Origin: Lama guanicoe
Lineage: Eukaryota
Assembly (NCBI GenBank): GCA_013239625.1
Contig: MU053933.1
Location: forward strand, 374,001-438,000
Reading direction: 5' to 3'
DNA length: 64,000 nucleotides
A model generated the notes under the pieces. That model had not been told where the DNA came from. It ran no database searches and saw nothing but the letters and a program-made list of their open reading frames with translations. The translations under genes were made by a program, and so were the position numbers. Shown piece after piece: positions 1 to 64,000 of this stretch (within the stretch, counting starts at the first letter, position 1; every line of letters starts with the position of its first letter).

Positions 1-360
1 GAGTCTCAAAATGTCTCCCTGCAAAACATTTATTAACTACAAAGGGGGGAAACATAGTGAAGAAGCCTGGCAGGAAAGAGCTCAGTCAAAGGATTAAAAT
101 TAATACCGTCGGTAACAGGACACACGGGAGTCGTGTGCCACCCATAGGCTGAAGTGGAAAGAGCACAGCCTCTGTGCTACTCTGGTTCAAAAATAAGTAA
201 CATAGTCTCGTCCTGAGAAAACACCAGACAAACTCCGGTTGAGGAAATCAAGGCGACTGGCCCCCCATCTTCAAAGTTATCAAGGCCGTAGGAGTCAGAC
301 AGGCTGAGGAATATTTCAGATCGAGGGAGACCAGAGAATACGGGACTGTCTGCATGCGGC
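1..360 (+). mobile_element. Old L1 (L1MC/L1MD-like) 3' region fragment
   Basis: Matches remembered L1M 3'UTR phrases (tttattaactacaaaggg...agcctggcag; gaaaacaccagacaaactcc...ttgagg). Confidence 0.6.
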
Positions 361-2354
361 AGGAAGGGAAAGTGAAAAACACAAGATGGGAGGGAAACAA
401 GCATGTTACTCCTTTACAAAATCGCAGACACACGTGAGCAGCGGCGCCTGCTGTCCCGACGACCCTAGTGACAGCTGCCCACGAGCTGCAGCTCTCCGAG
501 GTCCGCCGAGCCGCCCGCCCAGGCAGCCGGCCTCGCCGGCGTGACTGACGGGCGCTGCGGCTGTGCTGGGACCCCCCCCGCCCCGCCCCACCTCACAAAG
601 CCAGCCCAGCAGCACGAGGGTAGTGCATCTACAAAGCTGAAGGGGCTCGTCTACCTGATGCCTGCTGTTCGAACGTTTCCCTTCCTGCTTGGGCTTCCGG
701 AGAACCGTTTAAAAATTAAAATACACTTGGGGGTCTCTTATTGAGTAGCTGAATCAAAATCTGGGGATTATGTGCAGAAATATTCAGGAATTTTTCTTCT
801 AACATTTCCTAAAAAAAAAAAAAGGTCTGGTTGTTTCTGGTCTTTTTCAGGACTTTATTTTTTTGCTGTATTTATTTGTCAGACACTTAATAGGCCCCTT
901 CCCTGGTCCGGTCCTGCAAAGACAGAGACACGTAACAGCCCCTGCCCTCGGGCCCCTCCCAGTCTCGTGGCACAAACTGTGTGTGGGTCAGGGGGTAGAC
1001 AGTAAGGGGACAGTAGGAAGGGCTGTGTTGGGGTTTCGGGGGACACTCAGGAGGGCAATGGCTGGAGTGAGGAGCGGGTAGCTAGAGGTGGGGAGGTATT
1101 TCCTGGAGGAAGTGATGCCAACCGCAGCAAATGGGACCTAAGACCTTCAGCTGGGTGACAAGCAGGCAGGCATGGCTGTGAGGACCCTGCTGCGGAGGAT
1201 GGGGGCTGACAGCCAGCTCTGACAGCCCAGTTCACGCCACAGCAGGGCTGCACCAGGCTTTATTTTTAAAGTGCTTCTATGACAACGAGGGGAAACATTT
1301 TCTCCAGAGATCCGCCTTGTATGAGGAATACCTGCCACTCAACTTTCATGTTCATAAAGCCAAGATTTGGCCCCCAGCTGGGAAAGTATTACATGTTGGG
1401 ACACATGGCTTTGCCACCACAGAGTTTACTGTCTTGAGTGTGTGCCTAAGACCGAGGAGGCTGCCAGCAGGGCTGCAACAAGCCCAAACCTCAGAAAGCC
1501 TGTCATTACTAAGAACAAAGGGCAAACCTCAGTTTTTAAAGCAAAACAGTATTTGGTGGCAAATTGAACAGCAGGGCTAAAGTAGATTAAAATAAAGATT
1601 CAACCATTTATTCCCAGTGCCTTGTTCAAGAAACTTCTAGCCAGAGGCTCCCAAGAAAGGCTAGTTTGGGATATCAGGCAAGGAAAACAAAACCACCGGA
1701 AGGGGTTAGGGCACACGCAGGTGGAGGAACTGGCACCGTCACCCAGTGTGTCCCCTCTCCCTCCCCTGCGTCCAGCCAGCCCTCGGTGGCAATCTGACAC
1801 GCCCTCAGCTCTGCTCTTCACCCTATAGGGGAAGCTAATGTCACGCAAGTCAACACAGCTCAGTGTTTTGGAAGCATCTCATTGGAATGAAAACAGATGC
1901 TGCAACGTGGAATCCCTTAAATTATGAACAAAGCTACTGCATCGATTGCTATGCTGAAATGTCAACCAGGGTGCTAAACTCTTCCTTTTACGCATTTACC
2001 CCACGATCATTTGAAAAACCACTACTCTGAACAGAAAAAGGTGGCCAGGCAGACTGCTGCTTACGGGGTTTTAGTTACCACATATTTATGGGACTCAAAT
2101 GACTTAAGCTTTAGTGCAACTTGTATCACTAAGGTTCAAAACATACCAATGAGACCACGACTCAAAACAAAATACAGTACAAATTTATTGACTCCAATCA
2201 ATCTTAGTCAAGATTTAAGCAAAGTAAACAGACAATTGGATACAAATAAGCAATGGATTAACATCAGATAGAAGTCCTATTTTACTATGAATTTTTAGTC
2301 CGAAAAAGCTTATTCCTAAATAAAATTGAACAGTGATTTCTCTGCTAAGGCATA

Positions 2355-2414
2355 TAACAACAAAATACAATTATAAGACCACATTTGTTTTTCTTTTAGC
2401 AGTAAGCATTTATT
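2355..2414 (-). terminator. Polyadenylation signal AATAAA with downstream GU/U-rich element
   Basis: Plus-strand TTTATT at 2409-2414; about 40 nt further on the minus strand TGTATTTTGTTGTT (~2356-2370). Confidence 0.7.
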
Positions 2415-3048
2415 CAACGAAAATTCTGAAACAGCGTTGGATTAATGTCAACAGGAAATTATCACCTTTTGAAAATCAGTATTAACCAAGTGTAATTTTG
2501 TAGAAAATCTGGGCAGCACTGCTAAATGACTAAAATTCAATTATTTTAAAGATTTACAGTAAAATACTTTGGTTCCCAAATGACTCTCTACATGGAATTT
2601 TGAAAAAAACCTGACATTGACTCATTTTCCTCTCCTCCAGAATCTAAACACGGACCGTTGAGGTTCTCCCCAGTCACGTGGCAAGGCGGCAGGCTAGGGC
2701 ACACACCGGGAAGCCCTGAGCGGCAGGCCAAGAACTATGCAAACGCCAATCTTAAAGTGCTAAAGCCACAAGGGAAAAACCAATTTGTAAAACTTAAAAA
2801 AAAGCCAGTGTTAAAGAACTTATTAAAGAATACGTATTAGCATTATTTACATCAATAATGCTTTTCACAATTATTGCAAAAAACATCAATGAGACATCAG
2901 AAGTGGGGAAGCTGACTCATAATATTCCAGTATTAATTAGTGCAATTTATAAAGAAACAGGTTATGAATGACATCTAAGTATTTTTGTAGTAAGAAAATT
3001 AAGGTAATTTTACTTGCTGAAGTTCCAGAATCCGGTAGCACATACGCG

Positions 3049-3092
<44 letters not shown>

Positions 3093-6000
3093 CTGAGGGA
3101 ACAAAGGCCGACTTGGATCAGCCCACCCGTCTCCCCCTCACCCGACCGCCCAGTTGGCCTGAAGACATCTCTCACCTCCACCAAAGGGCATATGTTAATC
3201 CTGTCTTGGTTTCTACTCTCAGCACCAGTGGGTGTAGATGCTCACCGATTAGGCGCTGGGACTTATTTTTTAAGAGAAGGCTATGATGATCCGTTCTAAA
3301 ACAGAAAACCAAGAATCGCATCCATCTCCCCACAAAGGCAAACAGCATCACTATCAAATTGTGAGTTGAATATTTTAACAGAATTGTAAACGTATATACT
3401 AACCGTAACTAGCTTTAAGGTGAATGTTCTATTACCTCTAATATTAATTTAAATATTACTATAAAAATGCACACTGTTACTTCCATTGCTTACTTTGAAA
3501 AACACACACTTTTCGTGGTGTTCCTCCCTCCCCCACGAAGGAAAGGATTCAACAGCAAGTTTTCAGGTTAACAAAGAATATATTAAAACATCTGACATTC
3601 TTTCCACAACTGCATAAAAAAGCAGGCACCCTGAATACTTACAAGGAATAATGACCTTTCTACATTTTCAAAAATTAATTACAATCAGAAAAAAACATTT
3701 TCAAGAATATCTTTACTAGCTAATACGTTTCAGCAAGAAAAGACCAACCTGTCTTAAGCCAAGTATTTGCCCACTGGCTGAGATAAACATTCTTAAAAAA
3801 ACCTGTTTACTGAACGAAGTAATTAACATGTCTTTCATTATTTCATAGTTTACATCTTAACATTTAAAATAGTTGAATGAGTGGAAGCATATTTTTTGAC
3901 CACCAAAATAAACTCTTTCAGCTTAATGCTTTTAAAGTACAGTATAAAAAGTAATAGAAAAACCAGAACTGCATTATAAATGTTTTTGGTTCAAAACTTT
4001 ATTTGAAATCTTATGTTCCTTGCCTAGACAAAAATGTGAACAAGACAAAACACTGGCAATTTTTAAAATCTAACAGATATGCAGAGCCTATATTTAGATC
4101 AAAAATACTTTCTGTACTAATTAATGTTATTAAAAATCTTCAAAAATGTAGCATAAAGGTTCAGTTCCTGGGATGCTGAATTTACAGTGCCAGCATCCTG
4201 CGTATCATGGAATTACTAATAAGTAATGACCACTCTGAAGGAAACTGTATTCTGAAGTGACAGCTCCCAGGGTGTTCAGAGTAAGAATTCACATAAAATC
4301 ATATGCTTTAGTTTTGTCTTTAAAATGCATAGATTTCTTCAAGAAAATGTAAAGATGGTAATCATTGACAACTGCAACTTAATTTTACTTTTTCCATCAA
4401 ATTTAAGAACAAAAATAGGACCACACGAACATCTGGGGACTTCTGATAGTTTCCAAATGAAAGAATAAAAGGCAAGATTTCTAAGCCAATTAGAAATGTG
4501 TAAGAATGCTTGTGTTTCGACAAGAAAGTGAGAGTACCTTTCCTACCACCTGTCTGGAGCGCGGGGCCATGTGGGTGAGGACAGGGTGCTTCCTGCCACA
4601 GTGCCGATCCACGTATGCAGCAGAGTATTTCTTAGTCACAGGAGTTGACTTTGTTATTTGAAATAGCTTGCGAAAAAAAAAAAAGAATTCAGTAAACTTG
4701 GAGGCTTACTCCATCACGGCCTTAAAAGGAGTTAGGGGCTTCGGCAGTATTTCTACTTTACGTATCTAACCTCCCTACTAGTGCAGTGATTTTTTTTTCC
4801 TTTTGAAACACCCCACTGAACTTTGGATTACACCTACTGAAAGGCTTTGAATTACAACCTACACAAAACAGGTAAAAAAAGAAACCCAGACCCTATGGGA
4901 CAAAATAAATAGCAAAAATGACTTTTGGACCCTTGAGAGTGCTTTAATACATATGTATGAAATATTCAGCAACGACTTAAAGCAGAATGGTTTCACTGCG
5001 AACGTTCTATCACGATAAATTCCAAAAAATTCTACAGAAATCACAGGGCAAAGAAGGCAGGAAAACTGATTACCATAAATACTGTTCTTGAAGAGCATGT
5101 GGAGAACGCAGTGTGGTTTCTCCCTCTGCTTCAAGTCCCAGGAAGCAAAAGGTACTTTGGGATTCAGAGCAGCTGTACTCACTCTAGGGGGGCCTGGGCG
5201 CTATGTAAATCTTCATCCCAACCTTGTTACACTAATGTTGTTATTAGTGCCATGTGCTACCTTTGTATTTTGCCCCCAGTACACTCAGATTTTCAATCTG
5301 GGACAGCACAGACTTGGGGGAGCAAACACGCACAGCCCTTCAGTGCTGGTATGAATTCAGAGCCTAGACCACTGTGCCCAGGGAGCCCGCCGCTGCCGGG
5401 GATTTGGAAACTGACGTACAGGGGCTTCCGGAAATCTTACTGTTTTCATTCCCCAAGTCTTCCGTCACTAATTATAAGAAATGACTCAAGAGCCAGTTTT
5501 TTGTTATTTTATAAAAATCTAAGTATTACTATTGCTGATTTAAATTTCTCACAATTTTCATACCAAAAAAAAGAGTTCTACATGACCACAAAATACCAAA
5601 TATTTATTTTTATCAAGTGTCAGGATAACTTATTAAAGTTGAGGTTTATCACTTTTTTTTTTATTGCTGAAGGACTCTTAAGATTTTAATCAATACTGCA
5701 AACTACTCCACTTCGTTCTGACATGTTTGACTTAAGAACATGGCTAAGATTTAACTAGAACTTAGGTGTTGTCTTAATATAATTAAAAGAAGAAACACTG
5801 TCACAGTGTTTCTCTAATTGCAAACCAGTGGAAAAAACAAACCACCTCAAGTAAAAGATTATACTGACACCATGGAGTGAGGAACCATGCAAACAACCAA
5901 GAACAAATTTCAACATCAATGAAGTCAAATCATCCTGTGACTGTAAGGTCCAGAAGCACAATATTTTTTAGTTTTTTTCTAGGTTGAGTAAGGACATTAC

Positions 6001-6160
6001 AAATTAATATCAGTTTACCGCAAACATATTCAAGCATAACAATTTCCTACTTTTATTATTCTTTTTCAAAAATATTTTGTTTCTTATGACACAGTTCACA
6101 ATTCGGGCTGAAATCTGGAGACCGGCTCCCAGCTCCTAACGGGTGAGGGGGGACGGTCTT
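2390..6160 (-). other. ZBTB21: ZBTB21 3'UTR (~3.8 kb)
   Basis: AT-rich, largely repeat-free sequence following the stop codon, ending after AATAAA at 2414-2409. Confidence 0.75.
3045..3090. repeat. Compound microsatellite (CG)6(CA)17
   Basis: Directly visible. Confidence 0.97.
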
Positions 6161-9100
6161 CTAATTGTGGGTTTGTTCATGACTCCAGAGACTAAACGCC
6201 GTCTTGAATGTTCTGTGGCAAAGTTTGCACATAAACTGCCTCTTAAACGTGATGGCGGAGAGGGGGGGTGCGTGGTAAAAGAGCGTGTCCGATTCCTGGG
6301 GCACAAACAGTTTCTCGGTGGCGGGAGCGGGGTTTTCGGACAGGCCGGTCGGGCTGTCGGGCTCCAGGGGCTGGATCCTGGGCAGCGGCGGGGGCGGGGG
6401 CAGCGGGGGCGGCGACGGGGAGTTGGTGGGGACGGGGCACAGCTCAGAGTCCTTGTGCGCCGGGTCCTCCGCGGCCTGAGACATGTGGGACTGGAAGTGA
6501 CTCCAGAGCCGAAAGTTGGTGCGAAAAGCTTTGTTGCACACGTGGCAGATGAAGGGCTTCACGGAGCACAGGAGCTCCTGGTGCCGCTCCAGCTGCTTGT
6601 GCGCGGGGAACGTCTTGCCGCACTTCTCGCAGGGCCACAGGCCAGAGTCCTGGCCGGGGGCCGCCTCCTTGGGGGCGGCGCTGGCCTCGGGCACCGCCTC
6701 CTCCTCAGCCTCCTCCACCGGCTCCTCTTTGACCTGGATCTTCAGCTGCCTGGAGAGGCTGAGGTCTTCGGGGAGGCAGGAGGAGTCCTCCGAGTCGAAG
6801 TTGACTTGCTCCGAGCAGTCGCTGAACGCGTTGTCATCCTTGGCGGCGGGCGCGTGGTTGGCTTTGCCGGGCTCGGCCTGGGCCTGGGGCCTGGCGGGGC
6901 CGCTCACCTCGCCGTTGTGGTCCAGCGCGGGCAGGGAGAGGTCCTCGGCCGGCGCCATGGTGTTCTGGTTGTGCACCTCCACCTGGTGCCGCCAGATGCT
7001 GAAGGAGGACTTGAAAGTGCGCATGCACTCCAGGCACGTCAGCTTCTTGTACTCACACTTACCCTCGTGCTCGTGCTTGAGCTCGGGCGAAAAAAACCTA
7101 AGGCTGCAGTAAGGGCAAACGGTGGCGTTTCGGCACAAGCGCTCGTGGTTCCCTTGTTCTAGAAGAGAAGAGAGCTTAGCGTTACAGAGGCGGCACTGGT
7201 AAACCTCCGAGCTCCCTACGGGGCTCTCGGGAGCGGCGCGCTCCTTCGGCTTAGCGGCTCTGTTTACTCCAAGGGGCTTTTCTCCCGGGTGCATCTTTAT
7301 GTGCTGTTTGAACTGAGAGAGGAAGCGATAGGCTTTTCCACAGTACGTACAAATGTACGCTCCTTTGGCTCGGGATCGCAAGTTCCTCTTGATGACTTGT
7401 GCTTGGGAACTAGTCTGGCCCTGGAAGCCAGGCTTCCCGCGCCTGAGCTTAATGATCAGGGCCTTCTTAATCTCTCGCTCCCTTACTATGTCAATCAGCT
7501 TTCTTTGGAATTTTTCATCCAAAACGGCATGTGAACTAGAGGCTGGAGACGGGTTCTTCACTATGCCGTGCTGGGTCTGACAGTGTGTCCACACTTTGAA
7601 GTTGGTGTGAAACCGCTTGTGACAGATGTCGCAAGCGTAGGGCTTTTCGGGGTTATGGTACATGTTAATGTGCCGGTGCAGACCTGCTGTGGATCTAAAG
7701 ATCTTAAGGCAATGTTTGCATTTAAATTTTTTGTTTGGTCTCGTTCCCTCCAACTCACCAAATTCGTCCCTATTCAAGTCCGAATCTGGGAAGTCGGCCT
7801 GGAGGAGAGTGGGGCTGGCGCCTGCCTCAAAATGGTCTTCCGGCCCCGGAGACCCGTGCTCGTCCGCCCTCAGCTTCTTGACCGGCAGCCTCCGGTCCGC
7901 CTGGAACCTCCTCTTCGCCGGGAGCCGGCTCATGTCCTTTGGGTCGTCCTCTGTCTTCAGAGCGAGGTCCCTAGCGCCGGCAGAGGCGGCCGAGGCGTCC
8001 CCCACGGTGACACGGATGATGTCGGAGGGCTCGGGGGGGCTGTGCGGCTCGGCCTTGACCCGCACCTCCACGGCGGGGGGCGCGCCCTCCCGCGCGGCCG
8101 GCTGGGAGGCGCTGAAGGACCGGAGGCGGTGCGGCTGCGGGGCCGGCCGGTCGTCCGGGGCCACCCTCTCGTTGCACTCTTTCACCGAAGCCTTTTGAGA
8201 TAACGCACCGAGTGCGTTCCCTGCTGCGTCGCCGGCCACCGAAGAGGGTCCCAGGGGAGACGTCAAGTCTACCGAGGGCGCGTACACGGGAACCTGGCTG
8301 TCCATCGACAGGGACCGCCGCAGCAGGCTCTTCACCAGCGGGCCGCTCCGGTCGATGCTCTGGTTCCCGGGGCCCGGCCCGCCGGACGGGATCACCAGCC
8401 CCAGCTTCGAGTAATACAGCAAGTTCCGATCCTCGCCCGGGCCGCCCCCTTTGCTGGTTTCCTTCAGCAGGTAGGGCGTCTCAGGCGAGCTCCGCAGAGA
8501 CAGGACGGGCGGCCGCGGCCTCCTGAGGGCCAGCGCTATGGCTCTGCCTTTGGGGAGCGGCGCCCCGGCGGCCGGCTTATCGTCCAGCGCCTCCCGGTCC
8601 GGCAGAGGCTTGGGAGGCAGCGCCGCGGTCCGTTTGGCCGGGCCGCTGCGGGGCGGCTCCTCCGAAGAGCCGGCGTGCTCCGGGGGCTGGGCCGGGCCCA
8701 GCCCGCGAGGCCCGGGAAGGGCCGGGAGGCGTGGCTGAGGTCGGGCTGCCCCTGGCTGACGGGCTTTCCCTGCGCCTCGCTTCGGCCCTGGCACACTATG
8801 ACGCTCCTCTTCTGAGAGCTGTTCTCATCCTCCTCCGCGAGCGCCTTCCTTCTGCTGGGACACGCGGGGAAGGGGGCCTGGGGGCTCTTGGAGGCGATGT
8901 TAGTCAGAAAGGAAATCCCAAGGCTGTAGCCCAGTTCTTGCACGGCGGCAAGGCTGCTTTTCTCAACAAACAAAGATGACGAATAGATGTAGTTCAAAAC
9001 ATTGTCAAAAGCATCTGGCTCACAAAAGTCAAGCTGGAATACAGTCTGTGTCTCGTTCTCCTTATTTGTGAATAAACTCTGGAAGTATTCACTGCTGGCG

Positions 9101-9246
9101 GCCAAGACGTTTTTATGAGCACGAAACTTCTGGTCCCCCACGATCAGAAGCACGTCGCACAGCTGCCCTTTGAGGCGCTCCTCGTTGAGCGCGCTGAGGA
9201 GGGAGATGGCGTGCGCCGGGTTGATGTAATGCAGGAGTCCCTCCAT
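6161..9246 (-). CDS. ZBTB21: Zinc finger and BTB domain-containing protein 21 (ZNF295); single coding exon, frame broken at ~8703 in this sequence
   Basis: ATG at 9246 in strong Kozak context (GCGCC ATG G) starts MEGLLHYINPAHAISLLSALNEERLKGQLCDVLLIVG (BTB/POZ). The second frame carries nine C2H2/C2HC fingers and ends SLWSHEQTHN-TAG at 6161. The span is 3086 nt, not a multiple of 3. Confidence 0.97.
7159..7758 (-). other. ZBTB21: In-frame exonic intron (exitron) within the ZBTB21 coding exon, 600 nt
   Basis: Donor TTG|GTGAGT at 7758; acceptor CTCTCTTCTCTTCTAG|AA at 7159 with branch-like CTGTAAC/GCTAAG just upstream; length 600 = 200 codons; junction reads DEF-EQGNH. Confidence 0.85.
8896..9246 (-). 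other. ZBTB21: BTB/POZ domain-coding segment of ZBTB21
   Basis: LCDVLLIVGDQKFRAHKNVLAASSEYFQSLF...FDNVLNYIYSSSL is a canonical BTB signature; boundaries approximate. Confidence 0.93.
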
Positions 9247-9259
9247 GGCGCGCGCTCGT

Positions 9260-9285
9260 CTGGAAGACAAACGTGAGATCACCGT
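9260..9285 (-). other. ZBTB21: Splice acceptor of the ZBTB21 coding exon
   Basis: Minus strand reads TCTCACGTTTGTCTTCCAG|ACGAGCGCGCGCCATG; the exon starts at 9259, 13 nt before the ATG. Confidence 0.9.
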
Positions 9286-10134
9286 GAGCAACGCGGGAGG
9301 AGCGCTCCCCGAGAGCGGCCCGAGGGCAGGGGCGTCGAAGGTGCCAATGTGCAGCAGGTTGTCGGCGGCGGAGGAAAGCTTTCTGGATAAACAATCTTAT
9401 TTAAATAACACGGAAAATATAAAGAAACCAGTCTCATGGCTTAAGTAGGTCGTCAATGATTAAAATGGAAGAATTTTGGGAACTAAAGACTGTAACTATC
9501 TGCTGTGAATCTAAAACTGCTCTAAAAAATAGTCTATTAATTAAAAAAAAAAAAGAAAAAAGAAAAGACCGTAACTAAAGGCATTTTCATACCATCCAAA
9601 AGGCTTCCAGAACTTGGCAGGTATGCAGAGAAGCAATATTTGAAAACAGGGTTTACTATTTAGCGTTCTTATCCATTTGATGTTTAATTCTATTCCTTAT
9701 TAGCTCAGAGAGTAAGCATAAAGTAGTGAACCCCCTAGAGTCCATAATTCTGAAAGGAAATCAGTTTTATTACTGGATATGATTAAACACAGCATGAATT
9801 AACAATAGGCTATAATGTAGAGGTCTCAGGTGGACCTTTAACAATAGGTAAGGATTTGGAAAGAGAGAAATCATTTGCTAATTACTGCTGCATCAAAGTG
9901 TTTAACAAAGCTATTAGAAATGTTAAACAATAAGAGTTTGTTTTCTTTTTTATGCTAAATACCTTGCAATCTGAATACTATTTTCTTACCAAATTACACT
10001 TTCAACAATAGCACAATGGAACCTTTAGCCTGGATCTAAGCTTAATTATCCTAATTCTAAACTAAGGGATAATGGCTTGAAATTTCACTGAAATTCTCTT
10101 CAAGTCTAAAGGTAAGACATGAAGGCCTAGGGGC

Positions 10135-10330
10135 TGAGTGCAGGCTCCGCCCGGATGCTGGGGTTGAACTGCTGGCTCCTCCCCTGTGGAGGACTCCCGT
10201 CTCTAATGAGCAGGTCCCTCACCTGAAATGGGTAACAGGTGTGTGTCCTTTAGGGCTGTTACAAAGATGAAATGAGCCTGTATCTCACACCTAGTAAGGA
10301 CTTGACAAATGTGCAATTAATTTTCTGAAA
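10135..10330 (+). mobile_element. Degraded MIR SINE
   Basis: Weak MIR core (ctcacctgaaatgggtaaca...agggctgttacaaagatgaaatgag). Confidence 0.5.
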
Positions 10331-11388
10331 CAGCAGGATTAGTAGATATTTAACTCAGAATAAAAGAAAAAGGGCCCAGATAACCCGAGCCATGCTCCTG
10401 ACAGAGATGAAGTCATTTCACACAGAGACAACGCTTGACTCTCTGAATCTGACCCTTTACTTAGGCCGCTGCTACCATAAAGCCTCATCTCTTCGGCTTG
10501 GTCTTACAGTGCCATCTGCTCTTTAAAATAGCTATGACATCTATTTTTAATATTAAAATGGATTCAGAGTAAGACCACTTGGACAGCTTTACCATCCTTC
10601 AGGGCAGGCCACAGATGCCCCGAACATGGTGCCCAGCACGCCCGCAGGCTCCCCTCGGGGTTCCAAGCAGCACTCTTCACAGGAACCTGCAGAGAAGAGT
10701 TTGCCAGGCCACTGCCTGGAGTGACTGCCAGAGCCACAGGCTTCGATGCCCTGCGGGCTCTCCGTTGTGGTGCTGACGTCACTTAACTGACCCAGAGGCA
10801 TGACTTCGCCTCCAGGGGCGAAGCCTGGAGCCTCGTCCACAGACAGCGGCCTTGGTCAGCCTGCGCTGAGGTTCTGCTCACTCCTGCCCCGCCACCGTTC
10901 ATGTCAGTGCTGAGCGCCTCAAGGGGGTATCTTCCCTCCCTTTCCCTTTCGTCAGCCATCTTAATCTCTCCCTTAAACCTTCTCTACTGTCTTTGTAATC
11001 ACACATCTGTTTATGCGCAAAGAAACCCCTCTCATCATTTACAGAGGCCAGCAGAGAAATCGCTTATAATGCTACACTCATCAACTCAGCATCCTGAACA
11101 CTATTTTTAGTGCGAGTAATTTTTGAGAAAGCTAGCTCCGATGGTGCCACTGGGAAAAGCAACAGATGCAGAATCAAAAGCTTGGACAAGTACTTTTTAA
11201 AAGGGTTTCTTAAAATCAATTTGTGGTTTGAAATGAGCAATTAAAAAATGACTAGGGCAGAGTAGAAAAAGTCAGAATATCTCAAACGTAGTTAAGGCTG
11301 ACTATGATCTTGTGAAACTCTCTGGTCTTTTCAGTTATATGCATACATTTCCACACATGTAAGTAAGTGGGCACTGGGTTGAGATGTA

Positions 11389-11697
11389 CAGCTGTCCCTC
11401 AGTGTCCATGGTGGACTGGTTCCTGGGCCCGTGCAGATACCAAAATCCATAGATACTCAAGTGCCTTATAAAAAATAGTGGAGTATTTGCATATAACCTA
11501 GGAACATCCTCCCGTATACTTTAAATCACCTCTAGATTACTTATAATACCTAATATGATGTAAATAGTTGCCAGTGAGCAGCAAACTCAAGTTTTGCTTT
11601 TTGGAACTTTCTGGATCCTTTTTTTTTTTGAGTATTTTTCCATCTGCGGTTGACTGAATGCATGGATGTGAAACCTGTGGATACAGAGGGCCAACTG
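11389..11697 (+). mobile_element. MER2-type (TcMar-Tigger) non-autonomous DNA transposon
   Basis: Imperfect TIRs CAGCTGTCCCTC...GAGGGCCAACTG flanked by TA on both sides (11387-88, 11698-99); internal MER2 motifs (gataccaaaatcc, atttgcatataaccta). Confidence 0.88.
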
Positions 11698-11949
11698 TAC
11701 AATACATCCCTTCCTGTGGGTTAGAGTCAGGACAGTCTGAGAGTCAGTGCTCCAGAGCAATCCACCCTCTGAGCCTCAGTTGTCCTCACTGTACAACAGG
11801 GATAATAATGTTACTGTGGGAATCATGAGAGGAAACAATAATTGCTCCATTTATTCAGCACCTACAACACACTACAAATTATATCAGCAACTTCACATGT
11901 CATTCACCTACTCACTTAAAAAAACAGCATCTGAGAAGGCCTGAAGGAC

Positions 11950-12550
11950 GCAGGGATGAGCCAGGAGGGTCACTGAGGGAGGAGCATTACATGCAGAGGA
12001 AAGAGCCAAAGTAACCGCAGGGCTGGAGCAAAGAGCTGAAGGAGCTGTGGATGGTGAAACTGAAAGAGTCTGAGGGGACACCGTGCAGGACTGGGTGGAC
12101 CCTGGAAGAATTACACCTTTCACCAGCAGTGAAATGGGCAGCCATTAGAAGATTCTGAGCAATAGAATGACAACAACCTGAATTGTTTCAAAAGGATCGC
12201 TCTGGCTTCTTTGCAGAGAATGGACCACAGCAAGCAGGGCAAGGATGAGAAGCTGAGAAATCAGCTGTGAGTCCACAGCAGTGACGCAGGTGAGTCAGGA
12301 CGGTGCCTGGACCGGCTAGGAGTCCACTGCAGTGACGCAGGTGAGACAGGATGGTGCCTGCACCAGAGTGGCAGCAATGGAGGTAGAGACAGTCATTAGG
12401 ATTTCCAATGGATTCACTGCAGAGGATAAGGTGAGGAGATAAGGATGTCTCCAAGGTTTCTGCCAGAGCTGGAAGGAGGTCCTTACTTGAGATGAAGTTT
12501 GACAGGAAAATCAGATCAGAATTTTTTCAGGAATTGAGTTGAGATACTCG
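11950..12550 (-). mobile_element. L2 LINE fragment
   Basis: Typical L2 phrases (aaaaggatcgctctggct, gtggcagcaatggaggtagaga, tccaaggtttctg). Confidence 0.6.
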
Positions 12551-12569
12551 AAATGTGAGCAAGAACCTA

Positions 12570-12710
12570 TTCGTTACTGTACCCTTTGTGGGCATCCATT
12601 CCTTTCACTTTCCCTGCAGCTTTCCTTGTGCTTCTTGGGTAACTTCCCGAATAAACATCGACATCTGAATCCTTGTACCAGGGCCTGCTTTCGGGGAACC
12701 CAAACTAAGA
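12570..12710 (+). mobile_element. ERVL LTR 3' end (LTR16-like)
   Basis: aataaa...aatccttgtaccagggcctgctttcggggaacccaaactaaga. Confidence 0.55.
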
Positions 12711-13244
12711 AACCAAGGGAACCTGAAATCACAGTTGTAGGCTCAGGGACTCTGAGGACTAAACCAGGTGAGACCTTCCACCCTGGACAGGAAGCAATAC
12801 TAATCCACACACCACCCACTCCCTGTCCCTACAGGCCCCCAAAGCATTTTCTCACTTCTTTCTTGTTCAGAGAGGTTTCCTTCTTTTGCTTTCTTCAAAT
12901 AATCATGATCCCTATTTTTGTGCTAAGTAACTGCTTCCAATCCCTAAACCACAGGCTTCTATACTCCTTGAACAAAAACAGAGAATTAGGGAAAAACAAG
13001 TCACTGAGAGCTGAGTTGCAAGAGGAATAGTCAGTGTCACTGAATATTATTTGGAATTTAAAACTATTCATTCGACTATAACCGCCATTTAGAGTCACCA
13101 GTGAGAGTGCCTGCTTAAAAACTGGTTGAGCACGTCCAAATCCCTGACAACCAGTGCAGAATGACTCCAAGTATCGATCTTCCATTCCACTCCCAAAACA
13201 CCACCTGGACATTCATACTAGGAATATTTGAGTGCTACATACTA

Positions 13245-13450
13245 CTGCAGACACTCTTCATGCATCAACTCAATACTTACACCAACGCTAGGAGGCAGTA
13301 CTATTATTATCCCCACTTTACAGCTGAGTAAACTGAGGCAAAGAGGGTGAAGCATCTTGCTCAAGGTCACACAGATGATCAGAAGCAGAGCAGGATTCAC
13401 ACCAGGTGATCTGGCTCCAGAGGCCACAGTCTTAGCCCTCACACCATCAC
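13245..13450 (-). mobile_element. MIR SINE
   Basis: Clear MIR core: tattattatccccactttacagctgagtaaactgaggc...tgctcaaggtcacacag. Confidence 0.88.
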
Positions 13451-16400
13451 ACCTCTAGTTTCCTCTTTTAATTCGCACATACACACCTGTGCTAGGCACT
13501 GCCATCACCCCTGCTTTACATCAGAAACGGAGGGATCAAGAGCCTAAGTCACCCCGTTAACAGTGGGGCTGGCGTCTGGCCCCAGAGCCTGGACTCTTAG
13601 TCACCGCTTACACACGTCCCACAGCCAGGCACCGCCGAGCGTGTGCTAGAACCGGCCAGACACGGGAGGCGTCGGCACGGTCCCGCCTCACGGCCTCCGT
13701 CTTGTGTCCATCCCCCATCGCGCTCCAAAGCACTGGGTGGTAGAGTGCGGAGCTACAGAGGGAGTGCAGGTGATGACCCTGGATCCAGGTTGGAGGAAGG
13801 TCAAGGAAGGCATTCTACGAAAGAAGTTTCCTGAACCAGCAGGAGTCAGAAAACGTGGGAAGAGTGAGGAAGGAAGGGTGAAGGATACTTCAAGGACAGG
13901 AGCACTGGGTCCAGCGCAGAGATAAGACCAAGGGCCTGGCTGGAGCAAGGACACACGTAGGGGAGGGCAGGTGGTGAGGCTGCGGAGGGGAGGGAGACGT
14001 GGGGGTCCTGGGGGCAAAAGTAAGGCCCCCCCAAGGGCTATCAGAGGAGAGTGACCCCCTCTGTCCTCTCAGGAGCCCAGCACAAGGGCTCTAGGTTAGG
14101 CTCTGGGGTCACAGGAGCATGCAGAGTTGTCCAGCCTCCTCACCTTCCAGAGACGCTTGCTTTTATCTTTTAATTCAATCATCAAAACTTAACAACGGTC
14201 CCTTTCCTGGTTAAGCTGCAAAAAATTAACATTTTGGACTTTTGTGTTTAATGACACAGTAGGTATGTTTATTGAGTTTAACAACTTCATTAAAAATATA
14301 AAATGCTATATACTAAGAATGAAGGCAGAAAGGGGAAAAAGTCATGACTGCTGAATGTCAGGAGATAGCCCAGAAAACCCTCTGTGGCTGGCGGATGTAC
14401 CGACTGAGTTCTCAAACCCGCCTGCTTTTCCGCTCTTCAGACTCAGATAAGGACAGCTCTAGTGCTGGAGGTGCTTTCTCCCCCCAAATCTGCTGGTTCA
14501 AACCCGATCTCTCGTGTATGCCTTACTTATGAACAAGCAGGACCCCTGTCTGACAGACGACAGCACACCACAAATCTGAAGGCTCTCAGTATAAATGCTT
14601 GCTGTCACCACGTCCCCATCCCCTCCTTTCCCGCTGCTCACCTCCACCCCTCACTGCAGGAGCTCCTGCCACCACTTCTGTCATGGTGGAGAACTCTGGT
14701 GCTCTTACAAGAAAAGTGGGTAGGCGTGGAAGAGAAGGCCTCTTTACCACAGAAAAAGCTGAGTAAATCCTCCAGGAAAACCAGATTCTGAAACGGGGCT
14801 GGTTTGTTTACCACTCGGACCCCTGCACACAGATACCTTTCCGAACTCCCAAAATTGCTTGAATTGTTTCTATGTCATGTTATTTCCTGATATTTCAAAA
14901 TGGGAGAATCTTTACGGTTAACAATTCATGGAAGTCACTACAGCTCCATGGAAAAGACTTTCAAATTAGTCTGCTTGTCTGAAATCCTGGCTCTGCCACC
15001 TACTAGGTGTGTAACCCGGTAAAGACCACTAGACTGGGTACTAGTCTCCTTTACCTGTTCAGTGGGGCTAGCGCTGCGCACCACACAGAATTCTTACGAA
15101 GAACAAAAGATGCCACACGTCTGCCAGCTCCTGGCATGTACAGTGTTTCCCGTGTGGCAAGCCCTTTACTTCCTCCTCCTCCTCCTCTCCTGAATGTCTC
15201 CGGGGGCTGCCACAAGCTCCTATCACAAGAAGACGTGGTGACGGGAGGTGAGTAAGCTGGCTGGTGGCCTCTTGTCCAGGGACACACATTCCCGGGGTAG
15301 GAGAGACGTGTAAGATTAAGTATAATGGAAGATACAAAAAGTGCTATGAGAACACTGATTTCAGGAAGCAGTGCATTTGGCCCGGGGTGGGGTGGGATGG
15401 GAGGTTAGATGAGTGAACGGGGGAGGGGGGACATCCAGGAAGATGTGGGACACATCGCTCCCTGGACTATTAAAATACTGAAGGTTCCATTCTTCACCAT
15501 TCTGCTACAGATCCTTCTCAGAAATACGCATCTGACATTGCCAGGGCTTAAAATCTCCAGAAGGCTTGCCCTGGCTTGAAGTTCCAATTCCCTACAAAGG
15601 CTACAAAGCCTTTCACAACTGGAGTCTAATAAATTATTTCATCCCATCACCTCAAATTCCTCAGGTACCAAATGCTAAGAGGGGCAGGGAATTCGTATCT
15701 TAGTACAAGTTAATTCAGTGCAAACAACTTCCTCTTTAAACCAATTGCAAGAAGTTAAGATTTTTAAGGAGATAGAGGGAAGGTAGGCAATTCTGGAATA
15801 CAGACCATTCTGGGGATACAAATGGAAGAAAGCAAAGCAGAGCTATGCACTTGGCTAAAAGGACCCTAGGAGGTGAATGAGGGGCCCAGGAAGAGAGATG
15901 GGGAGGGACCAGAACGTCACCAGCTTGTGAGTTTGGGAGACTAGCACTTAGGCTGGTGGCAGAGCTAAGGTGCATCACCAATCAAGTCCACTCCAAGAGG
16001 AGCCCACAAAGCCCTCACTTCTAGCTCTAAGGGAAGTGTCTCTTTGCATCTGAAACGTTCAGCTGAGGCCGAACTCTGGGCACACAGTCCTTTAGAATGC
16101 TGGGGACTGCTTGCACAGTCCTGGCCGTGACAATGGGAAAAAGCAGGAATGCATATAACACAGAGCAAACACTTAGAAAAACAAAACACCTACACTTGAC
16201 TTTGGAATACAAACACACGCACCGCGCTGCTCACCCCAAGCCCTAACCCCTGGACTTAGCCCTGAGTCTCTCATCTGATGTCACCGTTAGATGGTGACAG
16301 GAAGTCGGCTCTGACTTTAGGCCTTATCATCACTCACTCAGAGACAATGCCGATATCCAGACATCATCTAGAGCTCCTCAGATTTCAAAGCTGGCCTCAC

Positions 16401-17074
16401 TTATCTGACCCTTCAGGAGAAGTGATGTCACTCCCTCGGACTCCATTTCGCACTCGGCCAATCTCTCTAGAGAAGGCCCGATTTTGGTCCAAGGGTGTGT
16501 GCTCGCTCTGGGTGTCTGGCAGAGCACACCTCAGGGAACAGAGCAGCCTCTTGTTTTGTTCTGGCCCCGGGAGCCGTTCCCCCTCCTGCTGGACCCCCTA
16601 CCCCCGGCTGCCCTGAGTGGTCTGATGCCCTGTGCTCCCCTAGCTCAGGGCTGGGCACACAACCAAAGCTAAGCCCACTATGAACCTGGAATACGGGCTG
16701 AGAACAACAACAAAGGCAGCCAGTGAGTGGAGCTGATTTATCTCGGCCGTGGCCTGGAAACACAGCCTGCAGGGCCCACTACAGATTTCTGCAGTTTCCT
16801 TGGTTTTTGTCCTTCCTGGACCAATTCTTCAGCTTTTTCCTTCAACCTCAAAAGCAACCCTGTATCTTTAAAATAGATTTTTTTTTCTATTCAAGCTGGC
16901 CTGTCAGTTTCTGTTCTTGTTATTAAAGGAGCTAAGTAACATATCTCCTAGTGGTATTCACTCCTCCTATCACGCTCTCCAAGTCCATCTGTTGTAACAC
17001 TGCTGCTAGACTGAGCCTTCTAAAATGAAGCTTTGATCATTCATTGGATGTACACATTCAGTATTACTATTACT

Positions 17075-17360
17075 AATTCAATTTATTTATTGGGCTCCTA
17101 TTATGTGCAAGGCATAGTTAGACATACCTGAAATACAGGGGTGCACAGAACAGACAAGCCCCCCACTTTCTAGTGGGGTAAATCAGATGACGAATAAGGA
17201 AACAAAAAAAGGTAACTTCTGATTGTGCTAAGAGCTATACTGGAAATAAATAGGGTGCTATGACTGGGTGCCATAAACAGGGTGCTATAACTGGGTGCCG
17301 TAACCAGGGTTTGGAGAAGATGGCCAGGAAATACGACATTTTAGCTGAGACCTAAGACCT
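17075..17360 (-). mobile_element. L2 3' end fragment
   Basis: attcaatttatttattgggctcctattatgtgcaaggca... Confidence 0.65.
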
Positions 17361-17677
17361 GAGTAAAAACAAATAAAATGATAAAAACAACTTCTCTATT
17401 AGGTTAAAATGCAACATTTTAAAAACATGGACTTCAAGGCTCTGAAAATCTGGTTTCAAACTACTTGTAAATTTTTCTTCCCCTCAGTTACCGCCCAGTG
17501 GCGACTTCCTGCCTCGGATGCTTGGTCTCCAAGACACAGCCTGTGGGACCTGCCTCTTCCACCACCCAATCTGGAATGTCCTGGGCCTCCTCCACCTCCT
17601 CCACCGGACACCACTCAGCTGAACATCACTCATCTGTCAAAGCTCAGCTCAAGGTCCATTTCATCCAGGAAGCCGCC

Positions 17678-18050
17678 TGTCGTGGGCCAGACCATGTTCC
17701 CCACAATTCATATGCTGAAGCCCCAACACCTCAGAATGTCAGCGTATCTGGAGACCAGGTCTTTGAAGAGACAGTTAAGTTATAATGAGGTCTCAAGGGG
17801 GTGCCCTAATCCAACATGACTGGTGCTCCTGCGAGATGCAGAAATGAGGACACACACACAGAGAGGGGCCATGTGAAGTCAGGCAGGACCACCATCTATG
17901 AGCCATGCAGAGAGGCCTCAGTAGAAACCAACCCTGCCACAACCTTCATCTTGGACTCCTAGGCTCCAAAACTGAACTATGAGAAACACACTTCTGTTGT
18001 TGCACCCCCAGGTGTGGTGCTGTCCCAGCAGCCCTACCAACTAACATGCA
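17678..18050 (+). mobile_element. MaLR LTR (MLT1B-like)
   Basis: aattcatatgctgaagcccc...tggagaccaggtctttgaagag...ccctaatccaacatgactggtg...aaccaaccctgcc. Confidence 0.85.
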
Positions 18051-19881
18051 CGCCTTCCTTGACCACTGCAGTTTACAGTGAGCAAAGCCCCTCCAACCCC
18101 AGCACTACCCGGAGCGACGCCACGTGCAAGGTTTATTCAGTGCCACACAGGGTGAGCTGCTTGTCCCCCCAGCGGAAATGTAACTTATTTAAGAACTAAG
18201 AATCTATTCAGTATCTTTTGACACGATGCCCGACAGGTTATCTTACACAATACACAGCTGTTGCCTTTCCTGTACTCTGACACTCTAGTTAAATGCAGGA
18301 GTGGAAGTTGTGCCTTTTATTTGTTTTCCTAAAGTTGGTCCCATCACTCAGTGCCCTTTAGAATACTGCGTTGATTTTTCTATGACTCCCGAGATAAAAC
18401 CCAAACTCTACAGACCGGCATACAAGGGTCTTCATGTTCTGATCGCAACTTATCTCTTCACCCATACTGGACACTCCTGACCTGCACACCCAATTTCCAC
18501 CAACTAGCTTTCTCACCTTTCTTCTACTTGGCTAACTTCTACAGAAAGATCCAGCTGAAATGTCACCGTAAGCCAGGCAGGCGTCTACTGGGCAAAGAGA
18601 GAACTCATTACTGAGGCCGAGGCCGGGACTGGCTCACCTGTACGGCTCCAGCATCCATCCCAGAACTCACCAGGTGGCAGCTTTTTTTTTGTAGGAGTGC
18701 TTGTGGCTTTAAATCCTACTGGTCGATGACTCCCAAATCTGTTTGTCTGCTCAGACTTCTCCTCGGGACTCTTCCATCACAGGCTACCCTACCTGTCCAG
18801 GACGGTACATATGCCCCATCCCTACCTCTGCCCACACACCTGCCTGTCCTCACATATTCCCTACTTAGCTCGTGTGCTGCCAACCACCAGGCCTCCCAAA
18901 CTAGAAACCTCTTCTCTTCCCTCTAGCCAGTGACCACACCTGTCAAGCCTTGCTCGTACACAGCTCTAGAGTTTGGTCTCAACCCCATTGGCTTTGGGGC
19001 CAACTAAAATTGTTCCTCCAGTCATCTCCCCCTCATCCAGAGACTCTCTCAATAAATTAGCCCCTCTTTTGTTACACGCCTAATATGTCCTGCCACAAAC
19101 AGGGCATAAAGTTCCTCAAGAGCAGGGGTTATATCCTTTCCAACTTTCAGATAGCACACTATACATTCAACAGTGCTAAAAGAATGAATTAGAGATTTAG
19201 TTAATGTCAGGTATGCATGATGATAATCACCTACAATGATATATGTACGTACATTCTGGGAGCCACGATAACTGCTTTATAACTGAGAATTCCCGTATCA
19301 TTGCACTCCCTCAGTTTAACTTTCTATTTGTGATCTTCAAATAATACTTAATTTAAGGTAACAAATGAGAAAGGATGCAGAAGGTGACTTAAGATGTCAA
19401 TTATGAAAAATGCCAAGGCAAGGCCAAATGACAGCATCCTCCATGAATCAAGGTGTCCAGTCATTGGAAGATGGGTCTAGTGAGATAACTGAGTGATGGT
19501 CCAGAACCCAGCAACAGAGGTCACTTCAGAGGAAGCCACACCATACTCCTGCTGTAAAGGGCAGACTGACTTTTAGCAAAGCATCATCTGTCTCATGGAT
19601 ATGATAATTGATTTTATTTTTTAGTTGAGTATTAGCTCTGGTTTGATTATTTTTGAAAAACATTAAATGTAAGCATTTTAATGTAAAAAAATTGAATTAT
19701 TTTAAAGTAAACCAATGCCCCAAATTTCTACTCTTTTTAATATCAATACTTGGGTAGTGTAGTACTTAAATTTAAATGTAATGACTATTAGTCATTAAGA
19801 TGGATGAAACATTTACTCTAAGCATCAGAGATTAAAAGTTTTAAAAAATAACTGTCCACGGGTAATCTTTCTAAAATGGAT

Positions 19882-19997
19882 GCGTGCTCCTATACGACTG
19901 AAGTATTTATTGTGCTGTACACCAGAAACTGACACAGTGTAAACTGACTATACTTCCATTTAAAAAAAAATTTAAAAATTCCAATAAATAAATAAAT
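19882..19997 (+). mobile_element. Very short 5'-truncated lineage-specific L1 3' end with A-rich tail
   Basis: gctgtacaccagaaactgacacagtgtaaactgactatacttc + A/(AAAT)n tail, shared with copies at 27.6 and 39.5 kb; flanked by AAATGGAT direct repeat. Confidence 0.75.
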
Positions 19998-21229
19998 AAA
20001 TGGATTAACCTACTTTCTTCCAAACAAGGAACCAGAATACAACGCTAGTTCCTTGTGGATGACTCAGGGTCATGGTTATGAACAATCACTGGACTCTGCT
20101 GAATAGGTTGGTGCCCTCATTTGCTAGAAGTGAGGAGGGGCTGTTAGCTCCTGCCCTAAGACCCCCCCAGGCTGCTATACTGAGCGGGGTCTGGTTAATG
20201 TCTTCTCCCACCTCCCACTGCCAGGCAATCGCGCTGGAGAATGTCTCTAAAATCACCCCACCCCCATACGTGCTGCAACAGTGGCATCCTCCAGAACCAC
20301 GCGGCCCGGTGGTTGGAGTGCATAGCAACCCGGTTAAGGGCCAGGACTGAGGGGCGCTCCTGCGGTCAAAGGCTTGCTCTTTGGTAGTAGTCTAGGGAAC
20401 CTGCTCTAGATAAGCGGTCTGAGTGATAAGAGAAAACCACCATGGGGACTCCGGCCAGCCGAGGTCTTTGGGCTGGGGTCTCCAGGGCGGCTGGTCGCGA
20501 CGCACCCCACCCCACCGCCTCCGGTTGCAGATTTCGGACTGGGGCTTTCTCGAGTGGGGAGCCCTCCGCATTCCGCAGAGGCGCTTGCGGGCCAGCGGAG
20601 AGACTGTGCCCTGCGGCGGGCGGCGGAGGGTCGGGGAAGCGGGTCCGCTCGGGGGTTTGCGGAAGGCACGCCCGGGGGTCTGCGGAGGGCCGGCCCGGGG
20701 CAAGCAGTCCACTCTGGTCATTGGTTGGTTGTGCCGGCGGCCGCCAGGCGGGGCCCGAGGGGCGGTGGGACAGCGGCGCAGGCCGCGGCAGGTGCGGGGT
20801 CCCACCGCCCCCCAGCTTCCGCGCACACTGCCGCGCAACGGCGGACATCTCCACGCGGGCCGGGACGGAGCACGCGCCCGCGGCCGGAAGGCGCCCCAAC
20901 AGCTCCGCGCAGGGGCACCTGGCCCGGCGAGGGAAGCCCAGTGAGGGACGGAGCGTGCGCAGTGGCGAGGGCGAGGCCAAGTGCGGGCAAGGAGCATGCG
21001 CAGTGTGAAGGCACGATCGGCTACGTGGGAGCCCGGGGCATGCTCGGTGAGAGCCGCGCCCGGCGCACGCGCAGAAGCACTCGGAGCCCGCAACCCGCTG
21101 GCGGAGAGAAAAAGGAGGAGAGAAATCACCTCAGAGTTACGTCAGGAAAGGCCGCGTTTTGCGGGGAGGCTGTGGCCTCCCACGGAGCCCCGCAGTTCTC
21201 CTGGGGCGAGGGGCGTGACAGTTACTCAC

Positions 21230-21335
21230 CGGTCTTCAGCCCCGAGGCAGGCACCGGGCCCCTTTCCGCTCACACTCGGCTCGCGCGCGCCGCAGCCGCC
21301 GCTGCCGCTGTGATTCCATCCATCTTGAATTTGAC
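21230..21335 (-). other. ZBTB21: Non-coding exon 1 (5'UTR) of ZBTB21; 5' end approximate
   Basis: Lies in the CpG island directly downstream (minus sense) of a CRE/E-box/CCAAT/GC-box cluster and ends at donor CCG|GTGAGT (21229-21224). Confidence 0.75.
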
Positions 21336-21426
21336 GTCATCCCACACCAGGGATGAGGTCATCGCAGGCAGCGCTCGTCACGTGCGCGGCTCTGCGATTG
21401 GCCGCCAGGCGCCGGGGGGCGGGGCG
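21332..21426 (-). promoter_or_regulatory. Proximal promoter motif cluster: CRE, CRE-like, E-box, CCAAT, GC box
   Basis: TGACGTCA 21332-21339; GATGAGGTCATC 21352-21363; GTCACGTG 21377-21384; ATTGG 21397-21401; GGGGCGGGGC ~21416-21425. No TATA box seen. Confidence 0.75.
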
Positions 21427-22477
21427 AGGGAGGCGCGCGGCGCGGAGGGCCGGGCGAGGGCGGGCCTGACGGGAGCCGGGGCGCCGCTGCCGCGTCGTGC
21501 CGCGCGCCTTCCGCCCGTTTCCTCCTCCCGCCGCCGCCCGTGGGCCGCCCGGAGAGGAGGCGGCGGGGAGAGCGCCGCGAAGACACGCGCCCGGCGGGGC
21601 TAGCGGGTGGCGCCTCCCCACGCCGGCCCCGCGCGTGGCCGCCGCTCGCCCCTCGGAGGGCAGTTCTCCGACGGCAGCGCCGCGGTGCTCGGCTCCAGGT
21701 GCCTCCCGGCCGGTCGCCGCCGCACCCGCGCGGCCCGCGGACCCGCCGGGAGCGACCTTGAGCCCCGACACTTCTCCCACCTGGGCGGTCGGGTCGCCAG
21801 GGCCCTCGGGCGTGTCCTGGCTGAACAAGGCCTCCAGGTTCCTGCCGCTGGAGCAGGTTGGGCAGCCGCTTGTCACCCAAGTGTGGCATCTGCTTGCCAG
21901 CTGCGTGTTCACGGACAGAACCGCTCACCTGTACTGGGCATCGAGTTGATCACCGCGCAGTCAACTTACTTTCTCAAATACCAGTTCTCGTTGCGTATCT
22001 CACAGACTGCCCTTTTCTTGCATGAACATCACAAGTCCATCAGTTAGAAAACTCAATTCACTTTCATACAAAACCAGGAAATTAGTAGAAGTGCCAACCT
22101 GCAAACACTAACTGTACAGAAAGGTTCTGTTGGACAAGCTAACCGAACATGGTCACCAGATGGCTGTGTTCCTCAAAGCTGGAACAGATCAGATTGCAAG
22201 GGGAAGGGGCTTGCCTTTTGAAGCGATCGTTTCAGGACAGATGTTTAAGTTTTTGGATTTAAATCTATGTTATTTAATATTTTTTAAATGTCTTAATTTT
22301 CAAATTAATTTTTAAAGCAACCTATGCATGTTACCCTAGGTAAAATAATTTATGAAATGTTTGGGGAATATGTGTGAAATAACCTTGCCTGAGGTTGATA
22401 AAAATTAAAGAATTGTTCTGAAATTAACAGCTCTATTGTCAATTGTTTTAGTTTCAGTCATTTTAAGAGGCCCTAGA

Positions 22478-22600
22478 GGGGGAGATATAGTCCAGAGGTA
22501 GCACATTTGCTTAGCATGCGGGAGGTCCTAGGCTCAATCCCTAGTACCTCCTCTAAAAATAAATTAATAAATAAACATAATTACCACCCCCCCGCCCACA
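22478..22600 (+). mobile_element. tRNA-derived camelid SINE (vic-1-like)
   Basis: gggggagatatagtccagaggtag...cttagcatgcgggaggtcctaggctcaatccctagtacctcc + AT-rich tail with taattacc. Confidence 0.8.
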
Positions 22601-24929
22601 AGTACTTAATCTCAAAGGAAGAGTCTTGCACATAAAATTTCTCTTTTGCAGCTATTTAAAACCTTTTAAAAATGTCTTTGTATTTTGAACTGAATGGTGG
22701 TAGAGCAAGAAGTAGCTTTGTACGTAAAAGAACAATGCTTGCAAGTCTTTCAAAGCGCCTCGAGTTTTAGGGGCACCTGTGATGAGGCCGGGTGAGCATA
22801 TTTTGTCATTCCCGTGTGACAGGCGAGAAAACCAATAGGGTCTGTGTAGCCAGAGCAGAGCTAAAAGTCAGTTTTCTCATTTTCGGTGTACTCTACCATG
22901 TGCCAAAAGCATACCCTCTACCTGCGTGCCTTCTGCGGCTTCAGGAAGATGCAAGTTGGCGCCTCCTCTTTAAGCCATGTGATCAGGCCACTTCACTTTT
23001 AAAAGGGGCCTGACTGTCAAACCCAGCAGAACCTTGCAGTCTACTCAGTTGGTCTCTTTGATCTGAGACTCTCTATCAATTCCTTCTTCAAACCTATTTG
23101 TTTCACTGATGTCTTACTCCCCTGGAGTTTCTACCCCTTACCTGACCTCTGTTCTTGGCCGCCTGTGTTAGCTCCTCTGCCCGAACCGTCCTCACTGAGG
23201 GTCACCTGGCATTCTGACCTTGGCGCTCCTGTTCCACTCCCCCAGCACAGGCCCGTCCATCCCTGGGACATTGGCCCAGTTGCCTGAGCCAGGGCCTCTC
23301 ACCAAGTCCAGGCCATCTGCCTCTTGAGTGTTCCTCTGATAAGGTAACCATGGTCTGGTCCAGAAACTTCCTAACTGCTCTCCCAGCCCCTAGGTTTTCC
23401 CCTTTTCATCCACCCTCCTATTGCGGTCAAAATGATCTTTTTAAAAAGTGAGAGGCATCACGCCACTCCCTTGCTGATGTTTTTCAAGTAACATCCTAAT
23501 TTCATAACATAACCGACCAGGCGAGTGACAACCCACTTCTGTCCCGTGTCCCCCAGCACCCACACAGGCACACATCTTCTCAGAACAAGTCACACTGTCT
23601 TGCACCTCTGAGTGTCCTCCTGTGATGTGCTCTCCCCCTCAGTTCTTATGCCCCCCACGCCGTGCACACCTGACTTCCCCTCGATACTTTTATCTTGCTG
23701 GTCACGTGACTTCCTCCAGGATTCCCCCACCCGCTTCCCCAGTTGCCACTCCTTGGCCTCATTCTGGGTTGAGTTCTCCCCGTCTGTGGATTGAGTGTTA
23801 TCCATCCATGCATCCCAGTGGGACATCTAGCACCACATGCGTGTATATTTATTTAGACGTAGTTCACGTCCTTGATATGGCTAGCTTCTTAGAAGACATC
23901 ACCCTTTGGATAACCTACAGCTCTGAGCTCAGCAAGCGTGTAGCTGAGCTTCCTGTCTGCCTTCTCCCTTCCCTTAAACCTGTTTTTCTTTCCCTGCCCC
24001 TGCCCCTGCCCCGTCCTACTTAGTGGGGCTGCCCTGCCACTCAAGCTGGAAGCGTGATGATAACTTTAGACTCTCTCTCCCTCTGTATCTGCATTCAGCC
24101 GTCACTCAGTCCTACCTCCCCACCTCTGAACACCAGCTCCATCCTCACCTGCCCTCCTGGTGCTCTTCCTGCCCCCAGGGCCTCTCACCAACCATTGTAG
24201 CCACTCAGCCAAGTCCCTTCTTGGGATTTGTGCCTTCCCGTCCCAGTCCAGTCCGGTTTTAGCCCAATTTATTTCTCTAAGTGCAAATCCGATGTTATCC
24301 GCAGCCCCAGTGCTGGCAGAGCCCACAAAGTGGTGGAGACAACTTCCAGGCTTCCCCGCCACACCAGGTGCTCCGGCCACGCACCGTGGGCACAGGCACT
24401 GCCCAGGTGCCCTTTCCCTACTCCGTCTGCCAGCATATCTGATTTCCCCTTCAGGCCTCCGCCCGAGGCCTCCTGCCTCTGTGCTTCCGAGGCTCTGCTG
24501 TAACAACTCTTCATGTATCCCTGCCTGCTCGCAGGCCCCCTGCCCACTGGCGTGTGGGGCTCCCTGGTGCAGAGACCGTGCCTGTTAACCCACGTATCCC
24601 CCAGCTTTGGGCCTGTTAGCTAGCATTGTGTCCCAGGCCACCTGCCCTGGACGGCCAGTCTTCCTGCAGTAACTGTGTCACAGCAGTGTCTGAGTTTGTG
24701 GTGTTAGAAATGCTATAACTCGACTTGACTGCATGTCTCGTACCCAGCAGGCCCCTCTCATCAGCTGGGGGAGGGGGTCTCTCTGGATTTAAACACATCA
24801 GCCCCTGCGAGCTGTGAGCTGGGAAGCTGCAACCAGCTGGAATTCTCCGTTTCATTGTGAACTGGCGTCGAGAGGTCCAAGCAGGGTGGGAGATAGTCCC
24901 CTTAAACAGCAGGTTAGGGTAGAGGCTGG

Positions 24930-25245
24930 TGGATTCATTCTCTGTGGCTTCTGTAATAAGTTACCGTAAGCTTGGTGACTTAAAGCAGCAGCCATTCATT
25001 CTCTCACGGTTCTGGAGGCCTGAAGTTCAAAATCAGTACCACTGGGTGGAAATCGAGGTGTTGGTAGGACCACACCCCCTCTGGAGGATACAGGGAGAAC
25101 CCCTGGTGGCCCCCAGCCCGTGGTGGCTCGTGGCCTCTCTCCTATAAGGACACCTGCAAAGACCCCTTTTCCGTTTAAGGTCACATCACAGGTTCCAGGC
25201 ATTGGGACCTGACATCTTTGCGGGCTAGTATTTAATCCACTGCAC
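24930..25245 (-). mobile_element. MaLR LTR (MLT1-like)
   Basis: ggtgacttaaagcagcag...ctcacggttctggaggcctgaagttcaaaatcag...taaggtcacatcacaggttccagg. Confidence 0.8.
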
Positions 25246-25752
25246 GTGAGGACAGTGTTCCTGGTTGCGTGTTAGCAGAGGGGAAAGGTCTTTGAAAAGC
25301 GTATGATGTAGGAAAAAAGAGAGAGAGAAAAGGGAATGAGATGTGAAGTGTGTGACTGTGTGAAAGCTTGATGACAGCCAGCCTCCTCATGAATGCCACG
25401 TCCGATGCTCAGTGAGCCCCAGCCCGATGCCGGGGTGGACCCCTGTTCTCTCTCGAGCATGGCTGAAGTGGGGTCACGTTAAGTGTCTGTCCCACTGGCT
25501 TCTGACTGTCGTGAAGCTGGGTCTACACATCATGGTGAGAACAGGGAGGGTGCCCTGCTGAAGCGTCAGTCTGCCGTGCTCTTCCCTTTCTCGGCAGGAC
25601 CTGATCACCCCTCAGCTCTCTTCCCACCGCCCTGGTCCTTCAAGATCTAAGCCCCCTTGAGGTCCTCCATTCAGCCGACAGTCCCTACTAATGAGGACCT
25701 GCACACCAGTTCCTAGCAGCCCTTTCGCCTTCGGCAAGATTGGGAGAGGACA

Positions 25753-25804
25753 GTGTGTGTGTGTGTGTGTGTGTGAGAGTGTGTGAGTGTGTGTGTGTGA
25801 GAGA
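25753..25804. repeat. (GT)n/(GA)n microsatellite
   Basis: Directly visible. Confidence 0.95.
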
Positions 25805-26767
25805 CAGAAATAGTAATTCTGGGTATTTGATTACGAAATGTACAACCAGAACCCGGGTTTAGCTGGAATTTCTCAGGTGCTGCTCCGTAAGCTGCTCTCG
25901 TAGGAGATGGTGAGGGGGGTTCTTTGAAAGGCCACACTGTGGGGTTCCTTGGGTCAAGAAAGATGGGTCCACGTGCCTAGGCCAGGGCGTGGGGTGAAGG
26001 AAGGTGGCCCCCGTGGAACTAGAGTCTGCCCGCCAATGCGATCGGGCCCCCTGCTCTGTAGGAGAATCAGCTGTTCTGCACACGAGGGTCGTAAAGGCTG
26101 GAACGCGGAGGAGTGGACCCAGGTCTGACAGCAAAGGCTGAGACCTTCAAGTAAGCTGCTCTGAAAATGTTTCAGATGTGTAGCAGGGGTTGTTAACTGG
26201 TCAGCCTTTTATCTTCTTTTTCTCCTAAAGGGGTGAATCCAGAGCTCAGAGCTCTGGTTAGCTGGTTCGGGAAGGGAGAAAGGTGTGCAGCTGGGGAAGC
26301 AAGGAGGCAGGAAGCAGAGGGCTTGATGAGTGAGTTGGCTGACAAGCTACTTACTCTGTAAGGGGGACGTCCGTGGCGATGTGGAGGGGGTCCATCTCTG
26401 GGCCATCTCTCCTTCCCCCTCTCTGCCTTCAGCTTTAGGATCCATGTGGCTGCTGTGACCCAGGCTCTGCGGCTGCAAAGATGAATACCAAGTGGTCCCT
26501 GACCTCAAGGAACTGGCATCCTCTCTGAGGAAACAGACGTGAACCGTCAGTCCAGGTGGTAAAGGCCCTGAGACTCACGTGTGCTCAGGATTGTGGGGCC
26601 CTAGGTGCGGTGGTCCTGTCTCTCTCAGGGCCCCAGATGTGGGGAGGGCCTGAGGCTGGAGGTGGTCCTGCCAGCCTCTATCCTCTCAGTCCAATGAACA
26701 AAACTCTGGAATCAATCACTACCTGCTTCCCTTAAATGGCCACAAATCAAGGAGTTCCAGCTTCAAC

Positions 26768-27662
26768 ATTCAGACGGTCAACAGGCACATGAAATCCTGC
26801 TCACTATCACTAATTACCAGAGAAACGCAAATCAAAACTACAATGAGGTATCACCTCACACCGGTCAGAATGGCCATCAATCACAGGTCTAAAACTTTAA
26901 ATGCTGGAGAGGGTGTGGAGAAAAGGGAGCCCTCCTGCACTGTTGATGGGAATGTAGTTTGGTGCAGCCATCATGGTAAACAGTATGGAGATTCCTCAAA
27001 AAATAAAAATAGACTTACCCTATGATCCAGCAATCCCTCTCCTGGGCATATATTTGAAAGGAACTCTAATTCAAAAAGACGCATGCACCCCAGTGTTCAT
27101 AGCAGCACGAGTTACAGCAGCCAAACATGGAAGCAACCTAAGTGTCCATCAGCAGATGACTGGCTAAAGAAGTTGTGGTATATTTATGCAATGGAATACT
27201 ACTCAGACATAAAAAGAATAAAGTAATGCCATTTGCTGCAACATGGATGGACCTGGAGATCATCATTCTAAGTGAAGGCAGCCAGAAAGAGAAAGAAAAA
27301 TACCATATGATATCACTTTATGTAGAATGTTAAAAAAATGACACAAATGAACTTATCTACAAAACAGAAACAGACTCACAGACACAGAAAACAAACTTAT
27401 GGTTATTGAGGGGGAGAGGAAGTGGGAGGGAAGGGATAAATTGGGAGTTTGAGATTTGCAAGTACTAACTACTGTATATAAAACAGATAAAGAGCAAGCC
27501 TACTGTGCAGCACAGGGAACTGTATTCACTACCTTGTAATGACCTATAATGAAAAAGAATATGAAAAGGAATATATGTATGTATGTGCATGACTGAAACA
27601 TGATGCTGTGCACCAGAAATGGACACAACACTGTAAACTGACTATATTTCAATTAAAAAAAG
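26768..27662 (+). mobile_element. 5'-truncated L1 (ORF2 C-terminus + 3'UTR + poly-A)
   Basis: Translates to [28 protein letters not shown] and LPYDPAIPLLGIY (L1 ORF2 C-terminus, frameshifted); A tail; imperfect flanking repeat GGA(G/C)(T/C)TCCAGCTTCA. Confidence 0.95.
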
Positions 27663-29204
27663 ATGGGACCTCCAGCTTCACCCCTGACGTAGCTTGTGCT
27701 GGGTCCAGGACAGGCTGGCGGGGGCAGACCATCATTGGGGATTTCTAGACCGTGACACAAAGTTGTGGGAGAAGGACGAACTCAGCACAGGGCATTGGTT
27801 GGGTGGCCCTTTCCAAACAGCAGTTTATTTCGTGGAGCTGCCCGTGGAATGGTGCTGTTTCTCACCAAAGCACTCCAAATGGCTGAGCACGCTTGTCCAA
27901 TTTGGAACTCAAGCTTCGTGCGTTTCTGTGCACACAGTGAATAGAGGGTTAAAAGTGCTGACTGCATTGATCTGGCCCCGAAGCCATTTTTCAAAAGATC
28001 AAAGATGTCACTGGTTTTTGTTTCCTTTTCCTTTTTTTTTTTTAAAAATCTTGGAGACGTTAGAGCTTTACCTCTTTCCTTCTGGTAAGAGTCAGTCTTG
28101 TTGACCCTGGTCCAGAATGTGATTCACCCAACTGAAAACAGAAATATGAACGTGCATTTAAATTTGATTGTAAAAGTGCTCACTGTACTTCATCTTACTT
28201 CCCAGGATCATTTTGATATTTGGCATGTTTTATGCTGTAAGTTTGACACATTTAAACATCTTTAGTAGTTCCCCCCACCACTGATAGGGAAAAAGCGGTG
28301 GTAGAACTAGACTTGATAAAGGCATTATAGAACGTGAAGTGTGCTTATGAAGCAGTCTCATGAAAATTGGGTCAAATGATTAAATCTGTTTTCTCCGTTG
28401 GGGAGCCCCTCCTCCCAACATGTGACTCAGTTGATTTGGTACACTGTCTGCTTCCCTGGTATCTGTGACATTATTATTTCTGATAATAGATGCCGTGTTC
28501 CTTTTGTGCTTCCTTACTTTCTTCATCAGGTAGGCAAATTACTGTCCACGTTTCAACACTTTGAAAGTTGACAGGTGGTACTGAGCAATGACCGAGAACC
28601 ACAGTGAGGCCATCTGAGGTGTTCCCAAGACTGCACATGTAACTCATTCGATGTATCGTTGGCTGTGATAACTCCAGAATTCTCAAAGGACGCTTGGAAG
28701 TATTCCCAAGTTTTGACTTACAAAAATCAACTAAATAAAAAAATAAGATATTTGGAATATGGGATAGGGAGGTAAGGGTGAAAAACGCTTGGGCACCTCT
28801 CTGAAATCTGGTTTCCTTTTCGGATTCAGTTCTCCCCTTGCAATCAGTGGGCTGGAGCGGTTGATTTCATCATCATGACATGCTTATCAAAATACGGTGA
28901 TCTGCCATCAGCAGTGTAATAATTATTCCAAAAGTGCTGCGCTCTTTCTCCTGGGCTTGAAGTCAGCTCATCAGAATTTTGAATTAAAACTGAAATCCCC
29001 TCTCAGTGCTGCAAGAAACGGGGCCTCGCTTTTTTCGTTGTTGCCAGTATCAGGGTTTCCAGTAGAGTGAGTGGCCTATTTTGGGCTCAGGTACCAAAAA
29101 AATCCAAGTGGCCAAGATAATTGCACTAAAGTAGAAACCATCAATTGTTTTAGCAGGTATAAACTAACTTTCAGGAAAGCATTCACTGCTCAGATAATTT
29201 TTAA

Positions 29205-29440
29205 AATTTTCTTTTAAACAATTTAATTGTGGCAAGATTTCTGCACAATAAACTACACATATTTCAGATGTACAATTTGATGAATTTTGATAGATGTCCA
29301 CACCCATGAAACCACCACCACAGTCAAGATAGTGAACATTTCCATCACTCCCCAAGAGCTGCAAATCTCAGGCGCCCAATTTATCCCTTCCCACCCCCTT
29401 TACCCACTGGTAACCATAAGTTTGTTCTCTATGTCAGATA
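29205..29440 (-). mobile_element. Old L1M 3' end fragment
   Basis: tgtacaatttgatgaattttga...ccatgaaaccaccaccacagtcaagatagtgaacatttccatcactccc. Confidence 0.8.
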
Positions 29441-29829
29441 ATATTTTAAGTGGGGCCAAATATGTACAAGAATGTAAAGAGACAAGAAGGTAAAACTATA
29501 CCAATGATTCCTCACCAGATTTATTATAAACACAAAATGTCACCAAGCGCAGCTGAGCTGGTGTGGAGAATGTTACTGAAATCGACACGCCTCCAGGTCT
29601 GAGACTTCCATCAATTGGATGATAAATGAAGGGAAATGAGAACCTTCCTTTGGCTGAGAAACCAGGGTTTAATTCCGAAATTGGGAACGATGAGCCAAGT
29701 GTCACCGATTACAATAAAAGAAAATTTGAGCTGCAGTGCTTTTTTTAGGCATGGCTGGTCTGGCTGAGACAGAGCCACACACATGCATGGGGTGTTGATC
29801 CTTTTCTTCTTATGGAGGTGGGCACTGAG

Positions 29830-30090
29830 AGGCAGGATAGGAGAGGCTGAAGGTGTGGTGATGAGACCATCAGTCCTGGGTGCAAGAGTCAGCTCTTCCG
29901 TTTAATAGCTGGGTGGCCCTGGGCAAGTTACATCACCTCTGCCACCTGCATCCATGAAACAGGAGCGGTGATGATCAGCACCTCTGCAGGTCATGGATGA
30001 GGGTGGAATGAGATAATAAAGGTCAAATGCTCAGCACTGCCTGGCATATAGCAGGCATTCAACGAGAATTAGGTATTGTTGTTATTATTT
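29830..30090 (+). mobile_element. MIR SINE
   Basis: tagctgggtggccctgggcaagttac...atgagataa...cagcactgcctggcatatagcaggcattcaa. Confidence 0.75.
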
Positions 30091-33000
30091 CTACTCCTCA
30101 CTTAGACAACTGCTTAAAGCCATTCCAGACAAAAATCATCAGATCTGGAAGGGTGCAGATGGAACTGTTCCTGGAGAGCATGCTGAGGGCGGCTAGTATG
30201 CACAGCGTGAAACAGAATCAGGCTAAGAAGGTGCTGTCTGGGATGGTCCTGAGTGTGAGATAAAAAACAGTGATGCAGACGAACAAAAAAGGTCATGAAA
30301 TAAAGGCAGAATTCCTGAAGTGATAAGACCTGTGTGATGATAAACTGATAGAAGTAATTTGCTCAAAATCACATATATTCACGTTTGAAAATAATTGTGG
30401 GAATACAAAAGCCAGGGAAACTATAAATTGGTACATATAGAAAAATGCAAGGAAATTCCACACAAATCTAAAAATAGGACATTAGGAGATGTTGCTAAGT
30501 AGAGAGATACTAAACTTGGGTGAGATAGAAAGTTTCTGGATGAGGACGAGGGTTGCCGGATCTGAAGAGGTAGTTACCGGCCAAGCGGTGGTGCCTGGCT
30601 CCCGGGTAGATCTCAGAGTAACGCGACTCACGCCAGGTGGGGTGGGTCTGATCCCTCAAACTGGGAAGAGCCACTCCTCTGATGCTTGACTGAAGTGACC
30701 CTGATTCTGGCTCACCCTAGGAGCTCAATATTACATTTGGTAGTGAAATTTGTTCCTGAATTATAGTAATTATAAATTTGAGCACAGAGTTGTAATGACA
30801 GGGGAAATGGAGACTCGTGGACAATCAGGAAATTGCTTTCTGGGTTCTGCAATACAGTAATGACCCCGATGGTTTTACACAGAATAGCGGGAACTCTGAG
30901 AAGGCTCTTACAGCACCTGCAGCTGACCCTCCGTGTTCCTCAGTTTGGGCACAAGGTGTGTGAGTGCAGCGTGCTCTCGCTCCAAGGCAGATGAGCTGGA
31001 AAACTCCAGTCCATTCGTCAAAGGCCACCACTGGGGGTTGCTTCTCTGATCCTTCCAAGTGACCTAGGACACTCCTCTCCTAAAGAAATGTGGGTTTATG
31101 CTCAGACGTTGTGAGCTGTGCAAGGGCAGAGCCCACATCTTCACTGATTCCTTTACTTCTCAGCTTGAAGTTGCCAGGCTGGTGGGTGCCTGGCCCCAGG
31201 GGACCTCCATCAGCAGTGGATGGAATGGGATTCTCCTTTCAGAGGGGAGCAGGGACTTCCTGTGCTTCGGAGTCTCTTCCCCTCCACCCCAGGGCACTCA
31301 TGGTAATTACATGTCCTGCCCCGCCAGTGGGGAGGACCACGTGACCAGCTACGGCTGGTGGGTTATGAGTGAAGGTGACGTTTGTCACCTGATTGTTCAA
31401 CAGCTTTATTCAGGTGCTCGATGAGTGTTTAGTGACCATGTGCCAAGTGGTGGGGGTGCTCTGTGCTGCTGGGGGGTTGCAGTGTATTGCTCATGGGGTG
31501 CACCCTGCTGGCTGGTGGGGTGCAGAGATCTGCAAGGCTCAGGCCCTGCCCTAGAGGAGCTCAACTGGTCAGTGGCATACCTGAGGTCATCAGCCCAAAA
31601 TAGTGTGATAGCGACCTTTGAAAGGTGTCTGTGCCCCCATCTCTGTTTCACACCCCTCCCCTCCGGGCACTCCTCAGTCTGCTCCAGTCTTCCTGAGCCT
31701 CCACCACTCGCCAAGGTCACCTCCGTGTGACCAAGCCCAGCGGTCACTTGTCTTCATTCATTCATTCTTCTGTGCCTCCTACATCTGGGCGCTGCTCTAA
31801 CCCTCGGGCCCTATCAGTAAGCAAAGCTCCTGCCGTCACATGGTCTACACAGCGCCTGTGTGGACCCAGCAGGGCCCAGGAGTGGGAGGGCTGAGCTGGT
31901 CGGCATAGGGGCTCTGTGAGCACGTGCCCAGGGGCCTGGTCTTCCCTCGGGCGACAAGGACCCATGGTGAGGTTTTACCATCGGGAGAGACACACCCAGC
32001 TTGTGAGCCTGGGTGTTCTGCGGAGGATGGGGGGTGAGGGAAGAGGCAAGAAGCTGGGGCTCTTCTGCAGTGTTTGCCACGAGAAATGGAAAGAGCCTGG
32101 AAGGAGACGGCAGCAGTGGCAACTGATGCCAGGCTCCAGAAGGGAGATTCTAGGGCACGGTGACTCACCGGCTTTGCCGGCTGGGGAGGAAGGGTGGAGC
32201 CTGGCCTGGTTTCAGGCTTGGGACCGGGTGTTCCCTAGGGCCCAGCCCACGATCGCTGCTCCCCTTCCTTCACTTTCCTCCTTCATGCCCTCCTGCAAGC
32301 TTTTAGCTCCACTTGACGCTGCCCCGCAGCCACCGTCCCTGCCTGTCGAGTCTTGGCTATGGCTGCATTTATCAGTCCCGGAGTTAACGCTCTGTGGCAC
32401 AGTCCATCCAGGGAGGAGCTTTTGTCTCAGACGGGGAGGGCTCAGCTGTGTTACACACATGCTACGAAGGGCTTAGTTGTCTGTCGATGGTGATTTTAAA
32501 CCTGTTCTTGAGGCACAAGTCCCGCCATGGTCTGGGTGGGCGGCTTCCCAGGGCACGCGGAAGTCCAGGCCATGCTGTTTGAATGCAAAAAAGCAGCAAT
32601 GGATGGGAAGTGTGACTTTTTACAATGGAGAGGGACTAGTGAAGTCGTGAGTGCCCTGGGAAATCAGGGGCATGTGGCAGATGCCAGTGTTCACCTGACA
32701 ACGTGGGTGGATGCACCCGGGTCTGCAGACAGTCTCAGGGCCTTGGGGACAGGTGAACGGGCAGGTTCTGGACCCCTGGGATTGGGACTGGTTCATCAAC
32801 TGGGGGAGAACGTCCTCCAGGGTCATCAGTCACTGAGATGAAGGGGCCCCCGGGACAGTGCAGGGTGTAGACCCCACCCCAGCATTTTACACAGGATGGA
32901 TTACAAGGACAAAGTGCAGGCGCCTGTAGGTAGCGGGAGGAATGCTAGGTCATAATAGGTACCACCAGGTCTGGCTGGGCTGGGGAAGGGCGGGGTGTTG

Positions 33001-34524
33001 TTGCCAGACAACGAGCCCCTGTGTCCCCCGCCTCTCCATCCCCAAGGTGGGTCCCACGCATTGACGCAAGCCTGAGCTGGGGGCCTGGCACCGCGTGGGA
33101 CTGCCACGGTGGGCCTAAGGTCCCAGCCCAGCTTGCAGTGAGCCCACAAGGGCGCTGGGAGGCTGATCCCAGAGAGTAGCCCCGAGCTACGGGATCTCTG
33201 GGTCCAAAGCAGGGAGGGGCGGTGGCGTCTGGGAGGAGAGGACCAGGAACAAGCAGCCCACGAGAAGAACCTCAAGGTGGGGTGGGGCTTCAACAGGGGG
33301 AGTTAGGAACGTCCTGCCGTCTCTGGACTTACGCAGCCCAGGCCTGTCTCTCTGGGCTCTGAGGCCCGCAGGCAGGTTGAGTTGTCACCAGGTAGAGCTA
33401 ACGGCCGCTCAGGTAGCTCACACAGCTAGTGTCTCTTCCTTCCTTCCCCCTGCAATGTCCTTCTCCCTCTTAATGCTTAGTTGGCTCTTCCTCATCCTCC
33501 CAGACTCAATCTGGTGTCACCTCCTCTGGGGAGCCCTCCTTGATTTCTGCACAGAACTAAGTAGTTTTCCATTGTTGTTCCATTTGGGATTCATCAGCAT
33601 ACCCGGCACAACTCGTATCGCTTGGAGGCAATCACAGGTATCTTCTCACCTGTCCCCGCACATTTTCTTCCTGCCTGCAGCCCCAGGGTTTAGTGCCATG
33701 CCTGGCAGGTAGAGGAGCTCCTTGGTCTCTGAGACCAGATGAGGGATGAAGAGCAAGGAGGAGTGGTGGGAGATGAAGGTGGAGAGGAAGATGGGGCCAA
33801 GGCTAGATTGGCCTGGGGGACGTGGATGGAGCTTGGGAGATGGTCATAAGTTCTGATGGCTGTGGGCAGGACCAGGCAAGCCTGGGTCCCATGGTCACAG
33901 ATGTAGAGGGCAGTCTGGTCCCATGACCAGGGGTAGCCAAGAGCAGGCAGGAGTGGAGCAGGGACTGGACAGAGTAGGAAGCTCTCGAGGGCTGGGGGTG
34001 GTGGGTTGAAGGTGCGGGAGGCGGGGCTGGGGAGGCGGGGATTGGGTGGGGGCCAGGATGGAAAAGAAGGGCAGAGTGTGTGCTGTCAGGTCCAACCTGG
34101 AGTCTTTCATGGTCCTGCGTGGTGACTGGACGTAGTAGCTGTTCACTGAATAGTAGCCAGGTGCGTGAATTCACACCCCCGCGACACGGCTGACTCACTT
34201 TCAAGTCCTGGCATTGTGATGGCTGCAAGATGTCTTGCGGGGAATAACCTTGGAAACCATAGCCCTGCGGAGAGGATGCTTCCAGATCCAGGGGCTCAGA
34301 TGCAGAAACGGAAGAGCTCTACCCAGAGCTGTGCAGAGGCGAGTGGCCTGTCTTTTGAGACCTCTGTTTCCCCCGCACGTGTGTACAGGTGATTTCTCAG
34401 GTCCCCAGAGAGCAGCCGGGGCTTGGCCCTGGGGGGTTCTGGGGTCCTGCTCTGCTTCCTGCCTCCTTCACGCTGGCCCAGAGGACACCACATCCCCAGG
34501 AGCAGCTTTGAGCAGGGAGTGAGT

Positions 34525-34950
34525 GGAACTGTGTCCCCAGATATTCCTAACCTCTGAACTTGTGAACGTGACCTTATTTGGAAATGGGGTCTTTGCAGAT
34601 GTAATCAAGTTAAGTCGAGATCATCTTGGAGCAGGGTGGGCCCTCAGTCCAATGACTGGTGTCTTTATGAGATGAGAGCAATTTGGAGACATACAGATGC
34701 AGGGGGAGGAGCCGTGGGAAGACACAGGCAGAGATTAGGGAGGCAGCCACGAGCCAAGGAGAGCCGAGGCCTGCTGGCAGGAGCGGGGAGAGACACGGAG
34801 GGAGACTTCCCTAGAGTCTTCAGAGGGCACAGTCCTGCCAACACCTTGATTTTTGGACTTCTGGCCTCCAGAACTGTGAGAGAATACCTTTCTGTGGTTT
34901 TAAGCCATGCAGTTTGAGCTTGTTAGAGCGACCCCAGGAAACAAATACAG
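34525..34950 (+). mobile_element. MaLR LTR (MLT1C-like)
   Basis: tgtgaacgtgaccttatttggaaatggggtctttgcagatgtaatcaagttaag...ggacttctggcctccagaactgtgagagaata. Confidence 0.9.
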
Positions 34951-34969
34951 GAAGAACCAGTAGTGCTGG

Positions 34970-35150
34970 AAAATGAGGCTCTGGGTTCTAACTGAGTCAA
35001 ATTCCAACCCTGCCAAGGATGAGCTGTGTGACCATGAGTGAGATACTTAACCTCTCTATTCCTTGGTCTCCCCCAAGTTGTTGAAGGGTTGAGTTAACAA
35101 GACTCAAGTGTTAGACAGTGAACAGGTGCCCAGCCTGACGTAAGCTCCTC
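34970..35150 (+). mobile_element. MIR fragment
   Basis: agctgtgtgaccatgagtgagatacttaacctctct. Confidence 0.55.
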
Positions 35151-35219
35151 AGAGGACGAGTTACGTGTTTCAGAATTTACATTTCCTGTTCAGTTCAGCA
35201 CTGGTACTTGCTCTCAGGG

Positions 35220-35675
35220 CATAGCCCTGTTCTGTGCCATTTTCCCTGTACACGTTCTATAGTGCCGCAGAGCGGGCGGCCTAAACAAGAGGACTTTCTA
35301 CTCTCACAGTTCGGGGCCAGAGGCCCAGAATCAAGGAGGCCGCAGGGCCATGCCCCTCTGAAGACTAGGGGAGTCTCCCGGCTCTGGGGTGGCCACCATT
35401 CTGGGCTCTCCTTGGCTTATTGACACAACACTCCCATCTCTGCCCCTCATGTCACACATCCTTCTCCCTGTGTCCCCTCTGTGTCTTCATCTCTGTCTCT
35501 CTCTGTCCTATGTTGCCAGTCATTAGATTAGAGACCACCTTGCTCCACGATGACCTCATCTTAACTTGATGACATCTGCAAAGACCCTGCTTCCAAATAA
35601 GGTCACATTCACGGGTACTGGGGTCAGGACTTCAACATATCTTTGGGAGATGGGGACACAATTCAGCCCCCAACA
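35220..35675 (-). mobile_element. MaLR LTR (MLT1C-like), inverted relative to the 34.5 kb copy
   Basis: atcttaacttgatgacatctgcaaagaccctgcttccaaataaggtcacattcac...ggggacacaattcagccc. Confidence 0.88.
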
Positions 35676-36029
35676 CTGCCTCTTGTGAAAACGTCTAAAA
35701 AGTGTGGGGAATATTTTCTCTTCAGGCACTTGAAATAACAGGTTTTTAAAAATGTATTTCACAAGTGAGCCTTGGGCAACCCCTGAAGCGTGTGTTAGAG
35801 CGGATGCTGCGGGCCGGCTGCTCCCGTGTGAAGCTTCATTAACAGTGCCGCGGAGCACAGAAATTAAGCCGCCTGTACGTGCACAGAAGCTTCCTGTATT
35901 TTGACTTTATGGGATTCACTCTTTTGTTCATTCTTCAAATATTCATTGCATTCCTCTGCATTCTACGATCTCTGAAAGATAAAACGGAGTATAAGGACCT
36001 GGTCCTCGCCCCCATCACCTCCTCAGACG

Positions 36030-36400
36030 CACGGGTCAGGAGCAGGTGGCGGGAGCCGCGCGCCTGAGCGCCACCGCACGTGTCCTCTAACTCTGGGCCG
36101 GCTTTTCCGGCGTGAACTTGTCCCGAGCTCCTTTCTCCTCTCACCCTCCCACTTCCCGCATCAGATCCAGGTGGCTCCCCACCCCGCACGCGGGCGGCAG
36201 GCGCCCGCCGCCTGAGCTCCCGCTGGTGTCTTGCCTGCGGCCGGGTCTGGCGGAGCCGCGAGCGCGTTGTCCCCGCGCCCGGGGGCCCGGCCGGCGGTTC
36301 CCAGCGCCGCTGCTCCGGCGGCCAACCGGCGCGGTCTCCCAGGGCGCGATGCCGTTCGGCATCTCTGTGCAGGGGAAACTGGCCGAGGTCGTGTGAATAA
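36030..36400. promoter_or_regulatory. Small orphan CpG island
   Basis: About 370 bp of GC-rich, CpG-dense non-repeat sequence between an MLT1 and an MLT2 LTR. Confidence 0.65.
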
Positions 36401-36459
36401 GGGGTGCCAGCCATTTAAAAATCCCAAACGAGTGCCGTTTTACAAGGGAAACAGTGAAT

Positions 36460-36885
36460 ACAGTCTGTGAGGGTTCTCCAGAGAAACATTACTGGTACCA
36501 CCAACCAACAGGGTGACTGTGTGTGTTTGAGAGAGAAATACTCGTTCTGAGCAACTATCTTACACAGTTATGGGTGCTGGCAAACCCCAAATCTGCAGGA
36601 TGAACTGGCAGACCAGGGACTCAGGAAAGAGCTGCAGTGTGAGTCCAAGTCAAAATTCTCTTCCTTGGGGCGGAGTCGGTCTGTTTCGTCTTCAACTGAT
36701 TGGATGAGACACGCCCCGCCCCTTCCCCAAATACAGAAGGCAAGCTGCTTTATTCAAAACTCTTCTGGGTAAATGTTAAGCTCATTTCTCAGAAATACCT
36801 TCTCAGAAACATCTAGAATAATGGTTGATGGAACATCTGGGTACCAGAGCCTCACCAAGCTGACGCATAAAATGGACCATCACGT
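36460..36885 (+). mobile_element. ERVL LTR (MLT2-like)
   Basis: agggttctccagagaaaca...ttcaactgattggatgag...ccaagctgacgcataaaatggaccatcac. Confidence 0.85.
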
Positions 36886-37364
36886 ATGACTCAGCTAGTT
36901 TTTAACTGAGTTTTCTTTTTAAAGACGAGTTAAGTTTTTGTAAGCTTCGCAATTAAAACGAACCAAGCGAGAATGAGAATAAACAAGCTACACCGTTGGA
37001 GATGATGACACGTTGGTTTCCAGACCTCGGACGTGATGACTCTGCAAGATGGATGCGGCGGCTGTAACGCTGTGTTATCAAGGAGCGTCATGTCTTCAGT
37101 CCCCTCCACGTTCGAGTCCAAATGACCGGGTGTGGACATTACTCATGCCTCTTCATTTTCTTTGTCTTTTTCCTTATTGTTTTTTCCCTGATGAGGATGA
37201 AAATACAATGGAATTAATGATAATTAACGATAACATGGTAGTTCCTAAGCCCTACGGTGGTCTAAGGGACCACATGTGCCAATGACGGGCCAGTGCACTG
37301 GACACATCTGTAACAGGCTGGATGCCTGATAGATCTGAGCAGGAACGTGCTAGGGGGCTGTTGA

Positions 37365-37510
37365 GTCATTCCTGGGTGTGGGGGCTGTCCTGTGCATTGT
37401 AGGAAGTTGAACAGCATCTCTGGTCCTGCACCCATGAGATGTCAGGAGCTACTCTTCCAGTTCTGACCACCAAAACATCTCCAGATGTTGCCCAATGTCC
37501 CCTGGCTGCA
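37365..37510. mobile_element. MER20 (hAT-Charlie) fragment
   Basis: ggggctgtcctgtgcattgtaggaagttgaacagcatc...accaaaacatctccagatgttgcccaatgtcccctgg. Confidence 0.85.
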
Positions 37511-38259
37511 GAGGGCCCCAGAGCATCAGGTGGGGACAACAGGAGCCAGGCTGCATGGTGGTGGGTGGGAGCAGGAGGAGCCTGGGGGTCACTGCAGGCT
37601 GAAGCTAGGAGGCCGCACAGACTGAGCACAGGGGAGACAATGACATTGGTGGAGGGCAGCAGCCGTGGCAAATGTGGATGAGAGCCCAGATGCAGCAGGG
37701 CATGCGGCTTTCATTCTGGGAGCCTGTATGTGGTTCCAGGGGCCTGTAGTGGTCCATTATGGGTCCAGCCCTGCCCTTCCCATCCAGAGCCTCAGGGTGG
37801 CCTTGCCACAGGGCCCCTGTGGCTTCACTGCCTCAGGAACTTGGTTAAGACCAGCCCAAATCCGGCTACCCCGAGGGCTCAGCGCCAGGCAGGTGAAGGT
37901 TCCAGGGATTCTAAATGCACCAACCCCGTGGTCTCCAGACTTCCCTCCCCACTCAAGAAAGCATGAGAATAAAGGGCTGAGAGCACTCCACTGGGCTGTC
38001 CCCAGCGTCCAGGGGAGGACTTCACTTACTCACAAGTGGTCCACCTGCCTGGGCACTGGGATCTTTATCCTGAGGAGCCTTCCCGGGATGACTACACGTG
38101 TCCTCTAGAGTCTCAGGGATGCTCTGGGAATCACAGAGGTGACATGAAGGAAAATGACTAGAAATGACAGATTGAAATGCCTCCCACGTGAGCCCCACCC
38201 CGCCACACATTAGCAAGTGGAATCAGAAAACACAGAGCTTCCATTTCTAAAAATAGGCT

Positions 38260-39130
38260 GAGCAGACAACAAAGAAGAGATATAGGTCCCAAATAAATGC
38301 ATGAAAAGATGCTCAACATCTTTAGTCATTAGAGAAATGAACAGTAAGGTGATGAGATACCACCTCACACCATTAGAATGGCTGAGATGAAAAACAGTGA
38401 CAGGATCAGCGTCAGCAGGATGCAGAGCAACTGGGACTCACACAGAGCTAGTGGGGATGTGGAGTGGTCCTGCCACCTTGGAAAACAATTTGGCACTTTC
38501 TTCTGCAGTTAAGCATTTGCTTTCCTCAGGGACCCATCCATGCCATTCCCAGGTGTTTACCCAAGGGAAAAGGAAACATCTAGCACCTTATCCTCTCACC
38601 TGGGGACAACCCAAATGACCATTAGCTGGCATTGGGTAAAGAAGCAGTGGCACATCATACAATGGAACACGACTGAGCAGTAAACAGTCACCAACCCCAG
38701 GACACGATGACCTCAAAAGCATTATGCTCATGAAAGAAGCCAGACAGTGAAAGCTACATCCTGTATGAGTCTATTTATATGACTTTCTGGAAAAGGCAAA
38801 AATATAGGCACATAACTCGGGGGTGCTGAGGGTGGGGGGATGTGAGGAAACTCTGGGGCGACGGGAAGGCTCTCTGCCTTGACCGTGGTGGTGGTAACGT
38901 GGCTGGCTGTGTTGTCAACACTTACGAGTGGCACGCTGGAAAAGGACGAATGTTTTTATTGAGATATAGTTGACATAGCACATCATATTAGTTTCAGGTG
39001 TAATAACTGACGTTTATCACCGTGTTGGTTTCAGGTAGATAACATAATATTGGATATATGCATATACTGCAAAATGAGTGAATTTTATCGTCTGTACAAT
39101 GTATCAATAAATTCATCCTGAAGAGAAAAA
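38260..39130 (+). mobile_element. Old L1M (ORF2 end + 3'UTR), interrupted by a short opposite-strand L1 tail at ~38950-39070
   Basis: catgaaaagatgctcaacatc...gagataccacctcacaccattagaatggct...gaaagaagccagaca... Confidence 0.8.
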
Positions 39131-39177
39131 CATGAAGAATACAAAGCAAGCTCTCCTTCCAAAGGTGTGAAGACTTG

Positions 39178-39523
39178 TGAAGCCAGAAAAAGAAAGAAAA
39201 ATACCATATGATATCATTTCTACATGGAATCTTAAAAAATGACACAGTTGAGCTTATTTATAAAACAGAAACAGACTGACAGATATAGAAACAAACTTAC
39301 GGTTACCGGGGAGGGAGAAGGTGGGGTATCTGCAGATGCTAACTGCTATGTATAAAATACACACTGTATAGCACAGGGACTGATATTCAATGCCTTGTAA
39401 TAGCTTATAATGAAAAAGAATATGAAAGGGAACATACATATGTATATGTATAACTGAACCACCATTCTGTACACCAGAAACTAATACAACATTGCAAACC
39501 GACTATACTCCAATAAAAAAAAG
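39178..39523 (+). mobile_element. Lineage-specific L1 3'UTR with poly-A
   Basis: Closely similar to 27280-27660 (gaaaaataccatatgatatca...tataatgaaaaagaatatgaaa...gactatact). Confidence 0.9.
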
Positions 39524-39603
39524 GAGTTGGTGAATGTAATGTTAAAAAAAGGATGTCAAGACTCACGGTCGCACGGTCCTGATCCTTCTGAAATCTTGCT
39601 ATT

Positions 39604-40068
39604 GAAAGGGAGCGCGCTTTGCCACCCCAAAATTCGCCACTGCCTTGTGAGGCTTATTTTGAGCTAAACTCAACAAACCCCCAGCAGATTCAGGAAAAGT
39701 TCTGTCCCCCCACCTCAACTACTTCCCCTGGAGGGGGACCTGCAGGAAGAGAGCTCTCGCCAGGGACACCTTTCTGTCTGGGAAAGTTACCTGTGTAACA
39801 GGGCAACCTTTGTTTTCCAAACCTCTCTGCTTTCCCGGGAAGGGTGCTCCTCCCTGGAGCCCCCAGACCCTCCCCCTTTCCTCAGCTCAGATGCTGTGTC
39901 GGCTTCAGTTACCTCGCTGCCTTTGGAGCCTTCTACCTTTTGGGGGCTCTCCTATGTAAGTCATTTTATTTACTTGTTTCTCCCATGAATCCGTTTTATA
40001 TGGATTTAATGATCAGACCAGCCAGAGAACCTAGAAGGGCAGGAGGGAGGACTTCCTTGTCCTGCACG
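39604..40068 (+). mobile_element. ERV1 solo LTR (MER34-like)
   Basis: tgaaaggg...tgccaccccaaaat...ttattttgagcta...agaacctagaagggcagg... Confidence 0.7.
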
Positions 40069-40689
40069 ATGCTCCCCTGAGAAGCCCCACGAAGGACAAA
40101 GTTCGGAGCAATCCTTCCTGAATCTTTCCGTTTCTGTGTTTTGGGTTTGGGGCGTGAGTCACCTGACCTGTGTAAACATAAGAGGCGGGAAAGCTTGCTG
40201 GGCCCGGGCTGGCTTCTGTCATACAAGGATCTGCTGAACCTTCAGTCGAGACACTTAATTTTTCCATAAACAGGGATGTTAGGAAACAATATTTCTGGCG
40301 ATCATTGCTTGTGGAGACCCATTCTCTCTAGATACTTCTATATGCAGAAATGTGAAAGATGAGATCTGTTGCTCATTTTGGTGACTATTTTGGAAGTGAA
40401 GGGTCAAAACGTTCACCAATGCTATGATGTTTATATACCTTGAACTATTAGTTGGAAGAATGACATCCATTAGGAACCTACATTCAACCCTGAGCCTCAG
40501 AATGGGGGAAAAGCCAGATGGGTGTGATGGGGCGGGGCTGGGCCCTTCTTCCTTGGGAGAAGAATGGTCCATCCCTTGGGTCCCTGGCACAGCTTGGGAG
40601 AGGACAGGGCACTGGGCTCTGAAGGCCAGTCTGGGAGCCTTGAGCCCATCCTGGGTGGAGCTAAGGTTGTGAGCTTTTTTTACTTTGCT

Positions 40690-40915
40690 TTTCTTTTGTT
40701 TTCCTTTTTTTCTTTTTAATTGACATGCAATCAGTTTACAATGTTGTGTCATTTTCTGGTGTACAGCATAATGCTTCAGCTATATACATACATACATAAA
40801 TTCATTTTCATATTCTTTTTCACCATAAGTTACTACAAGATATTTAATATAGCTCACTGTGCTCTACAAGAGGAACTTGTTTATCTGTTTTATATAAAGT
40901 AGTTAGTATCTGCAT
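40690..40915 (-). mobile_element. Lineage-specific L1 3' end, minus strand
   Basis: T-tract then cagtttacaatgttgtgtcattttctggtgtacagcat, the reverse complement of the tails at 19.9/27.6/39.5 kb. Confidence 0.88.
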
Positions 40916-40919
40916 ACTT

Positions 40920-41590
40920 TTTTTCATTTTAAAGACTTTACTTTTCTAGGACGGTTTTAGGTTCACAGCAATACTGAGAGGCGTCCCACACATCCTCTGT
41001 CCCAACACAGGCACAGCCTCCCCCGCTGCTGACACCCCACCCGAGGGTGCACTTCTCACAGTCGATGAGCCTGCACTGACATGTCACTATCATCCGAAGT
41101 TTGTACTAGAGCCGTCAGGGCCGAATGTCCCACGGGTCAGAACGGTTGTGTGACGACCTGTGCCCTCCCTTGCACTGTCACACTGAGTAGTGTCCCTGCC
41201 CTGAAGTCCCTCTGACCTCCACCTGCTTGTCCCTCTCTCCTCCCCAGCCCCTGGCAACCACTGATTCTCTACCTGTCTCCCTAGTTTTGCCTCTATTTCC
41301 CTTCTAAGAGAGTGTTTTAGATGGAAATCAATTGAAATTTACAGAAAAGCTGCAAGTACAGGAAGAGCACAGAGAAGGCCCACAGACCTTTGACCCTGTC
41401 AACCTGTCGTCAGGTGCGCTCCACCTGCTGGCGGCTGGGTCCCCCTTGACATATATGCTCAGATGTGGAGCTGAATCATTTGAGACCAAGTTACACACAT
41501 CATGAGCCTGACTCCAAAGTGCTTCAGTGTGCGTTTTCCCCAAATCAGAATATGCTGTCACACAAACACCAAGTCAGATTCTTGGTGAGA
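40920..41590 (-). mobile_element. Old L1MC/L1ME 3' fragments
   Basis: gttttaggttcacagcaa...cccagcccctggcaaccactgat...aaatttacagaaaagctgcaa. Confidence 0.7.
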
Positions 41591-41987
41591 GATCATGAAA
41601 ATTTCCTACTCCACCGGAGAACATACCCTCTCCTTCTCCAGTCTGCCTTTCTTCCAGAAACCTTGCCCTGTCCCCTCCTACCTTTTCTGCTTGAGATCTC
41701 TGTTCTGTACCTCTGGCCTCTCACTATCAGATTGTCCAGCCTCAACCTGTAGCCCCACAGAACTGCCCTGTACTGTTGTACAGTCTGTGCACTGCACAAA
41801 GGGGCCGGCTTCACTCGGCTCGTGGGCTGGATGCCCATGGAGCTGCATCTGCCCAGGAGGGTGACTTTCTTTAATCCACACAAAGATATCATGTAGGCCA
41901 GGAATGGTGGGTAAACAAAAGTGTTCTAGAAGGTAGGAGTGATCTACAGGGTCCAATGTTGCATGAAGAGTCAAGAAAGAGGCTGAC

Positions 41988-42641
41988 TGGAAAACAGCTT
42001 GGAGGTTTCTCAAAAAACTAAAAATAGAACTAGAATATGAGTCAGCAGTCCCACTCCTGGGTGTACACCTAAAAAAAGCAAAAACACAAATTCAAAAAGA
42101 TACATGCACACCAATGTTTATAGCAGCATTATTTACAGTTGCCAGAATATGGAAGCAAACTAAGTGTCCATCAACAGATGAATGGATAAAGAAGTTGTGA
42201 TTACACACACACACACACACATGGTATATACATATACATATATATACATATATAATAAAAGACTACTCATCCATGAAAAAGAATGAAAATTTGCCATTTG
42301 CAGCAACATGGATGGACCTGGAGGGTGTTATGCTAAGTGAAATAAGTCAGGCAGAGAAAGACAAAAATGCATGTCGTCACTTATATGTGGAATGTAAAGA
42401 ATACAGCAAACTACTGAATATAACAAAAAAGAAGCAGGCCCACAGATACAGAGAACAAACTAGTGGTTACCAGTGGGGAGGGGGCAAGGGGAGGGGGGGT
42501 AGTGGGTGGGACAAACTACTGGGTGTAAGACAGGCTCGAGGATATGTTGTACAACATGGGGAATATAGCCAATATTTTGTGATAACTGTAACTGGAAAAT
42601 AATCTTTAAAAATTGTATATAATTTTTTAATTAAAAAAAAA
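41988..42641 (+). mobile_element. 5'-truncated L1 with poly-A and target-site duplication
   Basis: ORF2 end (NLPFAATWMDLEGVMLSEISQ), A tail; flanks AAGAAAGAGGCTGACTG (41973-41989) and AAGGATAGAGGTTGACTG (42640-42657). Confidence 0.93.
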
Positions 42642-42770
42642 GGATAGAGGTTGACTGAGAATTGAGCTCTGCGTTGAGCAACAGGGTCATCACTGATGAC
42701 CTTGAGATTTGCTTGGGGGTGTGTGGTGGAGGTGACAGCCTGATTAAAGTTGGCTCAAGATGCCAGGAAA

Positions 42771-42854
42771 GGGGTGTGGGTATAGCTCAGTGGTAGAGCG
42801 TGTGCTGCGCGAGGTCCTGGGTTCAATCCCCAGTACCTCCATTAAAAAAAAAAA
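42771..42854 (+). mobile_element. tRNA-derived camelid SINE (vic-1-like), short form
   Basis: gggtatagctcagtggtagagc (A box) ... gggttcaatccc (B box) agtacctcc + A tail. Confidence 0.88.
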
Positions 42855-42885
42855 GAGTGCAGAGAGAGGAATTAGGGCAGCAAGA

Positions 42886-42935
42886 GTGTGTATGTGTGTG
42901 AGTGCATGTGTGAGAGTGTGTGTTTGTGTGTGTGT
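42886..42935. repeat. Imperfect (TG)n microsatellite
   Basis: Directly visible. Confidence 0.85.
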
Positions 42936-44107
42936 GCTGGGCAGGGCTGGGAATAGAGGAAGCCGCATGGTATCCAGACAGTACGTGAAGGTCAACGATT
43001 TTGTGGTTTTACATATGGGAAAGAGTCGAACTGTTGGGTGATAATTTTTAAATGAAACAATACACTTTTTAAAGAGAAAGCACGTAGGCCTGTGGGCAAC
43101 TCATGTGAGCTCTCACTGCTGTAACCAGCCTGGCAGAACTGTCTGCGGCTTCCTCCTTGCTCACAAGCCACATCTCCCGCCTTCAACACCCCTCTCTGCT
43201 CCTTCACAGCGGGTGGGGTGGGCAGTCTCCCTTCGCCCGCAGCCAGGGAGATGGCTTTTAGCTTTGAAGAGAGAAGTCGTTGTTCTTCCAGGGCTGGCCG
43301 AGGCATGGGTTGAGGGAGGCAGAGAACCCAGAACCGGCGGAAGAGGGTGGACAGGCAGGCTGACGGGCAGGCTGAGATGCCGAATGCCAGGAGTGATTGC
43401 TGGTCCTGGTCTGAGGACAGAGCAGAGTCTCCTGGGAAGACTGAGATGCGGGGCGCGGGAGGCAGTGGCGCCTCCTCATTGGATGTCAGTTAAGGGTCCA
43501 AAGATGTTGAGCAAGCGCGGAAAGTACAGGCTCCTGGACTTCCTCCCTGTCTCCACCCAACCCTCACCCCGTCAGTTACGGGGAGTTCGGGGCGACCACA
43601 AACTCTGAACACATGGACGGCGGCATCTCCGGCTCCCCGATGTTGGAGGTGTCCCTGATGACACTCTCAGTGCTCCACCTCTGTTTCCAGATGTGAAGCA
43701 CGCCCGCCCTGTGGACCAGGCTGTGCGATGCACCACAACAGGGGTTCTTTCTGTCTCTTTCACCATTAAACATCTTTTACCATGTTAACTGTGCAGGCTT
43801 AAAAAACATCCTTTTTCATATAATAACTGTCTGAGCTCAGAGGAGCCAACAGTGTTACTCATTGTCACCGAAACCCAGATGGTATTTTTATTCTGAGCTC
43901 AAATTGGCTTCTGCGTCTCATTCCAGGCCCTGTAAGCGCCTTAAAACGTCCGTTTATCGGGTCATGCTGTTCTTTAGTCAACCAGAAAGTGCAGGACACA
44001 GGTACCACTCAGTCTCTTTCAAACTAAGATAAAGGGAGATTCTTTTAAAAGCATGTATAAATGTATATCTTAAGAAGAGGAAGGAAAGGAGCTTGCTTCT
44101 CACGCAG

Positions 44108-44230
44108 GCTTCCCTGGGTACCCACAGGGAACTGGTTCCAGGGCCCTCCTCCGACACCAGCCCCGCGGTGCCCAAGTCCCGGTGGCTGGCCCCGGAGCCT
44201 GGGCCTGCACCCGCGGACGGAGGGCCGGCC
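44108..44230 (+). mobile_element. Internally deleted MER2-like DNA transposon remnant
   Basis: ggtacccacagggaactggttccaggg...cccaagtccc joined to cccgcggacggagggccgg resembles both MER2 ends. Confidence 0.5.
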
Positions 44231-45439
44231 CCGTGTCCCTCACAGCTCGCGCTGAATAAGGAGCAGTTTGCAGATGGCTGAGGAGGACGGAAGCTGAGCT
44301 GTGCCTGGCAGCACGCAGGCTGGAGCGCGTGTCTTGGCTCCCCCGCGGGCGGGGCGGAGACGGGGGTTGTGAGGAGAGTCAGCGCGTTTGGACTCCTGGA
44401 CTAGAAGGGCGCCGTCACACCCGGCAAGGCTGGTTTGCAAATCAGTTCCTCTTGGTTCCCAAGAAAAAGCCGTAGGACTTTGGAGATGGACAGGAGCCTG
44501 GAGGTCTCCTAACTCCACCCGCGCGCCTTTTAGATGCGGAGCACAGTGCACCCAGCCCAGGGCAGCGCCAGAACCAGAACTCAGACCTCGGCCCCAGGGT
44601 TCTTTCTCCGAGGGTGGAAAGGCGGCAGAGGGTCTCTGCCTGTCGCCAGCCTTCCGGGAAAAGTCCTCTTCCATCCACAATGAAACGTGGATGACAGGTT
44701 AAAGCAGGGAGACTCGTGGGAAGGTGGACTCGATGGAGGAGGCCACAGGCCGGGCTCCAGGAGTGGGCTCGCTTGGTCCTGCACTTGGCTCTTCCTTCCC
44801 CAGCTCTGGACGTCTCATAGACACTGGTGCTGGGACCCTGCGGCCCCAAGTTCACAGCGTGGCGCATTCTCCCTCACCCTCCAGTACAGCTTCCGCCCAC
44901 TTACTTCCCGGCATTTGCAGCGCATGGAACAGAAGCGTGAGTCTGTCGTCCACCTTTGATGTCAGTTCCCCAGAGCCCGCACAGGTGAGTGATGTCCCTA
45001 CTCCTGCAGACTTAGCGTCCACCTACAGGGCTGGCTTTTGCACTCACGTTGTAGCCGACCCAGAGCTGGGCTGACCTGAGAGTCTTCAGTGGACTCAAGA
45101 CACTCAGGATTAGTAGCGAACTTCTTTCAGGATAAATGGTCCAAATGGGAGCTCCTGCACTTACAGGGGAAAATGATAGGTTCCCTAAAACTGGTCCACT
45201 TGTTTTTCCAGAAATGCCAAATGGCTGGTAGTGGGACAGAGTCACCTCTCGAGTCACTGAAGCTCCGTTTAGTACAACTTCCAGGAACCAGACATCTGAG
45301 GCAGATGCTAATGTACCTCTGCTCTGGGGGAACACAGATAAGCAGGAGAAATGCTCTGCAGAAATACTGATGTGTAGTTTTATTAAATCATTAGCAGCAT
45401 TGAAATAGACCATACTGACAGTAGTCATGCTTTGAAGGG

Positions 45440-45815
45440 TGTTATGGGCTGAATCGTGTCCCCTGAAAAATCAGATTTTGCATGTCCTAACCCGCAGTAC
45501 CTTAGAACGTAACCCTATTGGAGATGAGGTCTTTAAGGAGGTGATTACATTGAAACGAGCTCATCAGTGTGGGCCCTAGTTCAGTCTGTCTGGTGTCCTT
45601 ATAAGAAGAGGAGATTAGGACATAGGGGGATGACGTCATGAGGACACGGGGAGAAGATGACCATCTACAAGCCAAGGAGAGGCCTCAGAGGATCAGCCCT
45701 GCTGGCACCTTGATCTGGGATTTCCAACCTCCAGAATCACAAAGAGAATAAACTTCTCTTGTTTGAGCCACTTGATCTGCAGTGTTTTGCAATGGCAGCC
45801 TGAGCTGACTAACGG
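45440..45815 (+). mobile_element. MaLR LTR (MLT1B-like)
   Basis: tgttatgggctgaatcgtgtccc...ctggtgtccttataagaagaggagattaggac...catctacaagccaaggagaggcctcag. Confidence 0.9.
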
Positions 45816-46199
45816 GGTCGGGGAGGACAGTCAGAAGAGCGTTTGGCTTCAATTAAGAGTCCTACGAATGCTGCAGGCTCCAAGCCCCGGGTTACCTGCA
45901 CAGAGTAACTGCTGATAAACACCTGATCACCACTGATTGGTCAACAGATGGGGTCACGGATGCAGAAATTGCATCAATGCAAAAAAACCCAAAAAAACAA
46001 AAACGAAAGATGAGTTAAACCTTGCCCCACATCTCCTCATCTGCTCGTGCTTTTATCAACCTCCTCATACACCTGGGAACCTGTGCCATCACCAACTACA
46101 ACTTTGATCCTCTTCACATGTTAACTATGGACACACAGGAGGAGACCGGCGGTGACCGTCACCTTTACATCTTTCCGACAGGGTAATGAGCACCCGTCA

Positions 46200-46700
46200 G
46201 AGGTTTCTGGTACCCTCCCCAACATCTGCCCTTCTCTTCCTTCTGAATAACAGAACACCAATTTTATTTGAGCTAGCAGTGTGCCCAGCTAAAGGACTGC
46301 CTTTCCCAGCCTCTTGGTCCTCATGTGGTGTTCTGCCAAAGAGCTGTCCATGGAAGTGTGGGAATTCTCATAAATCTCCTTCAAAGGGAGGAGGCACTTC
46401 TTGCAAATCCCCCTGCTTCTTTCTTTCCACTGCCTGGAATGTAGTTGCCATGGCTGGAGGTCCAGCAGCCATCTTGTGCCATGAGTTGACTCTGAGACTA
46501 GAAACCACATGTGGTAGAACAGAAAAACAGAAGCAGCATGGGGGTCGGGTGACTTCATGAAGCCACCATATCTGCCCTGGAATATTTGCTTTCAGATTTC
46601 TTTTCTGTGTGAGAACTAAAGCCTTCTGCATTTAAGCCACTTAAGCCACTATTGCATTTAAGTCAGATTTTGCCATAGTCAGCTGAACTGAATCCTAATA
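46200..46700 (+). mobile_element. Old MaLR LTR (MLT1F-J group)
   Basis: gtgcccagctaaaggactgcctttcccagcctc...cagcagccatcttgtgccatgag...cagctgaactgaatcctaa. Confidence 0.7.
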
Positions 46701-49700
46701 TTTTCCATGGATCAAGATCAAATGAAGACTCCTTGCAACAAAGACGTTTAAAAAGTGCATGAGCATACGTTTGATGACTAGAAATTCTGCCTCTTTTCTG
46801 CTGCCTGGGGTGGGGGTGCTGAGGACTGTTGCGTTAAATGGGGCTGGTGAACTCAGGAAAATGGGGTGTCTTTCAGGTCCCCACATTTACCACTTTGCCT
46901 TCTCTCCGTCCACGATGGAAATGGAAGCCCCGGGGAAATGCCTGCATCAGCAACCCCAAAGCCGCATTTGCCCCACAGAGGAAGCCCCTTGAAACCCAGG
47001 CCGCCACACACGAGGCAGTGAGGACAGAGAGCTGCTGCTGGCAAAGTCATGAGTAGCTTTTTCCTTTCTTTTGTTTTCTTTTCTTGGCTTTCACTCGATC
47101 TTAATCCCTATTAGCATTTCCATGTGTTTCCTCCGTAAAATGAGTGACTTTGGAAGTCGGTTGGAGCTTTGCAGATTGGAAAAATAAGTGGGGTGAAGGA
47201 AGGGTGAGAACTGGGTCAGACCAGCCCAGGGAGTGGCCTCGGTTCTGGGCCCTCAGCGCCCACTGCCTGTCCCCAGGCCGGTGCAAGCCGGGGTGGGGGT
47301 GGGGGTGTAGGAGGGACCCCAGAGGGTGCCGGAGGGTCAGCACAGAGGACCAAGTTCCCTTTGGCCACAGTGCAGGGGCTCACCACAGGCAAAAATGAGA
47401 CTCTGGCGCAGCTAGGAGGAGAGTACGACTGGATCACAAATTCGGGCAGGGCCAGAGCAACGAGCTCAGTGGGCACTCAGTAACTTCTGCCAGGGGACGA
47501 AAGGCACCCGTGGTTGAACTGGAGGACCTGCTTCAGAACAGCTCCCCGAGCAGGTGTGTGGGCTTTGCGCTCAGAGGCGCTCTGAGGGGCTGGTTAGGAC
47601 TCTCACAGAGGCGCTGGGGGCCTGGGGCTGAGTTAGCCAGAGGGAGAGCTAGCCATGATCCAGGGAGGAGGGTTTAAAAGGCCTGTGCCTTGGAGGTAGT
47701 CCCTGGCCTTGGGCTTTCTTTTGGGAAGGGTCCTTGTGCAGCTGAGGCTCAACCCTGGGGGGGCTGCCCCCCTGGGGCTGTTCCACCCAGCCCATGATGA
47801 GTAGATCCCACAGCATGCCAAGCGCTGATCCAGGCGAGAAGCTCTCTGGCTGTCGGGTGATTGCAGGACTGGCCTAACCTGATAGGCAGGTGCTGTGCCC
47901 TCACGGGAGTGGCTCACCTTGAACCTGTCCCTCTAGAGGGCTGCTGGGGTGGAACCACCCTCACCCAGCCTCACCCAGTTTTGTCCTTGCTCCTGGGTGC
48001 TGACCCACCCTGCTGGGCCTTTGGTTCAAAGCTCATTTTAAAACATGGAGTCCCATGAATGACCAGATGTCACTGTTTGCTGACTAAAAATTCGTTAAAT
48101 TTGTGCACAGCCGGTGGCTGGCCCGCCTGGCAGACTCTCAAATGTGGATGAAGCCCAGAAGCTCCCCTGCCCCACGGAAGGGGGCCCCTGGCAGCAGTGT
48201 TCAGCCTCATTTTGGCAGTGATTAGATTCACCCAGGGTCTTTCCAAAAGCCTGATGCCCGAGCCACATCCCAGACCAGTCTTCAAGGTGGGCTGAAGTGG
48301 CCCCGTGCACAGCTGGGGAAGGCGGGCACTGGGGCAGCTGCCCTGCCATCAGCTCGCAGAGCGCTCCCCTTGGGGGCCGGGGTCTGCAGCCAGGAGACCT
48401 GGGCGGGGGGGGGGTCACGTGTGCAAGCTCAGGCGAGTCCTTGTCCTCACCTCTACCCGGGGTGGCAGGAGCTTCCTGTGAAGACCAGGTGTGAGGACAG
48501 CTGGGCACACCTGCCAAGAGAGGCACGGCCGCTGCTTCTGTTGTCACCCGACCTCACTTCCAGGTGAAAAGCAGACACCGTCGGAGAGCGAGTCTCCCCT
48601 CCGCCCACAGACTCGAGGTTCCCGAGGCCCTGCGGGCTCCCGCCGCACTGCATGTTCTCCTCTAGGAGCCGCCCGCGGCCTCCCGCAGGCCGGGGCCTCC
48701 GCAGCACGCACCGGCAGCGCTCTCCTTCCCGGCCTTTCCTCCCCCGCCGACACTTCACCTCTCCTGAACTTTCTGGCCTTCCTTCAGTCCGTGCTTCCCC
48801 CAGTCTGTCCAGGTGACGTTGCTGGCTCCTTTCAATTGCCCCTGTTTCTTCGCCACTTCCTTCCACGGTGCTCTCTCGTCGCCTTTCTCCCCCCAGGTCT
48901 AAGCCTCTGGCTAATTTGACTTTGGTCTCCCCGTATGTTTCCGTCTGTGGGGCCCAAATACCCACCACGTGGTTGTGCCCTGTTTGGGTCAGTTCAGCAA
49001 ACGGTCCTCAGGACCCATTGCCCACGGTCCCTTCCTTTCTCTGTGACCTGAGGGGGACCTTTGGGGCCCAGACACCCGAGTCAGCACCGCACGTGTGTGT
49101 GCACGTGTGTGCTGGGGTCTGATGCGCACGCGGCGATCTGCTTTTCCACTTTCCCCTGCCAGTTTCATTCCTGGGGGCCACAGTTTTCAGTAAGAGTCCC
49201 GTTGATTTCCCAGCAAGGACAGAAGTGACGCGTGGATTTTGGTGGGATTTGGTCCAAGTGAAGAAAGCACAGGTGAGAAGCTCACATTACTCTGCAGGGA
49301 AAGGCTTTGCTCCGAGAACTGTGTAACGACAGCGTTCGGGTGCGGGCAGCACCCCGTCTCACGATGTTCCGGCCGGGGCTATGGAAACTGATTTTTGAGT
49401 TTACAGCCACTAGCACCTAAGAACGGCCGAGTCCCAGCGTGCGATGCGACAGGAGCCTAAGAACCGCGGTTTAGGTGAGCGGGCCTGCTCCTGTGGGGCC
49501 AGCACCACAGCCGTCCTCCCCCAGCCTCCTGCAGGCCCCCGGGCTGTGGCTGGCGGCAAGTGGGCTGGATGGACTCGCTCCAGGGCCTCAGGGTTCACGG
49601 TGAGGCCCCCCAGGAAGAGTGGAGCGGCTGAAAACCCTTACACAGGGTTTGATCTGAGGACAGAGAAGGGGGCACCAACGATGCCAGCCCAGACAGGTTC

Positions 49701-49769
49701 TGGGTGGGGCGATGGTCCCTTCCCCGCTGCAAACACACACAAGTCTTTTATGAGAAAGAACTTGAGAAA

Positions 49770-50365
49770 TGGGGCCATAGCACTCTTCACAACAGGTGGA
49801 AACAACCCACATCAACAGACGACGGGGAAAACAAGATGTGCTCTGTCCACGTGGTGGGATATTACTCAGCCATAAACGGGAACGGAGAACCGATACCTGC
49901 AACGACATGGATGAAACTTGAAAACGTTCTATTTTTAAATTTATTTTTTTCTTTAATGGAGGTACCAGGAATTGAACCCGGGACCTTGTGCGTGCTAAGC
50001 ATGTGCTCTATCACTGAGCTACACCCACCCACCCCTGAAACCGTTCTATTAAGTAAAAGAAGCCAGACACACGAAGCCACATTTTGTATTGTCCTGTTCA
50101 TATGAAATGTCCTGAACAGGCAGATCTACAGAGACAGAGAGCGGATTAGTGGTTGCCCAGGCCAGGGGTCAGGGGGAGCTGGGAGGATGGGGAGGTGACA
50201 GCTGAAGGGCTCCTTTCTGGGGTGATGGACCTGTTCTGCAAGCGACTGTGGTGATGATTGCACAGTTCTGTGAATATACTAAAAAATGACTGAACTTTAC
50301 ACTCTGAATAGGTGAATTGTATGGCGTATGAATTGTATCCCAATAAAGCTGTTACAAGAAGCAGA
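49770..50365 (+). mobile_element. Old L1MB-like 3' end, interrupted by a SINE
   Basis: gtggaaacaaccc...acatggatgaaacttgaaaac...aagaagccagacac...attagtggttgcc...caataaagctgtt. Confidence 0.85.
49934..50035 (-). mobile_element. tRNA-derived camelid SINE (vic-1-like) with 15-bp TSD
   Basis: Reverse complement of the SINE; flanks TGAAAACGTTCTATT (49919-49933) and TGAAACCGTTCTATT (50036-50050). Confidence 0.92.
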
Positions 50366-51254
50366 AAAAAGAAACCAACAAAAGTGGGCCAGCAGGTGTG
50401 GACGGGCCAGCTGGCACCAAGGCTGACTTTGGAGCCCTCTTGCTTCTTGGACCTGCCACCAGGGCCCTCCCTCCCTGCCTCGGTCTATTTTGGAGCACGG
50501 CCTTCCTGGGTAAACTCTTGGGCTGTCGTTCGGTCTCTAGGGAGTCAGACAGGATGCCCAACTGCGGTGGCTCTTCCTAGTGGAAGTGGTGAGAAGAGAG
50601 GTCCGAATCCCTGGGAGCAGGTCAAAGGTCTGCGAGCAGAGTTACTGCCAGGTACCTGGGGATTGCACAACCGAATAAATGAGTGACAGGAGTGTAAACA
50701 GATGCAACATTTCAGCATCCAGGTTGGTTAGGAACCCAAATCAACATGCCAGCAAGGGTCATCTCGAACTGACATCAAGTTTGTCGGTCACCGTGATTCT
50801 TGGCATGAGTCTCATTCTTTCCATTTGGAGTCACACGTTCGAGATCCTGGAGGATGGAAGCAGGTGAGAGAGGGCTGCGTGCCAGGAGGGTCCTCAAGGC
50901 CTCCTCAGATGGGATGTTACCCTTTTCACAGCAGCATTGGAGAGACGATGGCCGAGGAGGTTGAGATGACCTTCCAGAATCTGTCCACAGAATCCTGCTC
51001 TATCCAACTTGGAAAGCCCAGGCAGCTTGCTGGCCAACCTATAGAGCTGTTTCTCCGTGCTGCACGGCTCCTTCCCCCTGGTCTGGGCTCCCCGCTCCTG
51101 GAGGTTCTGCGCTGGCTGTAATGACTCACCTCCCCTGGGGTTCGCCTGCCGCACCACTTCTCAGCCCTCAATATCGGAGCCGGATGCAAGCTTCCCACTG
51201 TTTTCTCTATTCTGCTTTCTTGAGGACAAGAACACAAACCATTTTTCATTCCTA

Positions 51255-51745
51255 AGGGCTGCAGGAGACAGAATAATGGCCCCTCAAAGAGACTCACGTC
51301 CTAACCCTCAGAACCTGTGAATGTTTCCTTATGGGCAAAAGGGACTTTGCAGATACAGTTAAGCTAAGGATCTTCAGAGAGAAAGATTGTTCTGGATAAT
51401 CCAGGCAGGGCCTAAGTGTGATTACAGGGCTCTTAACAAGGGAAAGAGGGAGGCAAGGGGGTCAGAGAAGATGGGAGAGAGCAGAGATCAGAGGAGAGAG
51501 GAGAGAGGATGCGGTGTTCTGGCCTTGGACGTGGAGGAGGGACCATCAGCCGAGGATGCAGGTGGACTCTTGAAGCTGGCAAAGGCCAGGAAATGAGTTC
51601 TCTGCTTGAGAAGAATCTCCTGAATGGAATGCAGCCCCACCAATAGCTTGATTTTAAACTTCTGACCTCCAGAACATGAAGGCCACGCACGTGTGCTGTT
51701 TTAAGCACTGTTGGTGGTCACTGTGACTGCAGCCACAGGAAACTG
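51255..51745 (+). mobile_element. MaLR LTR (MLT1D-like)
   Basis: cagaataatggccc...gaacctgtgaatgtt...ggcaaaagggactttgcagat...cttctgacctccagaac...gcagccacaggaaactga. Confidence 0.88.
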
Positions 51746-52724
51746 ATGCTTGAGTTTTACTACTGGCTGAGGCTGGGACGCAGGCAAGACTGAGCAAGAC
51801 AGGGAGCTGTTAGAAATCCTAAAAGTCACCAGTGCTGGCGGAGGCCGGCCTCCCCTGGGGCGACCAGGCCCACGTCCGCGTCCCCACACTTCTTCTCCGA
51901 CTCCCCTGCTGAAGCTTATCCCAGGGGTCTCCCACTGCTTGCAGAGGGGCCAGTCTTGCCCAACCCTGGCCACGCTGGAGCTTGGGTCAGATGACCGGAA
52001 CTTGACCACAGGGGCAGCTTGGATCGGGTGGCCTCACAGCCCTTCTGATGGGGCTCTCAGACTCGTCCTCACCTGTCCTGAGCCTCAGCTGACCTCAGTT
52101 TGCTGGGACAATGCTCATTGGCTGGACAAAGAAGCCACGTGCTCAGCTAAGGCTCAGCTTCGTCATCTCTCTCCTAAGCTGATGTCCTGACAAAGTCTTT
52201 CCCCCGGGCGCACAGGTTACGGAGCAGAAGCCACACTTCCTGGATCCAGCTGCCCTCAAGCTTCCTCCAGGCCCCCACCTCTTGCTTCAGCCAACAATCT
52301 AAGTTCTTGCTTCCACTTGATGGTGGCTTTGCGTTCTCAGCTCATTTAAACACCCCAAGTCTAATGCAGGCCCCCCCCCTTCCCCAGCTCTGAGCACTGG
52401 CAGCATCTACCTCCTTAAATCCGGTTTGACTCTCTCTTGCATCATTCACCAGATACTGTGTTGACTGCCCACTTGGTGCTAGGGGCTGGGGGTGGGGTCG
52501 GAGGTTATTCTGGCCATCAGGGAGTTTAGAGATGCGTGGAGAAGACAGACGATAACCAAATATGAACTTCTACAAATCTTTAATTCCGTTGTGATAAGGG
52601 GTGTGATGAAAAAGGCCGGGTTGTGACAACTGGACCTCACCTGGCTTCAGAGCCAGACAAAGCATCCGTAAGCAACATTTAGGCTCAGGGTGGAAAGTTG
52701 GGTGGCAGGGAAGGGCGAAGGGGA

Positions 52725-52765
52725 GTGTGTGTGTGTGTGTGTGTACGCGTGCATGTGTGCATGTG
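52725..52765. repeat. (GT)n microsatellite with degenerate tail
   Basis: Directly visible. Confidence 0.85.
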
Positions 52766-55049
52766 CCTGCTCACACTGGTGGCAGGTAGTGGATTCCAAA
52801 TCGGTCTGAAAGGAGCTGGTTCCTTCACTCATCTGGTTATTCACTGGGGACCTCCTACAGAGCACCGGCTGCTGGGCTGGCGGACAGAGCAGTCTGTGCC
52901 TGGAGCAGCCGCGTGCGGTGTGGACCACGCTGGAAGTGGCTGCTGACGTCGAGTGGAGGGAAGGTAATAGTTAGGGCCAGAGTGACGGCAGGGGGAGGAG
53001 AGGCTGGATGAGAAGAGGATTCAGGAGGCTGAATTTCCTTGAACTGGAGGCTGATGAAAAGTGGGTGATGAGGACCCAGGGAAGGTCACGGTGACCCTGT
53101 CCCCGGCATGAACAATGGGTGGGTTGTGGGGTCCTTTAAGGAGGGGAGCGGTGGGGAGAAGAGGCAGGCCGTGGGGCCGGGGAACATACTCCACTGTGGA
53201 CGCACGCACACCTGTCGTGGGCACGGCCAGCAGAGCTGGGATGCGGGTGGGGAAGAGGGGATGCAATAGAGAGCTGGGTCTTTCCGCGAAGCACCCAGAT
53301 TCTCTAAACCCACACGTACATGAAGGCTCTGCAGTCCTCAGAGGATAGAGCCAAGTGTCGTTCCTCCAGTGGGGTCTGTTAGCACCCCGGCCATGCTGCA
53401 GGGTCCCCTCCCCCAGAAATCCCTGGCTGCTCTGTGGGAACGGCGTCTGCTGGGTCAAGGATGTTCTCTGGCCTCAGGTGTGAGTCTGTCCAGCTCATTG
53501 GATGGGCTGGAGGACGGGGAGGCAAGGTCCAGGAGTGACCCCCAAGCAACCAGAACGGAACTTGGAGAAATGTTCTTTCTTTCTTCCTTGAACAATCCTA
53601 TTCCGCCTGGTGCCTCCACGCAGCCCGAGGGACCAGCTCTCTGGTTAAAGTGCCCAACCTCCCCCCTCTCCTGTGTTTCCCGGGACCACCATCCAAACCA
53701 GCTGCTTGTATGCAGAGCCTCATCTTAGGGTTTGTTATGAAAGAAGTGAAACTCAGGCATCAGTGAAAGTTCTGCTTTCGTCCTATGGTCACTCACTCCT
53801 TGTGGTCAATTACGGGCGTTTACTTGGACAGTTATAAGGGTGCGTTATGTCCATCTGACTGAAACACTAATAAGGGCACATGCTGTTTGAGGATGAGGAG
53901 CTATTCTCAGAGGAATGCTCTGTGATGCCCTTCGTGAGTCCCATTTATCCACTGTGATCTCTGGATCGCAACAAAGCAGCGGGAGCCAGGCTTCTCTGAC
54001 ATTTTGAAACTTGTTTCTAAATGAATTTGTCCTACAAAATAGTCGCATGGCTGCCAACTGCCGTCCTAGTCTGATTAAGCGTGAGGGGGAGGAGCCGTTC
54101 AGCCCAGTGGGGATGTGTCTGGGGCCAGGTGACCTTCCTAATGAGTTTTGAATCTCACCGTGGAGGGCCCGCCGGGTCGGGTCGGCCGTGCCGGCCGCCA
54201 GAGGCAGATCTTCCTGCATCTTCCCTCAATTACCTCCCGCTGGTCTCTCCTGCAAGGTGGGGTCTGAAACAGATCAAAACACGTCAGGAGCTTCAGATGC
54301 CCACAGGCATCCTGTACCCTTGAGCCTACGGCTGGGAATTCAGACGTGATGAGCCTCAAGGTTTTTTAAACCGACAGCAGTGGTGAGTCAAGAATGTGGA
54401 TGCTTTGCTGGGACCCAGACCAGAGCCAAGGTCAGGAGGGGTCTCTAGTCCTGGTCAGCCTTCCTCCTCATGCTCCAGGTCGTGAGGTCACTGCAACCCA
54501 AAGTAGAAAGAAGCTGAGTCACGCTTCTCCTGCTGCAGTCGTTCATGGGGGCAGGCCGGCCTGGCCGGCCCTGGTGGGTGGCACGCCGGTCCCAGCTGGC
54601 CCCTCACGGTCATCTATGTTGCCTGAGGCAGGCGCTCCCCTCATGAGGAGTCCCAGGTGGGCAGCGTTGGGTGGCAGTGGAGCCAGGGGACCACAGGATC
54701 TAAAAACCGACATCGTATTTCAGAGCATCTGTTTACCCTTTTGTTAGGAACGGCCGTGCCCTGGCTCCCTCCAGGACAGATTCCCTCCCATCAGGCGCTC
54801 CCGACTTGTGTGGTCTAAGGGGTCAGAAGACCAGGGTCATCACTGCCACGTGCTAGAACCCGTGGGCCGCGGGGTCCCTTTGGGGGCACGAGCGAGCGCA
54901 AGGACGCCCGCCAGGCTCCGGGCGAGGAGCACACGAGAGCGTTCTAACCTCTGGCCGTCGGCTGTTGCGCGGTGTCTACTTTAATACCACGATCAGTGTT
55001 GCCAGCAGCGCCAACAGTGACAATGGTGAAGAAAAGCACTTTGCATTTA

Positions 55050-55230
55050 CAACGTCTTCTTCCGCCTGTGCTTTCCTTTGACCCCGACGAGGCCTTGGGG
55101 GCCAGGCGTTGGCCTCATCCTCATCCTACCCACAAGGAAGCTGAGCCTCGGGGAGGTCAGGTGCGGCCAACAGGTGACAAATGGTGGAGCTGGGCCTGCG
55201 AGCCTCAAGGCCTGATTCTGGCTCCGTTCT
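55050..55230 (-). mobile_element. Degraded MIR
   Basis: catcctcatcctacccacaaggaagctgagcctcggggagg...ggtggagctggg. Confidence 0.5.
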
Positions 55231-55662
55231 GACAACGGCTGTCCTTAGGGAGGCTGTGCACGCACGGGGAGGCAGGTGTGCGGGCTGGCCCCACAGCTCC
55301 ATCCACGAGCTCTTGTCCTGTCCCTAAGAACCAAGGGTACCACTTGTCAGAAGACTGACAGCCTTGGGACCCCACTGCCATTTCATTAAAGATTTAAAAA
55401 TATAAGCCTCGTAGAACTCATTCCTTTTGGCAGGCACTGTAGCTCCCCTTTCACAACCCGTTCCGTCCCCCTCCCCACCCAGTCTGCCTCAGCTTGGAGG
55501 GTCTTCCTGGTATCTAGTTCCAGCCTCGGCTCACCCCAGACACCCCTGGGCTGTGGCTTTGACCCCTGGAATATACTTCAAGGTCCAGCAGTCCCCTGCA
55601 TTGGAGATGTTCAAGAAGAAACTGGACCCTGAAATTCCATCATCACACGGATTCTACACAAC

Positions 55663-55995
55663 TGCTGTCTGAATGTTTGTGTCTCCCCCAAAATTCGTAT
55701 GTTGACATCTGAATGCTTGATGTGATGGTGTTAGGAAGTGGGGCCTCCGCTAGGTGATGAGGTCCTGAGGGGGGAGCCCCATCAATGGGGTTAGTGCCCT
55801 CATGGAAGGGACTCTGGAGAGCTCCTTGTCCCTCCCACCACGTGAGGGACACCGTCCACGAACCAGAAGTGGGCCCTCACCAGACACCGTATCTGCCGGT
55901 GCCTTGATCTCAGACTTCCAGCCTCTGAATGTCTGTTGTTAATTATCTACCTGGTCTCTGGCATTTCGTTTTAGTAGCCTGAGCTGACTGAGATG
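55663..55995 (+). mobile_element. MaLR LTR (MLT1A-like)
   Basis: tctgaatgtttgtgtctccccc-aaaattcgtatgttga...gccctcaccagacacc...tgccttgatctcagacttccagcctc. Confidence 0.88.
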
Positions 55996-56879
55996 GCGCT
56001 CATGTATGTTTTCAGCCTGGTCCCCCTCCTGCTTGGTGGCCGGGGGAGGAGGACATGGATTTCATGAGCTGACAGTCTACTGCTCTTTCTGACTGTACAG
56101 GGCTCTCCTTGGTTACGAGGCCTGACGTCTGGGTAAACACGTGCGCCCAGCCTCCCTCTGGCTCAGCACTGGCTTCCCTGCCCTGGTGAGCCCTCCTCCC
56201 CAGCCTCAGCCCCACCAGCTCCTCTGCTTCCATTTAGCTGGGTGACCGCGGGGCGGGAGGGGACTGAGCCCCACAGCCCCTCTCCTGTCTACTCGGGGCT
56301 TCCCAGGGCCATCTGAGGTCTTGGTCTGGCCTGTTTCAGGGTCTGTGGGTGCAGAGGCACCCTTGACGGCTGGCTGGGCAGGGGCGGTGGGAGGGGGCTG
56401 TGGATGGGATGAAGGAAATGCTTCCAGAAGCAGAGCTTCAGCCTTGACCTCTCAGTCCTCCAGGCCCGGGGACTGGCCAGGCAGGCACATGCCGGCTGCA
56501 TTTAGCCCCTGTAGTGAAGTCTCACAGGGAGACTGCACTGATGCACTGAAATGCTGTGTGTGTCTGTGTCTGTGTCTGTGTGTGTGTCTGGCATTACTAT
56601 GAATTTTCCCACCTGAAGACTTTCAAGACCCCTGGACCCCAAGGGTCCTAGTTTCCCACCCTCCCAATCCTCCCCCTACTCCATGCCCACCTTGGTATAT
56701 TCCCCTTCCCTGCCTGTTTGTCTCAGGATGATGAAGTCCTCGTGGTCCCTAGAGTCCACTGATGAGCTGGCATCTGTCAGTGTGCAGGATGAACCTTGGG
56801 GCCTCACAGGCGCACAGGTCTGGACAGGTGGAAGGATGGAGAATTCAAGTCTGATTTGTTGGCGTAGAAAATGGAATCC

Positions 56880-57005
56880 GGGGAGGGTAGAGCTCAGTGG
56901 TAGATGCGTGCTTAGCGTGCGCGAGGTCCTGGTTCAATCCCCAGTGCCGCCATTAATAAATAAATAAGTGAACCTAATTACCGCCCCCTCACTCCCCCGA
57001 AAAGA
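56880..57005 (+). mobile_element. tRNA-derived camelid SINE (vic-1-like)
   Basis: ggggagggtagagctcagtggtaga...ggttcaatccccagt...aataaataaa...aacctaattacc; flanking AAATGGAAT at 56869-56877 and 57010-57018. Confidence 0.9.
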
Positions 57006-57556
57006 ATGGAAATGGAATTCACAGACAGCTCTTCTCATTATTGGGATTCATGGCAGAGAGTACAGCACAGGCAAAATAATGATTTGTGTTTGAATGAAGT
57101 CCATCCCCCAGTGGGTCTCCATCTCTAACCATGTGGACCTGGGCTAAAATAGCCCTTATCTGTCCTGGAACACCCCCAAAGGGAGGTGAAAGCGGGGGAG
57201 GTGTTCTGCTCAGCTTGAGGCGCGGAGTAAGCGGCCGGAGGAGACTCACCTCCAGCAGAGCTGTGGATGAATGAATACAGGAGCCACTGGTTTCCGTGAG
57301 CATCGCAAGTGGCCCTTTCCACAAGGGACGTGGGGAAGATGATGGATAAACAAGCTGAAAACCGTCAAGGAGAATTGGAGGCGTTGGTTTTCTATGTGGA
57401 ACTTGATTGTGTTTAGGTAATATTCCCCGTTCCTGCCCCAGCCTCCCAAGGGGTGCAGAGGGGGCACCAGACCTGCCGGCTGACTTCAGCAGACGTGAGG
57501 ACCCTTCTATTCTACACAACTGCAGCCTCCACGTCCACCATTGCCTAAACTGCACG

Positions 57557-57811
57557 GATGCTGGCTGTCCAGCAGGTCGGACGGACACTGTCGGTCCAGC
57601 AGGTCTGGTGCTGGCCACCCGGCAGGTCTGGAGCTGGCCGCCCGGCAGGTCTGGTGCTGGCAGGCAGGTCTGGAGCTAGCTGCCCGGCAGGTCTGGAGCT
57701 GGCTGGCAGGCAGGTCTGGTGCTGGCAGGCAGGTCTGGAGCTGGCCGTCCGGCAGGCCTGGTGCTGGCTGCCCCGCAGGTCTGATGCTGGCTGTAAAGCA
57801 GGTCTGGGAGC
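57557..57811. repeat. GC-rich minisatellite, about 10 units of 19-23 bp, core GCAGGTCTGG(T/A)GCTGG
   Basis: Directly visible tandem array. Confidence 0.93.
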
Positions 57812-59109
57812 TTCAAGAGTTTTCTGCTGTTTCTCCTGGAACGGGGCTGACCTCCGCTCAGCACCCACTCCATCTCCCCGCCTGAGACGGCTCAGGTGGC
57901 TTGGGGAAAAGCCTCTGCTTCCTCCATTCAGCACCATTTTAAGTGACTCGTCCTTGCTCTGGGCCCCAAAGTGCAAAGGAAAAAGATGGGTCATTTCAGC
58001 AGACTCCTGGGGCGAGGTGGGGGTCGGGGAATCACAGCCTTTAAAAGCTGTTTTTAAAACAATACGGCAGGATTTAGAAATTGGCAACTGACTATTCTAT
58101 GTTTATTTGAAGCATGATGGAATCATTTATGGTTGTATTTTTTCAAAACCTGTCTCAGTGAAAAAAAAAATTTGGTTTAACAGAGGCTGTGCCAGGGGTT
58201 GGGGGGAGGAAGAATTCTGGGAAACCAAAATTGGGTTTCAGCGTCTCTAGTCCAAACATTTGGGGAGCCATTGGTTTCCACGTCTGTCGGGGAACCGGAT
58301 GACCTCATGGTGCTGAATCCAGCCTGCGCGAGCAGCAGGACGCACTGTAATTGGAGGGGAAACCCTCACCACTGCTTATCTCTAGGGAGGAGACGAGTCG
58401 CAGACAGAAGGTAAGGAAAGCTATGTCAAGCGGTAATTCTAGTCCTTAGAAATCTTACGGTGGCCAAATGGAATTTATTTTAAGATTCTGAAGTCATCCA
58501 CCTTGGCACTTTATTTTCTGAGCAATGTGCCCTGTCTTGGAGGTGAAGACGGCTCACTCCAGTGTTAGGTCATTACCACAATGCCCAGACGAAAGCCAGC
58601 GTGAGGTCACCTGGCTGCTGCCAGGGCCAGGTTTATAGCCAAGCTGGGGACCACTTAGTGGCAGGGCTGCCACCCCCGCTGCATTCTTGCGCTGGTTGAT
58701 TCCAGCAGATGCGCTTCTGCAGCGGAGGTGCTGGGCTGTGAGGCAGCGAGGTCCCGGGGAACAGGGATGCACAGGCACGCAGCTCCCGTCCCGCTCAGGA
58801 AAGCTACCGAATGGTTTTCCTTCTTCCAGAGTAACAGAGGGCTGGGGGGTGGGGGGAGTCAGGTTGCTGGGGCAAGTTGCTTGAGGGCATCCAGCTGACC
58901 TCTTCTGTAACTGCCTGTGAGCTGCTTGTCCCACGCCAGGGACAGACCAGCGGGAAGCAGTGGGAGTCTGTGCCGGAACTTCGGCATTCAGACCTGCAGC
59001 TAAATTCACTGCTCCTGGACTGATGTCCTTGATTAAAACTTCATTGCTGCTTTTCTGTTTTCTTTTTCTTTTCCCCTTTTCTCCCCATAGCAAGCATGCT
59101 CTGAACGCT

Positions 59110-59265
59110 TTGCTTCTCTAAGATCGACAAGCACAGGAGTCACCTGGAGGTCTTGCAGATTCTGATGCAATCGGTCCCAGAGGCCAGCCTGGGAGTCAGC
59201 GTGACCAACAAGCTCCCTGTGATACTGCTGCCCTGGTCTGGGGACCACACTTTGAGTAGCCAGGC
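59110..59265. mobile_element. MER5A-like (hAT-Charlie) fragment
   Basis: gcagattctgatgca...aacaagctccc...gggaccacactttgagtagc. Confidence 0.75.
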
Positions 59266-59317
59266 CTGAAATCTCCTTTGACCCCAGGAGACTTCTAGAA
59301 CTGGCTCCTCACAGCCC

Positions 59318-59819
59318 TGTGAATGAGAAATATTGCAGCCATATCAATTAACAAAGGATGGTGCGGCCATCAAGTCATCAGCCACTACTACCAACGGACA
59401 GTGAGGGGAGGGAACTCAGGATGCAGACAAGCAGGCAACCCTGCCCTGCTGCCACCCCCAGCGGTGCCCCTGAGTGGACTCAGGATGTGGATGCACAGGA
59501 CACGGGTCCTGGATAGCTCAGGTGCACATCAGGGGAGTGATTTCAGTGAGCCCAGACCTTTGCACCTTCCCGTACATAGAAAAGCACTAAATTCCTTAAC
59601 TTGAGATATTTGGTTTCCATTAATTAACAGTGATCTTTTGATGTTCCGACTACCTGGTCTTTGTTGCAAAAACTCCTGTATCCTGGCTTCTACCTTGCCT
59701 CTTTGAAACAGCTTCTTAGAGCCATCTCAGAGGCTGTGTTCCAGCTTGAGTCCTAAGAAAATCTACTGAATAAAACGTAATTCTCAGCTTTTAGGCTGTG
59801 CTTTTTACTTCAGTCAACA
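59318..59819 (+). mobile_element. ERV1-type solo LTR (~500 bp)
   Basis: Starts TGT, ends CAGTCAACA, AATAAA at 59769-59774, 4-bp flanks GCCC/GCAC (1 mismatch), no primer-binding site after it. Confidence 0.75.
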
Positions 59820-61514
59820 GCACCGTGCCGCGCGCACATCCGGTGCTGGGAGACACGTGTCCGCAATCCTGATAACCTCTGCGGCGCGGTAATGGCCTGA
59901 ACGTGGTGGATGGTGAGTTCCCACTTATGAGACATGAGGGAAAGGCCGAAATGCCCGTCAGCGAGGAAGGCGTGGGTAGGCGGCCGCGAGGCCGGGGAGA
60001 AGTGAAAGCCACGCAGAGCCTGAGCCTCAAAAGACAGAGGGGCTCTTGCATGGAGAGTGGAGCGCAAGGGAAGAGTGAGTACCGCGCACGGAGCGAGTGC
60101 CGCCTGGACTCCTGCAAAAGAGACCTCCGGGCCGGGAGGGGGCGCTGTGAGTGGGCAGCCAGGGGCTCCCCGTTGGAGTATCAACTGCAGCTTGGGGATG
60201 GATACAGGCCGAACTCAAGGCTGGGCCCTGGGAACTAGGCAGAGATGACCCTGCTTCCTTGGAGTCCCAAGGAGCTGCAAACTGGACTGTCACCAGCACA
60301 CTCCAGGGCCTGGGACGGGCGGGTGGCACACGGCAGGTTCTCGGTCAGTGCCTCTTGAGCAGATGGAGTGAAAACAGGGCGGGAATGAAACGAGCGGCCT
60401 GATGGGTGCAGGAAGCAGGCTCAGACTGCCGGGGAGGCGGGTGGCGGCCTGTGTTACGCGGTGGCCTTCTGCTGCACTCTGTCCCCCAGAGGAGCGGGGT
60501 GGCTGCCGGAGGGAGAAGGATCGCGGAAGATGCGTGCTAGAGTCTGAGTCTCCCCAGGGGAAATCGTGGGGCCTGGTAAGGCCCTGGGGTTATCAGCTGT
60601 GGGGTCAAGCGGACCTAACTCGGCTCTGGGGGCTCAGACTGAAGTGGGCTCGGAACCAGGAGGCAGCCCAGCTGGTTATCCCCGCACATCCTCGAGGTGG
60701 GGGGCAGGTGGTGGGGAGCAGCCCCTTGGATGGGCCAGGGCACTGCCTCTCCTGGAGCCTCTTGTCGACTTGGGGACTGGGTGTCCCCATCACAGAGAGT
60801 GCCTGCGTGAGGCTGGGGAGCAAGGCCAGGCCTGAGGGCCCTAAGAGAGCCCTGGACAAACTCGCCCTGGCCTCCCTGGCCCAGGACCCTCCACTCCCAG
60901 GTGGGGGTCCTGCACGTCCCTGCTCATCACGGTCACTGAGGTCCCCACAAAGCCCAGCGAGCGGCAGCCCAGGAAGCCTTGTGTTAGGTGTCTGACTTTG
61001 TAAGCGCTCTTAAACCCCTCGTGCCCATGGGCCCGGGGCAGCTGCCTCAGCTTGGGGAAGTCCTCAGGGCAGACGGCGTGGACAGGTCCTGCCCGCTGAG
61101 AGACCGCCTTTGTGCTTCCCCAGGTCAGCCCTAAGGGGAGAGGGCAGTGTGTTCCCGCCATACTGATTTAAACTTCTCATTGTGACGTATGTATAGTTCC
61201 AGCCTTTGAAAAGAGTTGCAACAATTGTACAAAAAATTCCTGTGCTTTCAAGTAGTAGATTTGCTGCATTTTTTACCTCTAGTGCAATCCCTGTGTAAAT
61301 CCCTTTTCTTATACTTGTACAGTATAACGTCTCTTGGTCTAGATCCTTGCGTATGTAAATGGGATAAGCTCCATCTATGCGTGGATCCCTTTTCTGAGAC
61401 ATAGTCTGTCTCTATTTCCTTTTATATATACATATGGAAGTCTGTTTATCTACATTCTTTATATATAGTATAAGCTGTGTATCTTTTCATACAAACATAT
61501 ATACTATAATCTCT

Positions 61515-61855
61515 GTGCTATGGTCTGAATGTTTTTGTCCTTCCACAATTCACATGCTGAAATTTAATCCTCGATGTGATGGTGTTAGGAGGCGGGGGCC
61601 TTTGGGAGGTGCTGAGGTCATGAGGGAGGAGCCCCTGTGAATGAAGTCAGTGTCCTTCTATAACAGCCCCACAGAGCTCCCTCTCCCTCCACCAGATGAG
61701 GACACAGGGGGAAGAAGGTCCTCGTCAGACTCTGAATCTGCCGCAGCCTCGATGTGGACTTCCCAGCATCCAGAACCGTGAGAAATACATTTTCATTGTG
61801 TCTAAGCCACCTGGTGTGCAGCGTTCTATCACAGCAGCCTAAACGGACTCGGACA
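61515..61855 (+). mobile_element. MaLR LTR (MLT1A-like)
   Basis: tgctatggtctgaatgtttttgtcc...attcacatgctgaaat...ggacttcccagcatccagaaccgtgagaaata. Confidence 0.9.
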
Positions 61856-62050
61856 CTCTGTCCATATGTGTGTTTATATGTATCTTTTCATACGTGTTAT
61901 AGTCGCTTTCTGTGCATACATCTTTTCATATATACACATTATTTCTCTGTCTCTTCCCTGTGTTTTCATATATGCATATGGATATATGCTTTTCTTTTCT
62001 AAAAAGCAACTAGTTCTCTTGAACTGCTCTTGGGTTAAAGGGAAGATTTC

Positions 62051-62072
62051 ATATATATATATATATATATAT
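62051..62072. repeat. (AT)n microsatellite
   Basis: Directly visible. Confidence 0.95.
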
Positions 62073-63726
62073 TTCTCTTCCATCACCATAGTAATCTGTC
62101 AAAATCAGGAGACTTAACATAGCTACATCCTAGTCTCTAATCTACCATCCATATTCAAACATAATTCCCCCTTTCTAAGTTAAAAAACGTCGATCTGGTT
62201 AACATTTAGCATGACCATTCGGTTACCACTTCACCATCGGTACATTAGAGCAAATCAAAACGATGGCGGTAGCCCCGGGAACAGGGTGGCGCAAAGTGGA
62301 GCGGTGCCCCCGCCGCCTCTTTCTGGTGGGTCAGAGCTGCTGGTCGGTTGGCCCTTCGTCATCGTCCTCACAAGCTCCTTCCCCGGGACGAATAAGGGAG
62401 GCTTTCTCTGCCTGTTTCTGTTCCCTTGAAAAGGGCCTGGAAGGCTTGAAAAACGTTCAAATAATTACTTGTCCAGAGGTGACTTCTTTTGGGGAACTGA
62501 GGGACATTTCTTCGGGGCGAGGTATAGCTGCTGATGAAGAGGGAGAATAAAGAAGCCCTGCAAATGGGCTGACCCTCTTCATAGTTTGTAAAATACAGAC
62601 GCCCTTTACAGCTACTTTTTTCTGGTCCAGGATCCTCTCCAGAATCACATGGCACATTAGTTGTCGTGATCATGATGATATTGAGGGGAAATACTATCTT
62701 CATTTTCTTTAGTAAAGCATAAAACTAGAGTGAATGGCATAAACGTTGCTTTTATTTAAAGACTCAGAACCCACAGATCCTGTCCATCAATCAGCACACA
62801 AAATCTGTAACGACGCCCTGGGCAGACCTCACGGGGCTGACGCCAGGCAGCGGGGGGCGAAGGCCTGGCTTCAGGTTTCAGGCTGTGGAGCCCAGTCGGC
62901 CGTCCTGCCCCGGGCCGTCCTGAGCCTGTTCTTCAGACGGCAGTGCCTGGTTCTCCACTCCTGAATCTGGTTTCAGACACTGCTCTTGTGTTAAAAGGCA
63001 GGTTTCTTGGCCGTGCTCTTCGATCATGAATTTAACTACAAGTTTTGCCCTAGCTGTGACGGAATGAAGGCTTCCCAGCCAAATCAAAGCCGTGAGTCAC
63101 CAGGGTTCAACTGGATCAGCCCGTCTTTCCATAATGGAATAACAGTTCTTTGTCCAGAGTGATGTGGGTCCCTCTCAACCTCCATGCCCTTTTGTGGAGA
63201 GGCGTTACCTCCGAGGGCCTGTGTGGTGCAGGTAAGGGGCAAGAGAGGCGATGAGGAGGGGGCTGGTGGCCACACTCTTCAGGCTCCAAGCTGGGGCGCA
63301 ATTTGGACCAGAGCCTCTAACTGACCTCGGCCTGGGACCGCCTGCATCCCAGCGTCCAGCAGGTGAGACTAGGAAGAACCACAGACAAAATGAAGGGATG
63401 TTTTTAGCCTGCCTTTCATCTAAAAAAAAATCTTTTTAAACATATTAAACGTTTTGCCCAACAGCAAAATGTCCAGGAAGCTTTCTGGGTGGACAGAGGA
63501 TACTTAAAGGGCAGCTAAACCTGGCTTGGGTAACATTCTTGGTTTTTCGACCCAGGTGTTGAGGTTGTTTTGCCTCCCTAAATGTGCTTTCATTGTGGCG
63601 CAGAAACAAGCGTTTCTATAACACCTGCTCTCCCTTGCGGGTGGAGGATGGGGCTCACAGTGTGTGGGAAGTTTGTCCAGGGTGACCCAGCTGGTGAGGG
63701 GCAGAGCCAGGCTGTTTAGAGATACC

Positions 63727-63815
63727 TCAGAGGCACCAGTTCAGAGGTGAGTGCTTTTGAGGTCACTATGTCAGAGGTCATCATCCCAGAGGTCACCAGC
63801 TCGGAGGTAACCCTG
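63727..63815. repeat. Degenerate 15-bp tandem repeat centred on GAGGTCA
   Basis: About six units; AGGTCA at 63760, 63775 and 63790. Confidence 0.7.
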
Positions 63816-64000
63816 GCACGACCCAGAGTTACCCGGCAGGTGATCCGGGCAGCGAGGAGCGGAGCACAGCCCCTGCACTCGGAGAGCCCGTCCCCGCCCT
63901 GATCTTCCAGGCGCGTGCTGCTCCTTTGATGATTAACTGCTGACAGATTTCGAAGGACACTCCCCGGAATCTACTATTCTGTAAAAGGCACCCGATTCCC

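Follow-up and report, generated by a model that had tools for sequence, protein, structure and literature searches.

Is ZBTB21 broken in the animal, or only in its assembly? The question arises from a 64,000-nucleotide stretch of Lama guanicoe DNA (assembly GCA_013239625.1, contig MU053933.1, positions 374,001 to 438,000; hereafter the window), in which the reading frame of this gene is lost after the BTB domain. A preliminary description, made from the letters of the window, had named an assembly collapse in very GC-rich DNA as the likeliest cause of the loss. Each reading of the lesion considered below is a known kind of event, and the probabilities that we express for them are judgements rather than computed values.

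Position and size of the break

ZBTB21 is encoded on the minus strand in a single coding exon, from an ATG at 9246 to a stop at 6161. Translation from this ATG yields 236 amino acids and ends at a premature TAG (8538-8536), and ZBTB21 homology continues past the break in a second frame, which has no stop between 8824 and the terminal one at 6161; this is the arrangement that the preliminary description had reported. The presence of the break in the assembled sequence was thereby confirmed. The locus carries a BTB domain (PF00651) and the C2H2 finger array of the alpaca protein at orthologue-level identity; it has no single unbroken frame, the shift falling at 8701/8698.

Alignment to the alpaca protein XP_072825732.1 (1061 aa; P0122) showed a net absence of 100 nt (codons 183-216), the window supplying a coding span of 3,083 nt where alpaca needs 3,183. 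Measured against Camelus proteins the net loss is 85 nt, and these two values replace the ∼94 nt estimated earlier. Homology to P0122 ends at Gly182 (8703-8701) and restarts at Gly217 (8698), leaving 2 nt between the blocks rather than the 23 first described. These are the TG at 8700-8699, which is unfit for Lys183 and whose T is unfit for Ala216 (GCN). The features of the locus are as follows.

9261-9260, minus strand: acceptor AG of the exon, read from the sequence
8701..9246, minus strand: upstream coding block, residues 1-182 (182/182 identical to alpaca P0122)
8887..9189, minus strand: intact BTB/POZ domain, residues 20-120 (Pfam PF00651, E 3.4e-26, 92 bits)
8699..8700, minus strand: junction bases TG, site of the net 100-nt loss (alignment to P0122)
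8684..8704, no strand: perfect 10-bp inverted repeat with a 1-nt centre at 8694; the arm 8704-8695 spans the join
8536..8700, minus strand: out-of-frame tail of 54 residues, 14 of them Arg, with the premature TAG (8538-8536) after it (ORF translation, without database match)
6161..8698, minus strand: downstream coding block, residues 217-1061, comprising what is left of the linker together with every C2H2 finger, the frame staying open as far as the normal stop
8305, minus strand: first in-frame ATG of the downstream block (Met348), with G at +4
7159..7758, minus strand: in-frame exitron of 600 nt covering residues 530-729, with a GT donor and an AG acceptor, yielding a short isoform
8535, minus strand: E271A relative to alpaca (Ala in 0/115 non-camelid rows)
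8262, minus strand: K362T relative to alpaca (Thr in 0/116 non-camelid rows)
6693, minus strand: A885V relative to alpaca, at a variable position (Val in 37/116 non-camelid rows)
6378, minus strand: K990R relative to alpaca, adjoining a polyproline tract (Arg in 0/108 non-camelid rows)

In the 236-aa product the BTB domain is complete and is joined by a portion of the linker and the 54-residue tail, with zero zinc fingers. Identity to the alpaca protein over residues 1-182 extends to the alpaca-type Thr66, Val163 and PGL insertion; since camels lack such features, the animal belongs to the South American camelids. Over residues 217-1061 the two proteins agree at 841 of 845 positions; the exitron is also the same, with a corresponding alpaca short isoform (XP_072825736.1). 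The window differs from alpaca in the loss of codons 183-216, the shifted frame and the substitutions E271A, K362T, A885V and K990R. The statement that both halves are otherwise intact therefore holds for the upstream block but not fully for the downstream one, where three of the four substitutions are unusual. Across the homologues the exitron is exactly absent from 11 of 127. Elsewhere in the window, a CpG island at 20400-22000 with a consensus splice donor at 21229 (minus) probably represents the ZBTB21 promoter together with a non-coding first exon.

A spliced-out intron as the origin of the hole was rejected, since its ends as expected from the window and the alpaca protein would not be GT/GC-AG at any alpaca-compatible shift. 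The round figure of 100 nt, considered as a trace of gap handling, was set aside after no mechanism was found.

The GC-rich linker in camelid relatives

The comparison with other camelids proposed in the preliminary description was run at the protein level and found ZBTB21 intact in alpaca and three camels. We aligned 127 proteins, made up of the best 120 of 443 matches, six cluster members and one protein from a search for the shifted tail; among the best 120 of 443 matches the closest relatives of the window protein are camelid. The deleted columns hold 26-34 residues in 123 of the 127 homologues. Four proteins are without the segment: in a lizard model 1-252 is missing, in a mouse isoform 52-359, a dromedary model begins at residue 472, and the fourth is an older Bactrian model. 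All four current camelid RefSeq long isoforms (alpaca, Bactrian, dromedary and wild camel) are full length, the wild-camel entry being labelled 'low quality'.

Compared with the newer Bactrian model XP_074206413.1, which is whole, the older one (XP_045359951.1, P0127, 888 aa) has lost residues 180-247 and 317-416, and its first hole, immediately preceded by two wrong residues, opens after Gly179. This glycine corresponds to alpaca Gly182, so that sequence is lost after the same codon in two assemblies of different genera. Unlike the window, P0127 has longer holes (68 and 100 codons) and stays in frame, and its edge is known from the protein alone. The dromedary GenBank model (KAB1283796.1, P0107), which starts at residue 472, also shows a frame shift in the polyproline tract by the K990R site. 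Altogether, three of the six camelid long-form ZBTB21 models examined show trouble in this gene. As separate observations on the linker, alpaca has five residues more than camels (178-180, 199-200), and the camelid linker (7800-8900 of the window) is shifted towards Ala/Pro/Gly in comparison with most mammals, an effect that GC-biased gene conversion would produce.

GC content in the linker that follows the BTB domain is 75-80%, with GC3 ∼0.9 around the join, and under local codon usage the missing 33 codons would be expected at ∼78% GC; the tile 8601-8800 ranks 12th of 1,276 for GC. Missing coding sequence and false SNPs and indels are described as common in GC-rich DNA of older assemblies (PMC9516821), and many New World camelid assemblies are reported to be still fragmented (PMC12127551). 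Like the false gene losses of the former study, the window has a coding gap in a GC-rich exon of a conserved gene, here with high-GC flanks (75-80%) and with the better assemblies of close relatives intact (4/4 RefSeq long isoforms). It departs from them in that the frameshift class described in PMC9516821 comprises read-verified indels of <10 bp, whereas the present lesion is 100 nt, without N, bears an inverted arm and is known from the consensus alone.

We favour, with some confidence, the view that the 100-nt hole is an assembly artefact and that the animal has an intact ZBTB21, because the gene is whole in the relatives and because this codon is also where an independent assembly fails. 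The same-codon break in the older Bactrian model points to a recurrent technical drop-out in DNA of ∼78% GC. Several observations nevertheless stand against an artefact. The window is without any N, it traverses 11 tiles richer in GC, the promoter island among them, and it shows no further frameshift in 2.5 kb of GC-rich coding sequence. Joins on 4 nt are also rare among assemblers. No other substantial coding sequence suitable for quality control was recognised by eye among 50 ORFs of at least 130 aa at 12,000-64,000.

The inverted repeat at the join

The join has an inverted symmetry that the preliminary description had missed. Positions 8704-8695 match the reverse complement of 8693-8684 exactly, with a single base at the centre and the left arm straddling the join, and the outer arms of the hairpin extend to 16 of 20 matches; the loop is 1-3 nt. 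An inverted arm of at least 10 arose in only 5 of 8,974 simulated blunt deletions (97-103 nt, GC-rich coding tracts), or ∼37 of 8,974 (0.4%) when direct repeats were counted as well, and 0 of 1,482 uncut positions bear such an arm. The 64-kb window holds three such hairpins in all, one of them an AT repeat. A perfect 11-bp inverted repeat with a 1-nt centre also occurs at 5791-5813, in the presumed 3′ UTR. Folding of 8670-8720 gave an ordinary energy (−15.6 kcal/mol, z −0.76, 46 of 200 shuffles equally stable). The stray T at 8700 is given by the inverted copy, so an extra mutation is not needed to explain it.

No direct repeat of ≥9 nt was found within 8500-8900, and the longest junction-spanning direct match is ≤5 nt in the remaining sequence, the deleted DNA being absent from this comparison. 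Since collapse implies a direct repeat, that part of the original wording is unsupported, while an artefact of GC-rich DNA is still the best reading. The join was probably copied by polymerase fold-back, which may have taken place during library preparation or in the germ line; an inverted templated junction alone is not proof of a cellular repair scar. An alternative to templated copying is a Val216 variant together with a chance 4-bp match: Val occupies position 216 in 60 of 116 other species, and the protein constrains just two of the four upstream arm bases.

Under the favoured technical drop-out, true reads would have run out on either side of the GC-rich segment. The downstream tip would have come from a fold-back chimeric molecule, in which the end of a strand annealed to itself at the GGCC-C-GGCC quasi-palindrome and was extended by a few bases of its own sequence. 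During assembly or gap closing this tip would then have been joined to the upstream piece, through a 4-nt GGGC overlap or by abutment, with the frameshift confined to the consensus. Library chimeras with inverted-repeat ends are documented (PMC10908179), and in the fold-back/PDSM molecules described there, as in the window, a strand end is continued by an inverted adjacent copy at a quasi-palindrome. Those chimeras are, however, low-frequency read artefacts in capture sequencing, whereas the join in the window is in the assembly consensus.

The same symmetry would suit a real, rare germline allele, probably heterozygous, formed by snap-back end joining or a replication template switch, which we consider unlikely but a serious alternative. 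The steps, to which we give the same limited credence, would be a break or stall in the GC-rich linker, folding of the downstream end at GGCC-C-GGCC with copying of a few bases, and joining of the fold-back end, now carrying GGGC microhomology, to the upstream end, with a net loss of 100 nt and a templated TG. An inverted arm so far from chance is the described signature of snap-back end joining in cells (PMC5728401) and so counts for an allele and against an artefact. Placement of a junction inside a new perfect inverted repeat with its flank (≤∼30 nt; here a 10-bp arm) is shared with SD-MMEJ and the Pol theta inverted templated insertions of PMC5728401 and PMC11292364. The combination of a deletion, a nearby inverted flank copy and short microhomology likewise fits the 1-4-3-2 class of template switches, given as 31% of high-confidence human-chimp events in PMC5453318. 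The window differs from these systems in its loop of just 1-3 nt, against 6 nt as the most favourable length for inverted templated insertions in PMC11292364, and in that its switch points are not fixed against an intact DNA allele. The remainder of the window reads cleanly, which also favours an allele. Moreover, Zbtb21-null mice are described as viable and normal in learning and brain morphology (PMC11221507), so a real null allele would be tolerated, which tells against the artefact and in favour of an allele or of the wider loss considered below.

Other evidence weighs against the germline allele. Its left edge is shared with the hole in the older assembly of another genus, a coincidence roughly estimated at ∼2% if edges may fall anywhere in the GC-rich tract of ∼330 codons. 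The Val216 variant with a chance 4-bp match would make templating unnecessary. Such lesions also turn up far more often as assembly errors (PMC9516821) than they do as alleles in conserved genes.

Sequencing runs were compared by their content of 205 words sampled from 7800-9800. Among 24 runs listed, 14 DNA runs (5 studies, 5 organism labels; 7 flagged as possible sources) hold 0.94-0.98 of the words, five RNA-labelled runs hold 0.48-0.53, one run guessed to be RNA holds 0.58 and four hold 0.00; the last four and the six RNA or possibly-RNA runs were left out as evidence on the join. The best DNA runs miss 4-5 of the 205 words and none exceeds 0.98, so that no run contains all words, which counts for the artefact and against the allele. 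A join absent from all reads would cost ∼3.1 words. Were the join, E271A and K362T all absent, ∼9.6 missed words would be expected, and ≤5 would have P 0.074 if sampling is independent; at least one of the three is therefore probably present in real animals, a point against the artefact. However, an A12 tract at 9543-9554 could equally set the 0.98 ceiling, and word shares cannot separate the join from the nearby substitutions or from this tract.

Transcript fate, substitutions and splicing

If the germline allele is real, its unspliced mRNA would have no junction downstream of the premature stop, which falls within the last coding exon, and would escape junction-dependent decay. The stop is 778 nt upstream of the donor of the 600-nt exitron, and under the 50-nt rule the downstream exitron junction would mark spliced mRNA for decay. 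Exitron-spliced mRNA would thus be degraded, and unspliced mRNA, whose 3′ untranslated part would be at least 2.5 kb by its AATAAA sites, would give the 236-aa BTB protein with its arginine-rich tail (14 arginines) and no zinc fingers. The argument about nonsense-mediated decay in the preliminary description accordingly holds on paper.

ZBTB21 is described as conserved and as repressing cAMP-response genes, and its excess as harmful to synapses in Down-syndrome mice. By the same source, both BTB domain and fingers are required for its full repression, a zinc-finger-deleted construct represses more weakly and long ZBTB21 cDNA undergoes splicing in cells (PMC11221507). The BTB domain brings about homo- and heteromeric contacts (PMC10359638), and the BTB-only product might act in a dominant-negative manner. 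Tentatively, then, a South American camelid could carry a snap-back or template-switch germline allele whose BTB-only protein blunts the normal repressor, with exitron splicing setting the dose. If so, it would be a living large-animal counterpart to dose reduction of a Down-syndrome-region repressor, and as a natural loss-of-function allele it would let BTB-only dominance and exitron-gated decay be probed directly. If the hole is instead an artefact, assemblies fail repeatedly in the linker of camelid ZBTB21, and a gap-free consensus can conceal a 100-nt hole.

Searches for the shifted tail brought up no database protein that bears it, a point in favour of the artefact. None of 316 word candidates of 129-413 aa carries it, and 3 of 397 candidates of 414-2000 aa match, two from camel (in the shared part only) and one from a rodent (46% identity). 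Among 1.84 billion representative proteins there were three matches, all to unrelated repeat proteins. Metagenome contigs were uninformative, giving 0 matches to a 26-nt flank pattern, with no camelid contig met, and 595 matches to a second pattern, of which 0 were confirmed by the linker peptide.

It is improbable that one lineage of South American camelids has lost ZBTB21 as an old, widespread or fixed change, with the unusual substitutions as decay after the break. Such a loss would account for the finding that E271A, K362T and K990R fall at positions 91-99% conserved, compared with 37-90% for the seven alpaca-Bactrian differences, and that all four substitutions lie downstream of the break. 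The absence of any from the upstream block nevertheless fits length alone (182 of 1,027 residues; P ∼0.46, hand calculation), no second stop or indel has accumulated in 845 codons, the alpaca RefSeq protein is intact and no loss was seen in the other full models examined in the 127-protein alignment. Furthermore, no run among the five organism labels attains 0.99 of the words, and the gene's words do occur in the RNA-labelled runs and in the run guessed to be RNA, a weak argument. No title or opening of an abstract among those listed in our literature search, which covered few subscription journals, describes natural ZBTB21 loss in camelids.

The three unusual substitutions may be consensus errors, real polymorphisms or decay, among which protein data cannot discriminate. 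Each of them creates a perfect 6-bp palindrome (8535, 8262 and 6378, minus), as do 9.7% of random changes (P ∼0.003 for three of four, noticed post hoc), and they may share a cause with the fold-back join.

Least probable of all is a real deletion in a gene kept functional through splicing of a cryptic intron or through re-initiation at Met348 (8305): in arithmetic terms 100 GT..YAG pairs would put the frame right, and there is a G at +4 of the Met348 ATG, but every splice site is weak, and a re-initiated protein would be without the BTB domain, BTB-less ZBTB21 being reported to repress less well (PMC11221507). By simple consensus count, made without a trained splice model, the best donors among these pairs agree with the consensus at 5 of 9 positions, and ≤8 pyrimidines in 17 precede their acceptors, which bears out the earlier judgement that no credible GT-AG intron crosses the junction.

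Two minor observations concern other sequences. A GC-rich tandem repeat with periods of 23, 42 and 65 lies at 57599-57807 of the window. In the protein alignment, six galliform bird 'X2' isoforms (P0095, P0097-P0101) all lack residues 967-1015 (alpaca numbering, polyproline region), which suggests that birds may have a second in-frame ZBTB21 exitron.
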